Notes under the pieces: model-generated | Told to the model about the DNA's origin: nothing | Seen by the model: the letters and a program-made list of their open reading frames with translations, nothing else | Databases searched by the model: none | DNA from: a virus | Length of the DNA: 64,000 nucleotides | Reading direction: 5' to 3' (one strand) | Virus record (IMG/VR): IMGVR_UViG_3300025881_000006 | Span: 79,324-143,323 of that record | Translations under genes and position numbers: made by a program | In this document: piece by piece, positions 1-64,000 of the stretch | How positions within the stretch are numbered: position 1 is the first letter of the stretch | Layout of the letters: each line of letters begins with the position of its first letter

Positions 1-27
1 AAGCACGTGAGTTATTGGTGAGGTAAT

Positions 28-522
28 ATGGAAGACGAGATTAGTGTTATAGTGTCAATGGAAGACCCGGCAGCATTAATAAGGAAAGTCTTACGTCAGA
101 ATATCGGAGTGGTAGCAGAGATGATAGACATTGCTCCCATCATTGAGTTTGAATTAGAACTTGTATTGATGGGAAGTCAGGTGAGACCTTACATTGATAA
201 GGATATCACTGAAATGTACCTATCTCCTCACTGCCCCCAGACGGCTATACTGACTGAACTTAAAGTAATCATAGCGCATTGTGTACATAATGCCGTACAG
301 GGCTCTATAGGGCTTCCTAAGGGTAACCACGAATACTCTTACGGGAAATTAAACTCTGAATTGGACTATGTGGTCACAGACCATGGAGATTACCGCCTAC
401 AAGACTACTTTAGGTTATTACGTGAAAAGAATGAAGAGGGGTTAGAACATGGCGATGAATTTAAAATCCCAACTGATCTTGCTAGACATAAACGATTGTT
501 TAACCGACCGGGCTGCTATTGA
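28..522 (+). CDS. hypothetical protein, first member of tandem small-gene array
   Basis: 164-aa ORF with upstream GAGGT SD; N-terminal hydrophobic strand ISVIVS like its neighbours. Confidence 0.7.
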   Translation: MEDEISVIVSMEDPAALIRKVLRQNIGVVAEMIDIAPIIEFELELVLMGSQVRPYIDKDITEMYLSPHCPQTAILTELKVIIAHCVHNAVQGSIGLPKGNHEYSYGKLNSELDYVVTDHGDYRLQDYFRLLREKNEEGLEHGDEFKIPTDLARHKRLFNRPGCY

Positions 523-934
523 AGATAAGTTACCACTTTATAACCTAGACATACGAGATGGAGTGGCCATAGCTATTTATGGTCTCTCCGAATCCATGCA
601 TGACCTAGGTAGTTTAGATGCTAACCTATTTAAATTATTACAGAATGAATCAGGGTATGTAGGTATGGACTATACTCTGGAAGACACGTACGACGTGACA
701 TTACACATTTTGTCAATAATAAATGATGTACTTCCTATAGTCAATACCCTTAAATTGCATCACCCCATTAAACACCTGACAGTGAACGAATGGCTTGGGG
801 ATGTAGTCATTATTAGTATTGAAACGGAGATAGAGTACAATGCCATTTGTAGCACATTCACCCACGATGGATCTGTATCACCAACCAGCCAACAATCAGT
901 GTTTAACTTTCCCAATTATTATTCCCATGCATGA
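449..934 (+). CDS. hypothetical protein, tandem array member
   Basis: GAGGGG SD inside the upstream ORF; QLILLD strand at N-terminus and VVIISIE strand near C-terminus. Confidence 0.7.
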   Translation: MAMNLKSQLILLDINDCLTDRAAIEDKLPLYNLDIRDGVAIAIYGLSESMHDLGSLDANLFKLLQNESGYVGMDYTLEDTYDVTLHILSIINDVLPIVNTLKLHHPIKHLTVNEWLGDVVIISIETEIEYNAICSTFTHDGSVSPTSQQSVFNFPNYYSHA

Positions 935-1313
935 TATCTATCCACGATTAGACCCTGCTTACATCCAAGAAATGTTCATGTTTAATACGTCATTACCAGA
1001 CTTAATGCACTGCGCAGCCACATGTGCTGTACGTTTCATTAGAAAGGTAGGAGATGTCATTCCGCCTAATGATGAGGTAGAAGATGAGATATATAGTCAG
1101 TTAAACCAAGACTATCTAGACAGTGATATTAATCCAAATAACTACAGTGCCTATCAGTCAATAGTGTACCTAACGTTAGATATGACACTTGGACTGATAT
1201 CTAGGTTGTCTACAGTGATATCACATTACCCATCGCTAACACTTTATGATATCAAGTACATGTCCAACTATGACATTACTTATATCGCACACACTCGGGA
1301 GCAAGTATGGTAG
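840..1313 (+). CDS. hypothetical protein, tandem array member
   Basis: GGAGA SD at 826-830; FPIIIP strand, helical acidic core, C-terminal hairpin. Confidence 0.7.
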   Translation: MPFVAHSPTMDLYHQPANNQCLTFPIIIPMHDIYPRLDPAYIQEMFMFNTSLPDLMHCAATCAVRFIRKVGDVIPPNDEVEDEIYSQLNQDYLDSDINPNNYSAYQSIVYLTLDMTLGLISRLSTVISHYPSLTLYDIKYMSNYDITYIAHTREQVW

Positions 1314-1708
1314 GTAACGGCACGGTACTTTTAGAGTATAGTGGTAGTTATTTTACTAGGCCGAAATGGTCACATGAGGTCCTATCTGAATTAGGGCTTA
1401 CATGTGACATTTTATTTGATTATGCCGTCTATGGTGCACAGTGTGCTATGGATTCGGTACAATACTTAGAGCCAAGTAGACTATTACCAGTACTATCGGA
1501 TATAATGTACAACGATTTAGACGATCAGGTAGGCAGACTTTCTCAACAAAATTTAATGCGGTTAGATGAATTGGTAATACTGGCAACTGTAATGGCCAAT
1601 GAATTACTACCAGCGTTAAGACAGATTCAATATAATGCAGGTAGGGATGTTTCTTTTGACTATGTAGAATTTAACCACGATACCATAATACTACACATGG
1701 AGTACTAA
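1307..1708 (+). CDS. hypothetical protein, tandem array member
   Basis: Overlapping start; ends FDYVEFNHDTIILHMEY hairpin. Confidence 0.75.
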   Translation: MVGNGTVLLEYSGSYFTRPKWSHEVLSELGLTCDILFDYAVYGAQCAMDSVQYLEPSRLLPVLSDIMYNDLDDQVGRLSQQNLMRLDELVILATVMANELLPALRQIQYNAGRDVSFDYVEFNHDTIILHMEY

Positions 1709-1709
1709 T

Positions 1710-2096
1710 TTGATAACATCTAAAAAGAAGATGATAATTGATGCTCCTGAGGCATTGTCATCCGTCCCACCGTGGGAGCAAGAAGCCTTGTCCGAAGTAG
1801 GGTTACAACGAGATGTTGTAATGAATTATGTACTGTGGGCTATACAACAATACCACCATCACGATATCGAATTCGTTGAGACCATGTATATGTGTCTTGA
1901 AGATGACATAGAGACTAGTGGTGAGACATTAACCGATGTAAACGCGGTACGTTTAGACCAGTTAATAGAACATTACATTAAAGTAGCGACTGAGTTGTAT
2001 ACACAGATAAAGTTGCTGTTAGACGAACAAGACGAGGATTCCTATATGTCAATACAAATGATAAATCCTTACCACTTGATAGTGGGGATAGAATGA
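1710..2096 (+). CDS. hypothetical protein, tandem array member
   Basis: TTG start after GGAG; KMIIDAP strand; core resembles the 1307 ORF (EVLSELGL vs EALSEVGL, RLDELV vs RLDQLI). Confidence 0.75.
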   Translation: MITSKKKMIIDAPEALSSVPPWEQEALSEVGLQRDVVMNYVLWAIQQYHHHDIEFVETMYMCLEDDIETSGETLTDVNAVRLDQLIEHYIKVATELYTQIKLLLDEQDEDSYMSIQMINPYHLIVGIE

Positions 2097-2470
2097 AAAT
2101 AATAATAGACAGGTCTGAATTAGTAGACGAACGTCAAGAAACACTACCCGCCCATTTAGAGTTAGGTATACCAACGGAAGAAGTAATAGAGTGTGCAGCT
2201 GCTATTGTTAATGAGGAAAGAGCACTAGGGTCTAAGTTATCCACTAGTGACCGTCACCATGCGGTACAGGGCTTCCTAGGACATTATGGGATAGCCACAG
2301 GTAAGTCTGAAGTGGTTGCTAAGCAGGTAGCGGCATTAGAAAGTACTATCATGGAAACCGTTGAGGTGTTAGATAATATACTGACACGTACTAATCAGTT
2401 AATTGAATTGTATAGCTTTATAGAGGTGAAGCATTTAAATGATAATGCTATATCAGTAGAGGTAGTGTAA
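2093..2470 (+). CDS. hypothetical protein, tandem array member
   Basis: ATGA overlap; MKIIIDRS start; ends IEVKHLNDNAISVEVV. Confidence 0.75.
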   Translation: MKIIIDRSELVDERQETLPAHLELGIPTEEVIECAAAIVNEERALGSKLSTSDRHHAVQGFLGHYGIATGKSEVVAKQVAALESTIMETVEVLDNILTRTNQLIELYSFIEVKHLNDNAISVEVV

Positions 2471-2883
2471 TGAATCAATTATCAACAAAGCAAGTCATTA
2501 TTGACCCTACTACTATAGAGGCAATGTACGACGTCCTAAAGATGGAATGGTTACAACGCTGGAAACACATCATTGTAGAAGTACCCTTTAAAACGTTCAT
2601 TGATTTCTTACTTAGATACATGAACCTGTATAGAACCGGTGATGATGCTTCGTTTATAGCAGATATGTTTTGTAGAAGGATGGACTTACCTCCAATCTCA
2701 GATGAAGCATTTCTTACACTTAACAATGTGTGTAAAGAGTTACAACAGTTAAGTAGGTTAGTCAACCCCCATTTAGATGGCATGAGGTTGGTATCCATTA
2801 ATAAACACGTACTAGTAATAGAGATACAGGCCCATGTCACAATTAGTAATACTACAAACCCAAGACCTGCTAATCGAATTTAA
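2470..2883 (+). CDS. hypothetical protein, tandem array member
   Basis: TAATG overlap; KQVIIDP strand; RLVSINKHVLVIEIQ hairpin. Confidence 0.75.
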   Translation: MNQLSTKQVIIDPTTIEAMYDVLKMEWLQRWKHIIVEVPFKTFIDFLLRYMNLYRTGDDASFIADMFCRRMDLPPISDEAFLTLNNVCKELQQLSRLVNPHLDGMRLVSINKHVLVIEIQAHVTISNTTNPRPANRI

Positions 2884-3181
2884 TCAAACTATCTATGGAT
2901 TGAGTGATTTATCTATCGAGGATAAAGATATAATTTCAGTAGCTCTTATGTGTACTACCTACAGTCCAAACGATGTAGATGATTACAGAGATGTATTAAT
3001 AGGTAAGTATATATCCACGCTAGCATTAAACGTCAGTGAGAGTGAAACCTTACACGGCGCTATATTGAAGTTAGTACTAGAATTTCAACTACGATTACAA
3101 CGCAGTGGTCATGAAACAGTAGGTAAGACCATAGAGCTTGACCGTGTAATTGAAGATGACATATTTGTCAAAATAGGCTGA
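2834..3181 (+). CDS. hypothetical protein, tandem array member
   Basis: MSQLVILQ start; ends LDRVIEDDIFVKIG. Confidence 0.7.
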   Translation: MSQLVILQTQDLLIEFNQTIYGLSDLSIEDKDIISVALMCTTYSPNDVDDYRDVLIGKYISTLALNVSESETLHGAILKLVLEFQLRLQRSGHETVGKTIELDRVIEDDIFVKIG

Positions 3182-3187
3182 TGTATT

Positions 3188-3562
3188 ATGTTTAAGTTAA
3201 TAGTAGTAGAAGTAGAAGAACTCAATCCAATATTCAGAGCACTAGGAGCTACCATATTCCCCGACTCTGAAGTATATCAAGTTGATGTAGTGAATATGTT
3301 AAACCGTGCCTTAACTCATATTACCGAACATGGTAAAATAGAGAGTAGGGCACTTAGTGACAAATCCTATGTATTATTAGACCTAGCACCTATAGTCGAT
3401 GATTGGCTTGAAGTACTAGGCACTTTCCTAACACAGCACAATCTCGGATGGGACTGCTGTACATCAATTGAAGCTTTAGACTCTAAGGGTTCAGTGGCAC
3501 TACTTTTTGGAGATTACAGTTATGGAGATTTTCACCGGTGTACGAATCTTCGACACGGTTAA
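3188..3562 (+). CDS. hypothetical protein, tandem array member
   Basis: MFKLIVVEV start; IEALDSKGSVALLFG hairpin. Confidence 0.7.
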   Translation: MFKLIVVEVEELNPIFRALGATIFPDSEVYQVDVVNMLNRALTHITEHGKIESRALSDKSYVLLDLAPIVDDWLEVLGTFLTQHNLGWDCCTSIEALDSKGSVALLFGDYSYGDFHRCTNLRHG

Positions 3563-3929
3563 CTTTAGCTTACACGCCAATACGACAATAGGCACAACGT
3601 TCAAGCGTGTTAAGATTAAAGGTATAGTCGATTTCGATACAGCCCGTACGCTAATAGACCCTATAGCACTACATGAGAATATCATCCCTAACCTGCCAGA
3701 CGGTACGTTAGATGACCCACGTCAATACTCTTATCTTAAAGTAGAGTTATTAAATGGTGATACTACGTTTGTAGGTGTTCCTTGGATAGTAGCGGCAAGT
3801 GTGGTCAAGGTTACTTCTGGTAAACTGACTATTGTGATAGGTGATATTGATGTTACTAAGGTGGATGATGTACTGACTGCATTATCTGCTAATAACTTCA
3901 AAGTGACGTCCTCGGACTTCAGTGGATAG
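3522..3929 (+). CDS. conserved phiKZ-like hypothetical protein (gp49-like position), beta-rich
   Basis: ATG at 3522 follows GGAG (3509-3512); lies immediately upstream of the polymerase gene as in phiKZ relatives. Confidence 0.65.
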   Translation: MEIFTGVRIFDTVNFSLHANTTIGTTFKRVKIKGIVDFDTARTLIDPIALHENIIPNLPDGTLDDPRQYSYLKVELLNGDTTFVGVPWIVAASVVKVTSGKLTIVIGDIDVTKVDDVLTALSANNFKVTSSDFSG

Positions 3930-3954
3930 TAAAAAAATAGTGTATAACCAATAC

Positions 3955-3958
3955 TATG
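3955..3958 (+). promoter_or_regulatory. candidate late (nvRNAP) promoter TATG
   Basis: TATGTACTGTAA resembles TATGTAACTGTAA at 14264 and ACTATGTA at 51083; phiKZ late promoters use TATG overlapping the start site. Confidence 0.4.
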
Positions 3959-4090
3959 TACTGTAACAGTAGTTCCGCCAATTCTGCCGTTACGTAAAAC
4001 GACCTGTCGCCAGCGGGAAGTTGGGTCTTCGTGACCTCTATATTTGTCGAACGGACTCTCCCGACCATAAGGTCGGGAGTTGTCTTTCTT
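3958..4090 (+). ncRNA. candidate structured small RNA of about 130 nt
   Basis: GC-richer than flanks; no RBS-led ORF; several hairpins and a long-range CCGTT/AACGG pair; bounded by TATG and a 9-bp terminator hairpin. Confidence 0.35.
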
Positions 4091-4134
4091 ATGCCCTTTT
4101 TTCTTTGATTTGGCTACTTTTCTTTTTATGCCGT
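4058..4134 (+). terminator. hairpin terminator followed by TATGCCCT and TATGCCGT
   Basis: CTCCCGACC-ATAA-GGTCGGGAG stem, T-rich tail, motif copies at 4090 and 4127. Confidence 0.7.
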
Positions 4135-4176
4135 CACCTCAGTTATGACAATATAGTAACAACAAGAGGATTGGCA

Positions 4177-6303
4177 ATGCAACATTTTATCAACGATACC
4201 CATGCATACGGACGTGATTTAAATATAGTAAGTAACTATCATCACGATACCGCTACGTATATAGCTAAGATGACAGGTCAGGATATGGATTACTGTTTAT
4301 CTTGGGTTAAACAACAGACTAGTCCTGGCGGTACTATGGCTGGACATGACCCTGAGCTATTATGTTTATCTAAAGAGACCCCTGGGAACCGTACACGCAT
4401 CCCTATGACGTTCTTACAGTACTTACATGAAGTAGAAGAACGTAAAGCTTTAACTTCACCCACAATGGCTGCCTATTTAAACCCTAACGAGCGTAAGTCT
4501 ATACTGGCTAAGTATATTGATGGTAACATCAAACTACGTTCTAAGGTTAAGAAGCAGATGTTCCAAGACAAAATGGATGGCAATAAGCAAGCTGCTGCTG
4601 ATGGACAGAAGATTCAATCCACCTTTAAGATAAAGAACAACTCACTATCAGGTGCCCACGCCTCTCCATATACGCCGTTGTTTAACAAATCTACTCACTC
4701 AACTCTGACATCTACTTGTCGTAGTGCTACTGGTTATGCTAATGCTAACAATGAACGGTTCTTATTTGGTAATCGACATTACTACGCTTTGAATGTAACA
4801 CTTGAAAATATCATCTCAATTGTTAATCAAGCAGACTATGCATTAATAGAACGGGCTATGGTAGAATATGAGTTAGTAGTACCAAGTATTACAGATGTTT
4901 GTGCAGCTATTAAACGCTCTACTGATTTATATTGGGCTAACTCTGTATGGACAGCGCAGATAGAAGCATTAGTGTCTAAGTTAACCGACATAGAACGTGC
5001 AGCCTATCTCTACACTGCCGATATGTATCACCTACGAGTATTAAACCCAGACATGGTGTATAACTTCCTAGATAAGTTGTCTACTAAGTTAGATACACCA
5101 CATCCAGACCCAGACCCTATTATTAAAGCATTAGATGCTGACTTGATAGCGTATATTGGTATCCTGTGCTCTAAAGAGTTAAATGGTAATACTATCTGGG
5201 ATGCCAAGGATAAGAATCCTGAGAACTATGCAATCATTGCTAATAATGCAGCGAACGTAATAGGTGTGTTAGATAGCTACCGTTTACTGATACGTGCCTT
5301 TTGGGTAACGAACTCACCACCTAGTGCTATTGCATTCTTTACAGATTCAATTCGCCGTGGGGTATTAGTGTCTGATACAGATTCTACTATCTTTACGGTG
5401 CAGGATTGGACTACGTGGTTCTTAAAGGGTATTAAGTTTGGTGAGAAGAATGATGCCCTGTGTGCAGCTATTGTCTATATGGCTTCACAGACAACCATTC
5501 ATTTACTTGCACAACTATCTGGTGCGATGGGTGTTATACCTGAACATATGTCTTTACTATCAATGAAGAATGAGTTTATGTTCCCGACTCTATTGTTAAC
5601 CTCACGTGCTAAGCATTATGCGTCGTATATCTCAGCCCAAGAAGGGAACGTATTTCCTAAGATGGATACTGAGATTAAAGGGGTGGCTTTAAAATCATCT
5701 AAAGCACCACAGCACGTTATTGATAAGTTACACAAGTTCATCATGGAACCTATGGATTTAGTATTAGCCAGTAAGAAGGTATCTGTTAAGAAGATGTTAA
5801 CAGAAGTAGCTGAACTAGAACGTGAGATTGAAAACTCTATCTCAACTGGTAAGGTTGATTACTTGACTACGTCTAATATTAAAGAACGTGAGTCTTACGC
5901 TAATCCTAAGAGTTCTAACTTTATCTACTACGACATGTGGGAAATGGTATTTGCACCGAAGTACGGCCCTGCCCCATTACCACCTTATCGTGCTGTAAAG
6001 GTATCTATGCGTTCAACTAGCGGTACTACACTTCGTAAGTGGATTGATAGTATCGAAGATAAAGAAATGGCAGAACGTTTAAAGACTTGGGTATCTGAAA
6101 ACAATCGCTTAGGTGGTATGCAGCAAATTCTAGTACCTATAGAAGTAGCTGTTACGTCTGGGATACCTAAAGAAATAACGATGAATGCGGATACTCGTAA
6201 GGTAGTGTATTCAACCGTAGAGCCATTCTATTTGATACTTGAATCGTTTGGCGTGTATATGCGTGATAAAAATATCACTAAGTTAGTTAGCGACTTTCAT
6301 TAG
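4177..6303 (+). CDS. B-family DNA polymerase, catalytic half (phiKZ gp50-like)
   Basis: Motif B KIKNNSLSG, motif C VSDTDS, KGV motif; ATG 4177 after GAGGA; no exonuclease or motif A in this ORF. Confidence 0.88.
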   Translation: MQHFINDTHAYGRDLNIVSNYHHDTATYIAKMTGQDMDYCLSWVKQQTSPGGTMAGHDPELLCLSKETPGNRTRIPMTFLQYLHEVEERKALTSPTMAAYLNPNERKSILAKYIDGNIKLRSKVKKQMFQDKMDGNKQAAADGQKIQSTFKIKNNSLSGAHASPYTPLFNKSTHSTLTSTCRSATGYANANNERFLFGNRHYYALNVTLENIISIVNQADYALIERAMVEYELVVPSITDVCAAIKRSTDLYWANSVWTAQIEALVSKLTDIERAAYLYTADMYHLRVLNPDMVYNFLDKLSTKLDTPHPDPDPIIKALDADLIAYIGILCSKELNGNTIWDAKDKNPENYAIIANNAANVIGVLDSYRLLIRAFWVTNSPPSAIAFFTDSIRRGVLVSDTDSTIFTVQDWTTWFLKGIKFGEKNDALCAAIVYMASQTTIHLLAQLSGAMGVIPEHMSLLSMKNEFMFPTLLLTSRAKHYASYISAQEGNVFPKMDTEIKGVALKSSKAPQHVIDKLHKFIMEPMDLVLASKKVSVKKMLTEVAELEREIENSISTGKVDYLTTSNIKERESYANPKSSNFIYYDMWEMVFAPKYGPAPLPPYRAVKVSMRSTSGTTLRKWIDSIEDKEMAERLKTWVSENNRLGGMQQILVPIEVAVTSGIPKEITMNADTRKVVYSTVEPFYLILESFGVYMRDKNITKLVSDFH

Positions 6304-6310
6304 GAGTATT

Positions 6311-6640
6311 ATGGCACAAAGTGCATTAATGGAGTTACCACCTTGGTATAGTCATCCAACTTTCAAGAATGGTAACTCCAAACTAATCAAAGGCATGATA
6401 GTAACGCCTATTGAGCCCATCCTTACAGAGTCCCCTAACGAATATGACCCACAAGTCTACGCTTACCCCGGTGAGCGTTTAAAGGTGGTACGTAATAACA
6501 AGATAGGGGATTACCCAATTGAGGTACAGCACAGTCATATGCGTGACCAAACCTTCTTTGTTAAGGCTGAGGAAATAACTATCTCTAGAGGAGTAAAAGA
6601 CATCTTTTACCCCATTGACGGCATAAGAAAAAAGCAGTAG
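6311..6640 (+). CDS. hypothetical protein, possibly SH3-like
   Basis: AGGAG SD; 109 aa with short beta strands. Confidence 0.7.
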   Translation: MAQSALMELPPWYSHPTFKNGNSKLIKGMIVTPIEPILTESPNEYDPQVYAYPGERLKVVRNNKIGDYPIEVQHSHMRDQTFFVKAEEITISRGVKDIFYPIDGIRKKQ

Positions 6641-6664
6641 GGTTATCCTACTGCTTTATGCCGT
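6618..6664. terminator. bidirectional terminator flanked by TATGCCGT on both strands
   Basis: AAAGCAGTAGG-GTTAT-CCTACTGCTTT between convergent genes; ACGGCATA at 6618 and TATGCCGT at 6657. Confidence 0.85.
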
Positions 6665-7755
6665 TATTCAATTATTAAAGATAGTTCTTCTAACATAGTG
6701 TCAAGATGTAATTGTAACATTGCATCTGGTGCGTTCTTAGTTAGCTTATCTGTTTTGATACGTCTTAACTGTCGTTTTAATTGCTTAGCCCAACGTCTAT
6801 CTTCACCTTGTTGATTAATAAGGTAGAAGTGAGATAAGAATAATACATACGGTAACCACATCGCAAGGATGGCCCAATAAATCTGTCTGGTTTCAGTAAG
6901 ACTAGTAAAGGGTAGGATATCGCGTAATGTATTATCTATTGTCAAAGGGATATTATCCAACACGTCCTCAGTAGATGCAGCTGAGTCGTAGAGGTACTCC
7001 ATGACATCAGGTACTTCTTTATCAAAAGACCCGGTATGTTTAGCCAGTGCTAATGGAGTGCGTTCTATAACCTTAGAGGGAGTAATGTCGTTATTGATAT
7101 CCCGATAGCGATTAAACATGGCTATCTCTAACTGCCTATCAATCATATTCCCCAACACATAACGGTATATGAACTGTTGTGTAGTCTGACGTCTGTCGAT
7201 AGGTTTACTGTTCTGCAAGTTAGCCCAATGGGTATATTGAATAGTCAGTAAGGGAATATCAATCATTATCACTGCATAGCCAAACGCATCTGTTTGTTCT
7301 ACACCGTAAGGTACGTTGAAATTTAAATCGCTGCTAGGATGATATAGGATACGTACTGCACTTATACTATCCCAGTTAAGCAATTCGTCCTGTGCGTTGA
7401 ACTCTGGACGATTAAGTGTACCTGCAATAACAATCTCCTTAACGTCTCCGCCGTAGAAATTACCAGAGGTAAGCTCACCGGATTGAATGTCTGTGGAGAT
7501 ACGTAAACCTCGTGCTATCTCTTCCGCTACATCTTCTACTAAGTCATAATGACGAAGTGCAGTGGTTGCAGGGGCAGGTGGTATACTCTCTAGTAGTTTT
7601 ACCAAGAGGTGATTACTGCGCAAACGCTTAGTTGATGTACGGACATATTCTGACATCTTAAGTAAGTTAGCATTCAAACCCTTCTGGGCTTGAAATAGTC
7701 CGGGGAATACCCGAGTGTTTCTATTAGCCTTTAAAGGTGAGAAGAACGATTGCAT
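6664..7755 (-). CDS. conserved phiKZ-like protein (gp52-like position, probable virion protein)
   Basis: Likely start MQSFFSPLK at 7755; minus-strand gene divergent from chimallin as in relatives. Confidence 0.6.
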   Translation of the reverse strand: MQSFFSPLKANRNTRVFPGLFQAQKGLNANLLKMSEYVRTSTKRLRSNHLLVKLLESIPPAPATTALRHYDLVEDVAEEIARGLRISTDIQSGELTSGNFYGGDVKEIVIAGTLNRPEFNAQDELLNWDSISAVRILYHPSSDLNFNVPYGVEQTDAFGYAVIMIDIPLLTIQYTHWANLQNSKPIDRRQTTQQFIYRYVLGNMIDRQLEIAMFNRYRDINNDITPSKVIERTPLALAKHTGSFDKEVPDVMEYLYDSAASTEDVLDNIPLTIDNTLRDILPFTSLTETRQIYWAILAMWLPYVLFLSHFYLINQQGEDRRWAKQLKRQLRRIKTDKLTKNAPDAMLQLHLDTMLEELSLIIE

Positions 7756-7907
7756 ATAGGTGCCCTTAGTCTTAACAGATGTGGTGTGTAAAAAAAGAAT
7801 GCTCATGATACATAGTATAGAGGATGCCTGTGTATCCACACGGTGAGCGAGAGCTCATCATGCACAGTCCCCTATGGTGTCGTTTGTGTTATTGAAACTG
7901 TTTTGAC

Positions 7908-7918
7908 ACCTACATCAT
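7908..7918 (+). promoter_or_regulatory. probable early (virion RNAP) promoter ACCTACATCAT
   Basis: 11-mer repeated upstream of chimallin and nvRNAP genes; resembles phiKZ early TATATTAC. Confidence 0.7.
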
Positions 7919-7991
7919 CACCGTGGTATAACTACGTAGTTATTCCATTAACTAGTTAATGTTCGACAAATATAAAAAAGGTATTATTATT

Positions 7992-9872
7992 ATGGCTATA
8001 GATAAAGGTAACGATAAAGCAGCACCAAAAACTGCTATGGCAGATGCAATGACTGAAGCTACAGGTAACCAAAGTACGCAACAACGTGCTCAAAGTAACC
8101 AGCGTCAGACATCATCAGAGCGTCCATCCTTAAGTGGATTGAATGCGTTCTTGGCCAACCCTATATCGCGTAACAGTGCCGGTGAAGTAACTTCTGCTTA
8201 CTTGAATACGTTCAAGAAGTTGTTAGCGAACGAAAGCTCACCTGCTATTAAAACTATTAAAATTGATGCAATCAATGGAGATGCCAACTCCCTTGCCCTT
8301 TCTGCAATCGTTTTACAGTTACCAATCGATGGTATCGTCGCATGTTATACATTCATTGTAGAAGCATCTGGTGATAAGTTAGCTGACCGTGTTGTAACTA
8401 TCGGTCAAAATCAAGTAGGTATTGCAGTAACGTCGGGCGATGTTTACGATGACTACCTATGGAAGCAAGTAAATAACGTATTGAGTAATCAGTACGACAG
8501 CGCACGTCTAGTAGATGTAGGTGCATGTGTAATACCAGCCACTACCGTAGCTACAAACGAAACGGCAATACACGCACTTATGTACCATGCGGTTACTGCA
8601 TGTTGGACAACGTTAATGCGTATCACGCAAGCGTCAGTACCTACATTGTCAGTATCTGATATTAACACTCGTGACATCTTAGTTGCTAAGTTGATATACG
8701 CACCGGGCGATACTCAAACTGCTGCTGGTTCAGTTGTACGTTCTGATGTTGAAATTAACCTTAACGGTATTTTACAAACAGGCGATGCGACTTCTGCTAA
8801 ACAGCAAGTACGTCTATCATCTGTTGATGGTTTTGTAGACACAGTCTTCATTCCTAAAGCACCACATAACCCAGCGACCATGTATGGCCAGGCTCCAGAC
8901 CTTCGCCAGTATCAGCCACGTTTCGTAATGACTGATGTTGAATCTGGATTAGATGCAAACAACTTAGAACTACAATTGTTAGCCATCTCAACTACAATGT
9001 TGTTGACAATGCAGTCTGGTTGGACACATTGCTTTAAGCCTCAGTATGGTGGTAAAGGTACTGACCTTAAAGATATCGGTGCAGTTGGTTACGAAATCAA
9101 CTTCAACCCAACCGATCCTAATGCACCATTAGCCAAGATTAATACTAAGTCTGATAAGTTCTCTGAGTCTGATTTATACCAGCTGATTCAAACTACTTAC
9201 CATCCTGAACTAATCTTCTCTCTTGATATCGAAGAGTGTGGTGAGTTAACGTGGTTGCAAGAAACCTTCCTTGCAGCAGCAGTAGGTAACCCTAAAGCTT
9301 CTAATGCAATCATCAAGGCGTGTGATAACTTGACCAATGGTCAGTTCTCTAACATCTACCAAGGTGGTCGTCCATTAACAAATGAAGTTATCCGGGTTCA
9401 CTTGGGATACTACGAAGACGAGAAAGGTCAACAGCGTGACATCCGTGATTTGGATTACGTTGCTATACTTAACTTGTTTGGTGGTCGTGATATGGCTGTT
9501 GTTGAACAGTTCTCTAACACGTACGACCGTACAGATATCCCTGAAGAAATACGTTTGTCAGAGCGTGCTAACATCATCCGTAATGCCTTGGGTGAAACAG
9601 TACGCATCACTGGCTACGCTCGTCGTGTAACATTCGACCCTAAGTTCATGGAAGCATTATCTAGTGCTATCACAGCTGCCGGTCTTACAGTACGTCCTGA
9701 AGGTATCTTCAGTAACAATGCTGGTGTTGTACGTGGTAATCCAAACTCTGCCAATCTTGGTGTAGGTATGGGTGCAGCGGACGCATACTTCAAAACTGCG
9801 GGTAGTGGTTTCCAAGGTCATAGCCAAGGTAACTACGGTTCACGCATGGGTTCCAATTTCTGGAATAACTAG
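7992..9872 (+). CDS. chmA: chimallin, nuclear shell protein (phiKZ gp54-like)
   Basis: About 626 aa; chimallin-like segments YQPRFVMTDV, LQLLAIS, DIGAVGYE, VHLGYY; G/S/N-rich tail; lies directly upstream of nvRNAP beta-prime N. Confidence 0.88.
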   Translation: MAIDKGNDKAAPKTAMADAMTEATGNQSTQQRAQSNQRQTSSERPSLSGLNAFLANPISRNSAGEVTSAYLNTFKKLLANESSPAIKTIKIDAINGDANSLALSAIVLQLPIDGIVACYTFIVEASGDKLADRVVTIGQNQVGIAVTSGDVYDDYLWKQVNNVLSNQYDSARLVDVGACVIPATTVATNETAIHALMYHAVTACWTTLMRITQASVPTLSVSDINTRDILVAKLIYAPGDTQTAAGSVVRSDVEINLNGILQTGDATSAKQQVRLSSVDGFVDTVFIPKAPHNPATMYGQAPDLRQYQPRFVMTDVESGLDANNLELQLLAISTTMLLTMQSGWTHCFKPQYGGKGTDLKDIGAVGYEINFNPTDPNAPLAKINTKSDKFSESDLYQLIQTTYHPELIFSLDIEECGELTWLQETFLAAAVGNPKASNAIIKACDNLTNGQFSNIYQGGRPLTNEVIRVHLGYYEDEKGQQRDIRDLDYVAILNLFGGRDMAVVEQFSNTYDRTDIPEEIRLSERANIIRNALGETVRITGYARRVTFDPKFMEALSSAITAAGLTVRPEGIFSNNAGVVRGNPNSANLGVGMGAADAYFKTAGSGFQGHSQGNYGSRMGSNFWNN

Positions 9873-9897
9873 TTAGTACTGACGTAAAGTCATTTGA

Positions 9898-9929
9898 GAG
9901 GGGGTAACTCCCCTCTTTTTTTGTGCCGT
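9898..9929 (+). terminator. terminator with TGTGCCGT
   Basis: GAGGGGG-TAAC-TCCCCTC, T-run, motif variant at 9922. Confidence 0.8.
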
Positions 9930-9949
9930 CATGAGTTAAATATTTACAG

Positions 9950-9960
9950 ACCTACATCAT
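9950..9960 (+). promoter_or_regulatory. probable early promoter ACCTACATCAT
   Basis: Identical to the 7908 copy; upstream of an nvRNAP subunit. Confidence 0.7.
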
Positions 9961-10007
9961 TATTGTGTTAGATAACCCTTACAAATGATACTAATAAAGG
10001 AGTGAAC

Positions 10008-11462
10008 ATGGGACTACATTTAAAGGTAGTAAATCACGATGAAGTATTCCATTCATTACGTGAACCGCCCATTATTGTAAATGAAGTAGATGTACTTAGT
10101 ACTGATGCTAAAACTCGCTTTAATGAAATGATATCCACTAAATACGGAGGAGATAGCTTAAGCGTAGTACCCTCGTGTGATTGCGGTGAGGTATTAGGTG
10201 AGTACAATATCGGGAAGATGTGTCAAGGGTGCCACACTAAGGTTCAACACTCTACAGAAAGACACATTGAGTCCGGTGCATGGATTGAAGTACCTGAAGG
10301 GGTAAAGGGTTTAATCAATCCGGTTTTCTGGTTAATGTTCTCTAGTTATTTCAAAGCTTCAAGTTGTAACATGGTTGAGTGGCTGTGTAACCCTGCGTAT
10401 AAGAACGATAATCCTAACAACGCCCTGTTAAACAGATTAAAAGCGTATGGCTTTCCACGTGGCTTGAATAACTTCCATAATAACTTTGACGCTATCATGG
10501 AAGCATTGTTTAAGATATTCAATATTAATCGTAATACGTCATTACAACATCTTAAGACCATGATTGAAATGCATCGCGATGCGGTGTTCTGTCGATACCT
10601 ACCTATTCCTAGTAAGATATGTTTCATTACTGAGAAGACGGTAACGGGTACATTTGCTGACCCTACGATGGCATTAGCATTAGATGCTATTAGAACTATC
10701 TCGATGATTAAGACGTTACGCACAATGACACTCAAGCGCCGTGAGTTACGAGCACTTAAGTGTTGTATGCAGTTGGCTGAGTATTACGATGAAACGTTTA
10801 AGAGCGGTCTAGCTTCTAAAGAAGGTTGGTTTCGTAAACATACGTTCGGTGGTAGATTACACTTTACCTTCCGTGCGGTTATTACATCACTGTCTGATAA
10901 TCACGATTACGATGAGATACATCTCCCGTGGTCTTTGTCAGTGGGTGCATTTAAAACCATGCTTACTAACAAGTTACTTAACTTAGACTATACGCCTAAG
11001 GGAGCTGCTGCTTTATTACAAGAGCATACAAACAAATATCATCCGTTAATCGATGACTTGTTTAAGGAACTGATAGCTGAATCGCCTAGAGTGAAAGATG
11101 TTATCCCTGATGCTCCTGTAAAGGACGATACTCACGGTATCCTTATCATACTACAACGTAACCCCACATTGGCTCGTGGTAGTGCTCAAGCATTGCGTGT
11201 TACTAAGATTAAGACAGACGTAGAGGTTAAAACAATCTCAATGTCAGTAAACATCTTAGCTGCTCCCAACGCTGACTTTGATGGTGATACACTTAATGGT
11301 GTTATCATTCTGGATAAGAAGATGTATAAAGATGTCTACATGTTATCTCCTCACTATGGTGTACTGTCTTTACAGAAACCATTACAGGTAGGTAGTAATG
11401 TAGGTATGGCCAAGCCCGTTATCAGTACGATTGATAATTGGTTAATGGAAGGAAGAGCATAA
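10008..11462 (+). CDS. non-virion RNA polymerase beta-prime N-terminal subunit (phiKZ gp55-like), uninterrupted
   Basis: Zn ribbon CDC...CQGC, QRNPTL, catalytic NADFDGD; AAGGAG SD. Confidence 0.93.
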   Translation: MGLHLKVVNHDEVFHSLREPPIIVNEVDVLSTDAKTRFNEMISTKYGGDSLSVVPSCDCGEVLGEYNIGKMCQGCHTKVQHSTERHIESGAWIEVPEGVKGLINPVFWLMFSSYFKASSCNMVEWLCNPAYKNDNPNNALLNRLKAYGFPRGLNNFHNNFDAIMEALFKIFNINRNTSLQHLKTMIEMHRDAVFCRYLPIPSKICFITEKTVTGTFADPTMALALDAIRTISMIKTLRTMTLKRRELRALKCCMQLAEYYDETFKSGLASKEGWFRKHTFGGRLHFTFRAVITSLSDNHDYDEIHLPWSLSVGAFKTMLTNKLLNLDYTPKGAAALLQEHTNKYHPLIDDLFKELIAESPRVKDVIPDAPVKDDTHGILIILQRNPTLARGSAQALRVTKIKTDVEVKTISMSVNILAAPNADFDGDTLNGVIILDKKMYKDVYMLSPHYGVLSLQKPLQVGSNVGMAKPVISTIDNWLMEGRA

Positions 11463-11465
11463 AGT

Positions 11466-11504
11466 AGTGACGACCCATTACGGGTCGTCACTTATACTTT
11501 TTTT
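11466..11504 (+). terminator. intrinsic terminator
   Basis: AGTGACGACCC/GGGTCGTCACT 11-bp stem plus T-run. Confidence 0.8.
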
Positions 11505-11519
11505 GTAATGAGGTGTGAT

Positions 11520-11936
11520 ATGAAGTTAGCTAAAGTACAATGTATACCGGTATTACCAGACGAGGACTATCGTAAGGTAAGGCAGCGTGTGTGGTCAAAA
11601 GTTGCCAAGGATACATTCCTTCCTGACGGCATTAAGGTACTAATCGTTACAGATAGATCGTGTGATGATGAATATCTTAATAGTAAACAACGTGACTTTG
11701 ATTGCACAGAGGTAAGGATACAACCTGAAGACCCTACCCCTCTTGTTGATAGTAGTCAGATTCTAAACGGTTATGATGTTGACCCTAGTCAGTTTAAGGT
11801 AGTCATTATACATACCCCTAAGATAATTACACCTACTGCTGTAAATGAGTTGCGTAAGTATGTAACTGGTATTGGTGGTACGGTTTATCTTACGTCAGAT
11901 AGCATCGATATGGATTTAATTGTTGAATGGGATTAG
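11520..11936 (+). CDS. hypothetical protein
   Basis: GAGGTG SD before ATG 11520. Confidence 0.7.
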   Translation: MKLAKVQCIPVLPDEDYRKVRQRVWSKVAKDTFLPDGIKVLIVTDRSCDDEYLNSKQRDFDCTEVRIQPEDPTPLVDSSQILNGYDVDPSQFKVVIIHTPKIITPTAVNELRKYVTGIGGTVYLTSDSIDMDLIVEWD

Positions 11937-12340
11937 ATATGAAAGATGTATTTGAAGGTAGTGATGAAGGGGTAGCTAAAGCTATTAACTGGCTGAAGTA
12001 TATAGGGGTTGATAAAGACCCTGAAGGTAAGTTAGATATAGTACACGATGTATGTGCACTTGCTCTAGCTAATCGTTTAGCTATACCTGAATTACGAGAT
12101 ACGGCGGTTAAGTGTGAATCTATGGCGGATTATAATATTGTCATGTCGTTATACTTTCGTGCTGGCTGTGGTCGATGGCCTTGGCATAAAGGATATAAAG
12201 ACCCTGAATCAGATGAGCACGAGTGTCCTTATTATGGTTGGGAACATGCTGGATTTATGAAACACATCATCTGTGCACCTGCTAATGTGATAACACTAAA
12301 GCAGTTAATGGATACGGTATCTAAACACCTTCCGGAGTAA
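11927..12340 (+). CDS. hypothetical protein
   Basis: 137-aa ORF in a tightly packed operon. Confidence 0.65.
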   Translation: MGLDMKDVFEGSDEGVAKAINWLKYIGVDKDPEGKLDIVHDVCALALANRLAIPELRDTAVKCESMADYNIVMSLYFRAGCGRWPWHKGYKDPESDEHECPYYGWEHAGFMKHIICAPANVITLKQLMDTVSKHLPE

Positions 12341-12342
12341 TT

Positions 12343-12669
12343 ATGACTATATTTCAATGTAACCGATGCGGCTGTGCGGAAGACGTGGCGTTTGGCTTTA
12401 TAGCTAAAAGTCCCCAAGGGCCCAGGGCATTTGTTAATTATACTTCTGGCACCCATGTATGTTCTGTATGTGCACCTACATGTAGGGTTAATGGTGAACT
12501 TACACATATGCACGATGGCACTTGGCATGGTATGTTTCCTAGAATATTCCTACCACACGGAATGTTCATTACTAATGGTCAAGGTATGGTAGAACATATC
12601 GAAACTGGTATTTCTGGAAATGAAGCGTATAAACTTTACGGTAAGTCCGAAGAATATCCTAATTACTAA
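12343..12669 (+). CDS. CxxC zinc-binding protein, tandem paralog A
   Basis: IFQCNRCGCAE...CSVCAP...WHG...FLP...VEHIETG. Confidence 0.75.
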   Translation: MTIFQCNRCGCAEDVAFGFIAKSPQGPRAFVNYTSGTHVCSVCAPTCRVNGELTHMHDGTWHGMFPRIFLPHGMFITNGQGMVEHIETGISGNEAYKLYGKSEEYPNY

Positions 12670-12694
12670 ATTTACAAATAAGGATTTAATACAC

Positions 12695-13021
12695 ATGGCT
12701 ATATTTCAATGTCAACGATGTGGCTGTGCTGAAAATACCGGCACTGGTTGGTTTCATTCTGCCCATAGGAATGAAAAGTGGTTTGATGGTTATGCTAAGG
12801 ATGAGAAGGTATGTTCAGCCTGTGCCCCTACCCATTACAAAGATGGTAGCCCTGTTAAAAAGTTTAATGGTGAATGGCATGGTAGTTTTAAACGTACATT
12901 CCTACCTCATGACATGTTCTTTACTAATGACCATGGTACGGTAGAACATATCGAAACTGGTATAATGGGTAACGGTGCATACGAGTACTATGGGCGTGCT
13001 GAAGAGTATCCAAAAGAATAA
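12695..13021 (+). CDS. CxxC zinc-binding protein, tandem paralog B
   Basis: Start MAIFQCQRCGCAE after AAGGA; same length and motifs as paralog A. Confidence 0.75.
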   Translation: MAIFQCQRCGCAENTGTGWFHSAHRNEKWFDGYAKDEKVCSACAPTHYKDGSPVKKFNGEWHGSFKRTFLPHDMFFTNDHGTVEHIETGIMGNGAYEYYGRAEEYPKE

Positions 13022-13047
13022 AACTATATTAATCCTTAACCCTAGGA

Positions 13048-13275
13048 ATGTTCATGCCGAAATATAATAACTACCATGACGCTGTTGTCGACCTTAAACT
13101 ATTCGACCATAAGACCAGTGGTGATATATTAAAACTCTCTGACCATAACGGTTGGACTATTGCACACGAATTAGCTTCTCAGGGTATATTATTTACTAAA
13201 CGTAAGGATATACTTTCATTAGAAAACACAGCTGGTTTATCGGTTAACGATGTATCTGAATTTGATGAAAAGTAA
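13048..13275 (+). CDS. small ankyrin-like repeat protein
   Basis: DHNGWTIAHELASQG followed by ENTAGLSVND. Confidence 0.6.
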   Translation: MFMPKYNNYHDAVVDLKLFDHKTSGDILKLSDHNGWTIAHELASQGILFTKRKDILSLENTAGLSVNDVSEFDEK

Positions 13276-13332
13276 ATGAATAAAGAACTATGTACACGTG
13301 GTTCTTTTTTTGTTATAAAGGAGTAGCTCCAG

Positions 13333-13716
13333 ATGGCTTTATCTCTAAACGTCCCTGTTGTAATGGGTATATATCTCACGCACAGGTTACCTAAAGTCAA
13401 ACTTAGGTTTAATGGGGAGTATACTGATAGTTTAACCCTACATGTAGGCATTCGTTCTCAGTCTACTGTAGTGGAATTAGTTAATGAAATCTATTCTACT
13501 TTAAATACCGTTGGGGCTGTTATCTCTAAGAAAGAAGCTGACTTACGTCAATCTGGACTAGATATTAGTGCAGCAATACTACGTGACCTTACTAACTATG
13601 TAGAGGCGTGCATGGAATGTATCGACGGTATAAACCCTTCGTCAGAACCGTTTGATTCCTTATTAGGTAGGTTCCACATCACACTTAAGAACATAAATGA
13701 AGAGGAGGATGAGTAA
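13333..13716 (+). CDS. hypothetical protein
   Basis: AAGGAG SD; 127 aa. Confidence 0.7.
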   Translation: MALSLNVPVVMGIYLTHRLPKVKLRFNGEYTDSLTLHVGIRSQSTVVELVNEIYSTLNTVGAVISKKEADLRQSGLDISAAILRDLTNYVEACMECIDGINPSSEPFDSLLGRFHITLKNINEEEDE

Positions 13717-14135
13717 TGGTTGAAGGTGATATTACAGTAAGTAACAATGATGGTATAATATCCATCCTTGATGGTGACCCTAACAAGGTTAGTACAGTCC
13801 ATACCCATAGCGTCCCTATTGGCATACCAGAAGGTTTACATCCAGACACTGCCGATACAGTACTATTTGGAATGGTTAAAGTGTTAAACAAATTAACATT
13901 AGCACAGAAAAAGCACGGTCTAGATAGAGGGTGGCGATATCCGCCTAGTACTACTACGCTAGACGAGAGAGGTGATGGTAGGTATTTCAATACACCTGAG
14001 CAATGCGTAACTGCATTAATATCACACCTAAAGAAAGGCGATACTACTGATGCTATCGCTTACCTAATATACCTACAGTCCCTTTGTGGGGAAAGTAAGG
14101 TATCCGAATTAATAACCGCATTTAAAGAGATATAA
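13716..14135 (+). CDS. hypothetical phage protein, possible MazG-like all-alpha domain
   Basis: KLTLAQKKHG..GW...HLKKGDTTDAIAY resembles the phage KGD..D.A.Y helical family. Confidence 0.45.
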   Translation: MVEGDITVSNNDGIISILDGDPNKVSTVHTHSVPIGIPEGLHPDTADTVLFGMVKVLNKLTLAQKKHGLDRGWRYPPSTTTLDERGDGRYFNTPEQCVTALISHLKKGDTTDAIAYLIYLQSLCGESKVSELITAFKEI

Positions 14136-14139
14136 GAAG

Positions 14140-14247
14140 ATGAAGCACCTAAGACAGATAACCGTTAAACAAATTGGTATTGCAGTTAATGTAATAGGTG
14201 TACTATTCCTGATTGGTATAATGGCGTATGTTTATAATAGTTACTAG
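14140..14247 (+). CDS. 35-aa single-pass membrane peptide (not in ORF track)
   Basis: MKHLRQITVKQIGIAVNVIGVLFLIGIMAYVYNSY read directly; fills the gap between genes. Confidence 0.55.
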   Translation: MKHLRQITVKQIGIAVNVIGVLFLIGIMAYVYNSY

Positions 14248-14304
14248 TGATTCCGTCTAATTTTATGTAACTGTAATCACAAACCGTCTATCAGGAGTTA
14301 GAAA

Positions 14305-15132
14305 ATGAAACATCAGGGTACCAAAGAGCTATCTTTATCTGCTAGAATGATAGCATTGGAGTCTCGTACCTCCGCTAAGAGTGGAAGTAGTATGAATTTC
14401 TCCCGCATCCCCGCCTTTTTAGATACTGTCGTGAGTACTGTTAAGGGTGCCTTGGGATTTCAAGAAAAGTCTTCAGCAAAGAGCCAACCTATGAGTAATA
14501 GTTTTACCAAGTTATTAGGTAAATCTAATTATGTTGATCTTGCCGATGTGCACATTTTTAGACCTACAGGTATGAAAGGAACGTATAGTGATTACCTAGA
14601 CATGCTAGACTACTTCCAAGCTCGCATACTAGATATAGAAAAACGCGTCCTGTTACCTGCTAGTCAGTTAATTACGGCATTAGTATCTGAACCTTCCAGA
14701 TTATCTAAAGACGTACGTATCAACGTTAAACATGCTGATATAGACGACTTAAGACAACGTATGGCTAAGAGCATTGATGTATCTGATGAAGCCGATATGG
14801 TCCGTTACGCTGATGCTATTAAGCGTAATAGCGATTGGGGTTCTATAGTGAAACGTCTTGATGATATTGCAGCTGATTATAATGCAGTAGGTGTTAAAAA
14901 CATACTACTACGTATCAGTAACATATCCGAAGCGTCTCGTATATTGATTGAAACAATGCAATCTTCACCTGATACCCATGCGGTAAATGGTAATGCTATT
15001 GCTGACATTGTGGAGTTATTACACAATGCTGCATTAGAAGTGGAAATGTTTGCAGCACACGGTTACAATATTCGTACTATGCAGTCGGCGTTAGCTGATA
15101 GTTACGATAAGCTAAAAGAAGTCATTTCCTAA
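14305..15132 (+). CDS. hypothetical protein, probable protease-processed head protein
   Basis: AGGAG SD; TATG at 14264; N-terminal ALE-S matches the S/A/G-X-E prohead protease site. Confidence 0.6.
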   Translation: MKHQGTKELSLSARMIALESRTSAKSGSSMNFSRIPAFLDTVVSTVKGALGFQEKSSAKSQPMSNSFTKLLGKSNYVDLADVHIFRPTGMKGTYSDYLDMLDYFQARILDIEKRVLLPASQLITALVSEPSRLSKDVRINVKHADIDDLRQRMAKSIDVSDEADMVRYADAIKRNSDWGSIVKRLDDIAADYNAVGVKNILLRISNISEASRILIETMQSSPDTHAVNGNAIADIVELLHNAALEVEMFAAHGYNIRTMQSALADSYDKLKEVIS

Positions 15133-15165
15133 GAAGTGGCTTTTAATTATGGACAGGAGTGATTA

Positions 15166-15504
15166 GTGTTATTTTCAAGAAAGAGTTACATAATCACCAT
15201 TGATAAGAATGTACTTGAAGTTTTTCTTGGTGTACTTACTGGCATGGGTCGCGGTTCTTTTAAAACCGTATTAATACATGCTAAGAAAAAAAGTACATTA
15301 AAGGTAGAAGAACTTCAGGGGATTCCTAACATTACTATAGATGGTGTGATTGTCGATGTCCCCGGCTTAAAGGGCGTACTTGCTAATATTGATAGTAATC
15401 CCGATACTGAGAAAGGTATCGTTAGAGTAAAGTCTGGTCATTATGCATACCGCTACAAGCCTGACCTTAATCAAATTATCATCAATGCAAATAACAACTC
15501 TTAG
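15166..15504 (+). CDS. hypothetical protein
   Basis: AGGAG SD, GTG start. Confidence 0.65.
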   Translation: MLFSRKSYIITIDKNVLEVFLGVLTGMGRGSFKTVLIHAKKKSTLKVEELQGIPNITIDGVIVDVPGLKGVLANIDSNPDTEKGIVRVKSGHYAYRYKPDLNQIIINANNNS

Positions 15505-15674
15505 CCAGCCCTAGGAATATTTTAATACACGTCTTGACATATACTATAATCAAACACTATAGTCCCTATTCAAGACGCTTTTCATTCTCTATGCGCATTA
15601 TGCGTTTAAGAAATGACCATGTTTGATAACAGCAAGAATGTTATATGAATCACCGTAGACCGCATACCACTTAA

Positions 15675-15740
15675 CAGACTAGAGGCCCAGCAATTGCGGG
15701 TACTCTAGTCTGCGTAACTAATAAACAGTGCTTATGCCGT
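15675..15740 (+). terminator. long hairpin followed by TATGCCGT
   Basis: CAGACTAGAG...CTCTAGTCTG stem; motif at 15733. Confidence 0.7.
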
Positions 15741-15848
15741 CATCAATTTAACTAACATACTTAATATAGGTAACCATGATATTAACTAACTTACCCGGTA
15801 TCTTTCCCTTGATAGTCTAGTCTCGAATCTTATTGCACATAAGTACAG

Positions 15849-15859
15849 ACCTACATTAT
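15849..15859 (+). promoter_or_regulatory. probable early promoter ACCTACATTAT
   Basis: Match to the repeated motif. Confidence 0.65.
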
Positions 15860-15904
15860 CATTGCGTTAAGTATACCCTTACGCTAACAATAATGAGGTG
15901 CAAC

Positions 15905-16381
15905 ATGCAATACATCAACAAAGTCGATGCTATTACTTCCGACGAGAAAGTCAACGCCTTACTAGGCGACTTTCTAACTAAACAAACTAATAAACATAAA
16001 CCTCAGCTGGATATCGCTGGGTTTAATAGTCAACTACTGGCATCCAGTAAGAAACAAGAAGTTGTTGTTATCTGCAAAGACCAGTATGTGGCACAAGACC
16101 TTTACAAAACTTTCAAAGGAGTAAAGGGTGTGTTTACTACTAATGAACCGCTGTGTTTAACTGATGCATTGGGAGACTTGAATAAAGTCTTAGGTTGTAA
16201 CGGCCAGTACACTTTCCGTGCTATACGTTACAACTCTGATGTAGATAACCAGTCAGTGCTTGATGAAGCATTAGAAGATGTTGCCCTTAGAGCAAACAGT
16301 TCTAATGTACAAGTCATAACCAGTGACTTCTTGAAAACTTTATCTACTGAGGATAAAGAGTTTCTATTTGGTACATTCTAA
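15905..16381 (+). CDS. hypothetical protein
   Basis: GAGGTG SD before ATG 15905. Confidence 0.7.
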   Translation: MQYINKVDAITSDEKVNALLGDFLTKQTNKHKPQLDIAGFNSQLLASSKKQEVVVICKDQYVAQDLYKTFKGVKGVFTTNEPLCLTDALGDLNKVLGCNGQYTFRAIRYNSDVDNQSVLDEALEDVALRANSSNVQVITSDFLKTLSTEDKEFLFGTF

Positions 16382-16384
16382 AGT

Positions 16385-16417
16385 AGAGGGGCCTAGCGGT
16401 CCCTCTCTTTATGCCGT
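16385..16417 (+). terminator. terminator with TATGCCGT
   Basis: AGAGGG...CCCTCT stem; motif at 16410. Confidence 0.8.
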
Positions 16418-16494
16418 TGGTGGCGGTATCTCAGAAATTACACCCAAGGAACATTTATGAATAAAAGAAACCCTTACAAAACAGGAGACGTTAT

Positions 16495-17109
16495 ATGGCT
16501 ACGGTAGTATATGGTGGTGATGCTGAATTTAATGCATTAGCATATGGTGAAAAGCACCCCAACCTAGTACAATTTCTTACCAACCAAGTAGCATCATTTT
16601 CACAGAACTTGAATGACCAAGGTCGGTACTTGTACGATAGAGCCGAAGCTGCGTTCCAAGCTATCCATAATTCCGATGCCGTTAGACTAGCTCGTGCGGT
16701 ACGTAGGAAAGCACAGAACATTTGGGACGATGGGAATATCAAGCCGTTGACGGATATTGGTCAGTTGCAAAATGCACAGTTAAAAATGCAACGTTGGATA
16801 ATGGCTGAACCAAAGGTGAGACGTTCATATCACGAACAAAGATGTGATGGTTACTCAGATAGTTATATAGATACTAACCCTAACAGCATAGGGGAATCTC
16901 ATTATGACTACCGAAGAGTGATGGATGGTATGCTGACAACTAACAAAGAAGGTCGTGACGTTATTACTAACTATGTCGATGTTATCTGCGATGGTGATAA
17001 TCTATCCATCGAGGAACAAGTAGATATACTAGTGACATGGCAATCAGTTAAAGAGCATATGAATCGCAAGAAGGATGACCCAACTAGTCCTTTCAACGCA
17101 AGTCTTTAA
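16495..17109 (+). CDS. conserved phiKZ-like core hypothetical protein
   Basis: AGGAG SD; QRWIMAEP..R...GYSDSY...YRRVMDG...DDPTSP pattern; first gene of the block leading to SbcD. Confidence 0.7.
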   Translation: MATVVYGGDAEFNALAYGEKHPNLVQFLTNQVASFSQNLNDQGRYLYDRAEAAFQAIHNSDAVRLARAVRRKAQNIWDDGNIKPLTDIGQLQNAQLKMQRWIMAEPKVRRSYHEQRCDGYSDSYIDTNPNSIGESHYDYRRVMDGMLTTNKEGRDVITNYVDVICDGDNLSIEEQVDILVTWQSVKEHMNRKKDDPTSPFNASL

Positions 17110-17117
17110 TCTAAAGT

Positions 17118-17146
17118 AGGGGTATGTTCAATACCCTTATTTTTTT
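17118..17146 (+). terminator. intrinsic terminator
   Basis: GGGTAT/ATACCC stem plus T-run. Confidence 0.6.
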
Positions 17147-17164
17147 AATCCACTAAGGATACTT

Positions 17165-17572
17165 ATGACTATTGCAGTCCCTACCCTAACAACGGATGGG
17201 TTCGTACAAAATATCGGACCATTAGCAGATAGATTATTGAGTTACTTTTTAGTAAGTGAGTATTCTCAATCTAATATCTATTACGGTAAAATATCCTCAC
17301 TGGCTTACTTGGTTTATAAGTACGGTAGTGACCCACAGCAAATGAATATTGAAATACAACGTACTTTGCAAACTTACCTTGACCGTCATTTTGATAGCGT
17401 TACTATTAGAGTCACTATTGAAGATGACCCAGAAAATCCTGATAGTGGTCAATATGGTCTACGTTTAGATATTCAGGTTTCTAAGGATGGAGAACGTTAT
17501 TCTCTTGGTAAAGAAGTAAGTGTTATTAATTCTAAACTTGTTTCGTTAATGGATACTTTAAACAATGGCTAA
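17165..17572 (+). CDS. conserved protein, possibly T4 gp25-like sheath initiator fold
   Basis: 135 aa; helix followed by VTIRVT...LRLDIQV strands; fold is inferred only. Confidence 0.45.
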   Translation: MTIAVPTLTTDGFVQNIGPLADRLLSYFLVSEYSQSNIYYGKISSLAYLVYKYGSDPQQMNIEIQRTLQTYLDRHFDSVTIRVTIEDDPENPDSGQYGLRLDIQVSKDGERYSLGKEVSVINSKLVSLMDTLNNG

Positions 17573-18128
17573 AGACAGAGCTCAATCAAACAGAGATGTG
17601 TTATTGGATTCACAGACTCGTGAAGCAATGGACACCATTACAAAACTATCTCATCAAAAGGCAACTATTGACTTAGATACGTTCGTCCGTGTTTATTTAC
17701 CCGCACTGGGACAATCGCATGAAGACCCATTATCTTTAGTACCGTGGGTTAAGCTAGCCGGTGGCCCATTCATGCCCGTAGACGTAGTCTCTAACGGTCG
17801 TGTAGTACATACGGTACCTCCACTATTAAATCGTACCCAAACAGTCTTAAACAGCACTAACGGGCAATCTCTTTCCAATCTAGTTGAGATAGCTAATAAG
17901 AAACGTGATGTCTCACCAAACTTAGGCATTAATCACCTACGTCAAGGACTAGAAGGTCGTGTGCAGGATAGACGTGTGGTTGTATCTGAACTATTAGAGT
18001 GGAATAGCATATTAACAAAATACGGTTACTCACCTATTGAGATTCCAGATGCTGTTAAGAACGCTGACCCAAGCGAACCTGCAAGTAATGGTAACGATAA
18101 CATTTTCACTGAGTACGAGGACTTATAA
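17565..18128 (+). CDS. conserved phiKZ-like hypothetical protein
   Basis: W...AGGPF..V.V....G.....VPPL pattern; synteny. Confidence 0.65.
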   Translation: MAKDRAQSNRDVLLDSQTREAMDTITKLSHQKATIDLDTFVRVYLPALGQSHEDPLSLVPWVKLAGGPFMPVDVVSNGRVVHTVPPLLNRTQTVLNSTNGQSLSNLVEIANKKRDVSPNLGINHLRQGLEGRVQDRRVVVSELLEWNSILTKYGYSPIEIPDAVKNADPSEPASNGNDNIFTEYEDL

Positions 18129-18142
18129 CTAAGGAACGCACC

Positions 18143-19267
18143 ATGGCATATAAAGGTAAGCACCTCAAGATGGCATCCATATCGGATATTCACTTAGGAC
18201 ATAGTAACACTCCTACAGTGGATGTGATTGCACGTCTTAGGGAAACCTTTAGAGATTGTGATGAAACGGGTGAATTGGATATCATCTGGCTGGCTGGGGA
18301 TATATTTGATAAGTTATTATTCTTTCCAGATAACAATGTACATGAGTTGCAGTTGTGGATAAATGATTTCTTACGGATGTGTAGTAAGCGAGATATCGTA
18401 GTACGTGTATTAGAAGGTACACCATCTCATGATAGGGGGCAGGGTAAACACTTTGTAACTATAAATTCACTAGGTGGGCACAACGTCGACTTAAAATACG
18501 TAGACACGTTAAGTATTGAATACATAAAACGATTTGACATCAACGTACTTTATGTTCCCGACGAATGGGACCATGACCCTAATGTAACGTGGGAAAGTGT
18601 TTGTGGGTTGTTACAACAGCACGGATTGGATAAGGTAGACTATGCTATTATGCACGGTCAGTTCGAGTATCATTTACCTGAACATCTTAAATTGCCTTCA
18701 CATGAATCCAAGCGTTACCTTAGTATTGTTAAACGCTATATCTTCATTGGACACATTCATCTTACTTCTATTGTAGAAAGAATACTGACTGCTGGAAGCT
18801 TTGATAGGATATGTCATAACGAGGAAGGACCTAAGGGTCATTTTAGAGTTCAAGTATCCGACGACGGTAAACATGATAAGATTACATTCGTTGAGAACAA
18901 ACAGGCTACTAAATACATTACAATAAACTGTATGGAAGTGAGCATTGAAGGTGTGTGGGAACGTCTAGCTGAGTATAAAGAATATCCAGCCAATAGTCAC
19001 TTTAGATTACAGTGCACTAAAGACAGTGAGATACGTCACTCGATGTCAGAGGTTAAAGAACGATATCCTCTTTTCCATTGGAAGCTTAAAATAACCGCAC
19101 AGGAGACGGATGGTCAAACTGCTACTACAGGACTTGTGGATAAGTTTGTAGCAACTGAAATATCCCCCGGGAATATCTGTGCATTGGTCCAAGAAAAACT
19201 AAACGCTCAAGAGTTAGATAGTCGTGTATTACAACGTACTATGTTACTGCTTGATAAGGTAATTTAA
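18143..19267 (+). CDS. sbcD: SbcD/Mre11-family nuclease
   Basis: Metallophosphoesterase motifs SDIHLG, AGDIFD, GTPSHD, MHGQF, GHIH. Confidence 0.88.
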   Translation: MAYKGKHLKMASISDIHLGHSNTPTVDVIARLRETFRDCDETGELDIIWLAGDIFDKLLFFPDNNVHELQLWINDFLRMCSKRDIVVRVLEGTPSHDRGQGKHFVTINSLGGHNVDLKYVDTLSIEYIKRFDINVLYVPDEWDHDPNVTWESVCGLLQQHGLDKVDYAIMHGQFEYHLPEHLKLPSHESKRYLSIVKRYIFIGHIHLTSIVERILTAGSFDRICHNEEGPKGHFRVQVSDDGKHDKITFVENKQATKYITINCMEVSIEGVWERLAEYKEYPANSHFRLQCTKDSEIRHSMSEVKERYPLFHWKLKITAQETDGQTATTGLVDKFVATEISPGNICALVQEKLNAQELDSRVLQRTMLLLDKVI

Positions 19268-19268
19268 G

Positions 19269-19826
19269 ATGTTAACATTAGAACAACGTATTCAATACGC
19301 TATAATAAAAACAATAGTTCAATCTCACAGCTTTATAAGAAAAGATGCTGCGCAGATAAAAGAAATGTTACACGAGTGGGGAGTCCACCCCTACAAAGAC
19401 ATCTCTAAGGTACCAGAAGGTCCAGTTAGAACCATAAAAGAAGCAATGCCTGACAATGCAGCTTTAAACGCATTAATTCAAAAGGCAGTGCAGTATACCA
19501 AAGGTGGTTATTCGTTTAGGAGTAACGTCTTTGAAGAGGAGATAGTGCCAAGCGAAGAGTTACGCTTAGTATTGTCAGATGTTTTAAGGAAAGGCGAGGT
19601 GTATGACTTCTTTGATATCATTAGAAGGTACCCGCCGGGTGTAACCCATAAAGGATGTTGGGATTGCAACAGCCCTCTAGTTGGGGGAACCAGTCTACCA
19701 TTTGATATACTTTGGTTCTTAATCGGACCCAGTGTACGGATGCGACAGGGTAAACTATGTCAGCCGTGTATAGAGAATCGCACGAGGGCCATAACCGAAG
19801 GTAAGGGATATGCAATTAAAACGTGA
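19269..19826 (+). CDS. hypothetical protein with C-terminal zinc finger
   Basis: CWDC...LCQPC. Confidence 0.65.
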   Translation: MLTLEQRIQYAIIKTIVQSHSFIRKDAAQIKEMLHEWGVHPYKDISKVPEGPVRTIKEAMPDNAALNALIQKAVQYTKGGYSFRSNVFEEEIVPSEELRLVLSDVLRKGEVYDFFDIIRRYPPGVTHKGCWDCNSPLVGGTSLPFDILWFLIGPSVRMRQGKLCQPCIENRTRAITEGKGYAIKT

Positions 19827-20619
19827 ATTAGGGGAGTTTGGTGTTTCTATTGGAACATCTGTAGCCCTAGAAGAAGGCTTAGTGCCTTTGGATAAATATC
19901 CACAGCAGATTTGGATAAACGTCAAAACGATATATCGTAATCTCTACAGTGCTCTTTCTGAGAACGATACTTATAACCATCCGATGATATTAGAAGACTT
20001 AGTAGAAGAACTATCCCTGATTGATACCGCTATTGTAGGTATTACTAGTGGGAAGATGGACACTGTCTTTTATTTACCATCGTACAAATCTCTAGCAAAG
20101 CTTTTTCCTAAGGCTTTAATAAAGAAACCTAAGACACCCATTCAGTTAACGTATAGCGTGACCATGGATGATGTGTTGGAAGAATTCCTAAAGGGCAAGT
20201 ATACTGACTTTAGGTTGGTACAGTGTGATTGTGCTGTACCGGGTGAGGATAAAGATAGTTTAATGATAACTCATTACCCTGTTGATATTCTATCTAAACC
20301 AAACTTCTCTCGATTAGCCTTACTGGAAAGTCATACTGGTAAGATAAAGAAAGAGAATGCGTGGAATAGTAAACTTACCTCAGGTAAACAATTACTTAGA
20401 ATACCTTTTAATGTGCTAACATTACAAGTATTTGGAGACCAAGCAACTCACTTTAATTCAATGCCGCATCGGGTTAAGCAAGACTTAATTGTACTGGCCG
20501 ATGAGCGTAAATGGAACAGTCTTACCACTAGAGATAAGATAGTTAGTGACTTGCAATACGTTAAAACACCCCAGCACATCCAACTCTACAAGTCTTTACT
20601 GGCGTGCCGTGTAAGATAA
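19810..20619 (+). CDS. conserved phiKZ-like core protein (gp66-like), possible nuclease fold
   Basis: SIGTS.ALE, WINVKT..RN, THYPVD, LLESHTG; sits directly before the ChmC-like gene. Confidence 0.6.
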   Translation: MQLKRELGEFGVSIGTSVALEEGLVPLDKYPQQIWINVKTIYRNLYSALSENDTYNHPMILEDLVEELSLIDTAIVGITSGKMDTVFYLPSYKSLAKLFPKALIKKPKTPIQLTYSVTMDDVLEEFLKGKYTDFRLVQCDCAVPGEDKDSLMITHYPVDILSKPNFSRLALLESHTGKIKKENAWNSKLTSGKQLLRIPFNVLTLQVFGDQATHFNSMPHRVKQDLIVLADERKWNSLTTRDKIVSDLQYVKTPQHIQLYKSLLACRVR

Positions 20620-20671
20620 TACAGCAAACTGTTATTACATGTAGACTACAACTAAAAATTGGAGAAGTACC

Positions 20672-21358
20672 GTGAGCGATTTCAGACCACCCCCTCGTAA
20701 AAAGAACGCGTTAGATGAAGGTAAGCTTAAGATTATAGGCGAACCTCAGAACGGTTCTAAGCGTAGACCGACCCTTGGTTGGAGTATCGTAAAGAATCAT
20801 CCTCGTATCGACGTTTGGACTAACATTGATGGCGACAAGAACAATGGTAATATTCGCGCAGCAATGGATAGCCCTACATTCTTTGTACTGCTAACATTCT
20901 TAAAGCAAGCAATCGAAGCAGAACCCGGCTTTAAACAAGCTGTTGAAAACATGGGTTATACTTGGTTTCAGAATAAACGCTCTGAAGAAACTAAAGTACT
21001 TTCTACCACTCACATCGGCAAAGACAAAAACGGTATTGTTTACATCTCTGTAGTTGCTCATGACCGTCCTAAAATTAAGTTCGATTTCCGTTCTGGTATT
21101 TATCATAAGCTGCGTAATGCAGATGGTTCTGATTTTACTAAAGAGCAAGACTCCATAGCTTACGCTAGTGCGTACCTTGGTCTACTATCCGGATTAGTTC
21201 CAGCAGTACTTGAAGGTGAGTACGTGGAGCCACCCCCTAGAGACATGAATGGTACTGGTGGCAATGGCGGCGGCGGTTGGAAAGGTAATAACAACAATAA
21301 TAGTCAGGCACCTAAAGCAGCTGCTAGTAATGACTTTGATGACGACATTCCATTTTAA
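20672..21358 (+). CDS. chmC: ChmC-like nucleic-acid-binding protein (phiKZ gp67-like) with SSB-type C-terminal tip
   Basis: Directly upstream of the sigma-like nvRNAP subunit; beta-rich core, G/N-rich tail, ends DFDDDIPF. Confidence 0.7.
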   Translation: MSDFRPPPRKKNALDEGKLKIIGEPQNGSKRRPTLGWSIVKNHPRIDVWTNIDGDKNNGNIRAAMDSPTFFVLLTFLKQAIEAEPGFKQAVENMGYTWFQNKRSEETKVLSTTHIGKDKNGIVYISVVAHDRPKIKFDFRSGIYHKLRNADGSDFTKEQDSIAYASAYLGLLSGLVPAVLEGEYVEPPPRDMNGTGGNGGGGWKGNNNNNSQAPKAAASNDFDDDIPF

Positions 21359-21404
21359 TTAGTCATCTATAATAATAATAAATCAGTCCTTTACCGGACT
21401 CTTC

Positions 21405-21437
21405 GGTAGGTCCGTATGGACCTACCTTTTATGACAT
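21405..21437 (+). terminator. terminator with TATGAC variant
   Basis: GGTAGGTCC-GTAT-GGACCTACC plus TTTTATGAC. Confidence 0.8.
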
Positions 21438-21452
21438 TCGACGTCAATACAC

Positions 21453-21463
21453 ACCTACATTAT
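21453..21463 (+). promoter_or_regulatory. probable early promoter ACCTACATTAT
   Basis: Match to the repeated motif; upstream of an nvRNAP subunit. Confidence 0.7.
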
Positions 21464-21499
21464 CAGCACGTATACAATAAATAAGGTGCAATAGTATCC

Positions 21500-23050
21500 A
21501 TGAAACTAATACCCTCCCAATTCAATAACAAAGCTGTGACCGCCGTAAAGGTTGAACATGGCTCTCAGAATATAGAATGGTCAATTGGTCTATATGACCG
21601 TGCGACACTTAAACGCAAGGAGAATCTGTTTGACAATGCAAACCTTTATCTCTCTACATTAGATAAAGATACACACGCTAGAATCTGGAACGTGTATAAA
21701 GATATCTTTGATTCATTGGAAACGGTAGATAATACCGAAGTATTGCAGCGTATGGTAACTGAATCAGTAAGTGACCTATATGCAATACTAGATGTAGACA
21801 ACTTACGTTACTGGTCAAGTATGCATGGTCAGTACACCTATCCACCTAATCTTGCTGACGACTATGGTCCTAAACATACTAAGGAATTAACCTACCTTAG
21901 AAAAGACTATACTGGTTTACTATTCTTATCTACTGCACTGAGATTCATGGTGCCTATATGGGGAGAGTTTATTAAGCGTTACAAGGGTATAACGGGTACT
22001 GTATACAAAGAATACCTAGGTGCGATGATATTGGGACAATCAGAACTATTTACTTCACCTGAAGTAGAACGGTTACACGAGTACATTGTAGCTACAATTG
22101 GTTCTGGTAAGATTACACCTACAGCTATTCATGGTGGATTAGGCAGTGCCGACCAACCTGATTGGTTACTATCGCTTACTCTAATTCGTAGATTGGCAAT
22201 AGCAGAAAGCTTTGATGCAGAACCTTCTATTATCTCTAGTATCTATAACTTCCTAACCAGTAACATTGAAAATATGGATAAGAAGTTTGGACAAGGTAAT
22301 AAAGTGTTGGATAAGCATCCGCCAAATGGTGGTGGTGATATTGAGGATAACTCTTCAGTGGCTGAAAACTACCGTGTTAATCAAATGGTATCTGATGCAC
22401 CTGCTATCATTAACAGTGTATATGTAGAAGATGTAAAACGTTTAGCATGGTTAATAGAGCCTGACCTGCCAGAGTCATTATTGAATGCTTGTGTGAATAA
22501 GCTAATCAAAGACTCGTCATTAGAGATAGAACCCTTTAGGATAAACCTAGTGGGGGTAATAGTAAGAGAACATATATCAATACGTTCCTTACATTCTCTA
22601 GATTACGTGACACTACTTCGGTTAATCGGATTAACACAAGCCATCTTGTACTTTCATGAGTACGTAGACTTGGCACAGCTTATTACTGCACGTGGGAAGG
22701 ACCCAGACCTTTCAGTAATAAGAAGTAACATGATGGGCTCGGAATCCCGCTCAAGGCTCTCTAAAGAGCATACAGAGGCTCTGAATCTATTGTATCCATA
22801 CTACAGGCAAATTGGTCGTAGTACTGAGCGTAATAAGAACGATAACGTAGGTATTCAGTTTATCGAATCTTTTAATCGCGATACGTTAACGAGAGAGTGG
22901 TATTATCAATCTCCTGTTCAGATACTTGAACGAGGTGTAGGTAACGGCAAGCCATTCTTCATTCCAACTAACCTTAAGAATATCTTAGCTGGCTTAATCT
23001 TAGATAAGTTAGGCAGTAAAGAACCCGAAGAAACCGTTCAAACGGTATAA
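21500..23050 (+). CDS. nvRNAP sigma-like promoter-specificity subunit (phiKZ gp68-like)
   Basis: 516 aa helical protein; YLRKDY..L..LS..LR.MVPIWGEFI; position before PicA and nvRNAP beta genes. Confidence 0.78.
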   Translation: MKLIPSQFNNKAVTAVKVEHGSQNIEWSIGLYDRATLKRKENLFDNANLYLSTLDKDTHARIWNVYKDIFDSLETVDNTEVLQRMVTESVSDLYAILDVDNLRYWSSMHGQYTYPPNLADDYGPKHTKELTYLRKDYTGLLFLSTALRFMVPIWGEFIKRYKGITGTVYKEYLGAMILGQSELFTSPEVERLHEYIVATIGSGKITPTAIHGGLGSADQPDWLLSLTLIRRLAIAESFDAEPSIISSIYNFLTSNIENMDKKFGQGNKVLDKHPPNGGGDIEDNSSVAENYRVNQMVSDAPAIINSVYVEDVKRLAWLIEPDLPESLLNACVNKLIKDSSLEIEPFRINLVGVIVREHISIRSLHSLDYVTLLRLIGLTQAILYFHEYVDLAQLITARGKDPDLSVIRSNMMGSESRSRLSKEHTEALNLLYPYYRQIGRSTERNKNDNVGIQFIESFNRDTLTREWYYQSPVQILERGVGNGKPFFIPTNLKNILAGLILDKLGSKEPEETVQTV

Positions 23051-23086
23051 ACCCCTTACGACAAATATACAAAGAAGAGGCGCATT

Positions 23087-24541
23087 ATGAATACTGGCGG
23101 CAAAATGATTATTAACAAGATGATTATGTACGAAATGGGTACGTATAACTCATTAGCCATCCGTCCTTACCAGTCACATCTGGACATGGATAGTATTAAA
23201 CACTTTAACGAGTTAACCCATGGTGGTACTAATCTTACTACTACTAACTTAAGTGGTATAGCGGGAAGTATCATCAGACCTTCGGGTCAGTCAATTGGTG
23301 AAGTGTCAATGTCTAATGGTTGGGACACACCTAGATTTGCATTCATGATGCAGGTGGAGTTGGAAATCATGGGCGTTAAATCCCATCAGGTGCTAACAGG
23401 TTATACTGACCACGTGGGTTTTAGTTACCACAGTGAATCGTTTGACCCTAACATGATACTGCACTTTAATACCAGCATCCTGTTACGTTCACACATGATG
23501 TCAGGTGCCAATGGTAGGTATCAACAAACGACTGTGCAGAATGCATCTCACATCCTTACAGGTATCCCTACTAAGGATAGAAATGTATATGGTGGCACTC
23601 AAGGTGCAAGTCCTACTGTAAGTATGCGACCTGAAGATGTCTTTAGTCGTATCGGTACACCGATGATAATGGAATCTAGTTACGCTGATGCTATTGATAC
23701 GCGTGTAGATTTCTCACTAGGTGCTAAGAAGTCAAGACGTTCTAACGCTTCTGCACCACAGTACCTATCAAGTGTATTAACAGCACATACCACAGCACAG
23801 CGTCAAAGTGATATTTCTTACGATGATGATAGTGAGATTGCTGGACGTGCTAAGGGGATGGTTAAAGAAGATACTTTTGCTGCTGACTCGTTCTTGAATT
23901 CATTTTCACAGAACGGAACAATACGTGAAGGGGCTACTTTAGCATGGAGTGAGTTGACTTACACCAACCCACACGTTTCTGACTTGTGCGTGGTAGTACG
24001 ACGTAGAGCAGGTGCTCCTGTGCATCAAGCAGGTAGTACTGAAGGTTGGCATGGTTCTACTATAGAAACTATTGCAGCGACTATTATATCACATGCAGTA
24101 CCAGCACTCATGTTAGACTTGATGTTAACAACGGTGCATTTTACGGCTACTAACAGTACTATTGACGGACAGTATGCCATTTCTATTAACCATGTAGAAA
24201 CCTTTGCCAGTGGCATTGACCCTACACCTTACGTCCAACGCTTTATTGATAAAGTGAGATATGAATTACTTGATGACATATCTAAACGTAATCAAATGTC
24301 ATTCAGTATAGATGTTAAATGCGATGCAATAGGTGAAAGCTTTATTCGTGTTTCATTAAATGGACAACCTGAGATAGACTACATGATGCCGTCTTTCTGC
24401 GATGCGTTATCTGCACCCGTTATTGCAGGTGGTATTGATAACCTAATAACAGTGGCATCCGACCTTAATAGCCTTACGAGTAATCTTGATTACACAGCAG
24501 GCAGTACGGATATCTCTTCCCTTATAGCTTCAGGAGTATAA
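23087..24541 (+). CDS. picA: PicA/Imp1-like nuclear import protein (phiKZ gp69-like)
   Basis: 484 aa; RPY, GWDTPRFAFMM, GYTD, MRPEDVF, P.F.DAL..PV; synteny after the sigma-like subunit. Confidence 0.75.
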   Translation: MNTGGKMIINKMIMYEMGTYNSLAIRPYQSHLDMDSIKHFNELTHGGTNLTTTNLSGIAGSIIRPSGQSIGEVSMSNGWDTPRFAFMMQVELEIMGVKSHQVLTGYTDHVGFSYHSESFDPNMILHFNTSILLRSHMMSGANGRYQQTTVQNASHILTGIPTKDRNVYGGTQGASPTVSMRPEDVFSRIGTPMIMESSYADAIDTRVDFSLGAKKSRRSNASAPQYLSSVLTAHTTAQRQSDISYDDDSEIAGRAKGMVKEDTFAADSFLNSFSQNGTIREGATLAWSELTYTNPHVSDLCVVVRRRAGAPVHQAGSTEGWHGSTIETIAATIISHAVPALMLDLMLTTVHFTATNSTIDGQYAISINHVETFASGIDPTPYVQRFIDKVRYELLDDISKRNQMSFSIDVKCDAIGESFIRVSLNGQPEIDYMMPSFCDALSAPVIAGGIDNLITVASDLNSLTSNLDYTAGSTDISSLIASGV

Positions 24542-24544
24542 AAC

Positions 24545-25777
24545 ATGAACCGACTTACAACCCTGTATAAAGACATACTAGAATCAGCAGGCTTATCTGT
24601 AGATAATGATTCAGTGGTATGTTTGCCGACACCGGCTGAGGACGTACCAACTATCATTGATGGTAAGTTCTTAGTATTGCCAACCGATGACATCTTGCGT
24701 AATCCTAATTGGGAAGACACAATTGCATTCCATCCACTATCTGAAAACGTTGTACGTGGCGAAAGTGAAGTGTTAAAGAAATTGCGTGAGATACTACTGA
24801 CTCGCGCTACTAATGTACTGACCGAAGTAACCTCTCAGTTAATTCATATTGCCAGTAACACTAGTATGCATAAGTCTTTATCGCCTACACAAAGTGAGTT
24901 TCTTTCTCACTTGCCGGAAGCTGATAAAAAGATGGTTGATACGTATCTTAAGATGATTGCTTCAAGTAGTCCAGTTGGTGCTAACCGTTTCATCAGTATG
25001 TATTTGAAGCGTGGTGGTACTCATGACGGTGTTAAGTATAACCGTCTTTGCGTAGTAGACCTGCCTGTACTTAATGCAGATGAAGATGAAAGAAGTATAT
25101 TTGGGGTGAAGATGCGAATCAAAGACTTATCGTCTATTCGTGACCTCATCACTTATACACTACCGGGTGATTATACTTGTGGTTCTAAATCACAAACAGC
25201 ACCTTACTTTCAAGCATTACTAATGTCTTACATCGCATTAATGGAAGACTTAAACAAAGTAGTTAAGTTGTTTAAGAAGATATTCCAAAATGGCGACGAT
25301 TTGATTACTGACCTTAGTTGGAAAGCAGAAATCACATGTCTTTCAGATATGCGTGATCTCATTCCTATCTTAGATGGTAACCAAGGTACTGCTGTTAAAG
25401 GTGCTACTGAAGAGCCTAAAGAAGTAGAGTTAAAACCTGCAACGCGCACGGTACAGCGTACAGCGGGTAATAGTCAAGTACAACGTCCAGTTGCCAACCA
25501 ACCTGCTCCTGTTACTAAAAGTAATGATGGAACAATTAGCTGGCAGGACATACAGCGTACTACTCAACCTCAAGGTCAGTATCCTCCACAACCAGCGTAT
25601 GCACGTGGGTATCATCAGCCAGCTCCAGTTGATCCTAACGGCGGTACTTCAGCAGGTCGTGCTCGTGTACAACAATCTCAGTATCATGGTGGATACCAGC
25701 AACGGCCCCAACAGCAGTATGGTGGTTACGGTGGTAATTACAATCCTCATCAAGGCGGTGGGTTTACACCAGTATAG
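24545..25777 (+). CDS. conserved protein (phiKZ gp70-like) with Q/G/Y/P-rich tail
   Basis: FHPLSENV.RGES.V, APYFQAL; low-complexity C-terminus. Confidence 0.7.
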   Translation: MNRLTTLYKDILESAGLSVDNDSVVCLPTPAEDVPTIIDGKFLVLPTDDILRNPNWEDTIAFHPLSENVVRGESEVLKKLREILLTRATNVLTEVTSQLIHIASNTSMHKSLSPTQSEFLSHLPEADKKMVDTYLKMIASSSPVGANRFISMYLKRGGTHDGVKYNRLCVVDLPVLNADEDERSIFGVKMRIKDLSSIRDLITYTLPGDYTCGSKSQTAPYFQALLMSYIALMEDLNKVVKLFKKIFQNGDDLITDLSWKAEITCLSDMRDLIPILDGNQGTAVKGATEEPKEVELKPATRTVQRTAGNSQVQRPVANQPAPVTKSNDGTISWQDIQRTTQPQGQYPPQPAYARGYHQPAPVDPNGGTSAGRARVQQSQYHGGYQQRPQQQYGGYGGNYNPHQGGGFTPV

Positions 25778-25782
25778 TCATG

Positions 25783-25829
25783 ACGGCATAGAAGAGTAGG
25801 TAGCCCCTACTCTTCTTTTTTTGTGCCTT
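25783..25829. terminator. bidirectional terminator with motif on both strands
   Basis: GAAGAGTAGG/CCTACTCTTC between convergent genes; ACGGCATA at 25783 and TGTGCCTT at 25822. Confidence 0.85.
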
Positions 25830-25854
25830 TATACTGTCAAATAATACATAAAAC

Positions 25855-26193
25855 CTAGATACTATGGTTAGCGAGAAATACTTGCGTTAGCCTATCTATT
25901 TCGTTTACTGATGGCATGATGATGGTGTTATTACCGTCATATTCGTTGGGTTGTTTCAGTCCATTGACAGCCATTACAATCCAGTGATATTTAGGTAGGA
26001 CATCTAACTCTAAAAGTAGTCCGTAAAAGTCACCTAGTTGTCTATTGGCACTTTGTTCGCTCACGGCAATCTCTTGTGAATCAGTAGAAGTACGTAGTTG
26101 TTCGATATGCTGCCCTATCATGATGCGGTACTTATCGTTATAGTAAACGTCTTCGCCCCGTTGCTTTGCCAAGGACTGTATTGATAATGCCAT
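25855..26193 (-). CDS. conserved small protein, possibly LysM-like baseplate wedge (T4 gp53-like)
   Basis: Start MALSIQ after AGGAAGG; GDFYGLL....YHWIVM.VNG...P pattern. Confidence 0.5.
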   Translation of the reverse strand: MALSIQSLAKQRGEDVYYNDKYRIMIGQHIEQLRTSTDSQEIAVSEQSANRQLGDFYGLLLELDVLPKYHWIVMAVNGLKQPNEYDGNNTIIMPSVNEIDRLTQVFLANHSI

Positions 26194-26223
26194 AATATTC
26201 CTTCCTACTCCAATAAGCTTCAA

Positions 26224-26234
26224 ACCTACATTAT
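26224..26234 (+). promoter_or_regulatory. probable early promoter ACCTACATTAT
   Basis: Match to the repeated motif; upstream of the nvRNAP beta gene. Confidence 0.7.
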
Positions 26235-26278
26235 TCAGGTAGTACAATACCCTAACAATAACATAGGATACAATATAC

Positions 26279-28351
26279 ATGTCCAATAATGAGAACCAAC
26301 TCGACCCGCGACTATTGGGTATAGGTCTTAACCTTAATCCATTTGCTGCCCATGACTCTGCTTCGCGCCAGCAGATGTTTTGTAGTCACGTAGGTCAAGC
26401 ACTCGTCATAGATGGGTCTAATCCACGTCGCATACAAACAGGTGCGGAACGTGAAGTGGGTAAATATACGTTTAGCATTACCATGCCAGTAGATGCTAAC
26501 ATTATTAAAGTTATCCAGAAGTATCCACCCACTGGGGGATATGGGAGTATCAAGGAAAATCCTACCTATGTTATTCTGTATGAAAACATAGATACCAATG
26601 AAATAGACGTTCTGATGGTAGAACGCTTCCACACCATGCATACTACGTTTGGTTTTGAATATGTCCTTACTGAAAATGCAAAAAGAATACACCCCGGACA
26701 GATGGTACCTGCTGGTACAGTCATTGCCCATTCAAGTTCTGTTAAGTCAGATGGTAATTACTGTTATGGTCGTGAAGTACAAACTGCCTATATGTCAATA
26801 CCTCAGGTAATTGAAGATGGTTTCGTTATATCTAAAACGTTAGCCAGTCAGTTAACCACACGTATGGTTGATAAGCGTATAGTAAGTTGGGGTCGTGAAT
26901 ATTACCCGTTAAACTTATATGGTGATAAGAATCATTACAAACCTTTCCCAGACATTGGTGATAAGATACGTGATGATGGACTCTTAATAGGTCTACGTCA
27001 ATACGACCCTGCATTGGGTGTTATTGAAATGACACCCGAAGCACTGATGGAGCCTGATGGTACTTATGATAAACTGACATATGCCCTAGCTGGCGCAACT
27101 GTTTATGATGTAGATGTCGTAACTGACCTAACTCAAAACGTATCGCCTTCACCGGTAGGTATGAATGAGTCTACTGATAAGTATCTACGTCTGCACGATG
27201 TGTTCTTTAAGGATATCCTAAAAGAATATCGTCGACTAGCAGCTACGCGTAAAGACCAGCTACATGTTTCGCCACAGTTTCAACAGTTAGTAGTCCGTGC
27301 AATGGCAAACGATACTGAAGCAGTACCCTACAAGGTTAAGCGTCGTTATCGTAGAATACCGTTGGATGATAGACGTGTTGAGATTAAATATGCTAAGAAG
27401 ATTGAACCTACTATTGGTTACAAGCTTACTGATGCACATGGTGGTAAAGGTGTTATAGTTGATATATGGCCTGATGAAAATATGCCTGTAGATAAACATG
27501 GTGTACGTGCTGATTTGATAATGGATGGTATATCTGTTGTTAAACGTCTAAACGTAGGTCAGTTGTACGAACAGTATATCAATGCAACCTCTGACATGGT
27601 TTCACGTAACCTTAAACAAATGGTTTCAGCCGGTACTAAGAAAGCGATGATGGCAGGATGGGATTATCTATTACGTTATTATCAGATAGTATCACCGTTG
27701 ATGTACGATGTGGTAGTACGTGAAATAAAGACACCAGATGATAAGCAACGTCACTTGGATAATGTCTTAAATGATTGTATCTACTTATACCTACCGCCCA
27801 ATTCACCTAACATGGGTTTAGATTTACTCAACGGTAAAGAAGGTGGTTTGGTAAATGAATACCCATTAGACTTTGGACCGGTAGCATATACTGGACGTTC
27901 TGGTGTACCGTGTGTGACTAAGGACCCAATCATTATAGGTTCTAAGTATGTGATGCTATTAGAAGCAGTACCGGATAACTGGTCATCTGTATCTACGGCT
28001 AAACTACAACACCATGGCATACCTGCTAAGTTAACTATGGCAGATAAGAACGCAGCACCTACTAGAGAACAACCTGTAAGGATTGCAGGGGAATCTGAAG
28101 TACGTCTATTCAATGCAGCTATGGGGCCTGAAGTTACCGCAGATATATTGGATGGTTCTAATTCACCTTCTACCCATAAGTCTATTATCAGAAACATACT
28201 TGAAGCGGGTAACCCTTCTAATATCGATGAGATAGTAGATAGAATAAAGGTACCTAGGGGTAACTCTAGACCGGTGCGTTATGTAGAGCATATATTACAA
28301 TGTGCCGGTATAGCCTTTAACAGTACGGAGTATGATCATGAAAAAGATTAA
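26279..28351 (+). CDS. nvRNAP beta C-terminal subunit (phiKZ gp71-73-like), uninterrupted
   Basis: SASRQQM, GYKLTDAHGGKGVI, ADLIMD, R.N.GQLYE, GESE motifs of RpoB. Confidence 0.92.
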   Translation: MSNNENQLDPRLLGIGLNLNPFAAHDSASRQQMFCSHVGQALVIDGSNPRRIQTGAEREVGKYTFSITMPVDANIIKVIQKYPPTGGYGSIKENPTYVILYENIDTNEIDVLMVERFHTMHTTFGFEYVLTENAKRIHPGQMVPAGTVIAHSSSVKSDGNYCYGREVQTAYMSIPQVIEDGFVISKTLASQLTTRMVDKRIVSWGREYYPLNLYGDKNHYKPFPDIGDKIRDDGLLIGLRQYDPALGVIEMTPEALMEPDGTYDKLTYALAGATVYDVDVVTDLTQNVSPSPVGMNESTDKYLRLHDVFFKDILKEYRRLAATRKDQLHVSPQFQQLVVRAMANDTEAVPYKVKRRYRRIPLDDRRVEIKYAKKIEPTIGYKLTDAHGGKGVIVDIWPDENMPVDKHGVRADLIMDGISVVKRLNVGQLYEQYINATSDMVSRNLKQMVSAGTKKAMMAGWDYLLRYYQIVSPLMYDVVVREIKTPDDKQRHLDNVLNDCIYLYLPPNSPNMGLDLLNGKEGGLVNEYPLDFGPVAYTGRSGVPCVTKDPIIIGSKYVMLLEAVPDNWSSVSTAKLQHHGIPAKLTMADKNAAPTREQPVRIAGESEVRLFNAAMGPEVTADILDGSNSPSTHKSIIRNILEAGNPSNIDEIVDRIKVPRGNSRPVRYVEHILQCAGIAFNSTEYDHEKD

Positions 28352-30284
28352 TGTTAGAGAACTGGTGGCAATGACTAAAGAACAAATATGGTCTTTGCCC
28401 AATGAACAAATGATATTAGTGTTTGATGATGGTGAGTTAACTACGTATGGTAGAGCCAGTATTATAAGTTGGTACTATTGGGAGATTCACAGAACCTATC
28501 CTACTGCACCAATATATAAAAGTCATCACGTGGGGAATGGGCATTATAAACCTAGTGTCCATTTGAATCTTGCATCGAACATCATGTGGGATACTTACTT
28601 TGCGTTAAACGAAGTACCTAGCGTAGACCATCTGTGTAGGTTGGTATACGGCATTACTGGTGAGTTGTATAACGACATGACTTACCGTTTGGAATCGCAT
28701 ATTACTACGGTGTCTTTATTAGACTATGTGGAAATACATGAACATCCGGTATCGGTAGAGATGAGAGAAAAGACTCGTCCTACCGACGATAGTATATCGG
28801 ATGCGTATGCTACTATGAAACATTTGCTGTATAAGACCAACGAGATGCCTAACAATAACGTTACTAAGTTTTGTCGGGCTGATTTGGTTTCAGCAGGTCA
28901 GGTGGTACAGTCAGTTGCTCCTCGTGGTTTTGTTACTGAAATAGATTCTCGAATCTTTAGACATCCTATCATGAATAGTTATACTGAGGGTATGTTATCG
29001 TTACAAGACTCGTTAGTCGAATCACGTTCTGGTGCTAAAGCGTTATTGGCACAGAAAGACCCATTGGAGCATACGGAATATTTTAACCGTAGAATGCAAT
29101 TGGGTTGTAGCGTTATTCAAAATCTACACATGGGTGACTGTGGTACTAAACGCACTGTGAAGTTTAAGGTACGTTCTGAATCACTGAATCAAGTGGCAGG
29201 TAAGTTCTACGAGGTGACAGATGAGAATGGGGATAAAACATTACAGGTAGTAGCTGTTAATCAAAAGAGTCTGATTGGTGAAACGTTAAAGTTACGTTCA
29301 TCTATGGTGTGTGAACATCCAGACCCTTATGGTGTATGTTCTACTTGTATGGGTCAATTGGCCCTATCGGTTCCCAGAGGTACCAACATCGGTCACGTAG
29401 CTGCAACTGAACTATGTGCACAGGTATCGCAAGCGGTACTATCTACTAAGCATTTGGATGTATCTTCTTCAGCGGTCAGTATTGATTTATCTGAATACGA
29501 TAGGAAGTACGTCTACATTGGACAATCAGGCGATAAGATTTATATCAAGAAGCCTAAGAAGTTCACTAAGATGTCTCTAGTGGTAGACTCTGCTGATGTT
29601 AAACACATTGGTGATATCTCACGTATTGAAGATGTAACTGAATTGTCTTCTACTAAAATGTCCTCGTGTCGTTACATTAAGTTAATCATCGAGAATGAAG
29701 AAGATGAAGATGTGGTGGTCTTAGGTGTATCATCAGGTAAGAACCTATCCTCACTATCCTTAGATATGTTAATGCATCTTAAGGACAACGGGTGGTCACT
29801 AAATGAGGATGGTCACTATGTGATTGACTTAACTGGATGGGAGTATAGTAAATCTATTCTTATCCTACCTATGAAGCACATGAATATGTTGGACTTTATG
29901 GATATCATCAAAGTGATGGTAGAGTCAACATCTAAGAGTAAGGATGAAGTAGGTGGTGAACATAAGCGATTGGTGGATTACGATTCACTGTCACATGCTC
30001 TAACCGACTTACATCTTATCGTGGCAGAAAAGATTAGCGTTAATATCGCTCACTTAGAGATTATTATCCGCAGTATCTTAATACGCAACGACGCCGCAGG
30101 TGACCATAGATTGCCTTTACCTAAGACTCCAATATTATTTGGAAGTTACAGGGCTAATATGGAAAACCGTTCTTTATCTGGCTTAATGGCATTCGAAGCG
30201 CAATCAAAAGCGTTTAGACGTGCTGAGTCATATGCAATCACTAATCGAATGGATCACCCAATGGATGTTATTCTCAAGGGGTGA
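28332..30284 (+). CDS. nvRNAP beta-prime C-terminal subunit (phiKZ gp74-like)
   Basis: RG..T, ESR.GAK, EYFNRR, DCG, LRS..C..C..C.G, Q..LSTKH motifs. Confidence 0.9.
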   Translation: MIMKKINVRELVAMTKEQIWSLPNEQMILVFDDGELTTYGRASIISWYYWEIHRTYPTAPIYKSHHVGNGHYKPSVHLNLASNIMWDTYFALNEVPSVDHLCRLVYGITGELYNDMTYRLESHITTVSLLDYVEIHEHPVSVEMREKTRPTDDSISDAYATMKHLLYKTNEMPNNNVTKFCRADLVSAGQVVQSVAPRGFVTEIDSRIFRHPIMNSYTEGMLSLQDSLVESRSGAKALLAQKDPLEHTEYFNRRMQLGCSVIQNLHMGDCGTKRTVKFKVRSESLNQVAGKFYEVTDENGDKTLQVVAVNQKSLIGETLKLRSSMVCEHPDPYGVCSTCMGQLALSVPRGTNIGHVAATELCAQVSQAVLSTKHLDVSSSAVSIDLSEYDRKYVYIGQSGDKIYIKKPKKFTKMSLVVDSADVKHIGDISRIEDVTELSSTKMSSCRYIKLIIENEEDEDVVVLGVSSGKNLSSLSLDMLMHLKDNGWSLNEDGHYVIDLTGWEYSKSILILPMKHMNMLDFMDIIKVMVESTSKSKDEVGGEHKRLVDYDSLSHALTDLHLIVAEKISVNIAHLEIIIRSILIRNDAAGDHRLPLPKTPILFGSYRANMENRSLSGLMAFEAQSKAFRRAESYAITNRMDHPMDVILKG

Positions 30285-30300
30285 TTAAGGAGTAGGTAGT

Positions 30301-32862
30301 ATGGGCACGGCACTCTATGCCCAGGTTGATGTATACTCCCACCATGTGGCCTTTAGCAGGTTATTACCTAACTGCTCAAAGGCCCTATTGGAGTTTTGTC
30401 GAGACCTGATGCAATTTGACGTGGGGTATGACCACCGTACGCAAAGTTATTACAAAATACCCAAACGTGTCTACGCCTCTTCTACAGCTGACAGAAGTGA
30501 GTATAGATTCCATCGACATCAATACAGGGAGATTATTGAATTTCTTGCTAGGCGTGGTATCTTTGAAGAACAGTTTGATACAAAGGTACATACTCCATGT
30601 GTAGGACATCCGGTTAGTACGTTTAAGATGCCAGATTGGTTTACACCTAGGGACTATCAAGTAGGTATCATCAACTACTTTGTTGAGCCCGGTTATACTA
30701 AGGTAACTACGCTTCAGACAGGTAAAGGTAAAATGCAATCGTTGGATTCACTTATACGCATACCCGGTGGGTGGAAGCGAATGGGTGATATTCAAATGGG
30801 TGATAAGCTGGTTGCTCCTGATGGCGGCCATACGTGGGTTAATGGTATTTTCCCACATGGTGAAAAGCAGCTTTATGAAGTTACTTTTGCTGATGGTCGT
30901 GTAACCGAAGCAGGTGCAGATCACCTTTGGAAGGTTTACTATGTTAATACTAGTAAGCATAAACGCTGGCGTGTTGTAGATACGCTAGAAGTCCTTAGAT
31001 TGATATCCATGCCGAATCCACGCGTATACGTACCGCTCATTGAACCCGAACGGTCCTTGCCAAAGGATTTACCATTGGAACCTTGGTTCTTAGGTGCATG
31101 GTTAGGCGATGGACATATAGGTGCTAATGACATTAGTTTCGCAACTACTTATCCGTTTATATTGGATAAGTTAAATGCACTAGCACCTGAAGGTGTAGTT
31201 ATAACAGAAGGGTGTAATGGTAAGGACCGTGGGCTTAAAGGAAAGCCTATATTGCGTGATATCTTTGAGAGGTTGGGTCTGATAGGGAAATTAGCGTGGG
31301 ATAAGTATATTCCTAGGCAATACTTGGAAGGTTCAATTGAGCAGAGGTATGAACTACTACAAGGTTTGATGGATACTGACGGTACTGCAAATAGCATTAA
31401 TACCGGAGGTGCAATATCATACTCTACTACCAGTGAACAACTTGCTAAGGATGTACAATACTTAGTTCGTAGTTTAGGTGGAATTGCAATGATATCTTCA
31501 CGTATTCCAACTTTCGTTTACAAAGATGAAAGTAAGAATGGTAGGTTGGCCTATGATGTTAATATTAGAATGAAGTTTCCTAGTATGATATTCACGCTAC
31601 CTAAGAAGAAGATTCGCACCAATGACAATAACCAGTACGCTAAGGGGTTAAAGTTACAGGTTAAATCTATTGTACCTTCTAGAGTTGCACCAGCGCAATG
31701 TATATCAGTCACTCATAGAGACCATTTGTACGTTACAGATGACTTTATAGTTACTCATAACACGGCAATAGCGTTAGCAGCTGCTACTCAAATAGCAGTA
31801 CGCACTATTCTTTGTGTTCCGGCTAAGTATATCTACAAGTGGATAGGTGACGCTAAGGAAACATTGGGTGTACCTGAAGATAGGTTAATGGTTATTAAGG
31901 GCTCTAAGGCACTACGTACGGCCATTGAACTAGGTATTGCTGGTAAGATTGATTGTGATTTCATTATCATCTCAGCTACTACTTTATATAACTACTTTAA
32001 AGCTTATGAGAATAATGAGTTAGAGGAACAAGGTTATCTTTGTCCACCACATTTATTATATCAAGTAATGGACGTGGGGTTACGGTTAATAGACGAAGTG
32101 CATGAAAACTTGCACCTTAACTTTAAACAAGACCTTTATGGGCATGTTAATAAATCAATCATGCTTTCTGCTACATTGGAAAGTGATGACCCGTTTGTAA
32201 ATAAAGTAATAGAGATTGCTTATCCGTTCTCCACCCGATATAAAGGTATAGAGTACGATAGATATATAGCTGTTACTGCACTAGCCTACAGGGTTCGGGA
32301 TATAAACAAGTTACCGCATAAACGCCGCAAGATGTATTCTCAAGTTAAATACGAAGAGAGTCTATTGAAATGGAAGAAGGTAATTGAAGCGTATGCTGAA
32401 ATGATTTATCAGATAGTTGTGAATGAATATGTTGAGGAACGTGAAGAGGGTCAGAGAATGATTATCTTTGCAGATACCAAAGACATGTGTACCTTTCTAT
32501 CTGACTATATCAAAGAGCGCTTACCTAATTTAGTGGTAAGACGTTTTATAGGTGAGGACCCTGATGAGCATCTATACGAGTCTGACATAGTAGTATCTAC
32601 TCCTAAGTCTGCTGGTACGGCTGTTGATATTGATGGGTTGAAAATATCGTTGTTAACATCGGCTATTAGTTCTAGACAAGCTAATGCGCAAATCCTAGGT
32701 CGCTTACGACACTTAAAGGATTGGCCTGACGTAACCCCTAGATTCTTTTACTTAGTTTGTACTGATATTCCTAAGCACATGGATTATCATAAGAAGAAGG
32801 TAGAAGCTTTTAAAGACAAGGTATTATCACACAAGTTAATGCCCACATCATTTTCGATATAA
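30301..32862 (+). CDS. SF2 helicase (phiKZ gp75-like) interrupted by an intein
   Basis: Q-motif PRDYQ, Walker A QTGKGK-intein-T, DEVH, SAT, GTAVDI, Q.LGRLR; spliced length 510 aa. Confidence 0.9.
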   Translation: MGTALYAQVDVYSHHVAFSRLLPNCSKALLEFCRDLMQFDVGYDHRTQSYYKIPKRVYASSTADRSEYRFHRHQYREIIEFLARRGIFEEQFDTKVHTPCVGHPVSTFKMPDWFTPRDYQVGIINYFVEPGYTKVTTLQTGKGKMQSLDSLIRIPGGWKRMGDIQMGDKLVAPDGGHTWVNGIFPHGEKQLYEVTFADGRVTEAGADHLWKVYYVNTSKHKRWRVVDTLEVLRLISMPNPRVYVPLIEPERSLPKDLPLEPWFLGAWLGDGHIGANDISFATTYPFILDKLNALAPEGVVITEGCNGKDRGLKGKPILRDIFERLGLIGKLAWDKYIPRQYLEGSIEQRYELLQGLMDTDGTANSINTGGAISYSTTSEQLAKDVQYLVRSLGGIAMISSRIPTFVYKDESKNGRLAYDVNIRMKFPSMIFTLPKKKIRTNDNNQYAKGLKLQVKSIVPSRVAPAQCISVTHRDHLYVTDDFIVTHNTAIALAAATQIAVRTILCVPAKYIYKWIGDAKETLGVPEDRLMVIKGSKALRTAIELGIAGKIDCDFIIISATTLYNYFKAYENNELEEQGYLCPPHLLYQVMDVGLRLIDEVHENLHLNFKQDLYGHVNKSIMLSATLESDDPFVNKVIEIAYPFSTRYKGIEYDRYIAVTALAYRVRDINKLPHKRRKMYSQVKYEESLLKWKKVIEAYAEMIYQIVVNEYVEEREEGQRMIIFADTKDMCTFLSDYIKERLPNLVVRRFIGEDPDEHLYESDIVVSTPKSAGTAVDIDGLKISLLTSAISSRQANAQILGRLRHLKDWPDVTPRFFYLVCTDIPKHMDYHKKKVEAFKDKVLSHKLMPTSFSI
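30733..31761 (+). mobile_element. class-3 (WCT) intein with LAGLIDADG homing endonuclease, 343 aa
   Basis: Begins MQSLDSLIR; block B ADHLW, block F AQCISV, ends IVTHN then T; LGAWLGDG and LQGLMDTDG. Confidence 0.92.
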
Positions 32863-32865
32863 ACT

Positions 32866-32897
32866 GAGTAGGGGGAAACCCTTACTCTTTATACGTC
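32866..32897 (+). terminator. terminator with TATACGTC variant
   Basis: GAGTAGGGG-GAAA-CCCTTACTC stem. Confidence 0.75.
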
Positions 32898-32920
32898 ATT
32901 TACAATAAGGAGTTAATCCA

Positions 32921-33472
32921 ATGACTGTTAATAAAATACGGGCACATGGTAAGTATGGCCACCACTGTATAGGTAACGGCTGTAAGGTAGAAGGCTGTGG
33001 TTTATCCAGTAATCATTTTGAAGATTCTAAGGCAATGTTAACCGATAAAGAAACCTCATTACGTGTAAGTGGGGCTAAGTCTGATATGGGGTTTAGAACT
33101 ATCGATAGTATGGTAGCAGAGCAAGATGGTGGATTCAAGCGTGGTGAGTTAATTACTATTTTGGGTAGTAGTAATCTAGAAGACCCATATAACCCTAAAC
33201 ATTTAACAGGTCCCTACCCTGATGAAAGCACTTTTGATTTTCTACATCGTAATCTTGACCACATAGACCCTACAATAGATGATGGTCGTATGCGACAGGA
33301 AGGGATGTACGGAATGACCATTGCACATATAGCTGCCGGTAGGGGTATAGCCTTTCCTGAAGATAGCGATATATGGGATATAAAAGACCATGCAGGTACT
33401 ACAGTACGCGATGCATACAGGAGAGCCGTAGGAGTAAATCTAGAACGATACAAATCACCACCAAACACTTAA
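32921..33472 (+). CDS. mosaic protein: Cys/His N-terminus, DnaB-like fragment, ankyrin-like repeat
   Basis: GFRTIDSM...GGFKRGELITILG; GMTIAHIAAGRG...DHAGTTVRD. Confidence 0.55.
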   Translation: MTVNKIRAHGKYGHHCIGNGCKVEGCGLSSNHFEDSKAMLTDKETSLRVSGAKSDMGFRTIDSMVAEQDGGFKRGELITILGSSNLEDPYNPKHLTGPYPDESTFDFLHRNLDHIDPTIDDGRMRQEGMYGMTIAHIAAGRGIAFPEDSDIWDIKDHAGTTVRDAYRRAVGVNLERYKSPPNT

Positions 33473-33519
33473 TTTAACTAACCTTAGACGTAAGGTACCA
33501 ACATCATGGAGACAATAAC

Positions 33520-34092
33520 ATGAGTGACCATAAAACGCCTAAGCGGCGTCGAAGTTTGAATGACGTAGATTACCTAGCGTCTTTACTATCCCATCCGTAT
33601 ACACGCATCCCTGACTTTTTAAAGGGTGGTATATACGACCAGTTAACTAAATCGACTTACGATAACACGTACCTTTCTACTCTACACTTACTAGAAATTC
33701 CCATCCCTAATAAAGAACCTTTGTGGGGATTGGAGTTTATAGAGTATATAGAGCCTTACTACAAGGAAGCGTTATTAGAGTCTAGGGTAACTGACCCGGA
33801 AATGGATTGGGAAGAGCAAGTACGTAAATACACTAGGTTGACTTCTAAACAGCTTACCGACTTACCTAAGCGTATCAAGATGATTGAAAAAGCTTTGAAA
33901 GTAGCAAAGCGTTCTAAGTCTGATGTTCGTGAACAGATGTTTGCTGATGCACTATTTGCAGTCAAAGATGGCATTATGCCTAACGACTTCATATTCCAAC
34001 GTACGTTATTCAGGGCAGGATACAGTCCTACCGATAGTAGTATGGTGAATATGATAGAAAGTGCTATCAGTAGAATTAACATGGTAATGTAA
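33520..34092 (+). CDS. hypothetical protein
   Basis: GGAG SD; 190 aa. Confidence 0.7.
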   Translation: MSDHKTPKRRRSLNDVDYLASLLSHPYTRIPDFLKGGIYDQLTKSTYDNTYLSTLHLLEIPIPNKEPLWGLEFIEYIEPYYKEALLESRVTDPEMDWEEQVRKYTRLTSKQLTDLPKRIKMIEKALKVAKRSKSDVREQMFADALFAVKDGIMPNDFIFQRTLFRAGYSPTDSSMVNMIESAISRINMVM

Positions 34093-34101
34093 GGAGTAGT
34101 T

Positions 34102-34584
34102 ATGGACATTACACGGTCCGATAACGTCGTTGCTTTTTGGCACGAGAACCAAGAGAATGGATTTCTATCTAACTTATATCACGCACCCATTATAATAGAT
34201 GATGTAGAATGGCCTACTACCGAGCATTGGTATCAGGCTATGAAACACGTTGACCTTGGGTTAATTGAAAAGATACGTAAGTTAGAAAAACCTATTGCCT
34301 CTAAACACCTAGCCCGTAAGATGTGTAAGAAGTTGAACCGATGGCCTACTGATCCATATAAACTCAACAGTATGCGTATGGCTATTAAGTTTAAGTTCGA
34401 CCAACATCCCGAATTGAAACAGAAGCTTATGGCAACGTGGCCTGCTACTATTATAGAAGACTCTCCTAAAGATACCTTTTGGGGAGTAGGACCTGATGGT
34501 AACGGGTTTAACTGGATGGGCGTCCTACTAATGGAACTTAGACTATCTTACATAACTACTGAGAATTTACCTTTAACACATTAA
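34102..34584 (+). CDS. NADAR/YbiA-family ADP-ribosyl glycohydrolase
   Basis: F.....GFLSNLY, TTEHWYQAMK, KF.QHPELKQKL, EDSPKD.FWG, G.N.MG..LM..R. Confidence 0.88.
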   Translation: MDITRSDNVVAFWHENQENGFLSNLYHAPIIIDDVEWPTTEHWYQAMKHVDLGLIEKIRKLEKPIASKHLARKMCKKLNRWPTDPYKLNSMRMAIKFKFDQHPELKQKLMATWPATIIEDSPKDTFWGVGPDGNGFNWMGVLLMELRLSYITTENLPLTH

Positions 34585-34613
34585 ATACAATACTATTACC
34601 ATAAGGAAGTACA

Positions 34614-34928
34614 ATGGCAGACCACATGCAACAACTTATTAAGAGCTTAAAGGCAATTGAAAAAGATACCGCTATCACCTCAGACGATGGTGACATTACA
34701 CAGGTATCCCTACTAAGTCGTAACACCATGCAAAAGAATGTAAGGGAGTTATGTATTGTAGGTAAAGAACCTTTACGTAGTAAGAATAGGGCACGGCTAG
34801 GTGAAGCCGGTTGGGATATTGAAGGTACCGTACTTACGACTATTAAGGGTACTATCGATTTGGATAAACTTCAGCACATGGATTTAAAGTCTCTCATTGC
34901 TGATGAAATAGAGATATTCACCTCTTAA
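34614..34928 (+). CDS. hypothetical protein
   Basis: AAGGAAG SD; 104 aa. Confidence 0.65.
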   Translation: MADHMQQLIKSLKAIEKDTAITSDDGDITQVSLLSRNTMQKNVRELCIVGKEPLRSKNRARLGEAGWDIEGTVLTTIKGTIDLDKLQHMDLKSLIADEIEIFTS

Positions 34929-34937
34929 GGAGTACCT

Positions 34938-35351
34938 ATGTCTAAGTCAATAGGGTTTCTATACAGGCCACAACGCGGTACGTTAATAAACGCGATGCGT
35001 GAGATGAGATGGTTTCTTAATAAGGAAGAGTTATGTACTTACCTTAGAGAGTTATATAGTCACCTACCGCATAACTTCGATATCAGCCCTATTGGTTTAA
35101 AAGTAACTAAGTACGGTGAAGGTATTGATGAACGTACTGGATGGGATACGCATATTCTGACACTAGCAAACGATTATGGGGTACTTGGATATGTAGACCG
35201 AAGTATAGATAATCTACTTACACGTCCAGAGTTTAATCAACGGTTAAAAGACCCTGAATGTAACAATCGTTTAGAGAACCTATCTAGTGGGATAAATGCT
35301 ACAGTACAAAAACTAGTAGATGCATCTCATGTAGATTTGTATTCTAAATAA
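34938..35351 (+). CDS. hypothetical phage protein
   Basis: AAGGAG SD; YRPQRG.L..AM...DERTGWDTH pattern. Confidence 0.7.
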   Translation: MSKSIGFLYRPQRGTLINAMREMRWFLNKEELCTYLRELYSHLPHNFDISPIGLKVTKYGEGIDERTGWDTHILTLANDYGVLGYVDRSIDNLLTRPEFNQRLKDPECNNRLENLSSGINATVQKLVDASHVDLYSK

Positions 35352-35395
35352 CGGCATAAGAGAGTAGGGTTGCCCCTACTCTTCTTTTTTTGTCT
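35351..35395. terminator. bidirectional terminator
   Basis: AGAGTAGGG/CCCTACTCT between convergent genes; ACGGCATA at 35351 and a T-run on the plus side. Confidence 0.85.
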
Positions 35396-35703
35396 TAACT
35401 ACCGTAGTGCGGCGTGATAGTTACTGTCATTACTTGTTCTAGGTTACCCTTAATAGGCATCTTGACAGTCAGAGGATCATGTACCCTATTGAGTACTGCC
35501 CAGTTAGTGACCTTTTTATTCAGGAACGTTTTACCAATCTCATAAAAATGTATAGTATCTACAGTGTGTTCCGTAAATGACAATATCCCTTTCTTGATTA
35601 GTGCTTGTAGTTCCATTCTAACATTTTCGTCTATATCGTTTAATACGAGATCAACACTGTGGCCATCAACAGATACACTGACACTAATGTGTGCTTGTTC
35701 CAT
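35395..35703 (-). CDS. hypothetical protein
   Basis: GAGGAG SD; last gene of the minus-strand operon. Confidence 0.65.
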   Translation of the reverse strand: MEQAHISVSVSVDGHSVDLVLNDIDENVRMELQALIKKGILSFTEHTVDTIHFYEIGKTFLNKKVTNWAVLNRVHDPLTVKMPIKGNLEQVMTVTITPHYGS

Positions 35704-35704
35704 A

Positions 35705-35980
35705 CTACTCCTCTACTACTTCCGTCATCATTAACACCCAACCGTCTTTAATACCATATATGTTCATTTCCATATACGTTATTGTACACCTTAAACCCTT
35801 ACCAGTATATGCTAAGGGTGCCCCGTCGGCCATCGCATCACCACTATGGCATGTTTCTTGAAGTATGATTTCATCGCCTACTTTAAAATCCCTATCATTG
35901 AGGCGTATTTCCCAAGGGCGCTTTCCAGCTTTACGTAATGCTATCAGACCAGGGTCTGTTTTTAAAATGTGCGTTTTCAT
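35705..35980 (-). CDS. ASCH/PUA-like (DUF3850-type) protein
   Basis: H.LK.........GK...EIR.NDRDFKVGD.I.L.E. Confidence 0.8.
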   Translation of the reverse strand: MKTHILKTDPGLIALRKAGKRPWEIRLNDRDFKVGDEIILQETCHSGDAMADGAPLAYTGKGLRCTITYMEMNIYGIKDGWVLMMTEVVEE

Positions 35981-35991
35981 TAACCCCCTCC

Positions 35992-36294
35992 TTAATGCCC
36001 GTTATTTAAGCCAATCCAATAGGCGCTACCTGTTATAGGATTAACTACTAACTTATCAACCCTATTACAACAACCATTCTGCATGGCTCTAATATACCCA
36101 TCAGTTTTACCATCGCCGTTAATAGCTTTATCGACACGCATGTTATCTATACAACCATCGTCATTTTTCTGATATAAACTAGCCATTTGGTTACATAACC
36201 ATTTACAGTCACGTTCGTTATCGACTAGTCCATCTCTACTAAGTAGATAGTCTTTATTAAATCGTTCGTTGAAAGTTTGTTTTTTATCAGACAC
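35992..36294 (-). CDS. hypothetical phage protein
   Basis: DDGCIDNMR...GCC..D...WIGLNNGH pattern. Confidence 0.7.
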   Translation of the reverse strand: MSDKKQTFNERFNKDYLLSRDGLVDNERDCKWLCNQMASLYQKNDDGCIDNMRVDKAINGDGKTDGYIRAMQNGCCNRVDKLVVNPITGSAYWIGLNNGH

Positions 36295-36308
36295 TTTACT
36301 ATCCCCAG

Positions 36309-37583
36309 TTACACTATAGCCTTTGTCAAGTCTACCTTTGCGGTTAGTAATGCTTTGCCGTGGAAGGCGGCGAGAAACAATGATAGGAAGGCACTACCTA
36401 CGTTTACTGCTAGTAGGGATAAAGCTTTCTCATTGTCTGATATCTCATCACCCATACACACTTTACAGTAATCGGTAAACTTCACCTTACAACTCATAGG
36501 ACTACGCAACACAATAGCCTTACCAATATATCCCTTCAAGTTAGCTTCAGTTAACGATACCTTAGTATCCTCTACGGTAAACCTACCCACAAACATTTTG
36601 TAGTTATCCGCATCGATTAGAAATGGAATACCCACTTTATCCTTACAATCATCTTCAGAGATAAAGCTGTTTTGGAATACACGAGAGATAGCCTTCACCG
36701 CTTCACCACCTAATGCAGTCTGTGCACCACGAGAGAAACTACCATCACGCAATGAGTTGATAAGGGTAGGTAAGTTCTCTGGGTCCCAACCTTCTTGTAA
36801 CGAAGTAGGTACTACATCAATCTTAGTCTCATCACTAAAGGCAGTTTCACCACCATGCATCAGGTGAGAACGCTTACGAGTAACGTTAAAAGACTTGTCT
36901 GCTTTATAGAACCCTTCAGAGATATCACCTTTAATAAAAGCTCTATCCATTTCAATTAGCTCTTGCTCTATCTTAGAGACAACCGCAGGGTCATGTAACT
37001 CGTCTTTATGCAATTCTAAGAGCTCTTTCTTACGCACAGCGATGTTAGGGTCGGTAGTAACGCTCTTAGCGCTCGCTGAAGGCACACACAGCTGCGTTAG
37101 AGATGAGAGGAAGTAAGACTGACGGTAATACAGTTTAAGCTCCTCTACAGTGATTACATCGTCTTTCAGTAATCTAGCAATAGAGTCGTTAATCTGCTTG
37201 ATACTCCACATTTCATTCATGTAAGCTAACTTATCACCAAACGAATGTGCAATGACCATAGCGTTAGCTAATGCTCTGCCGTAAGTAGTTACTATCTTAC
37301 TCTTAACGTTTGCCATGTCTCCTGATTCGAGAGTCAGTTCTGCTGCTAATTTAATTGTAGCTTCATTAGTAACCACGCCTGTAATGGAAAAGGGTTCACC
37401 GGTTTCACTAATGTAACCAATTTCACCGTCGTGTAATGTCACTAACTGACCCACGTAAGGTTCAGGGTTTTTACCTAAAGGTACTGGATTAGATTGTGTA
37501 AAGGCAGTGAAGCACCACTCTTTACGATTATAACACTCATTATTCATTGCAAAGAGAAAGTACTCTCGTAACGATAATATCAT
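36309..37583 (-). CDS. virion RNA polymerase beta-prime middle subunit (phiKZ gp80-like)
   Basis: RDGSFSRG..TALGG, SEDDC, LRSP.SC....CKVCMG zinc site. Confidence 0.88.
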   Translation of the reverse strand: MILSLREYFLFAMNNECYNRKEWCFTAFTQSNPVPLGKNPEPYVGQLVTLHDGEIGYISETGEPFSITGVVTNEATIKLAAELTLESGDMANVKSKIVTTYGRALANAMVIAHSFGDKLAYMNEMWSIKQINDSIARLLKDDVITVEELKLYYRQSYFLSSLTQLCVPSASAKSVTTDPNIAVRKKELLELHKDELHDPAVVSKIEQELIEMDRAFIKGDISEGFYKADKSFNVTRKRSHLMHGGETAFSDETKIDVVPTSLQEGWDPENLPTLINSLRDGSFSRGAQTALGGEAVKAISRVFQNSFISEDDCKDKVGIPFLIDADNYKMFVGRFTVEDTKVSLTEANLKGYIGKAIVLRSPMSCKVKFTDYCKVCMGDEISDNEKALSLLAVNVGSAFLSLFLAAFHGKALLTAKVDLTKAIV

Positions 37584-38473
37584 TTAAATTCCCCTTGGTA
37601 GTTAGCACGATATATATTACTAACCGCCATAATTTGTTTATCATCACTTACGTTAGTATTAAGTAACGTAGTGGCAAACCCATCTAACATGGTATTGGTC
37701 ACATCTGAGATAACCACTAATGCAAATAACTCTCTGGTAAAGGCGTCGTAATCTTCAGCATCAAGCAGTGCGTATAGGCTATCCTTTAAATGTAACCATA
37801 ACGTAGTAGCGGGCGTTCCAAAGCTACCACCTGATTTAAGGAAGTCATTAATCAACGTAGAGGTAGCTGCAATGGCATGTCCATTAAAGCGGTTCATGGC
37901 GTGTTGTTTAAACCCATCACCAATCACGTTTAATACATCACCTCTAGGAATGACACCACCGGGTGCTTCTGTTTCTTTAACGGTGCGAAGTATAGCCTCC
38001 ACTAACGAATAGTCTACATCTTCAATAGCCTGACTAACCTTCATTCCCGTGATAGTATCATCAACATCAGCTACGAGCTCCACTAGCAGTCCTATGGCAA
38101 AAGGAAGGTCGTTCTCATTCCCTTCTAGAATATCTTCTATGTCCGCTGCTGCATCTATATAAGGTATAGTAATCAGGGTGTGAAGGATGGCCACGTATAT
38201 ATGTAAATTAGGCTCTTCATCTTTATTCATGATTAACCCATGACTAAGGAGTAAGTTCTCCATGTACTGGGTGTGTAATATATGCAGTTCGGTATATAAC
38301 CAATCTGTACCTTTTTGATCTGCTTGTGATACTAAACCATCAACTTGTTCTTCATAAGCAGGCAGCTTCAACTCAAAGAAGATTTTGTTCATGTCAATGT
38401 AAAGTTGTGCTCTTCCATCTGGCATTGCCGAGATAAGTGCATCAGCATTTGTTCTAAATTTAGTCGTTAACAT
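37580..38473 (-). CDS. conserved phiKZ-like protein (probable virion)
   Basis: 297-aa helical ORF coupled by an ATGA overlap to the vRNAP gene. Confidence 0.6.
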   Translation of the reverse strand: MLTTKFRTNADALISAMPDGRAQLYIDMNKIFFELKLPAYEEQVDGLVSQADQKGTDWLYTELHILHTQYMENLLLSHGLIMNKDEEPNLHIYVAILHTLITIPYIDAAADIEDILEGNENDLPFAIGLLVELVADVDDTITGMKVSQAIEDVDYSLVEAILRTVKETEAPGGVIPRGDVLNVIGDGFKQHAMNRFNGHAIAATSTLINDFLKSGGSFGTPATTLWLHLKDSLYALLDAEDYDAFTRELFALVVISDVTNTMLDGFATTLLNTNVSDDKQIMAVSNIYRANYQGEFK

Positions 38474-38572
38474 GTCAAGACCCTTTGTTCTATTGTTTTT
38501 TTATACACAAACTTCGTAACTATGAAGACTTATGCCACTCATAAATTTAACGGATAGGAATATATTTTAATT

Positions 38573-39154
38573 ATGGCCACCAACAAAAGTAAACCCAGAA
38601 AGACAAGAAAGAAGGCTACTCCTGTAAAACCGGCAGTAGATGGCTGGGCAAGCCTTAAAGAGTTACACGCGGCAGCCCAAGGTCTAGTTATCGAGGCTAG
38701 TAAGGTCAGTCTCATTTATCGTGATGGTGCTACTATTAAGACTATCCCAAGTCATAACATCAAAGAGTTTAATATCCAAGGCGAGATACTACTTCGCGAT
38801 ATGAAGCAGCTAACACAGCGCCTAACTGCTATTAAAGACAAGCACATTAACATCGACCCTATTAAAGATGATGTTGATTGTAATATGTTGGCCATTATGA
38901 TTGGCGACGAATACAGTCGTTGGATGGCGGATTGGACATCAGTAGTACCTGTGACTATCACTAAGATATTTGCACTATTACCAGACCCAAGTGGTAGTAA
39001 TAAAGTAGCCCCAGCTGCTAACCTACCTACCAGTGGTCCTACTAATTCATTTGGCGAAGCAGAACGTCCATCTGGACCACGTCCATTGGCACAAAAACAA
39101 CCATCGATGAAACCATCGGACCTAATGGCTATGGCCAAAGGTAAGAAGAAATAA
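38573..39154 (+). CDS. hypothetical protein
   Basis: Basic N-terminus, coiled helices, low-complexity tail. Confidence 0.7.
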   Translation: MATNKSKPRKTRKKATPVKPAVDGWASLKELHAAAQGLVIEASKVSLIYRDGATIKTIPSHNIKEFNIQGEILLRDMKQLTQRLTAIKDKHINIDPIKDDVDCNMLAIMIGDEYSRWMADWTSVVPVTITKIFALLPDPSGSNKVAPAANLPTSGPTNSFGEAERPSGPRPLAQKQPSMKPSDLMAMAKGKKK

Positions 39155-39163
39155 GGAACTGTG

Positions 39164-40750
39164 ATGTCAGATGATAAGATTGATGATAATGGGAATGAAG
39201 AAGTCGTTCCCACTACCGATACGGAATCTCTACAGACTGAAGAGACTAAACCAGCTAAGGGTAAGTTGAACGAAGAAGACCATGTTGAACAAACCGAAGA
39301 CGCTTCAGAACCTGACATGACTCGCGGTGTTAACTTTGTAATTGATAGTCCTATCTTTGGCCCTGAAAAAGACGGCGCTCCTAAAGAAGACTTCTATCGT
39401 CTACCTATCCCTAGTATGACACTAGATGATTACGACGAGATGATTGCAAACGTACCACGTGTTGAAGCGGGTCGTTCTGAAGAAACGCAGATATGGCGTG
39501 AGCTATTGGAAACTGCTGCCTCTAACATCACAGCTTCTCGTGACCTTGGTGGTTCTATATTCGAAAGGGTATTGGATAATCCAGCTGCTGATTTTAGACA
39601 ATACGTTAATAGTGAAGAAGGTAGATTAAATGCCAGTCGTCCTAGTATTGCCAATAAGACACCCGGCAAGAAGTTAACAGGTCAAGCTGCTGTATTAAAA
39701 GCACAAGCTTTAATGGGATTGGGGACTATCATTCAAGTTCCTTTATGGCACTCTGGTATCTGGATTAGTATTAAGGCACCCTCTGAGTCTGACATATTAG
39801 AACTTGACCAACGTATTGCTACTGAGAAAGCTGAATTAGGTCGTCGTAGTAATGGTGTGGCATTCTCTAATGCTAACGTATACATCAAGAACTATCTGTT
39901 TAACTTCATCATGGCGCGTGTTTATGATTGTAGTTTGAAAGATTGGACGCCTGATAAGCTACGTGAAACCATTCTAATTACCGACTTCCCATTGTTAGTT
40001 TGGGGTACACTTTGTACAATGTATACTAACGGATATCCGTATAGTCGTCCTTGTATAAACGATACCATGGATTGTCAGCATGTATTGCGTGAAACTATTA
40101 ACGTCCACAAGATGCTTTGGACTGATAACAATGCCATGTCTGAGACGCAGAAGAAGTTCATGTCTAAGCGTAATGTTAAAGTCACACCTGAAGATATAGT
40201 TAAGTATCAAGACGGTTTCGATTTTAAAGACATGAAGGGTGTTGAAATTGGTAACTCTACCTTTGTAGATTTACGTGTACCAACTATCGACCAGTATTTA
40301 ACTACAGGTATGCGTTGGGTGGATAACATCGAAGCGGTGTTTAATAATTCACTAAACAAAGACCTTAAAGGTAATGCTCGTCGTGATTACTTAGCCAATC
40401 AAAGTAAACTTACCTTACTTGTTCAATATGTACACTATATTAAACGGGTGTACTGGGGTGAAGATGCTAGTGATGGTGAAGTGGTAGAGCGTGACCGTGA
40501 AACTATTGAAGACTTGTTCGAAACCTTCTCTAGAGATGAGAAAGTAACTGAACGTGTATTAGAAGTGGCTCGTGGTGTAATAGATAGAACTACATTTAGT
40601 TTGACTGCTATTCCCACTTACAAGTGTCCTTCTTGTAATCACTTTCAATCGGACATTTCAGAGAAGTATCCTGAACTGATCCCTATCGAGGTGGATCAAG
40701 CTTTTTTTATCCTCACCAAACAAAGGCTGTACCAGATGATAAGTCGGTAA
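39164..40750 (+). CDS. conserved phiKZ-like protein, candidate tail assembly chaperone (G-like, zero frame), 528 aa
   Basis: LWHSGIW...KAP, C....C, YKCPSC; slippery T7 run 14 codons before the stop. Confidence 0.6.
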   Translation: MSDDKIDDNGNEEVVPTTDTESLQTEETKPAKGKLNEEDHVEQTEDASEPDMTRGVNFVIDSPIFGPEKDGAPKEDFYRLPIPSMTLDDYDEMIANVPRVEAGRSEETQIWRELLETAASNITASRDLGGSIFERVLDNPAADFRQYVNSEEGRLNASRPSIANKTPGKKLTGQAAVLKAQALMGLGTIIQVPLWHSGIWISIKAPSESDILELDQRIATEKAELGRRSNGVAFSNANVYIKNYLFNFIMARVYDCSLKDWTPDKLRETILITDFPLLVWGTLCTMYTNGYPYSRPCINDTMDCQHVLRETINVHKMLWTDNNAMSETQKKFMSKRNVKVTPEDIVKYQDGFDFKDMKGVEIGNSTFVDLRVPTIDQYLTTGMRWVDNIEAVFNNSLNKDLKGNARRDYLANQSKLTLLVQYVHYIKRVYWGEDASDGEVVERDRETIEDLFETFSRDEKVTERVLEVARGVIDRTTFSLTAIPTYKCPSCNHFQSDISEKYPELIPIEVDQAFFILTKQRLYQMISR

Positions 40751-40763
40751 GGTCTACAGGTGA
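40688..40763 (+). promoter_or_regulatory. putative -1 programmed ribosomal frameshift signal (GAGGTG ... T TTT TTT ... stem)
   Basis: T7 at 40702-40708 in X XXY YYZ phase; -1 frame open 40675-41160; SD-like 40688-40693; CTGTA/TACAG and TCAC/GTGA pairings downstream. Confidence 0.7.
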
Positions 40764-41160
40764 TGTCGCTGCGTCTAGCTTTGGATTGAAGGTACCTCCT
40801 GATAACGATATCAATCGGCTATTAGAAGAGATGCCTAAGTTATCGCCCATGATGGCTCAGATAGCTTTAAGTGAAGCGTACGATATTGCCTACGGTATTT
40901 TTAATCACGATGCAGCTCCAGACCGACCGCTATCAATCATTGCCCATCACCCTAGTGAGGATGTGGTAACCAACGGACCGTTACGTCAACGTATCTATCG
41001 GTTTATTAAGTTTGATATTAGTGATCGATGTGGATTGTCATTGATGGAGTTCTTAGCATTACCTCGTGACCATGTTGAAATGATAATGAAGATAACGCAA
41101 GACATTATCCAAAAAGAGATGGAAGTGCAGGAAAATGCTACTAGTACTACTAAAAAATGA
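40708..41160 (+). CDS. -1 frame extension (GT-like part); the ORF track calls only TTG 40786
   Basis: No ATG or RBS before TTG 40786; frame open from 40675; CGLSLMEFLALP resembles the short helical T domain of tail chaperones. Confidence 0.65.
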   Translation, partial: YPHQTKAVPDDKSVRSTGDVAASSFGLKVPPDNDINRLLEEMPKLSPMMAQIALSEAYDIAYGIFNHDAAPDRPLSIIAHHPSEDVVTNGPLRQRIYRFIKFDISDRCGLSLMEFLALPRDHVEMIMKITQDIIQKEMEVQENATSTTKK

Positions 41161-41184
41161 TAATACCTAACCCCGGAGAATGAA

Positions 41185-41643
41185 ATGACTATTAAGTTAT
41201 TGGAAGGGGATATCTTTTCCTTTACCAATGCTGTATTAGTCGTTCCTGTTAATACCGTAGGTGCAATGGGTAGTGGTCTTGCTTATCCCTTTAGAGAAAG
41301 GTACCCACTTATGTATAATCGTTATCAGGCTCACTGTAGGTCTGGTAAGCTTAAGATAGGTAACCTTTGGCTCTGTACAGCGTATGGAGATGTGGAGATA
41401 TTGTGTTTCCCTACTAAAGAGGATTGGCGAGACCCTGCCCGCCTGTATTATGTTAAGATGGGCTTAGAGAAGTTTGTAAGAGAACACAAAAGGTTCTTAG
41501 GTAAGACAGTTGTCTTTCCGCCATTGGGTTGTGGACATGGGGGGTTGGCTGAGGCTGACGTGATACCTATCATGCAGCGTGTATTAAAACCAATTAGTCA
41601 TCGTGTCAACATTATTATATTGACCAAATGGAGGAGGGCATAG
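41185..41643 (+). CDS. macrodomain protein, DarG-like
   Basis: GDIF, PVNTVGAMGSGLA, FPTKEDWR, FPPLGCGHGGL. Confidence 0.88.
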   Translation: MTIKLLEGDIFSFTNAVLVVPVNTVGAMGSGLAYPFRERYPLMYNRYQAHCRSGKLKIGNLWLCTAYGDVEILCFPTKEDWRDPARLYYVKMGLEKFVREHKRFLGKTVVFPPLGCGHGGLAEADVIPIMQRVLKPISHRVNIIILTKWRRA

Positions 41644-42216
41644 ATGATTGCCTCTGATAAAACAATCAAAGAGTTAGTACGTGATTTCAATATGATATCA
41701 CCTTTCGTACCTGAGAGTGTTAATTACATTGAAGGTATGGGTAAGGTACCATCATTTGGTTTGTCATGTGCAGGATACGACGTACGTTTAGAACGTAACT
41801 TCAAGTTGTTCTGTAAACCACACATGGGTAAGGTCATTGATATCTTGGATTTTAAAGAAGATGACTTTTGCGAATCCTTTACTGCCGACTCTATTATTAT
41901 ACCACCCGGTGGTTTACTGCTAGGTAATACCGTAGAGTATTTCAAAATGCCTACTAATGTATTGGGTACGTGTGTGGGTAAGTCAACGTGGGCACGGTTG
42001 GGGGGTAGTGTATTAGTTACACCCCTTGAGCCCGGTTGGGAAGGTCAGTTGGTGGTTGAGATTACTAACGGTACTAATCATCCCTTGAAGATATATGCCG
42101 GAGTGGGTGTTGCACAGATACAGTTTGCACTTTTAGACCAAGAACCAGACATGCCTTATAATTCACGTAACGGTAAATATCAGGGTCAACGGGGTGTTCA
42201 GCGCAGCATTTTATAA
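41644..42216 (+). CDS. dcd: dCTP deaminase
   Basis: SFGLSCAGYDVR, GKSTWAR, TPLEPGWEG.L..E, YQGQ.GV. Confidence 0.93.
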   Translation: MIASDKTIKELVRDFNMISPFVPESVNYIEGMGKVPSFGLSCAGYDVRLERNFKLFCKPHMGKVIDILDFKEDDFCESFTADSIIIPPGGLLLGNTVEYFKMPTNVLGTCVGKSTWARLGGSVLVTPLEPGWEGQLVVEITNGTNHPLKIYAGVGVAQIQFALLDQEPDMPYNSRNGKYQGQRGVQRSIL

Positions 42217-42228
42217 CGGTAGGGAATC

Positions 42229-42426
42229 ATGTTATTAGTTGAGGCAGTAAGTCTAGGGATAAAGGAAAAACAATGTGATAGTTGTAAGCAGATTAAACCA
42301 TTGTCTTCTTTTGAAATAACCTACAGTCACCAGTTACGTGGTAAGCTACACGGTCACTGTTATACGTGTCGCATATTGACACTTGTTAACAACGTAGATG
42401 CTATAGTAAAACAGAAGAGGTCTTAG
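42229..42426 (+). CDS. small zinc-finger protein
   Basis: CDSC..IKPLSSF...CYTC. Confidence 0.55.
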   Translation: MLLVEAVSLGIKEKQCDSCKQIKPLSSFEITYSHQLRGKLHGHCYTCRILTLVNNVDAIVKQKRS

Positions 42427-42447
42427 GACTTCTTCTTACTATGCCGT
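42413..42447 (+). terminator. hairpin plus TATGCCGT, no U-tract
   Basis: AGAAGAGGTC/GGACTTCTTCT; motif at 42440. Confidence 0.7.
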
Positions 42448-42516
42448 CAGTGAGGTGTAGGTATATACATACCAACAACATGTTGTGACTATGGTAACTA
42501 ATAAAGGATAAGTGCT

Positions 42517-43944
42517 GTGAAACAAACATTGCGGTACCACATTATCCCTGATATTACACGGATACCCGCTTGGCGTATTGATAATTTATACACCGTTGAT
42601 AGACCCCACCGTCCATGTGGAGTAGATTGTGCAGAGGTATATATAAAAGTAAGGACTCAGGACTATCCTACCGCACCTCAGGGATATGTATTGGCAAAGT
42701 CTGATGTGTGTGCCTTTCAACGTAAAGGGTTGATACGTATTCTAAATCACGGTACACCGCAACGATATCTGAATACGGTATTCTACGCCATCTGGCTGAA
42801 AGATGATATCCATCAATACATTACAAGTAAATACATATTAACATTATTGGGAATCGAAGACATGAGTAATATATCTGTAGCTACCTTTGAAGGTTTATTA
42901 CAACTAAGGTCCTTAACTGGGATACTTCGTATATTTGACCATGGTTTATTAAATGGTAGGTCTGTACATACGTCTGAAACAAATTACGTAATTATACCAC
43001 AATCCCTACGTGAGTTTGATATTATATCTGACATTCTTAAATTAGAAGGGTTTTTAATTGAATCTACCTTTAATGATGCAAACTCTACTGCGTTATCCCT
43101 TAATGCGTTTAAAGTAATAGAAGGTATTTGTGAGGAGTTCGTTAGTATCCAGTGCAACGATAAAGACCTTGACATATCCCATTATTGCATGGATACCTAT
43201 AAAGCGCCACCAGTGGCACTACAGAAGCATCTAAAGGGTATTGAGTTGTCAGGTAAGGAGACGATTGATATTTCAGCGTTAGTTGGCTTCGATAAAGATG
43301 GCAATGGGGAGATAGATGATAGGGTTGTAGTCGCACCTAGTTATCCAGTCGATGACTCTTTCTACCCCTTTATAGATGAAAGTATTGATGAGTTAGTTGC
43401 AAACTTCAATACATCTAAGGATAACCTACTATTTCTAATAGGGCCACCGGGCACAGGTAAGACTACTCTATTACGAGAGATAGCCTTTAAAATGAATTCC
43501 ATTGGTAGGCAAGTCATTCACATATTCGGTGAGAAGACTTTACGACACGAAGGGTTTGATAAATACATCTCTACCATACCGGCTAATAGTTTGGTGTTAA
43601 TAGAGGACGCGGATTCACTATTGGCTAAACGTGCTGATGGTAATGAAGCAATGAGTACTTTGCTTAATGAAATAGACGGTATTAGCAGTAAGAATAATAA
43701 ATACATTGTCTCTACTAACCTACCTACGGTAAAGAGCGTTGATGAGGCTATCTTAAGAGTAGGTAGATGTTTCAAAGTAATCGAGTTTAGAACCTTGACC
43801 ACTAGTGAAATGGATTTAATCAATATAGCTAATCCAAATATTACCATACCGGCTACCGATAGAAATCTACCACTTAGTGAAATATTAAACAATAGAGTAA
43901 ACGAGTCAATCACTAAATCAGTTGGCTTTATTAATCGCAATTAG
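42517..43944 (+). CDS. AAA+ ATPase
   Basis: Walker A GPPGTGKT, Walker B LIEDAD, sensor STN, arginine finger LRVGR; alternative start at 42862. Confidence 0.85.
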   Translation: MKQTLRYHIIPDITRIPAWRIDNLYTVDRPHRPCGVDCAEVYIKVRTQDYPTAPQGYVLAKSDVCAFQRKGLIRILNHGTPQRYLNTVFYAIWLKDDIHQYITSKYILTLLGIEDMSNISVATFEGLLQLRSLTGILRIFDHGLLNGRSVHTSETNYVIIPQSLREFDIISDILKLEGFLIESTFNDANSTALSLNAFKVIEGICEEFVSIQCNDKDLDISHYCMDTYKAPPVALQKHLKGIELSGKETIDISALVGFDKDGNGEIDDRVVVAPSYPVDDSFYPFIDESIDELVANFNTSKDNLLFLIGPPGTGKTTLLREIAFKMNSIGRQVIHIFGEKTLRHEGFDKYISTIPANSLVLIEDADSLLAKRADGNEAMSTLLNEIDGISSKNNKYIVSTNLPTVKSVDEAILRVGRCFKVIEFRTLTTSEMDLINIANPNITIPATDRNLPLSEILNNRVNESITKSVGFINRN

Positions 43945-43954
43945 GACACACACA

Positions 43955-44494
43955 ATGCCATATTACCCCACTCCTGTAGTTGGAATAGTCGCCATGGATA
44001 ATAACCGTGGTATTGGATTTAAAGATAGCTTACCATGGAGATTGTCTGAAGACTTAATACGCTTTAAGACCCTTACGCATAACTGTCCGTTGATAATGGG
44101 TAGAAAGACATACGAGTCTATAGGTAAACCACTACCCGGCAGGCAGACTATAGTACTAAGTCGTAATCCTAAGTTAGTATTAGGCGCAGAGGTATTTGTA
44201 GTTAACACGGTAGCCAAAGCTTTAGAGCTAGCCAGTATGTGTGCGGTAATGATGAAAAGCAACGCTATTTTTATTGCAGGTGGTAACGAGATATACTTAG
44301 CTTTTAAGGATGAAATAGAAAGGTTCTTAGTCACCCATGTCACACCTATTAATGGTAATGACTTTGAATGCGATACGCACTTAGACCCTGACGTGTTAAC
44401 CGATTTCGAAGCGGGTGAATGTACAACCTTAGCTATTTCTGAAAGGGGCGATATTAAATATGCCTATGAGGACTTCAATCGCACTAGGCGGTGA
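43955..44494 (+). CDS. folA: dihydrofolate reductase
   Basis: IVAMD.NRGIG..LPWRL.ED..RFK, IMGRKTYESIG.PLPGR, IAGG. Confidence 0.95.
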   Translation: MPYYPTPVVGIVAMDNNRGIGFKDSLPWRLSEDLIRFKTLTHNCPLIMGRKTYESIGKPLPGRQTIVLSRNPKLVLGAEVFVVNTVAKALELASMCAVMMKSNAIFIAGGNEIYLAFKDEIERFLVTHVTPINGNDFECDTHLDPDVLTDFEAGECTTLAISERGDIKYAYEDFNRTRR

Positions 44495-44553
44495 TTGGCA
44501 ACGTCTGTAAGTGCCATTTTATAGAGTAACTGCAATAACAAGGATACTGTATT

Positions 44554-45885
44554 ATGACTCCAGAGTTAATAAGACAACGTAGAAATAAGACCACTGCGTT
44601 ACTACATCAACAATGCACGGCCTTAACAGTCTCCTATGAGGATATTGATAAAGATTATTCTAGAATTGATAATCTTTATAACGGTATCCTTTCATTAGAA
44701 GCCATTCTCGATCACATGCCCAGTCTGGAAGATGTGGGTGATGTTGAAAATACTATTATCGCTAACGTCCTACAGTATCAGGAGCGTACATTAGGCTTAG
44801 AGAGTATTGACATTATTTCGTTAGAATCTATTCGTAGTAGATTAAAAGAAGTTTGGAAGATGCTAGTAAAGGATATTGGTAATGTAATGAAGAAGGTAGC
44901 CATGTGGTCCACTAGTATGACTAGGACTCTACCTGCCATCCGTACTCATGCCAATACGATGCTTGACCAAGCTGGTGGTTTAAGTGAAATAAAGGGAGAG
45001 GTTACCCTATCGGGACAGCTCTCTTATCTCAAATCCACACCTAGTGATAAATTAAACGTGACAGAAGGTGTAAGGGAGTTCATGACTACCTTACGTGAAT
45101 TCTTAGTGTTAGACAGTACTACTAATATTGCAAATGCTAAAACCACATCTTCTTTAATGAAGGATTCACCTAAGGTATATAGTGGTGAGAACCTCAACGT
45201 AAATCCTGACGCTATTAAACACGTAGAAAAGTTATTGACGGCCAGTGGTTTAGATAAAAAGATTGATTCACGTACACCACCACCGGGACCTTGGAAACGT
45301 GCTGCGGTTATTAAAGGAATAAGTAATAGTAATACAGTAACGTTTGTGTATGACGATAAACCACTACTAGGTGGGCGCATTGCTGTCTATCGTTATCCTA
45401 ACATGGATGCTGCGAATCCAGATGCGTTATTGGAACATAAAGCTGTTACGTTGACTGACTATGTTCAAGCTGCTACTAGACGTATTAGAGGTTCGAAAGT
45501 AGGTATTACTGGTATTGGTCAGACTGGTCCTATGGCAGAGTCTAAGGTGACTGCACTCACACCTGATGAAATAGTCGTTACTTGTAATGGTGTCTTAGAG
45601 ATGTGTAACATGATAGAGACTTTTAATAGTCAGTATGGTGAAGTCTCTAAGATAAAAGAAGAGTTAGTCAAATCTGGTAATACTGCAATGGGTATCGTTA
45701 GTGATGACGACACTGATATGGTGCGCGGTAAGGTATCGGAGATGATGAGACACTTAGTAGTGTATCACAACGGGCGGGTTGATAAACCCTACATTCCCAT
45801 GGTGAACCATTGTATTAATGTAATTAGAAGTACACTATCGTACTGCGATAAGTCGTTACGTTTAGGTTATGACATTTCACAGTAA
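44554..45885 (+). CDS. internal head protein, phiKZ_IP-like paralog displaced from the main cluster
   Basis: SYE, SLE, GLE, SLE cleavage sites followed by a W-containing amphipathic helix, as in the 60832 and 62120 genes. Confidence 0.7.
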   Translation: MTPELIRQRRNKTTALLHQQCTALTVSYEDIDKDYSRIDNLYNGILSLEAILDHMPSLEDVGDVENTIIANVLQYQERTLGLESIDIISLESIRSRLKEVWKMLVKDIGNVMKKVAMWSTSMTRTLPAIRTHANTMLDQAGGLSEIKGEVTLSGQLSYLKSTPSDKLNVTEGVREFMTTLREFLVLDSTTNIANAKTTSSLMKDSPKVYSGENLNVNPDAIKHVEKLLTASGLDKKIDSRTPPPGPWKRAAVIKGISNSNTVTFVYDDKPLLGGRIAVYRYPNMDAANPDALLEHKAVTLTDYVQAATRRIRGSKVGITGIGQTGPMAESKVTALTPDEIVVTCNGVLEMCNMIETFNSQYGEVSKIKEELVKSGNTAMGIVSDDDTDMVRGKVSEMMRHLVVYHNGRVDKPYIPMVNHCINVIRSTLSYCDKSLRLGYDISQ

Positions 45886-45960
45886 ATCAATTGTGCCATG
45901 TTGGGTAGATTTACCCTTTTATATGAGCATGTTAATATAATCAATGAAGGATATTCTCAG

Positions 45961-46683
45961 ATGACAGCTAAAAAGAACACAGGTCGCAAGAAGTCGGCAG
46001 CGACTATTGCTAAAGAAGAACAGGCAAAACAAACTGCTGAAGCAGCGAAGTTAGCCGAGCAGGAATCAGCTAATAAAGATGAGTCTACTAAAGACTCTGA
46101 AGTTGAAACTGCACCTAAGTCCGAAACTCCACCGACTGGTGATGAAGGCGATGCTCCAGCCGCAGGCGATAACGAACTTATACCTGCACCTGCTGAAGGC
46201 GAAGAAGGCGAAGAAGACATGCCTGAAATCGAAGAAGAAGGTGAGTTTTCTGTTGAAGGCCTTAGCCTACCTGCCAAGTTAACTATTCAAACGTTAGAAG
46301 AATATGTAGCTAAGATGGGTAAAGGTGTTATGGTTTCAGAATCTAATGGTATTAATAACCAGATGGGTCTGTATCGTGCTGTTACTAATCTTCTTACATT
46401 AGAAGGTGAAGAGTTCACTGAAGTAATGACTCGCGTATTATCAATCATCCACGCCCATCGTGATGGTGCTTTCAATGATAAGCGTTTGTTCCGTTTCTTT
46501 AACAACCTTAAGTTGGCTAAAGACAGAGCTAAGTCATTCGAGCGTCTATTAAGCTTGTTCACCACTGTTTGCGATCCTACTACCCGTAGTATGACGTTAG
46601 AGCAGGTTAATGTTGAAGAAGCGGTCTCTGGCGTTAAAGACGGTCAGAAGCAACAACAGCTGCTAGCTTACTTTACTAAGTAA
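45961..46683 (+). CDS. conserved phiKZ-like protein with acidic disordered N-terminus
   Basis: E/A/P-rich first half, helical C-terminal domain. Confidence 0.7.
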   Translation: MTAKKNTGRKKSAATIAKEEQAKQTAEAAKLAEQESANKDESTKDSEVETAPKSETPPTGDEGDAPAAGDNELIPAPAEGEEGEEDMPEIEEEGEFSVEGLSLPAKLTIQTLEEYVAKMGKGVMVSESNGINNQMGLYRAVTNLLTLEGEEFTEVMTRVLSIIHAHRDGAFNDKRLFRFFNNLKLAKDRAKSFERLLSLFTTVCDPTTRSMTLEQVNVEEAVSGVKDGQKQQQLLAYFTK

Positions 46684-46699
46684 CTGGTACCCTAGTAAC

Positions 46700-46733
46700 T
46701 GGGAAGGTGTAAAAGCCTTCCCACTATGACCGT
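46700..46733 (+). terminator. hairpin plus TATGACCGT variant
   Basis: TGGGAAGG/CCTTCCCA stem, no U-tract. Confidence 0.7.
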
Positions 46734-46744
46734 GGGAGCCTACA

Positions 46745-47230
46745 ATGCAGACAATTGACGGTGTAGAGATTACACCTGACCAATTACTACAACTGGCTTG
46801 TCAACGTGTTAAAGATGGTGAAAACAACACCAATGCCCATCTGTTAGCGGATGAAGGTATTACGTTTCATGACCTTAACATAGTGACAATGACTAACGAC
46901 GTTGGTGTATCTGTTGCCAGCGTGATGATAGCTAATGGTAACATTCCTTTCACTGATAATGAGTCTACCTATCTACTCTTTGAATCAGGTGGTTATCCAG
47001 AAGCCTTATTAGCGACAGACAAAGGTTATCGATTTACAGATGTCCGTGTACTGTCACTAGCAGATGAAGATGGTGAGACTATTGCGCACCATGCAGCTAA
47101 GCGTGGATACGTTTTTACACAACCTGAAATACTATCAGTGGTGGATAGAAACGGTATCAGCGTGGCTGACTATGTGTATAAGTCTATCCCTGCTAACCCT
47201 ATGCAAACGGTGTCGTACACTAGACACTAA
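46745..47230 (+). CDS. ankyrin-like repeat protein (3-4 repeats)
   Basis: NTNAHLLADEG, NDVGVSVAS, DEDGETIAHHAAKRG, DRNGISVAD. Confidence 0.65.
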   Translation: MQTIDGVEITPDQLLQLACQRVKDGENNTNAHLLADEGITFHDLNIVTMTNDVGVSVASVMIANGNIPFTDNESTYLLFESGGYPEALLATDKGYRFTDVRVLSLADEDGETIAHHAAKRGYVFTQPEILSVVDRNGISVADYVYKSIPANPMQTVSYTRH

Positions 47231-47243
47231 CAACTTGGAGTAA

Positions 47244-47477
47244 ATGATGGAAGCGTTCTTATTACCGATTCTGTATGCTGTTGCTAAGAAAGCAATTGCT
47301 GCACTACTAATGATTACCTTTTGGTTTATCGCTTTGCGTGTTTCAGATAAGTTATTGGATATTAAGTTCAAAACTGAATGGGATGAAATCAAAGACGATA
47401 AGGCTAAAGTTAGCTATTGGAATACGCGAATGATTGCATTCGCTATAATGTTCCTAGGTTGCTTTGCCTTCGTGTAG
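47244..47477 (+). CDS. small two-TM membrane protein (DUF350-like, holin candidate)
   Basis: Two hydrophobic helices around a charged loop; adjacent to the transglycosylase. Confidence 0.55.
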   Translation: MMEAFLLPILYAVAKKAIAALLMITFWFIALRVSDKLLDIKFKTEWDEIKDDKAKVSYWNTRMIAFAIMFLGCFAFV

Positions 47478-47483
47478 TACAAT

Positions 47484-47517
47484 CAGAGAAGCTTAACGGC
47501 TTCTCTGCTTATGCCGT
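47484..47517 (+). terminator. hairpin plus TATGCCGT, no U-tract
   Basis: CAGAGAAGC/GCTTCTCTG; motif at 47510. Confidence 0.8.
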
Positions 47518-47557
47518 AATCCTATGATTTCAATTTAATGTCATGTGAGGTGATAGC

Positions 47558-48286
47558 GTGAAGTATATTAGTGTAGTAATATTTTGTTTGATGATATTGG
47601 GTTGTAGTGAACCTAAGGAACCTGCAACTCCTATAAAGGAAGAAGTAAAACCTGTAGAGGTTAAACCTGATGCAACTGAAGGGCCAGAAGCTCTACAGTT
47701 ATCAGCAGTAGTTGAGGTGGAAGAACCCTCCTCTTTAATAAAGGAAGATATTGTTAGAGATACTTACCAAATTACCGATGCAAGTAAGCTTACAGGTTTA
47801 CAGGCTATAAAGTACGACCTCTACTTTAGACAGTCTATGAAATGGCATATGCCTTATTTAGATTGGCATTGGTTAAAAGCTCAATGTTGGCAGGAAAGTC
47901 GATTTAATCCTAAAGCGGTATCGCCTGTAGGGGCTGGAGGTGTGTGTCAGTTCATGCCGGGTACGTGGACAGATGTACCAGAGGCTATCAGGGAAGGCAG
48001 GGAGGTCTGGGATGCACGTACTAACATAGAAGCAGCGGCTTGGTATGATAATCGCATGTATAACTTCTGGAAGAGTCCTAGACCTATGCAGGATAGGATT
48101 AACTTGATGTTAGCTAGTTATAATGCTGGTGCGGGTAACTTACACAAATCACAAATTAAATGTGGTGACCCTAGTCTGTATGACGATATTATTGTATGTC
48201 TGCCAGATATCACTGGACATCATGCAGCTGAGCCAATTGATTATGTAAAGAAAATAGCTGGATATAAAGGTCAGTTACAATTTTAG
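47558..48286 (+). CDS. lipoprotein soluble-type lytic transglycosylase (SLT domain)
   Basis: Lipobox ILGC; QES catalytic Glu, AVSPVGA.G..QFMPGT, ASYNAG.G, YV..I. Confidence 0.88.
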   Translation: MKYISVVIFCLMILGCSEPKEPATPIKEEVKPVEVKPDATEGPEALQLSAVVEVEEPSSLIKEDIVRDTYQITDASKLTGLQAIKYDLYFRQSMKWHMPYLDWHWLKAQCWQESRFNPKAVSPVGAGGVCQFMPGTWTDVPEAIREGREVWDARTNIEAAAWYDNRMYNFWKSPRPMQDRINLMLASYNAGAGNLHKSQIKCGDPSLYDDIIVCLPDITGHHAAEPIDYVKKIAGYKGQLQF

Positions 48287-48288
48287 AT

Positions 48289-48321
48289 AGGTAGGACTAC
48301 GGTCCTACCTGCTTATGCCGT
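48289..48321 (+). terminator. hairpin plus TATGCCGT, no U-tract
   Basis: AGGTAGGAC-TACG-GTCCTACCT; motif at 48314. Confidence 0.8.
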
Positions 48322-48336
48322 ATCCTAGAGATTTAT

Positions 48337-48349
48337 ACATCTATATTAC
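48337..48349 (+). promoter_or_regulatory. probable early promoter ACATCTATATTAC
   Basis: Contains the phiKZ early consensus TATATTAC and aligns with ACCTACATYAT. Confidence 0.55.
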
Positions 48350-48389
48350 CTTAGTGAATATACACGCAAACCATTCGCTAAGGATTAAC

Positions 48390-48629
48390 ATGAACTACGA
48401 AAGAGTACTACATCAAGTTATATTATCTGATAACGTATCAGAGATTGACCTATCAGAGTTATCCTTAAAGAACGATAACGGTTACACGGTAGCACATACC
48501 GCTGTTTCATTAGGTCTTGCAATAGAACCCAGCAATCCTGCCTTAGAACTTACAGGTGGGAAAGACAACGTCAGTGTGAGAGAGTTGCTTCATCGCTTTC
48601 AACCACAAACCATTCTAACCCATAAATAA
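48390..48629 (+). CDS. small ankyrin-like repeat protein
   Basis: AAGGA SD; NDNGYTVAHTAVSLG...DNVSVRE. Confidence 0.6.
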   Translation: MNYERVLHQVILSDNVSEIDLSELSLKNDNGYTVAHTAVSLGLAIEPSNPALELTGGKDNVSVRELLHRFQPQTILTHK

Positions 48630-48663
48630 ATACAATCAATCCAATACTAAAGGAATCTTTATT

Positions 48664-49008
48664 ATGAGCTTAATCATTAACTTTACAATCTTACTATCTT
48701 TAATCGCAACATTAGTTGTTATGTATGTACCACAGTATAAACAAGTACCGGCATTAGCAGCAGGTACTAACTTAACTAATAACCCTAGAAAACATGCTTG
48801 GGCTATCTTAGTAGGTGGTTACCTTATTACCTTTATTGCAGTGAATGCATTAGGGGCATATAGTCTACCTATCTTAGTACATGTAATACTTACTCCTGTT
48901 CTAGCAGTGGTGCCTGAGTCTACGTATAGCAAGCTTGCTAGTAAGAAGAAGCTAACTATCATCTCTTATGTAGCACTAGCTATCGGTGTTGTAATGACAC
49001 TTGCCTAA
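48664..49008 (+). CDS. multi-pass membrane protein
   Basis: Four hydrophobic segments in 114 aa; AAGGA SD. Confidence 0.7.
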   Translation: MSLIINFTILLSLIATLVVMYVPQYKQVPALAAGTNLTNNPRKHAWAILVGGYLITFIAVNALGAYSLPILVHVILTPVLAVVPESTYSKLASKKKLTIISYVALAIGVVMTLA

Positions 49009-49036
49009 TACGCCTCCAAAGTGTATTGCCGTGACG

Positions 49037-49122
49037 GCGGCATAAGTTACCTACAGTTTGCACTGTAGGCACCTAGAAACATAACACCTCATACAGTTGT
49101 TTAGGCTGTATGGGGTGTTTAT
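49037..49122. terminator. two hairpins between convergent genes; minus-strand TATGCCGC
   Basis: CCTACAG/CTGTAGG and AACACCTCATACAG/CTGTATGGGGTGTT; GCGGCATA at 49037. Confidence 0.7.
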
Positions 49123-49132
49123 GTATTCTTTT

Positions 49133-51019
49133 TTATTTGTGTTGTTCGTTAAATGCTTCTAACAGAGTAGGCATGTCAGGCATGTCTAGAACAGTGGTTG
49201 CAATGTGTACTGCATTAGTTCTAGGTGCTGTCATGTTCAGTGCTGTTGTGCGATAAAGCTTTTCAGGTTTACCTTTAATACGTGATACTTCCCTCCATGT
49301 AGTTTCTTTACTACAGTTAAGTGCTATCTCACCGTGCGGGTATGCCCCTGCCACATCTAAGTCAGCTACGTTGATATTAAGACTACTTTCAACATCAGGT
49401 AGTTCTTCTAGTATCTTTAAGCCACGTTGTGCAGTTAAATGACTAGGTAGTGTAACAATCCAATCCGTCATGTCTACAACGTACTTATCTAAATCATCTT
49501 CCATAGAATCCGAAGTGCTGGCCATGGCCTTACCTTCTTGCTCTAGTACGACAAAGTGTAGGTCATCGCAAAGACGTCTAGGTGTAGATGTAAAACGACT
49601 TAGGTCTGAGTGTCCTAATAACATCCGCATGGTCTTGATGTCATTATTCTTCTCTTCTAACAGTTCAACACCAATACAGTCAAAGATGTTATATACCACA
49701 TATTCAACACGATGGTCAGTCTGCATGACTTGGTGCCACTTCAAACCTTGATATTGACTAGCAGCATCAAACTTCAACTTACCTAAATTCAATTCACGAC
49801 CTAATATAGCATCCAATGAATAACTAGGCTGTTGCGCTTCAGTTACTCGTAGTCTCTTATACAAACACATTGCATCTATAAAGTAGAAACTAGCTGGTGC
49901 AAATACAGTGTGCCATAAATCAGCAGGGTGTTGTGATGTCACTTTACCCGTTGCAGTGGTTTTCTGTAGTTGTCCTTGTTTAAAGTTAAAGCTTCTATAA
50001 GCAGGTGGTATACTTGGATCGCAAAAGATGTCTTCAGGATTAATGTGGTGTCTTGTACAAGACTCTAACATTTTATTAACATCAAACGTAATGTTCCAAA
50101 TAACAACAAAGTCAGGTTGCCATTCATGCGCTTTAGCAAGTATAGCTCTAGTTGCATCACCGTCGTGTTTAACCGTTACTATTTCCAGTTTAATATTACG
50201 GTCTTTCTTATACTTAGCCAACTGCTCATCAAAGCACTGTTCTATCTTTGATTTCATATCCGGCATAATAGAAGCATACTGCTCAGTGATAACAACAAAG
50301 ACTTTATCTTTCATGGTAAGCGAACCTGTAATGATTGGCGTCGCGTGCATTTCTTGAGTCTTCTTAATACTACGTATCTTTTCCTGACAGTCATCGATAT
50401 CACTAGCCAACGAACGCTTCTCACTAGTACGAGTCACTTTACCACTTTCTAATATGGACTGACACTCACTAATGCGTTTACGAAGTCTGATGATGTTATC
50501 TTCTAACTTATACCAACGGTCTTGGTCCTGTTTACTTAGATTCTCAAATACCGTGTTTGTTTCGTAATCCAGTACTGCCACATCAGATGGATAGGATGCA
50601 TCGTTGAACTTTTCGAATGATTTAATATATCGATTCTTAATCAACACACTGGACGAAACGTCTGTACCGTATAGGAAAGGTGACCTTGCCAAGAAAGACA
50701 GTCTAGGGTTACTTACAGGCTTCCCTAAGGCGCGTGCTACTACAACACCCATCTTAACTTGAGTGGATGAGAACTTTTGCAACTTAGAGAGGTCTTCCCA
50801 TTCTTTTTTATCAGCATGGTTACGATGTTTCTCACGGGTTACAAAGAAGTCCTTCTTATAGTTCTGGATTATCCTTAAATTAGATTCCCTACTCCCATCT
50901 TTTGAATGGATGTGTTCTTTTACTACAACGATATCATTCTCTCGTTGTTTATCAGTGAAGTAACATGCATGTATACATTCTACTCCAGCGATATCCTCTT
51001 TAGGTATTTTCGTTGACAT
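49133..51019 (-). CDS. B-family DNA polymerase, exonuclease plus motif A half (phiKZ gp82-like)
   Basis: ExoI LDYET, ExoII WNITFD, ExoIII YNIFD, motif A DLDVAGAYP. Confidence 0.87.
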   Translation of the reverse strand: MSTKIPKEDIAGVECIHACYFTDKQRENDIVVVKEHIHSKDGSRESNLRIIQNYKKDFFVTREKHRNHADKKEWEDLSKLQKFSSTQVKMGVVVARALGKPVSNPRLSFLARSPFLYGTDVSSSVLIKNRYIKSFEKFNDASYPSDVAVLDYETNTVFENLSKQDQDRWYKLEDNIIRLRKRISECQSILESGKVTRTSEKRSLASDIDDCQEKIRSIKKTQEMHATPIITGSLTMKDKVFVVITEQYASIMPDMKSKIEQCFDEQLAKYKKDRNIKLEIVTVKHDGDATRAILAKAHEWQPDFVVIWNITFDVNKMLESCTRHHINPEDIFCDPSIPPAYRSFNFKQGQLQKTTATGKVTSQHPADLWHTVFAPASFYFIDAMCLYKRLRVTEAQQPSYSLDAILGRELNLGKLKFDAASQYQGLKWHQVMQTDHRVEYVVYNIFDCIGVELLEEKNNDIKTMRMLLGHSDLSRFTSTPRRLCDDLHFVVLEQEGKAMASTSDSMEDDLDKYVVDMTDWIVTLPSHLTAQRGLKILEELPDVESSLNINVADLDVAGAYPHGEIALNCSKETTWREVSRIKGKPEKLYRTTALNMTAPRTNAVHIATTVLDMPDMPTLLEAFNEQHK

Positions 51020-51101
51020 TACACAGCTCTCCGTTGGTACTATTTATACTATCTCTATGACACGTATTTTATTAATAGACCTACTATGTAAAGGCAGCCT
51101 C

Positions 51102-52415
51102 ATGAACAGACTATCTCAATATATACCCTCAACTGAGGCTATAGACCATCAGTACGATGGCATTTTCAAGCAAGCATTGATTAACCGCATCAATACTATC
51201 CGTAAAGGCACCGTTAAGATCGATAAAGCCATAATCGACGCAGACCTAGGTAAGTTAATCGGAGTGCATACTGGTATCAACGTTGAAATCAAGGTTGTCA
51301 AAGGCATTGCCGCTCAGATTCAAACTATGGCAATTTCTCCTAATCATCCAATTATTAACGAGATGCGTACTGTAGGGTGGGATAAATCCAGTATCAAGGC
51401 ATACCTACGCGCTAGAGATATCACCGGTGGTGAAGTTGATTTAGCTAAGGGTAAGGTATCTGGGTCGTTTACTAAAGTTGACCATCTCATGTACGTCGGC
51501 ACTACCTTTTTTACTAGGAAGAATATTAACGGTGGATTTGAATATAGCACTGAAGAAATAGCAGCTGTTATCATGCACGAAATGGGTCATGCATTTACGT
51601 ACTTTGAATTAACTGGACGTACTGTAAGAACTAACTACATTATATTAGGCGCAGTACAAAGATTACTTAGTGAGGACGATCGGGCGAAGCGTATTCAACT
51701 TATCATGGATGTTGAAGGTAATACCGGATTTGTAGTGGGCGATAAAGACCGTTTGGTTGATATAAATAAAGATACTGCATATGCCACTGCACTATTAAAA
51801 GCATCTATGGATAAATGTCGTAGTGAATTAGGCGTAAACCTGTATGATAATACGGGGTCAGAGTCACTTGCCGATCAGTATGCAGCACGTCAGGGTTTAG
51901 CTGTACCGCTAGCCACTGCATTGTCTAAGATGTTACGTGAGTATGGACATAGGGACTTAGCGTATAGTCAAAATGCTAATTTATTATTTAACATACTTCA
52001 GTTTAGTAGTATGGTTATCACTTTAGCAGCACCCGTAGGTGGTGCATTTCTACTTGTAAAGGCATTGGTAGCGGCGTTTAATATATCGGCGTTTCTAAAT
52101 ACTGGTAAGTTAGCCGATGAATATGACCGTCCAAAGGAAAGGTTAGAACGTCTACGTAGTCAACTGGTGGAGCAGTTGAAAGATAAATCTATCCCTGCTG
52201 ATATCAGAGCTAGCATTAGTGATGATGTTGATAAGATGGATGACGCTATGTCTTACATCAATAACAATGTCCATTGGTTGGACTTTGTATCTGAATACGT
52301 TATCCCGTACAAACGTAAAGAAGTCAAACAGGTAGAGTTCCAAAAAGGTTTGGAGAAGATGCTCAACAATGAACTGTTTGTCAGTGCCGCTAAATTAGAA
52401 ACATTAAAAGTATAA
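51102..52415 (+). CDS. virion protein with zincin (HExxH) metallopeptidase motif
   Basis: E.IAAVIMHEMGH and ESLADQYA; N-terminal STE-A processing site; hydrophobic segment. Confidence 0.72.
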   Translation: MNRLSQYIPSTEAIDHQYDGIFKQALINRINTIRKGTVKIDKAIIDADLGKLIGVHTGINVEIKVVKGIAAQIQTMAISPNHPIINEMRTVGWDKSSIKAYLRARDITGGEVDLAKGKVSGSFTKVDHLMYVGTTFFTRKNINGGFEYSTEEIAAVIMHEMGHAFTYFELTGRTVRTNYIILGAVQRLLSEDDRAKRIQLIMDVEGNTGFVVGDKDRLVDINKDTAYATALLKASMDKCRSELGVNLYDNTGSESLADQYAARQGLAVPLATALSKMLREYGHRDLAYSQNANLLFNILQFSSMVITLAAPVGGAFLLVKALVAAFNISAFLNTGKLADEYDRPKERLERLRSQLVEQLKDKSIPADIRASISDDVDKMDDAMSYINNNVHWLDFVSEYVIPYKRKEVKQVEFQKGLEKMLNNELFVSAAKLETLKV

Positions 52416-52425
52416 AGGAATCCCC

Positions 52426-52872
52426 ATGAAGAAGTTTACACACCTATCCATGCTAGTTAGCGACCTTAAGGTTATGTTGGATACTAAGAACGTCCAACCC
52501 CAAGACCGTCAAGAAGTGATTGCCTTGGCATTCGCTAAAGTATTAGCATATAACTGCGACCTACCTTCTAGTGAAGTTAACAACCATCGCCGTTACTTCC
52601 TTGAGCAGTTTGAACAAGACTGCAATCAAGTCATCGCTGATTTCAATGAGAAGTTCATTGTTGATGTGACGCTTATTCGTGAGACAACTTATCGTCTTTG
52701 GGCATTACGTTATAACTTAGTGTATCAGCCTGATTCTGTTGACTTGCAAACGTTAGTGAAGTTACCTATCTTTGGTAAGTTAACACCTAAGATGGAAAGT
52801 GAGCAGTACGTTACTGTAGCCACTGCCGTATCTAACCTACTTAAACAGAGCTTCACATCCAAGGTAGAGTAA
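52426..52872 (+). CDS. conserved virion-region hypothetical protein
   Basis: AAGGA SD; lies within the structural operon. Confidence 0.7.
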   Translation: MKKFTHLSMLVSDLKVMLDTKNVQPQDRQEVIALAFAKVLAYNCDLPSSEVNNHRRYFLEQFEQDCNQVIADFNEKFIVDVTLIRETTYRLWALRYNLVYQPDSVDLQTLVKLPIFGKLTPKMESEQYVTVATAVSNLLKQSFTSKVE

Positions 52873-52873
52873 T

Positions 52874-54238
52874 ATGGAACATCCACTACTACAAATCACA
52901 TTAGAAGAGCACGAGGTCAGTGCTCTAGAATTAGCGTTTGAATCATTTGACGTTGAATCTAAACTAGTAATCGATTTAGGCGCACAGGTTCAAGACTGTG
53001 GTGCCTCTAGAGAACTTGCTTTAGCGTTAGAAGATATCAACCCCGGTGCTATTGATAAACGTTATCCTGTTATCTCATTTACACAGGTACCTTCACAGAC
53101 CAATTATGAAGTGGCGATTGAAGGTGTGATGGCTACCAGTGCTAAGATACTTAAGCAGATAGGTGAAGCTATACTTAAGTTTATCAAAAACGTATTTAAA
53201 GCCGTAGCGGATTTATTCAAGGATTTATTCAAGACCTCAGTAGATGTTGAAAAGGTGGAAGAATCGAATCAAGAGTCTGCTAAAGACTTTACAGACTTAG
53301 TACAGGGCGCTGACATTACAGGTAGTCCTATTGTCGAAAAGGTCTTTAAAGGCGAGAAGGATGTACAGCAGGTTCGTGTGCGTGCCGAAAGGGTGAATGG
53401 TCGTATTAAATTCTACAACCCCGCTTCTGGCGATATCAAGTTTAATGAATCCGGTGACCGCAAGGTAGATAAAACGACTGATGAGTTATTACAAGAAGGT
53501 GTAGACCACATTGTTGATACTTTAAACGGTTTGATTATCTATCTACACAACAACCCGTTAGATCATAACGGTCTGGAAGAAACTGGTAAAGGGATGGGTG
53601 AGTTGGGTGAAGAGGTGAATCGTATCTTCTTTCATCTAACGTTATTGCAGGAGAAGGTTGCTGAAGATCGTAATAATAACACATTAACCATGTCTATTAC
53701 AAAGATTAAAGAGCTTAACAAACCTTTTAGTGTAGACTTCTTAATGCCTCTTTTTCAACCTGCTGACTTTACACCTACATCAGGTACCATACGTGAAGAC
53801 ATGACTCGTCTATTACAAGTGTATCGCGACTTAGCTGCTCAGAAGTTTAAATCTAGTGGAGACTTATCTAAGGATAAAGAACTGCAAGGTTTGATGCGCG
53901 GGAGAGTTAATATCTTCGGTAGACTGATGCAAGGTATGGAAGCACAGGTTAAAGTGATGTCTAAGTTAGATAACGATATTAAGAAACTGAAGTTTCCTCC
54001 TGCACTTAATCCTAAAGTTGACTTTGCACCATCATTGGTAAGTGAATATCATGCAAGTGCTAGGGAGCTTTATAATCACCTTAATGAGATGTCTTCCATT
54101 CTATTATCAGCTGCTAATATTATCGGAATGATACTTACATCGCATAAAGCTATTGTTATGGCACGTGCTAAGTACGAATCAACTCGTGTAGATGCATACG
54201 CTGCAATGTCTGACTATCAGTTTTCAAAGGACGTATAA
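52874..54238 (+). CDS. head protein with multiple A/S-X-E processing sites
   Basis: ALE, AFE, ALE, AIE followed by an amphipathic helix. Confidence 0.7.
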   Translation: MEHPLLQITLEEHEVSALELAFESFDVESKLVIDLGAQVQDCGASRELALALEDINPGAIDKRYPVISFTQVPSQTNYEVAIEGVMATSAKILKQIGEAILKFIKNVFKAVADLFKDLFKTSVDVEKVEESNQESAKDFTDLVQGADITGSPIVEKVFKGEKDVQQVRVRAERVNGRIKFYNPASGDIKFNESGDRKVDKTTDELLQEGVDHIVDTLNGLIIYLHNNPLDHNGLEETGKGMGELGEEVNRIFFHLTLLQEKVAEDRNNNTLTMSITKIKELNKPFSVDFLMPLFQPADFTPTSGTIREDMTRLLQVYRDLAAQKFKSSGDLSKDKELQGLMRGRVNIFGRLMQGMEAQVKVMSKLDNDIKKLKFPPALNPKVDFAPSLVSEYHASARELYNHLNEMSSILLSAANIIGMILTSHKAIVMARAKYESTRVDAYAAMSDYQFSKDV

Positions 54239-54281
54239 ACGCATAATAAGAGACGGGCAAACGCCCGTCTCTCTATGCCGT
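54238..54281. terminator. bidirectional terminator with motif on both strands
   Basis: AGAGACGGG/CCCGTCTCT; TATGCCGT at 54274 and AACGCATA at 54238. Confidence 0.85.
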
Positions 54282-57169
54282 TATTGGTGTTTAATGAAGT
54301 TAACAGTAATGTCATCTATAACTGACACTGTCCCATCACTTAACAATTCTAAGCGTGTTGCCACTGAACTAACTGAAGACTTATCTACTACTGTGTAAGT
54401 TGATAATAAGTTATCCTCACCCAGTCCATCCAAGTCAACAGAGATAACCTCACCTCCTGCATCGTCTTTGAGTGCGTTCTCAATGTTTTGTACTGAGACC
54501 GTATCTAACGTTAACTGCTGTGCAATAACACTGCGAGTAGAACGTGTGATAGCTGTACGTAGTGCAATGTCCTCAAACCCAGACGTAGTTAAGTAGTACG
54601 TAACTACAAACGACTGTGCTGAAGGTATTTCAACCACCTCACCGTTACTAATAGTTACTGCAATAGTACCAACAGTTTGTTTAGGTGAGAAATCAATGCG
54701 AGTACGCTCTAATAGTAAGCTAGATATATTAGCAATATCTTCATCTAGATAATCTACAACAGATAAAGGTATCGTATTTCTGTAACTTACTACCTCAGGG
54801 TCAGTGGCGTAGAAGAACCTTGCATCAAAACAAACCAGTGTTAACTGTCTGTTTAAAGTACGTGGGTCTCTTACCATCGGATTACCATCGTTATCCAGTA
54901 TCACTTCACCGTAGAGATGTTTATACTGCACTTCATTTTCTTCGTTTAATACAGCATCTCCTTTTCGGTGTAGGTACTCAAAGATAACATCGCCATTACC
55001 GTCCACTGTAAAGCTCTGTGCGCCGTCTTCATCTAATTTAGGTACATCCTTATCATAAACCCAAACTACGTCCTCCTCGTACGTCTGGTAGCGAGATGAA
55101 GAGATTACAGAACGTGACTCACTGCGTAGCAATGACATTTCGTAACCTAAGCGTAATGTGATAGACTCATCCATAATACCAACAGTATTACCAACAACTA
55201 AACCGTTATTGATAACATCATCAATCTCTGAAGTAGGAAGGTTAAGGTTATCATCATCAATTACAAAGAATAACAATCTAAATGAAGTATCTAAATCAGT
55301 ATAGTACACTTGAATATCATCAGGATACTGTCTAAAGTTAGTGACACCTAAACGATGTTTAGCATCAACATCGTAGTTTGTCTCAATGATAAATTCAAAC
55401 ATGGCTTTATCATCAACGTATCCAGCAAAGGTAGCGTTAAGTAATGTGTACCTATCATCACCTTCAGGAAGGAAGCCTAACTGTAGTCCTAATTGATTGA
55501 TATCAAACACGTCATCAAATCCACTGGTCTCTACTGTCACCAATAAACGATATCCCTGTTCTACACGTTCAAAGCTAGTACCAAAGGTAGAGGCCTGTGC
55601 TGCAATTTGAGTATTATCTCTATTAAAACGTCTAGAGATAACCGAAGGTGCATCTAAGTAGTACGGTCTTAAATCAAAGATATTATCAGAGGCATCTAAG
55701 ACATAGTGAAAAGGTGTGTATAAGTACGTACGTTCATTAAGCGTTTGTATCAATCGCTGTGAACTTAAAGCACCCAGTGCTACCTGTTCCACTTCTGGTA
55801 ATAGTTTCAATAGACCGTTTTCAAACGTATAAATAGATTCAGGGCTAAGTGTTACCCGTAGTCCATTGTCGTAAGCATATTGTCTGGAAGCTACTTCATT
55901 CATATCCACTTCAGTTAGTGCCGTAAGGGTACCAATAGGGGAAGATATACTATCTACCGATGGCAGAGGTAATAAACGAATAGCCTGATACACTCGGTCA
56001 GTGATATTATCAATACGCTTAACAATGCCGTAACCTTTATCACTTAATAACGTTTCTAATTGAATATCGGTTATCGGTGTTTCTTTGCGATTAGCATTAA
56101 AGATAACACGTTGCTTCAATTCACTTAGACCAATACCATCTCGTCCACCACGCGTTGTGTCGTTAGAGAATATACCCATACTACTGATAGAAGCTAGGGG
56201 TGCGGTAAAGGTATCTGTCCCGTTACTAGTGATATTATTAAAGGAGATAGCGTACTGCTCCATAGGGAAGTTAGAAAGTATCACTTCCTGATTACCCTTA
56301 GTAGAATAGATATCAACTCTAATTTGAGTACCCAACTTACCACCACTAACATACACCTGTGGAATGTTTACCTTCAACCGTTGACCAACTACTTGTAAAA
56401 GAGCAGTTGCTTCGGTGGGGTCAAACACTTGGTCAGAGTGAGTGGTTTTTATTTGTCTCCATCCAGCAGCAGGAGAACCTGTAAATACACGTGCATGATA
56501 GAATGATTGTTTAAACGTGAATGTTTGAGTTAACCCAGTCGATGCATTGATGGGGAAATACTGGTCTTGTAACACGAACTGATAAATAGGTGTATCTATT
56601 TTGATGTAGTCTAATCCATCTAAGGTAACTATTTCAAAATCCACCACGTTGGTTGCTAGGGTTTCTAATTCGTTTACTACAGAGGCATCGTACACTATCT
56701 GTAATGAATCGTTAGGCAGTACGCGCATTTCGATAGGATAATGTATACCGAATGTATTACCGCCCACGGTAATAGAAGTGTTTCTAGGGATGACTATCTT
56801 ACGTACACCCCCGTTAACATCATTAACAGCCAAAGCCTTTACTTCATCTACACTGAATATGAAACTACCTGTTGCACGTCCCGGTAATGCAAAGCGACCG
56901 ATGTAGTCTTCATCCGCCATATGACGATAGAGTTCTTCTTGAGAGGTTGCAATTGAAGGATAGAGTTCTCTGGCTATCGATTGACTATATTGCATTGAGG
57001 TAGCAGCAGTAGTTGCACTGGCTTCCATTAAAAAGATAAAGGGATTAGTTGCATCCACTACATCTATCTTACCTTCCAAGGCTGTTTCTAATGTATCTAA
57101 AATGGCAGACTGAATAGCACTTGGGTCAAACCGCACTATGTCAATTTTATCTCTTAGGTTATTACTCAT
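54281..57169 (-). CDS. baseplate wedge-like structural protein (phiKZ gp87-like)
   Basis: About 962 aa; NPF.FL.EA, YPS.A...ELYRHM, T.GGRDG...ELKQRVI resembles baseplate J/gp6; synteny. Confidence 0.72.
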   Translation of the reverse strand: MSNNLRDKIDIVRFDPSAIQSAILDTLETALEGKIDVVDATNPFIFLMEASATTAATSMQYSQSIARELYPSIATSQEELYRHMADEDYIGRFALPGRATGSFIFSVDEVKALAVNDVNGGVRKIVIPRNTSITVGGNTFGIHYPIEMRVLPNDSLQIVYDASVVNELETLATNVVDFEIVTLDGLDYIKIDTPIYQFVLQDQYFPINASTGLTQTFTFKQSFYHARVFTGSPAAGWRQIKTTHSDQVFDPTEATALLQVVGQRLKVNIPQVYVSGGKLGTQIRVDIYSTKGNQEVILSNFPMEQYAISFNNITSNGTDTFTAPLASISSMGIFSNDTTRGGRDGIGLSELKQRVIFNANRKETPITDIQLETLLSDKGYGIVKRIDNITDRVYQAIRLLPLPSVDSISSPIGTLTALTEVDMNEVASRQYAYDNGLRVTLSPESIYTFENGLLKLLPEVEQVALGALSSQRLIQTLNERTYLYTPFHYVLDASDNIFDLRPYYLDAPSVISRRFNRDNTQIAAQASTFGTSFERVEQGYRLLVTVETSGFDDVFDINQLGLQLGFLPEGDDRYTLLNATFAGYVDDKAMFEFIIETNYDVDAKHRLGVTNFRQYPDDIQVYYTDLDTSFRLLFFVIDDDNLNLPTSEIDDVINNGLVVGNTVGIMDESITLRLGYEMSLLRSESRSVISSSRYQTYEEDVVWVYDKDVPKLDEDGAQSFTVDGNGDVIFEYLHRKGDAVLNEENEVQYKHLYGEVILDNDGNPMVRDPRTLNRQLTLVCFDARFFYATDPEVVSYRNTIPLSVVDYLDEDIANISSLLLERTRIDFSPKQTVGTIAVTISNGEVVEIPSAQSFVVTYYLTTSGFEDIALRTAITRSTRSVIAQQLTLDTVSVQNIENALKDDAGGEVISVDLDGLGEDNLLSTYTVVDKSSVSSVATRLELLSDGTVSVIDDITVNFIKHQ

Positions 57170-57170
57170 T

Positions 57171-58196
57171 TTATCCCCCTGCCCGTAGAGCATTATTTTC
57201 GTTTACGAGTAGTTTGTAGCGTTCGTTCTCTACCCACCACTGTAATTCATTATCTTGAGCTATCCAAGGATACCCTTCGTAGTTAAACAGTCGTTGTTCA
57301 GACTTCCCTAACTTTACAAATCTATCTGCTCGGTAACGTTCATCCATTAATGGGTTAAACAGTATCACCGTAGCATTAAACTCAACAATGGTAATTGGGT
57401 CATTATACTCAGCACCTATACAACGAAACGGAATACTTATCTGCTCATTGTCTTGGGCTAATGGTGAATCTGAACTGTAGTTAAATGCAGCACCTAAGGG
57501 TGAGGCAGTTGGAAAGGCAGCACCACATGCTCCTATCTTCTGTACGAAGGTACGAGTAGGGTCTAAGACTAAACGATATATTCTAGTCATGTAGTCTATT
57601 TCATTTTCCACTATCATTTCAGGATAAGGAACTAATTCCCCCATCGCTACCGCAGCGGCATAATGTGTCCACGCATGGAACAGTGCGTTAATTGGGTCAC
57701 CTGCTATATTACGAAAGTTTGCAGTTAAATCAAAGGTACCAAAGTTACGAGGAACATCATCCACCATTGACCAACTTTCTTTTACTATACCTTCTGGTGC
57801 CGTGTAAGTATCCAAATCAATATCCGGCCATCCACTAATAGATAGTAGGTTATTTGTCAACATAGGTATGAAAGGCATACGGTCATCTACCATTGGGCAG
57901 GTGACATTACGCTCTAGAGCCCCTACGTGATCTAATAGAACACGGATTAATCTAGGTAGTGTATTTGGCGATTGTGTGAGTAGTGGACTAAGGATACGGC
58001 TCGTTGCAACGTTATCGTATGACAAATTTAACCGTGGTCGTGTAAAAAACGTTAACCCGTGGTTGTCGGTATTTTGGGTGGTGGGGTTTCCAACACCTCT
58101 ATGATTTATTCCCCGCTGGATATTTGCAGTGGAGGTACTTAGATTCCCCAGACCGCTATCACGTGCTATGTTATTGATAATATCACGATTTGACAT
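57171..58196 (-). CDS. baseplate hub/tube-like structural protein (phiKZ gp88-like)
   Basis: GLTFFTRPRLNL, F.PMLTNNL.SISGWPD, DYMTRIYRLVLD; synteny. Confidence 0.7.
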   Translation of the reverse strand: MSNRDIINNIARDSGLGNLSTSTANIQRGINHRGVGNPTTQNTDNHGLTFFTRPRLNLSYDNVATSRILSPLLTQSPNTLPRLIRVLLDHVGALERNVTCPMVDDRMPFIPMLTNNLLSISGWPDIDLDTYTAPEGIVKESWSMVDDVPRNFGTFDLTANFRNIAGDPINALFHAWTHYAAAVAMGELVPYPEMIVENEIDYMTRIYRLVLDPTRTFVQKIGACGAAFPTASPLGAAFNYSSDSPLAQDNEQISIPFRCIGAEYNDPITIVEFNATVILFNPLMDERYRADRFVKLGKSEQRLFNYEGYPWIAQDNELQWWVENERYKLLVNENNALRAGG

Positions 58197-58228
58197 TGAG
58201 ATTAATACTCCTAAAGAGGGCGTTTATA

Positions 58229-59311
58229 ATGATTAAGGATACCGTCGAGACCACCCTATCGGTGGCCGGTAAAGTGGCAAGTAGTGTAGCTAGTGCCGTC
58301 GGAAGAACCCAAAGTGGATCTCTAATAGAGTTTACCAAAAGTACTCGGGTAGAGCCTATTGTAATGTTAGAAGGTTCCTTACGTGAACAACCTTTCATTA
58401 CAGATGTGTTACAAACCCTCACTTCTCTTTTTAGTGCTTATTATCTACAAGCTGTAGCTTTGACTACAACTGTAAATGGCGTAGATGTTTTGCGTACACT
58501 GGACAGATTATCCACCGAACGTGATGTGGGTAAGAATTTCTTAAAGGGCATTGGTTCAGAAGCATATGCTCATGGTCTACCTAACTACGATACTAAAACC
58601 GTAGGGACTGTTAGTGTTGAAAGTTTAGTATCAAATGAAGACAGTAAACAAACTGGATTTGGTGGTCTAACTGACGTTCCTAATCTTGCAATAGGTAAAC
58701 TATTGGAAGTTACGATTGGCGTAGGTAAAGATTCTGTTACCATTCCCATGGCCGTACGTTTAAACGTTAAAACTGTTAATGCTGATTCATTGGTTCATAT
58801 TTTAACGCTTGGGGTTAAAGATAACAGCGCTAAAGCCCGTTTCCATAGATGGCGTTCTGGTGAACTAGACTTCATCCGCGATTTGATTTTGTGTCAAGAT
58901 TTGATTGATGCAAAACGTAAAGGGATGATAGAAGATAAGACTGGAATAATCGAGCGTCAGGCTCGTCGTGATGAGAAGAATAAGTTCTCAGCATTGTTCT
59001 CTGGTGAAAGTTCTATCAACGCTGCCTCTGGCTTAGTGGTTATCAGTGCCGCTACTGCCAAGAAGATTGAAGGTGAACTAAGTACTAAACTATCTAAGTT
59101 TAGAAAACGTGAAGAACTCTTTAGAGAAGCATTCATCATGTTAATGGTAGTCATCGACCCTGAATGGGAACGTGTTACTATTTACCATCGTTCGATTGAA
59201 GATGAGACTGAATTGTCTCTTAAAGATTTAAAGAACGTTAACAAACGCTCAGGACCAGATGTATTGGAATTGTTAAAAGCATTCCAAGCCGGTACTGCCC
59301 CCCAGCTTTAA
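58229..59311 (+). CDS. head/inner-body protein (phiKZ gp89-like)
   Basis: SLIEFTK..RVEP, GSE and SVE sites, NLAIGKLLEV, QDLID. Confidence 0.7.
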   Translation: MIKDTVETTLSVAGKVASSVASAVGRTQSGSLIEFTKSTRVEPIVMLEGSLREQPFITDVLQTLTSLFSAYYLQAVALTTTVNGVDVLRTLDRLSTERDVGKNFLKGIGSEAYAHGLPNYDTKTVGTVSVESLVSNEDSKQTGFGGLTDVPNLAIGKLLEVTIGVGKDSVTIPMAVRLNVKTVNADSLVHILTLGVKDNSAKARFHRWRSGELDFIRDLILCQDLIDAKRKGMIEDKTGIIERQARRDEKNKFSALFSGESSINAASGLVVISAATAKKIEGELSTKLSKFRKREELFREAFIMLMVVIDPEWERVTIYHRSIEDETELSLKDLKNVNKRSGPDVLELLKAFQAGTAPQL

Positions 59312-59326
59312 GGAGCACCTTACGTT

Positions 59327-60220
59327 ATGAAACTTGAACAATTAATTGACTCCCTTTTGCCTACCTTCAAGAAGTCTCAACTGACTGAAGATATACGCCT
59401 GATACGTGAGGAGTTAAAAACCTCTACGTTACCTGCGTTTAAAACGGCACGGGAAATCACACGTACTGCTCCTTTTACGTCTGAGTTCTCTAAACAATTT
59501 GATGCACAGACTAAACGTGATGTCGATAGTTATAAAGATTACTTCATTGCTACCATCGACACAGCATTAATGCGTGGAATGAATCACTTAGATACCGTTT
59601 TAACCATGGTCGATAAGCACTTCGAAGCTGAAGATATCATGCGTGATGCATTAACCTTTACTAAGGCACACTTGATTCAGTTTACTGAGTTGATGCAGTT
59701 CCTTTCTAGCTACTCTCGTCGTCTTTTATTAGTAACTACTAATTTAGAAACGAATGTACTAGGTGAAGACTTTAATGCAAGTGCATCGAAAGACCTTCAA
59801 TGGTTACGTACGTATCAAGATGCGTTCTTACGTGGTATCAATTTAGTTGCCATGAAAGATGCGGATATGCAAAAGAGCTTTGCTAAAGTTCCTGACATGT
59901 TGTTAACTGTTGATTCAATTGATGCAGCTAAACAAACGGTAGGTGCTTCTAGTGTTGACCCTCTTAAGTTTGGTTTAATACCTTATCGTTACAACCCAAT
60001 CTACCACGTACGTCTTGCAGTCACTCGTTGGCAGGTATCGCGTCAGAAGTTAGCAGCTGAAGAGTTTGAATCTTTAGAGCTACGTTTACTACATCTTCGT
60101 GATAAGCGTGCTGGGAAAGAGAACCCTAAGTTAGAGAAGCAAATTCAATATACTCAAGAGCGCATTGAGAAGCTTCGCTATAAGTTGCATAAAGCTGAAG
60201 AGGATGCCGATGATGAATAG
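59327..60220 (+). CDS. virion structural protein (phiKZ gp90-like)
   Basis: NPIYHVRL...W...LELRLL.L..NP.LEKQI.Y pattern; synteny. Confidence 0.65.
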   Translation: MKLEQLIDSLLPTFKKSQLTEDIRLIREELKTSTLPAFKTAREITRTAPFTSEFSKQFDAQTKRDVDSYKDYFIATIDTALMRGMNHLDTVLTMVDKHFEAEDIMRDALTFTKAHLIQFTELMQFLSSYSRRLLLVTTNLETNVLGEDFNASASKDLQWLRTYQDAFLRGINLVAMKDADMQKSFAKVPDMLLTVDSIDAAKQTVGASSVDPLKFGLIPYRYNPIYHVRLAVTRWQVSRQKLAAEEFESLELRLLHLRDKRAGKENPKLEKQIQYTQERIEKLRYKLHKAEEDADDE

Positions 60221-60797
60221 ACAGCGCTACAGTCCTAAGATTGGCGTTGAATATCCAAGTGGCATAGTCTGTCCCGATAAATTACGTGAACAGCGTAACT
60301 ATGGTGGAGGCCCTAACTGTAATTATGGTTGGGCTGACGCCAAGGCGGAACTGGAAGCTATCTACGAAGATGTATTGCAACGTACCACCAATCAAATCCC
60401 CATGGATACTGTAAACGATATTGTTAAGATAGCGATTTACTTATTCGGCGGCAAGCAGTTTTATCCTATCATGGATTACCAGCACGATAATGGTAACTTC
60501 CAAGGTGATAAAAGACGTTTTGCTATTGACACTTTGAAGTTTATTCAAACAGGTCAACGTGATATGTCGATTACCACATGGATGCGCTACCTAAGTGTTC
60601 AAGAAGAGACGTATACTTCTGAACTACGTGGGGCTATTAAAGAGCCATCAATGATTGACGCTGTGAAAGAATACCGTGTCGGTGTGAAGAATCCATATAC
60701 GCAATGGCTTTCTCACGAAGGTGGTTTGATGGACATGTTACATTCCATGTTTATCTTATTTAGTCAAACTGGTAGAACTAACGAGGTGGCGTATTAA
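60210..60797 (+). CDS. conserved virion-region protein
   Basis: Overlapping start in the structural operon. Confidence 0.65.
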   Translation: MMNRQRYSPKIGVEYPSGIVCPDKLREQRNYGGGPNCNYGWADAKAELEAIYEDVLQRTTNQIPMDTVNDIVKIAIYLFGGKQFYPIMDYQHDNGNFQGDKRRFAIDTLKFIQTGQRDMSITTWMRYLSVQEETYTSELRGAIKEPSMIDAVKEYRVGVKNPYTQWLSHEGGLMDMLHSMFILFSQTGRTNEVAY

Positions 60798-60831
60798 TAC
60801 GCCACTTTATTATCCGTAAGGAGTAAGAATC

Positions 60832-61992
60832 GTGTCTAAACGATTACAGAACCTATTACATACACCTGTCAACCTACCGGATGGTAGTGGGATAGATGTA
60901 GAGTTAGGCTTTAGTACGTTAAGTGTGGAATCTTTTGAAGTCGAACAGGCTAACGATAATCATGATGCACTACTAGCTATCGCTACGGGCCTTGAGAACA
61001 TCGCCAACGTACTATCCGAAGATAGTGATACTACTTTAGTTAATATTGCTACCGAGTCATTACTCGACCCTACAGGGCTAAGTACACAACCTTCAGTTGA
61101 AGGGATAAAGGAAACGCTTAGTAAAATATGGGAAGGGATTAAGAACGCTATTAAAACAGTGATGCGTACACTGAAGAAATGGTGGATGACCTTTACCAAT
61201 CAATTACCTAAGGTAAGGAAGAAAGCACTTAACCTATTAGCTAGAACTAATGCCCTAACTGGTGATAGTACTAATAAAACAGTTACAGTAAAGTCTTCTT
61301 TGGCTAATCGTATCGCGATGGAAGAACGGGTTGATATCGACTTAAGCGTTAAGACTATCTCCGGTATGGCACGTGTATTCACTAAAGATGGATATGCTGG
61401 CATTGAAGCATTTGAAGAAGCAGTCTCTGCAATCATCCCTGTCATGTCTAAGATTACTACTTCTATTAACGATTTCTTCCTCGGTAAACTTAAGAAGTCC
61501 TACGAAGAGATTAAAGGGATATTTGTACCTATCCTAATTCCAGTACCCGGTCATAAAGAGTTTACTTTAGATAAGGACACCTTCACTTTAAAAATAGTGA
61601 ATATGGAAGGTATGAAGGATATCGAGGATGCAGTTGCTATCCCTACTTTATCAGTAGCGGACATCAAAGCACACCTTGAAAGTACTATCGCAACCTTAGA
61701 CGTTTTAATAGATTCCCACAAAGGTTTACTATCACGAATACATGATACTGAATCTCGTATGGAGAAATCTGGAAACGCTTTTGTAAAAGGACTAGGTGAT
61801 TTAAAGGGTAGAGTTACCTCTGCTACCGACAAGGTATCAAAGCCGGTTGATGCGTTTATATTAAACCGTATCAGTAAAGCCACGGCTACTGGCCCTGTAG
61901 GGACGATGAGAATATTAAGTTATACCGCTAGTACGATTGATGCTAATTTGAATATTATTAAACTATCTATCGAGCAGTATAAAAAGAAATAA
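60832..61992 (+). CDS. internal head protein, phiKZ_IP family (gp93-97-like)
   Basis: SVE, GLE, ATE, SVE sites followed by IWEGIK..IK..KKWW. Confidence 0.78.
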   Translation: MSKRLQNLLHTPVNLPDGSGIDVELGFSTLSVESFEVEQANDNHDALLAIATGLENIANVLSEDSDTTLVNIATESLLDPTGLSTQPSVEGIKETLSKIWEGIKNAIKTVMRTLKKWWMTFTNQLPKVRKKALNLLARTNALTGDSTNKTVTVKSSLANRIAMEERVDIDLSVKTISGMARVFTKDGYAGIEAFEEAVSAIIPVMSKITTSINDFFLGKLKKSYEEIKGIFVPILIPVPGHKEFTLDKDTFTLKIVNMEGMKDIEDAVAIPTLSVADIKAHLESTIATLDVLIDSHKGLLSRIHDTESRMEKSGNAFVKGLGDLKGRVTSATDKVSKPVDAFILNRISKATATGPVGTMRILSYTASTIDANLNIIKLSIEQYKKK

Positions 61993-62119
61993 CTCATTAA
62001 ACTGATACCGTCTGGTTCTTGATAGTATGAGTATACTCGGGTTCGGCATTCACCGTGTTCAGTAAGTAATGTCATATAAGCTTATATTTTTAATTGCAAT
62101 TAAATGGAGTAAGACAACC

Positions 62120-63403
62120 ATGTCTAAACGATTACAACAATTCTTTCCTGAAGCCACAAAGCAGGAAAAGACCCCGGCACCAGTAGCCGTATCTGTAGAG
62201 CAGGACCACGCATTAGCAGTGGAAGCTGGTTTTACATCTTTAGAACTTGACCATGTTAGTGTTGAACAAACACTAGAAGACCAAGATTCATTAGTATCAA
62301 TCGCTGCTGGCCTTGAAGGTTTGCAAAACGTAGCACAAGCTTCTTTAGTAGACGGTGGTCTTAAGCGTCAATCTGCTACTCTTTTAGCATTAGGCGTTGA
62401 GTCTTACACTGCACAACTAGGTTTGCCTTCTGGTACAGTACCTTCAGTTGAAGCATTCGGTTCTGACGGCGAAGCGATTACAGCTACTCAAGTATCTGTT
62501 GAAGCTATTGCTGACCAGATTAAGAAAGTATGGGAAGCGATTAAAGCTGCTATCATGAAAGCTATCGCTGCTGTTAAGAAGTGGTGGGCTAACTTCTCTA
62601 ACCAACTTCCTAAAGTTAAAACTCGTGCTGAAGCGATCGTCAAAGCGGCTGAAGGTATTAATGGCGATGCCAAAAATGCTAAAGTTACTATCGGTGAAGG
62701 CGTTGCTAACCGCTTAGCATTCTCTGGTAAACTTGCTCCGTTGGACAAGACTACTAAAGCCTTGTTACCAATTGCTGCTGACTTCGGTTCTGAGTACTTG
62801 AAGACTTCTAAAGAAATCGTTGGCGTATACGCTACAGTTGGTTCTTTAGACTTCACTGCTAAAGTTGATGTTGAAGCTCAAGAAAAACTTATTGCTGATG
62901 CAATCGAAGCCACTAACAAATCGTTAGAAGGTAAATTGAAACTTAAGATGACTGATGGCGTTTCTCAACAGTTGCCTGGTGGCCAAGCTATCTCTTTAAG
63001 TGATAGTGCTTCTAAAGTATCTGTTGTCGACCATGCTGACAAGAAAGATGTTGCTAAAGGTGATTTAGAGCAAGATACCATGCCTGCTACTGAAATCATC
63101 GCTATTGCTAATGAAGCTATCTCAGTATGTGACGCATTGATGGCATCACAGCAGTCTGTTATCGATGGTATCGGTAAATCTTCTGAAGAAGTTCAGAAAG
63201 TTGCTAAAGATATCGTTGACGGTATTGCTAAAGCTGACGATAAAGCTGACAAAGGCGCAGTGTCTTTCGGTAACGACATCGTTAAGAAAATTGGTGCACT
63301 TGCTACCAATGGTCCTGCTGGTTCATTGAAAGTATTTGGCTACACAGCTTCTACTCTTAATGCTGTATTGTCAGTATGTGACGAGTCTGTTAAACAATAC
63401 TAA
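62120..63403 (+). CDS. internal head protein, phiKZ_IP family (gp93-97-like)
   Basis: Eight or more S/A/G-X-E sites; SVEAI..IKKVWEAIK..KKWW. Confidence 0.8.
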   Translation: MSKRLQQFFPEATKQEKTPAPVAVSVEQDHALAVEAGFTSLELDHVSVEQTLEDQDSLVSIAAGLEGLQNVAQASLVDGGLKRQSATLLALGVESYTAQLGLPSGTVPSVEAFGSDGEAITATQVSVEAIADQIKKVWEAIKAAIMKAIAAVKKWWANFSNQLPKVKTRAEAIVKAAEGINGDAKNAKVTIGEGVANRLAFSGKLAPLDKTTKALLPIAADFGSEYLKTSKEIVGVYATVGSLDFTAKVDVEAQEKLIADAIEATNKSLEGKLKLKMTDGVSQQLPGGQAISLSDSASKVSVVDHADKKDVAKGDLEQDTMPATEIIAIANEAISVCDALMASQQSVIDGIGKSSEEVQKVAKDIVDGIAKADDKADKGAVSFGNDIVKKIGALATNGPAGSLKVFGYTASTLNAVLSVCDESVKQY

Positions 63404-63409
63404 TCGTTA

Positions 63410-63438
63410 AGGGGGGTGGCGATTGTCATCCCCTGTTT
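63410..63438 (+). terminator. probable terminator hairpin
   Basis: AGGGGGGTGGC...GTCATCCCCT with G-U pairs. Confidence 0.55.
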
Positions 63439-63513
63439 AACATATTAGTTCCCTAGTAAGGTAAGTGCGTATACACACCCCTTACTATTTATCCAAATTC
63501 CGGAGTATTAAAA

Positions 63514-64000
63514 ATGAGACAAGGTTTATTAGACCATGTACGTCCTACGGTAGCTGAACCAGTTGCCCCAGTAGTGTTGAGTGAAGACGAGCAAACAACT
63601 GCGCTTATGGCTTCAGTTGAAGACTTTAACACTTTTCAACAGTTAGATGAAGAAAATCAACGTGCCCACGATATAGCAATCGGTTTAGAAAACCTTGCTT
63701 TAGTATCTGTTGGTATCGAAGAAGCATCTAACGTCCATTTAGGTTTGATTGACGTAAGTACTGAACTTGCATTAGCCGGTACTGGCATCGATACTGAAGA
63801 AGCATTGCCTGGTTTGGAAGAAATGGCTGGTACGCAAGTATCTGTTGAATCTATCCGTGACATGGTAGCTGCTATCTGGAAATCAATCCAAGAAGGGTTG
63901 GTTAAGATGTGGAAAGCGATTTCAGGTTTCTGGAAACGTATCACACAAGCTATCCCACGTATCAAAGATTCAGCAGAATCTGTTAAAGCTAAAGCTGCTG
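63514..64000 (+). CDS. internal head protein paralog, truncated by the window edge (not in ORF track)
   Basis: MRQGLLDH... read directly; GGAG SD; SVE, GLE, STE, SVE sites followed by IWKSI..MWKAI..FWK. Confidence 0.75.
   Translation, partial: MRQGLLDHVRPTVAEPVAPVVLSEDEQTTALMASVEDFNTFQQLDEENQRAHDIAIGLENLALVSVGIEEASNVHLGLIDVSTELALAGTGIDTEEALPGLEEMAGTQVSVESIRDMVAAIWKSIQEGLVKMWKAISGFWKRITQAIPRIKDSAESVKAKAA

Follow-up and report, generated by a model that had tools for sequence, protein, structure and literature searches.

The closest described counterparts of the element analyzed here are the transcription terminators of phiKZ-type jumbo phages. In phiKZ, ONT-cappable-seq revealed 61 termination regions in which a stem-loop precedes the shared tail TTATKYYGT (Putzeys et al. 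2024, microLife, PMC10914365); the published consensus has a C-rich 5′ arm and a G-rich 3′ arm, and the authors classed these sites as ordinary intrinsic terminators. In 201phi2-1, eight terminators were active in uninfected Pseudomonas, so a phage RNA polymerase (RNAP) is not required for those eight; terminators whose stem is extended by a second motif were stronger (Poppeliers et al. 2024, PMC11512511). Intrinsic terminators release the RNA at a spacing of 7-9 nt from the stem (PMC4496710). The word TATG also serves in initiation. The pocket in which the non-virion RNAP (nvRNAP) of phiKZ binds its promoter word, TATG, is part of the core β-like subunit gp123, not of the sigma-like one, and is incomplete in the transcribing complex (PMC12809450). 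The nvRNAP lacks the β′ rudder, which stabilizes elongation complexes (PMC7618050). The phiKZ late promoters consist of TATG with its G as +1, and TATG alone is insufficient for initiation.

The window, a stretch of 64,000 nucleotides, spans positions 79324 to 143323 in a contig of 194,866 bp from an uncultured marine phage. It encodes chimallin (the nuclear shell protein), split RNAP subunits and a gp68 homologue, which together indicate that the phage is phiKZ-like, forms a nucleus and has virion and non-virion RNAPs of its own; a gp123 homologue, encoded outside the window, agrees with this relationship to phiKZ. No close relative was found in phage records, where the best chimallin match shared 31% identity, or in IMG/VR with one protein scan. 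Genes were called with a simple caller of our own, which over-extended a few gene starts. The DNA polymerase ORF (4021-6303), for example, likely begins at ATG 4177 rather than at TTG 4021, as a ribosome-binding site lies upstream and the profile match begins at residue 53; with this start, 4058-4134 is intergenic. DNA of this phage is present in marine metagenomes, and a search of the listed sequencing runs returned no RNA run containing it. The contigs recovered from further marine samples differed too little to show selection on the motif. The sole differences in a 1576-base contig from a second marine sample are the four loop bases 54259-54262, where AAAC reads GTTT, its reverse complement, with the stem and both tails unchanged; this looks like a hairpin-mediated micro-inversion. 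At the contig end, near-identical 24-31-nt hairpin-forming repeats lie within minus-strand genes (genome positions 189270, 191629 and 194005, and 192246 and 194623), and are probably repeated tail-fibre modules.

Motif copies, hairpins and gene junctions

The octamer TATGCCGT occurs in 42 copies genome-wide, compared to 4.8 expected under an order-3 Markov model, and is the most over-represented 8-mer. Twelve copies lie in the window, whereas shuffled sequences yielded 1.82 +/- 1.46 (maximum 5), in line with the one or two chance matches estimated by an earlier reading of the letters (the sequence-only reading). All 11 exact copies listed in that reading are at the positions and on the strands it gave, and its eight variants are all present; the twelfth copy, absent from its list, is probably a chance occurrence (Table 1).

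Genome-wide, 33 of the 42 exact copies stand directly behind a hairpin whose energy is -12 kcal/mol or lower, which is the phiKZ-type arrangement of a stem-loop with a TTATKYYGT-like tail. Nine of the 12 window copies are hairpin-linked, so the earlier statement that nearly all copies lie just 3′ of a hairpin stands in the main but fails at 4127 and 15733, which have no adjacent hairpin. The strand of every hairpin-linked copy (33/33) is that of the gene ending upstream. The motif or a close variant is present at 15 of 17 convergent junctions, in eight of these on both strands, compared to one of 16 divergent junctions (p=2e-6); it is thereby found at gene ends on the transcribed strand and is used bidirectionally between convergent genes. 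Each strand had been said to carry its own copy at convergent ends: this is exact at 6618-6664, but at 25783-25829 the plus strand has TGTGCCTT behind a 7-T run, and the copy at 54238 reads TATGCGTT. Five hairpins described as having no U-tract (42413, 46700, 47484, 48289 and 54249(+)) indeed have none, and not one of them was called a terminator by a hairpin-plus-5T scan. The motif can be said to replace the U-tract at these five sites, but not at the minus-strand copy 6618, which follows a 6-T run and thus combines both.

Compared to the phiKZ terminator motif, the element has the same architecture, tail consensus (of which TTATGCCGT is an instance), gene-end position and bidirectional use between convergent genes, and belongs to the same phage and polymerase family; however, its tail is near-invariant and poorer in U. 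The arms are also reversed, with a purine 5′ arm and a pyrimidine 3′ arm. Stem polarity is genome-specific: the 5′ arm is C-rich in phiKZ, 201phi2-1 and RTH11, and purine-rich here, in RAY and in Eowyn. As loop and arm sequences vary freely across the family, arm polarity was taken as non-defining. Motif A of 201phi2-1 (with motif B) is similar as well, comprising a hairpin and a TAT-G-NY-G tail, with an upstream CATA in part of the copies. The element is therefore not new, having been published in 2024 for phiKZ and 201phi2-1, and is here extended to a distant marine lineage. An Rfam search gave no match to it, and no published work tying TATGCC to phage terminators was found in the literature. 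Just outside the window, an intergenic region of ~350 nt (genome 144204-144533; window coordinates 64881-65210) holds three strong hairpins, of which two bear the motif and the third a T-run, and could contain a small RNA.

Table 1. Motif copies, hairpins, promoter words and polymerase genes, in window coordinates unless marked as genome coordinates
Feature	Position	Strand	Remarks
Exact TATGCCGT, twelfth copy	1421	+	inside gene, without hairpin
Hairpin with variant TATGCCCT in T-rich sequence	4058..4097	+	upstream of DNA polymerase gene
Exact motif without adjacent hairpin	4127..4134	+	50 nt before likely DNA polymerase start
TATGCCGT tail of gene 6664-7839	6618..6625	-	predicted Y-G boundary 14 nt past last G-C pair
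Shared bidirectional hairpin, ~ -15.7 kcal/mol	6631..6657	.	between convergent genes 6311-6640(+) and 6664-7839(-)
TATGCCGT tail of plus-strand unit	6657..6664	+	unit of DNA polymerase and small gene
Predicted RNA 3′ end of plus-strand unit	6662	+	9 nt past last G-C pair; register from 201phi2-1
Putative early (virion RNAP) promoter element ACCTACAT(C/T)A	7908..7917	+	also 9950, 15849, 21453, 26224
Hairpin, 7-T run, then TGTGCCGT (TATG broken)	9896..9929	+	end of chimallin gene; first terminator after early-type promoter
Exact motif, out of register	15733..15740	+	~20 nt 3′ of hairpin
Hairpin with TATGCCGT	16385..16417	+	after gene 15833-16381
Hairpin with variant TATGACAT	21405..21437	+	directly 5′ of early-type promoter at 21453
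gp68 homologue (sigma-like nvRNAP subunit)	21500..23050	+	by homology
Bidirectional terminator	25783..25829	.	minus TATGCCGT without U-run; plus strand, early unit
Other RNAP subunit genes in window	10002, 26279, 28332, 36309		
Hairpin with variant TATACGTC	32866..32897	+	after helicase gene containing intein
Bidirectional terminator	35351..35393	.	minus TATGCCGT, unit with virion RNAP subunit gene; plus T-run only
U-less hairpin with TATGCCGT	42413..42447	+	
U-less hairpin with variant TATGACCG	46700..46732	+	
U-less hairpin with TATGCCGT	47484..47517	+	
U-less hairpin with TATGCCGT	48288..48321	+	
Hairpin with variant TATGCCGC	49037..49071	-	after DNA polymerase gene 49133-51019 (minus)
Bidirectional terminator	54238..54281	.	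plus TATGCCGT, minus TATGCGTT
gp123 homologue	genome 163714-165300		outside window
Wild-type tail sequence after hairpin, CTATGCCGT			

Register of the RNA 3′ end and U content of the tail

We placed on the 201phi2-1 genome the eight termination sites whose positions are given in the text of PMC11512511. Seven of them fall at the TATNNY-G boundary and one a base earlier, where ONT ends are accurate only to ~2 nt (a figure stated for start sites) and are possibly trimmed; two of the eight read TTATGCC-G, with the break before the G. From the register of this relative, we infer the 3′ ends of the present phage. The distance from the last G-C pair to the Y-G boundary peaks at 7-9 nt in eight phages (the present one, phiKZ, 201phi2-1, RAY, Eowyn, RTH11, Xoo-sp14 and Goslar); for the TATGCGT variant it peaks at 9 nt, which would agree with an unchanged spacing. 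The 7-9 nt correspond to the release spacing of intrinsic terminators, and the tail would therefore fill the RNA-DNA hybrid at release. Directly past the boundary stands GT in 37 of 39 copies, the G itself being part of the search pattern.

The canonical Rho-independent terminator thus resembles the element in its strong, GC-rich hairpin and in a release point 7-9 nt further on, but differs from it in the U-tract. Compared to the usual five or more U within 8 nt, all 35 hairpin-linked TATGCC copies have two to four T in the last 8 nt, so that many copies fail the U-tract rule of the class to which the phiKZ terminators were assigned. The mean T content of these 8 nt is 3.2, versus 4.5 in phiKZ. 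The mean hybrid energy is -9.3 kcal/mol, versus -4.0 for tails at gene ends in PA5oct, a phage transcribed by the host polymerase, which makes the hybrid here ~5 kcal/mol more stable. With only 2-4 U in the hybrid, something besides a weak rU-dA hybrid would have to stall the enzyme.

A partial likeness to the E. coli consensus pause (G-10 Y-1 G+1) was also found: Y-1 G+1 is present at seven of the eight mapped 201phi2-1 ends and, by register, would be present here. The G-10 occurs in 34 of 42 copies of 201phi2-1 but in one of 38 here, which rules out the full pause in this genome. It is present in phiKZ, 201phi2-1 and RTH11, and absent in RAY, Eowyn and Xoo-sp14 as in this genome, where it was lost because stem polarity is reversed.

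The sequence-only reading had proposed a termination signal, and its proposal is backed by the orientation, the junction context, the match to the phiKZ terminator motif and the 201phi2-1 RNA ends inside the motif. Its analogy to T7 class II terminators (ATCTGTT) went no further than a short fixed sequence in one orientation used by a phage polymerase: class II terminators are hairpin-free, end the RNA 6-8 nt past the motif and serve a single-subunit enzyme, whereas here most copies are linked to a hairpin at a fixed distance and the end lies inside the motif. Taken together, our analysis has the motif marking RNA 3′ ends; it is not a terminator of T7 class II, and in most cases it is not a promoter either. 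The elements are very probably the phage's own factor-independent terminators of the phiKZ type, consisting of a strong hairpin and a short tail, YY-TATG-CC-GT, in the place of the U-tract, with the RNA end inside the tail. In the mechanism we propose, the RNA would end after TATGCC and before the G, 7-9 nt from the stem base; the tail would stall the polymerase at the Y-1/G+1 step, giving the hairpin time to release an RNA whose hybrid contains no more than 2-4 U. The tail would be used mainly by the non-virion (middle/late) polymerase, and units from early promoters would keep U-runs.

Probable early promoters and the distribution of the tail

The intergenic word ACCTA(C/T)AT(C/T)A occurs at ~15 sites genome-wide, all on the plus strand and mostly 45-60 nt before genes, among them those of chimallin, gp68 and nvRNAP subunits. 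It resembles TA(C/T)ATTAC of phiKZ, RAY and Eowyn. From its position and its likeness to the phiKZ early motif, it is probably an early (virion RNAP, vRNAP) promoter. In phiKZ, the strand and spacing pattern of TATATTAC, which we take to be the early promoter word of that phage, is consistent with this role.

Analysis of the first terminators after early-type promoters revealed a T-run in six of 13 in this genome, versus four of 53 others, and the motif in two of 13, versus 34 of 53. Across the plus strands of five genomes, stratified by genome and junction type, and with early promoters set by hand-made patterns chosen by eye, the motif is depleted after early promoters (OR 0.23, p=0.001; without this genome, OR 0.30, p=0.03), and T-runs are enriched (OR 3.3, p=0.0006; without this genome, 2.9, p=0.008). 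Within single genomes, the split is not significant in RAY, and its motif part is not significant in 201phi2-1. In the hairpins at 25783-25829 and 35351-35393, the early strand carries a T-run and the opposite strand TATGCCGT, and two early-unit tails of this genome read TGTGCC, in which TATG is broken. This distribution suggests that the motif tail belongs to the non-virion polymerase, and that units from early promoters keep U-runs.

A search for hairpins with a TATG[ACT]YG tail returned 36 in this genome, compared to 0.5 expected. Such hairpins are 19- to 81-fold over expectation in this genome, phiKZ, 201phi2-1, RAY, Proteus phage 10, Eowyn, RTH11, Xoo-sp14, RP12, FLC9 and Goslar, and ~18-fold in RSL2, rates that are inflated for several phages, as three genomes were analyzed whole and several others by regions chosen partly where the motif was seen. 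A relaxed pattern detected a weak version in EL, OBP and pVa-21. T-runs take the place of the tail in SPN3US, AgentSmith and PCH45, and also in AR9 and phiR1-37, which lack the shell. In a tree of three nvRNAP subunits from 20 phages, tail-bearing and tail-less lineages are interleaved with a backbone support of 21-36; with such support, the tail can be neither assigned to one clade nor dated.

Alternative readings of the tail and their consequences

How the tail acts within a terminator can be explained in more than one way. It may be that no sequence-specific reading takes place, a view to which we give an appreciable but minority weight: phage RNAPs would need little U behind a strong hairpin, and pairing of UAUG with an upstream CAUA would lengthen the stem, with one tail serving both strands. 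The rudder-less nvRNAP (PMC7618050) is consistent with this, as is the second motif that Poppeliers et al. read in 201phi2-1 as a stem extension against antitermination and found in stronger terminators (PMC11512511). About half of the copies have an upstream CATA, and pairing then reaches 0.95, versus 0.46 in shuffled sequences. However, CATA stands upstream of 10 of 14 copies at convergent junctions compared to five of 20 at tandem junctions (p=0.013); it tracks convergent junctions because one convergent hairpin bears a tail on each strand, and is thus mostly the tail of the opposite strand. Moreover, CATA-free copies keep the same letters with little excess pairing, none of it significant in six of seven phages and small here (0.66 vs 0.48), and a stem extension leaves the conserved GT beyond the RNA end unexplained. 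The narrower candidate, in which the tail is a stem extension only, was rejected, as CATA-free copies give it no support.

Alternatively, and only tentatively, the tail might act as a promoter-mimic pause, in which the gp123 pocket binds the non-template TATG during elongation and anchors the enzyme, CC is added by scrunching, and the hairpin then releases the stalled complex. The pocket belongs to a core subunit, and the word it binds is exactly TATG (PMC12809450). The RNA end lies 2 nt beyond the G of this word, as the addition of two bases would give if TATG were caught with its G at the active site; the depletion of the motif in vRNAP units and the broken TGTGCC tails there point the same way. 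At eight pocket positions selected post hoc (144, 151, 158, 185, 331, 334, 406 and 466), this phage and all 11 further strong-tail phages keep the residue or change it conservatively. Of six phages with a weak tail or none, four deviate at these positions, although they also rank with the most divergent phages (15-23% identity). In AR9, the nvRNAP reads another promoter, and no such tails are present. By contrast, PCH45 keeps the pocket and has almost no tails, and conservation of the pocket would be expected from promoter use alone and is confounded with overall divergence. The incompleteness of the pocket in the transcribing complex also argues against this pause, as does the finding that host RNAP stops at the 201phi2-1 copies, though most of those eight elements keep three U's after the stem. 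A broader scheme built on the pocket, which we hold to be speculative, would give nucleus-forming phages two termination codes: a hairpin with a U-run for vRNAP, and a hairpin with a TATG caught by the promoter-reading β-lobe pocket for nvRNAP. The weight that remains within the terminator reading falls to a generic Y-G pause or some other contact.

Outside the terminator reading, the ends might be processed, the tail being recognized in the RNA by a phage protein or nuclease (for 3′-end protection, cleavage or export from the phage nucleus) and true termination lying further on. ONT-cappable-seq reports steady-state ends, at most of the eight 201phi2-1 sites no more than 2-3 nt separate the extended stem from the RNA end, as trimming by an exonuclease leaves it, and the reporter drop in host cells could stem from processing. 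Nevertheless, we consider processing improbable: the distance from stem to boundary has the length of the hybrid across eight phages whether the tail pairs or not, conserved bases lie past the RNA end, and the 201phi2-1 elements act without any phage protein.

A late promoter, for sense re-initiation or antisense transcription into the convergent gene, is very improbable for the hairpin-linked copies. TATG on the non-template strand and the G at +1 of phiKZ late promoters fit such a role, but the motif is nearly absent from divergent junctions, where promoters must be, and the published ends that map to it are 3′ rather than 5′ ends. Moreover, a separate early-type promoter lies ~25-110 nt beyond several tandem copies, and TATG by itself does not suffice for initiation. 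The alternative raised by the sequence-only reading is possible for a few hairpin-free copies that lie upstream of genes, such as 4127, which is a candidate true TATG promoter or back-up stop. Candidates of the same kind are 15733 and a tandem pair of exact motifs 9 nt apart in intergenic sequence (genome 162304/162313), which has no in-register hairpin.

Under the preferred reading, that of phiKZ-type terminators, U-poor tails escape ordinary terminator predictors and should not stop a bacterial polymerase well. What the present analysis adds to the published element, and what we infer here, is the register of the 3′ end, the hybrid with 2-4 U, and a split between early and late terminators that points to the late polymerase. 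About 30 tails of nearly the same sequence, the poorest with just two U's, provide a clean test set for terminator function. No in vitro study of termination by jumbo-phage polymerases was found in the literature; the 2026 structure, with TATG bound by a core subunit, makes termination by these RNAPs directly testable. If the two termination codes were true, one four-base word would be both the start and the stop signal of a multisubunit RNAP, with the hairpin deciding between them and no U-tract.

Follow-up and report, generated by a model that had tools for sequence, protein, structure and literature searches.

A gene of the phiKZ gp077 family in an uncultured marine phiKZ-like giant phage is very probably subject to a programmed −1 ribosomal frameshift, which would add a conserved 150-residue helical domain to its product. 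The gene lies in the 64,000-nt stretch of viral DNA analysed here (hereafter the window). Ribosomes translating its mRNA would arrive at GCU UUU UUU AUC, where in a fraction of them tRNA-Phe on the UUU codons would slip by one base in the −1 direction and pair perfectly with the U run again. The slipped ribosomes would then read the −1 frame (…DQAFF-YPHQTK…) for 150 codons further to yield a 665-aa long form, and those that do not slip would stop 13 codons later to yield a 528-aa short form. The N-terminal body would be common to both products and the helical C-terminal domain would be found in the long form only. The locus contains the following features:

39164–40750, + strand: frame-0 ORF encoding the 528-aa short form, of the phiKZ gp077 / PhiPA3 gp074 / 201phi2-1 gp136 family (phrog_4585)
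40688–40693, + strand: SD-like GAGGTG, 8 nt upstream of the heptamer, a possible local stimulator
40702–40708, + strand: slippery heptamer T_TTT_TTT, in phase, the proposed −1 shift site for a tRNA-Phe pair
40708–41160, + strand: −1 frame extension, 150 codons plus TGA, of the PhiPA3 gp073 / 201phi2-1 gp135 family (phrog_12109)
40709–40750, + strand: frame-0 tail past the slip site, ILTKQRLYQMISR plus TAA, a dual-coding overlap with the −1 frame
40762–40785, + strand: DVAASSFG, the window's copy of the −1 frame motif H-V-x-x-P-x-F-G, past the frame-0 stop and ahead of any start
40786–40788, + strand: TTG, the sole candidate start ahead of the ATG at 40831, not conserved

Frame 0 begins at 39161 (GTG) or 39164 (ATG) and ends with the TAA at 40748–40750; the 528-aa product, counted from the ATG, is identical to database protein P0003. 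In its AF2 model (pLDDT 79.7, pTM 0.81), residues 1–54 are predicted to be disordered, and the remainder is confidently modelled as an alpha/beta fold in which four Cys are conserved. The extension is modelled as a small helical domain with a long helix at its end (AF2, pLDDT 77.7). The neighbouring genes encode a non-virion RNA polymerase beta subunit, a phrog_5038 protein, a macro-domain protein, a dCTP deaminase and DHFR, with the RNA polymerase subunit gene 1.6 kb upstream of the start of the 528-aa ORF. The gene layout around the locus is the same in the GenBank records of relatives, and a megablast search of GenBank phages with the locus gave no match.

Conservation of the slippery site

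The codons at 40700–40711 read GCT TTT TTT ATC, so that T_TTT_TTT forms an X_XXY_YYZ heptamer in phase. The initial annotation had proposed this site on the basis of the letters alone, and its description of the locus holds on rereading: the heptamer lies at 40702–40708, an open −1 frame extends from 40675 to 41160 (stop-free to the TGA at 41158–41160), and no ATG precedes the weak TTG at 40786, which is the first ATG, GTG or TTG past the run. Translation of the shifted frame likewise gives the 665 aa that had been predicted (515 + 150), with the junction falling between DQAFF and YPHQTK. The predicted tryptic junction peptide is YPELIPIEVDQAFFYPHQTK in the window and FPHLIPIDMLSTFFYFGGLEVK in the phiKZ-like phage FBPa36. 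Eight T7 runs are present on the + strand of the window, and only that at 40702–40708 lies deep within a long sense ORF.

The alignment of orthologous loci proposed in the initial annotation was carried out on 87 distinct related loci (10 GenBank phages and IMG/VR contigs; 27–42% protein identity, GC 0.30–0.60), and both the slippery site and the open −1 frame were found in all 87. A homologous run of T5–T9 occupies the same codons in every locus, 28–58 nt ahead of the frame-0 stop (91–97 nt in two loci). T_TTY is in phase throughout; the full T_TTT_TTN is present in 75 loci, and the other 12 have T_TTY only. Run length varies, with T8–T9 in 27 of the 87 loci and only T5–T6 in 17. Between the run and the frame-0 stop, the −1 frame is free of stops in 87/87 loci versus 39/87 for the +1 frame, and beyond the run the −1 frame stays open for 150–184 codons in all loci except one that ends at the contig end. 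In a close relative of the window (L094, 85% identical), the T7 is identical and only 2 differences fall within 40680–40725. Since this layout recurs in 87 of 87 loci and the run is the only T7 deep in a long sense ORF of the window, the comparison of sequences confirms that it is real and far beyond chance.

Codon usage further distinguishes the site. Phe codons here are TTT rather than TTC at a ratio of 150:19, compared with 426:812 elsewhere in the same genes (p = 3e-43); in loci with a GC content of at least 0.52, the ratios are 69:7 and 79:452, respectively. The base preceding the Phe codons is T in 77 of the 87 loci, against a background of 25%. The codon bias and the preceding T indicate selection on the nucleotides of the site themselves, over and above that on the encoded amino acids. 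Moreover, only three other runs of at least six T's occur in 120 kb of the related ORFs.

The short form also appears to be a real product: conservation extends to the frame-0 tail, and the CPxC…FFxLL with which it ends aligns with the natural C-terminus of T4 gp26. In comparison with the 85%-identical relative, 5/5 differences in the tail fall on frame-0 third positions, and across the 87 loci the stop is kept at a conserved distance from the T run.

The downstream frame, stimulatory elements and alternative explanations

The starts available to the downstream ORF differ from locus to locus. The first ATG, GTG or TTG lies between 6 and 454 nt past the run, often deep in the conserved domain; in three loci (L031, L049 and L060) it is reached only 400–454 nt into a downstream ORF of about 480 nt. 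In alignments of the H-V-x-x-P-x-F-G motif, F26 and G27 are at least 90% conserved, and the first candidate start lies at or past this motif in 73 of 86 loci. In the window, the −1 frame from 40708 to 40785 contains no near-cognate start (no CTG, ATT, ATC or ATA in frame), and the 85%-identical relative has TTA in place of the TTG at 40786 and, upstream of it, a 3-nt indel that preserves the −1 frame. The best 150 database relatives of the extension have been called at 97–186 aa, with N-termini at profile positions 1–57. These sequences indicate that the downstream ORF is without a conserved independent start codon. The internal ATG at 40831 could give an additional, free C-terminal fragment. 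A natural in-frame fusion of both parts was found neither among 40 relatives of the upstream protein (484–573 aa) nor among the best 150 relatives of the downstream domain.

A stimulatory element is common at −1 frameshift sites but is not obligatory. The GAGGTG that the initial annotation had placed 8 nt upstream of the heptamer is present at 40688–40693, has a predicted duplex energy with the anti-SD of −7.4 kcal/mol (−1.7 for controls in the same ORF) and is kept in the close relative; as a family feature it does not stand, since upstream SD sequences show no enrichment across the family (mean duplex energy −2.28 versus −2.20 for controls). The downstream CTGTA/TACAG stem, which had also been suggested, falls within the minimum-energy fold but carries no significance, as the predicted fold of the 82 nt past the run (−19.6 kcal/mol) is no more stable than those of shuffled sequences (z = −0.41). 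Family-wide, 60-nt downstream windows showed no structure enrichment and were, if anything, less structured than controls. Because no stimulator is conserved, the shift efficiency is probably low, or it may depend on an unknown factor.

The 11 GenBank records of relatives that were consulted all annotate two separate genes, and none marks a frameshift site. This annotation agrees with a reading in which the downstream ORF is translated by its own initiation only (from TTG 40786, from ATG 40831 or by reinitiation) and the T run merely supplies the codons of a conserved Phe-Phe; an ATG shortly past the run in some loci (for example at +6 or +54 nt), together with an FF that is ancestral in the PF12322-like C-terminus, also fits. 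We nevertheless regard two ordinary genes as very improbable, because the T plus TTT TTT in GC-rich, TTC-using genomes and the −1 frame open from the run in 87/87 loci would both go unexplained, most loci carry the H-V-x-x-P-x-F-G motif ahead of their first possible start, the first start lies 400–454 nt into the ORF in L031, L049 and L060, and the TTG of the window is absent from its 85%-identical relative. Least credible of all is a single 665-aa gene that only seems split because the homopolymer was misread in sequencing, or that has recently been broken by a frameshift mutation. Homopolymers are indeed error-prone, and the Xanthomonas phage RTH11 is one T off its relative LucasX, with a scrambled RTH11 annotation as the result; however, the comparative data already contradict such a split, since the same −1 offset occurs in 87 independent assemblies and isolates, the frame-0 tail and the distance to its stop are conserved, this tail has its homologue in the natural end of T4 gp26, L094 carries the identical T7, and the run length of the phiKZ-like phage agrees between DNA and RNA-library contigs from several studies.

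Transcriptional slippage would yield the same 665-aa protein by another route: the phage or host RNA polymerase would stutter on the template A run, one U would be added in some transcripts, and translation would be normal. Mass spectrometry could not tell this product from that of a ribosomal shift, the signal, at up to 9 T's (T8–T9 in almost a third of the loci), is a pure homopolymer, the family has no conserved ribosomal stimulator, and these phages rely on multisubunit RNA polymerases of their own, a subunit gene of which is close upstream. Against this, the 17 loci with the shortest runs have only T5–T6, which we regard as too short for efficient transcriptional slippage, and T_TTY is in phase in every locus, as ribosomal slippage needs, although the conserved FF also constrains the phase and makes this argument less than conclusive. 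RNA-library contigs that cover the phiKZ-like site, from three studies, have an unchanged T7 (DNA may be present in these libraries), so the dominant RNA retains the frame offset; the unedited T7 also speaks against transcriptional slippage, with the qualification that contigs drop minor variants. A raw-read RNA run (X28, 2026) contained zero reads of the phiKZ-like locus, and the runs listed for the window are marine-metagenome DNA runs only. Taken together, we consider transcriptional slippage unlikely and infer that the shift is ribosomal.

Relation to tail chaperones and to T4 gp26/gp51

The initial annotation held that a −1 shift at the T run makes two proteins and that these are a tail assembly chaperone of the lambda G/GT type. 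The former is strongly supported by the comparative evidence, whereas the latter is unsupported. The tail chaperones of lambda and P2 are reportedly produced by −1 frameshifts, and the shift of P2 E/E+E' occurs at TTTTTTG, a T-run heptamer of the same type as the site in the window. As in lambda gpG/gpGT, the shift predicted here lies near the 3' end of the upstream ORF and would yield a short form and an extended long form that share their N-terminal part. The proteins of the window are likewise apparently non-virion, since the 201phi2-1 record carries a mass-spectrometry note on the neighbour gp138 and none on gp136 or gp135, and a role in tail or baseplate assembly may be in common.

Assignment to the lambda G/GT or P2 E/E' chaperones fails, however, on homology, size and gene neighbourhood. 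Pfam and NCBIfam searches with both parts at E up to 1 gave no tail-chaperone or other match, the PHROG matches of both parts are families of unknown function with none of them a tail chaperone, and gpG-like chains were absent from the listed Foldseek and VIA-align matches of either model, a list that need not contain every related fold; neither sequence similarity nor, among those matches, fold similarity to tail-chaperone families was detected. At 515 + 150 aa, against roughly 140 + 140 aa, the proteins are some four times the size of lambda-type chaperones. A lambda-type pair lies between the tube and tape-measure genes, whereas the pair in the window lies beside genes for a non-virion RNA polymerase and nucleotide metabolism; that it is not next to a tape-measure gene had been recognised from the outset. 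Phage T7 gene 10A/10B, which is said to undergo a −1 shift at G_GUU_UUC near the stop, offers a further parallel: tRNA-Phe acts on a U-rich site, the slip occurs a few codons ahead of the frame-0 stop of a large protein, and a C-terminal extension is carried by a minority of molecules, as is proposed here. T7 10B differs in being a capsid protein with a short extension, while the extension in the window is a conserved folded domain of 150 residues in an apparently non-virion protein.

The predicted fold and weak sequence signals point tentatively to the T4 gp26/gp51 family of baseplate-hub assembly proteins (PF12322, T4_baseplate; NCBI name 'gp26 family baseplate hub assembly chaperone'). A Foldseek search of BFVD returned about 20 viral models named 'baseplate hub assembly protein / hub subunit' (E 2e-5 to 6e-3, TM by target 0.46–0.60), in which both sides are predicted and the names automatic; a solved structure of the gp26/gp51 family was not among the structure matches. 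The protein of the window did not match PF12322 at E up to 1, and 3 of 40 family members gave weak matches (best E 0.0034); T4 gp26 and gp51 themselves score 216 and 178 bits. In hhalign comparisons, the alignment with T4 gp26 covered the C-terminal 39 columns (30% probability, E 5.5e-4), and that with the gp26 family gave 8% probability (E 0.004). The profile of the extension domain showed no signal against T4 gp51 or gp26, so that its identification with the C-terminal tail of gp51 finds no support in this comparison.

Searches of solved structures were negative. A PDB sequence search with both parts at E up to 1 gave nothing (the PDB copy includes the phiKZ portal/adaptor entry 9xpe), and Foldseek with the 528-aa model against PDB and AFDB Swiss-Prot gave nothing better than E 0.7. 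VIA-align against 48,161 chains named no fold for either part: its best matches were single helices for the large protein (Z 6.1) and generic helical hairpins for the extension domain (Z 4.8).

T4 itself encodes two proteins of this family, the shorter gp26 at 208 aa and the longer gp51 at 249 aa, a pairing that parallels the short and long forms predicted for the window. The T4 proteins are encoded by separate genes with no frameshift, whereas the window has one gene with two predicted forms; T4 gp26 encodes its FF as TTC TTT, without a T run, and is 2.5 times shorter than the protein of the window. Because its modelled fold resembles that of T4 gp26/gp51, the protein may be a non-virion factor in baseplate-hub assembly, to which the long form would bring an extra binding domain, and a role as an assembly chaperone is plausible. 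In the Goslar cryoEM paper, all hub and inner-baseplate density is assigned to other proteins, the gene number of the orthologue in Goslar being assumed here. In phage Churi, the phiKZ-type orthologue is among the early-expressed proteins (PMC11849849), which is unexpected for a tail-assembly factor.

A bolder extension, which we consider doubtful, is that chimalliviruses replace the two T4 hub chaperones, short gp26 and long gp51, by one recoded gene, in which the short:long ratio would be fixed by a bare U run without an RNA stimulator and tuned by the phage, for example through ribosome-binding proteins or polymerase stuttering. If true, a core gene of the whole family would carry a phage-controlled recoding switch. 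Should the relationship to T4 gp26/gp51 be borne out, the frameshift rule would extend from tape-measure to baseplate-hub chaperones.

The phiKZ-like nucleus-forming phages, which serve as therapeutic candidates, are the subject of intensive study. At present, annotations show this core gene pair as two hypothetical genes and give the second an arbitrary start that often truncates it; the predicted 665-aa protein would escape proteomic searches. Recognition of the frameshift would correct the annotation of probably hundreds of genomes, because the family of the downstream domain comprises 1640 representative clusters. Furthermore, recoding of the run to give a short-only or long-only form would provide a simple genetic handle on function. 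In the literature on frameshifts in phiKZ, Chimalliviridae and jumbo phages, no paper describing the site was found. The proteins called 'gp77' in the papers on Goslar and PCH45 are different ones.

The slippery site and its conservation

Inspection of the window confirmed what the initial annotation had read from the sequence: an in-phase T_TTT_TTT, an open −1 frame, no start codon before a TTG, an upstream GAGGTG and a 665-aa shift product. The ATG version of the upstream (frame-0) ORF, 528 aa, is identical to database protein P0003. The predicted −1 shift product comprises 515 + 150 = 665 aa, with the junction DQAFF/YPHQTK.

Features of the locus in the window
39161 (GTG) or 39164 (ATG) to TAA 40748–40750, + strand: frame-0 ORF
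40675 (open from) to TGA 41158–41160, + strand: −1 frame
8 nt upstream of the heptamer, + strand: GAGGTG, SD-like
40702–40708, + strand: slippery heptamer T_TTT_TTT, in-phase X_XXY_YYZ (codons 40700–40711, GCT TTT TTT ATC)
40762–40785, + strand: DVAASSFG, the copy of a conserved H-V-x-x-P-x-F-G motif, ending immediately 5′ of the TTG
40786, + strand: TTG, first ATG/GTG/TTG of the −1 frame past the run

The comparative set (10 GenBank and 80 IMG/VR loci) contained 87 distinct loci after removal of duplicates, with protein identities to the window of 27–42% and GC contents of 0.30–0.60. In all 87, a conserved xFF(T/I)L motif has a T run at identical codon positions, with lengths of 5 (5 loci), 6 (12), 7 (43), 8 (23) and 9 (4), and the frame-0 stop follows after 28–58 nt (91–97 nt in two loci). 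An in-phase T_TTT_TTN was present in 75/87 loci, and in the remaining 12 an in-phase T_TTY is retained, which allows a P-site tRNA-Phe to re-pair. The interval from the run to the frame-0 stop is stop-free in the −1 frame of 87/87 loci vs. 39/87 for the +1 frame, and the −1 frame extends 150–184 codons past the run (median 166) in all loci not truncated by a contig end. The conserved slippery site and open −1 frame that the initial annotation had proposed to look for in orthologues were thus found. The lone apparent exception was Xanthomonas phage RTH11 (L006, OQ790161.1), in which the downstream ORF lies in the +1 frame. Its run is T7 (2789–2795), one T shorter than the T8 in the same phase of its close relative LucasX, so that the annotated 627-aa product has a scrambled, meaningless tail overlapping the downstream gene; judging from this comparison, the T7 probably reflects an error in homopolymer length or a variant.

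Codon usage revealed selection on the run at the nucleotide level. The TTT:TTC ratio of Phe codons was 150:19 at the site vs. 426:812 in the remainder of these ORFs (Fisher p = 3e-43; 87 loci), and 69:7 vs. 79:452 in loci with GC of at least 0.52 (p = 1e-40), although both p-values overstate independence because the loci are phylogenetically related. Nevertheless, the effect spans very divergent lineages of differing composition in these alignments. In addition, the base preceding the site Phe codons is T in 77/87 loci, compared with 25% at third positions generally, and the 120 kb of ORF sequence contain only three other runs of at least 6 T.

Start of the downstream ORF and the two predicted products

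The first in-frame ATG/GTG/TTG past the run occurs at +6 to +454 nt across loci: at +255 in the phiKZ-like phage FBPa36, and more than 400 nt into an ORF of about 480 nt in three loci (L031, L049 and L060). In the window, the 26 codons between the run and the TTG contain no near-cognate start. The H-V-x-x-P-x-F-G motif of the −1 peptide alignment (F and G at least 90% conserved) lies 3′ of the frame-0 stop and 5′ of the first possible start in 73/86 sequences. An exhaustive profile search placed 1640 representative clusters in the extension-domain family. Among the best 150 of these, called lengths were 97–186 aa and homology reached the very first residues, which corresponded to profile positions 1–57; this scatter indicated arbitrary start-codon choice by gene callers. 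UniProt entries of the family span 74–182 aa. Moreover, L094, a relative 85% identical at the protein level, differs from the window at two positions in 40680–40725, with GAGGTG and the T7 run identical, and has TTA in place of the TTG and a 3-nt indel 5′ of it that preserves the −1 frame. From the frame-0 stop to the first ATG, L094 substitutions fall preferentially on third positions of the −1 frame (5:3:9; 26:16:59 in the remaining ORF). By these comparisons, the downstream ORF is without a start of its own.

The frame-0 tail past the run is also conserved (consensus TLLxQR…), and in the overlap all five differences between the window and L094 fall on frame-0 third positions. The short form is, on this pattern, also a real product. 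Furthermore, hhalign aligned the family C-terminus (…CPxC…IP.D….FFTLL) with the native gp26 C-terminus of T4 (…CPECGK…EFFELL-stop), suggesting that the FF dipeptide is ancestral. The T4 FF codons are TTC TTT, with no run; the run is, by this alignment, probably a feature added in the jumbo-phage lineage.

Probable ribosomal and possible transcriptional slippage

The comparative data strongly support the programmed −1 shift put forward in the initial annotation, and recoding at the run, by a ribosomal or a transcriptional route, very probably yields the predicted long form. Ribosomal slippage, in which tRNA-Phe would shift −1 on the U run, fits these data and is the likely route. Transcriptional slippage would yield an identical protein, but 17 loci have only T5–T6 runs, which argues against it as a general mechanism. 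In addition, at a phiKZ-like IMG/VR locus (L093), RNA-library contigs of three studies carried the T7 run unchanged and without gaps, which indicates only that the dominant RNA is unedited because contigs drop minor variants and DNA may be present in RNA libraries. We consider the transcriptional route improbable.

No conserved stimulator was detected in the 87 loci: upstream anti-SD duplex energy equalled that of control windows (−2.28 vs. −2.20 kcal/mol), and the downstream 60 nt were less structured than controls (−11.6 vs. −13.5). GAGGTG, suggested as a stimulator in the initial annotation, is a good SD-like element in the window and its close relative (−7.4 kcal/mol), where it may raise efficiency locally, but family-wide enrichment was not observed. 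Likewise, the proposed downstream stem is present in the minimum-energy structure, although folding of this region is no more stable than that of shuffled sequence (z = −0.41).

T7 runs also occur outside any long ORF at window positions 9916, 25816 and 35385 (+), with the common context CTCTTTTTTTGTGCC / CTTCTTTTTTTGT; those at 25816 and 35385 share an identical 19-nt context. From their sequence, they look like terminator U-tracts.

Protein families and possible function

The upstream protein belongs to phrog_4585 and corresponds to phiKZ gp077, PhiPA3 gp074 and 201phi2-1 gp136, according to the PhiPA3 and 201phi2-1 records. By tblastn it matched 233 GenBank phage records, every one below 60% identity, from phiKZ-like jumbo phages of Pseudomonas, Erwinia, Salmonella, Serratia, Klebsiella, Vibrio, Ralstonia, Xanthomonas and others. 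The −1 ORF is a member of phrog_12109 (PhiPA3 gp073, 201phi2-1 gp135) and lies directly downstream of the upstream gene in every case. The window stretch was present solely in marine-metagenome DNA runs; the phage is uncultured.

The lambda G/GT-type tail chaperone identity given in the initial annotation was rejected, as there was neither family match nor synteny and sizes differ fourfold. Lambda G/GT, P2 E/E′ (with a T-run heptamer) and T7 10A/10B resemble the window pair in its proposed mechanism and in its layout. A joined CDS is annotated in 0/11 relatives' GenBank records, and full-text literature searches turned up no description of the site. The comparative sequence data strongly support a programmed −1 frameshift producing a C-terminally extended isoform, here in a new, very widespread gene family.

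Neither part matched Pfam, NCBIfam or, by sequence, PDB chains. The AF2 model of the 528-aa protein was confident (pLDDT 79.7, pTM 0.81; residues 1–54 disordered) and had no significant structural match in PDB or AFDB Swiss-Prot. In BFVD, past its own family, it matched about 20 models of about 250 aa (E 2e-5 to 6e-3; TM by target 0.46–0.60) named 'baseplate hub assembly protein, bacteriophage T4-like', 'baseplate hub subunit' or 'baseplate hub assembly chaperone'. T4 gp26 and gp51 (L092, 3803–4429 (−) and 4480–5229 (+)) are both full-length PF12322 (T4_baseplate) members (216 and 178 bits) and hence paralogues; they represent the nearest protein family by fold prediction. Since PF12322 was weakly matched by 3/40 family members and profile comparison with gp26 was weak (30% probability vs. 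the single sequence, 8% vs. the gp26 family alignment), a relationship of the upstream protein to gp26/gp51 is probable but unproven.

The extension domain was predicted to be entirely helical, ending in a long helix (AF2 pLDDT 77.7); structure searches matched its own family only, and comparison with the gp51 C-terminal tail gave no similarity. T4 gp51 has about 48 additional C-terminal residues past the shared domain. BFVD homologues of the 528-aa model from Erwinia phage phiEaH2 and 'Myoviridae sp. ctLnO19' are 686–687 aa long, their extra length being N-terminal by phrog_8054 coordinates, with no fusion to the downstream domain.

From the modelled fold, the protein may plausibly act as an assembly chaperone related to T4 gp26/gp51. 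In its favour, the 201phi2-1 record has a mass-spectrometry note on neighbour gp138 and none on gp136 or gp135, and a cryoEM study assigned all hub and inner-baseplate density to other proteins (Goslar preprint, 10.64898/2026.04.21.720040). Against it, the gene neighbours are non-virion RNA polymerase, helicase and nucleotide-metabolism genes, and the Churi orthologue gp256 is among proteomically defined early-expressed proteins (PMC11849849).

Directly after the frameshifted pair lies a 152-aa macro-domain protein (41185–41643, +; phrog_335 'phosphatase'), whose counterpart in the close relative weakly matched PF01661. The dCTP deaminase that follows in the window (41644–42216) has 190 aa. 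In L094, its counterpart (4495–5608) is called at at least 537 aa with Pfam DCD, LAGLIDADG and DCD matches, suggesting an intein or homing-endonuclease insertion that the window copy does not have.
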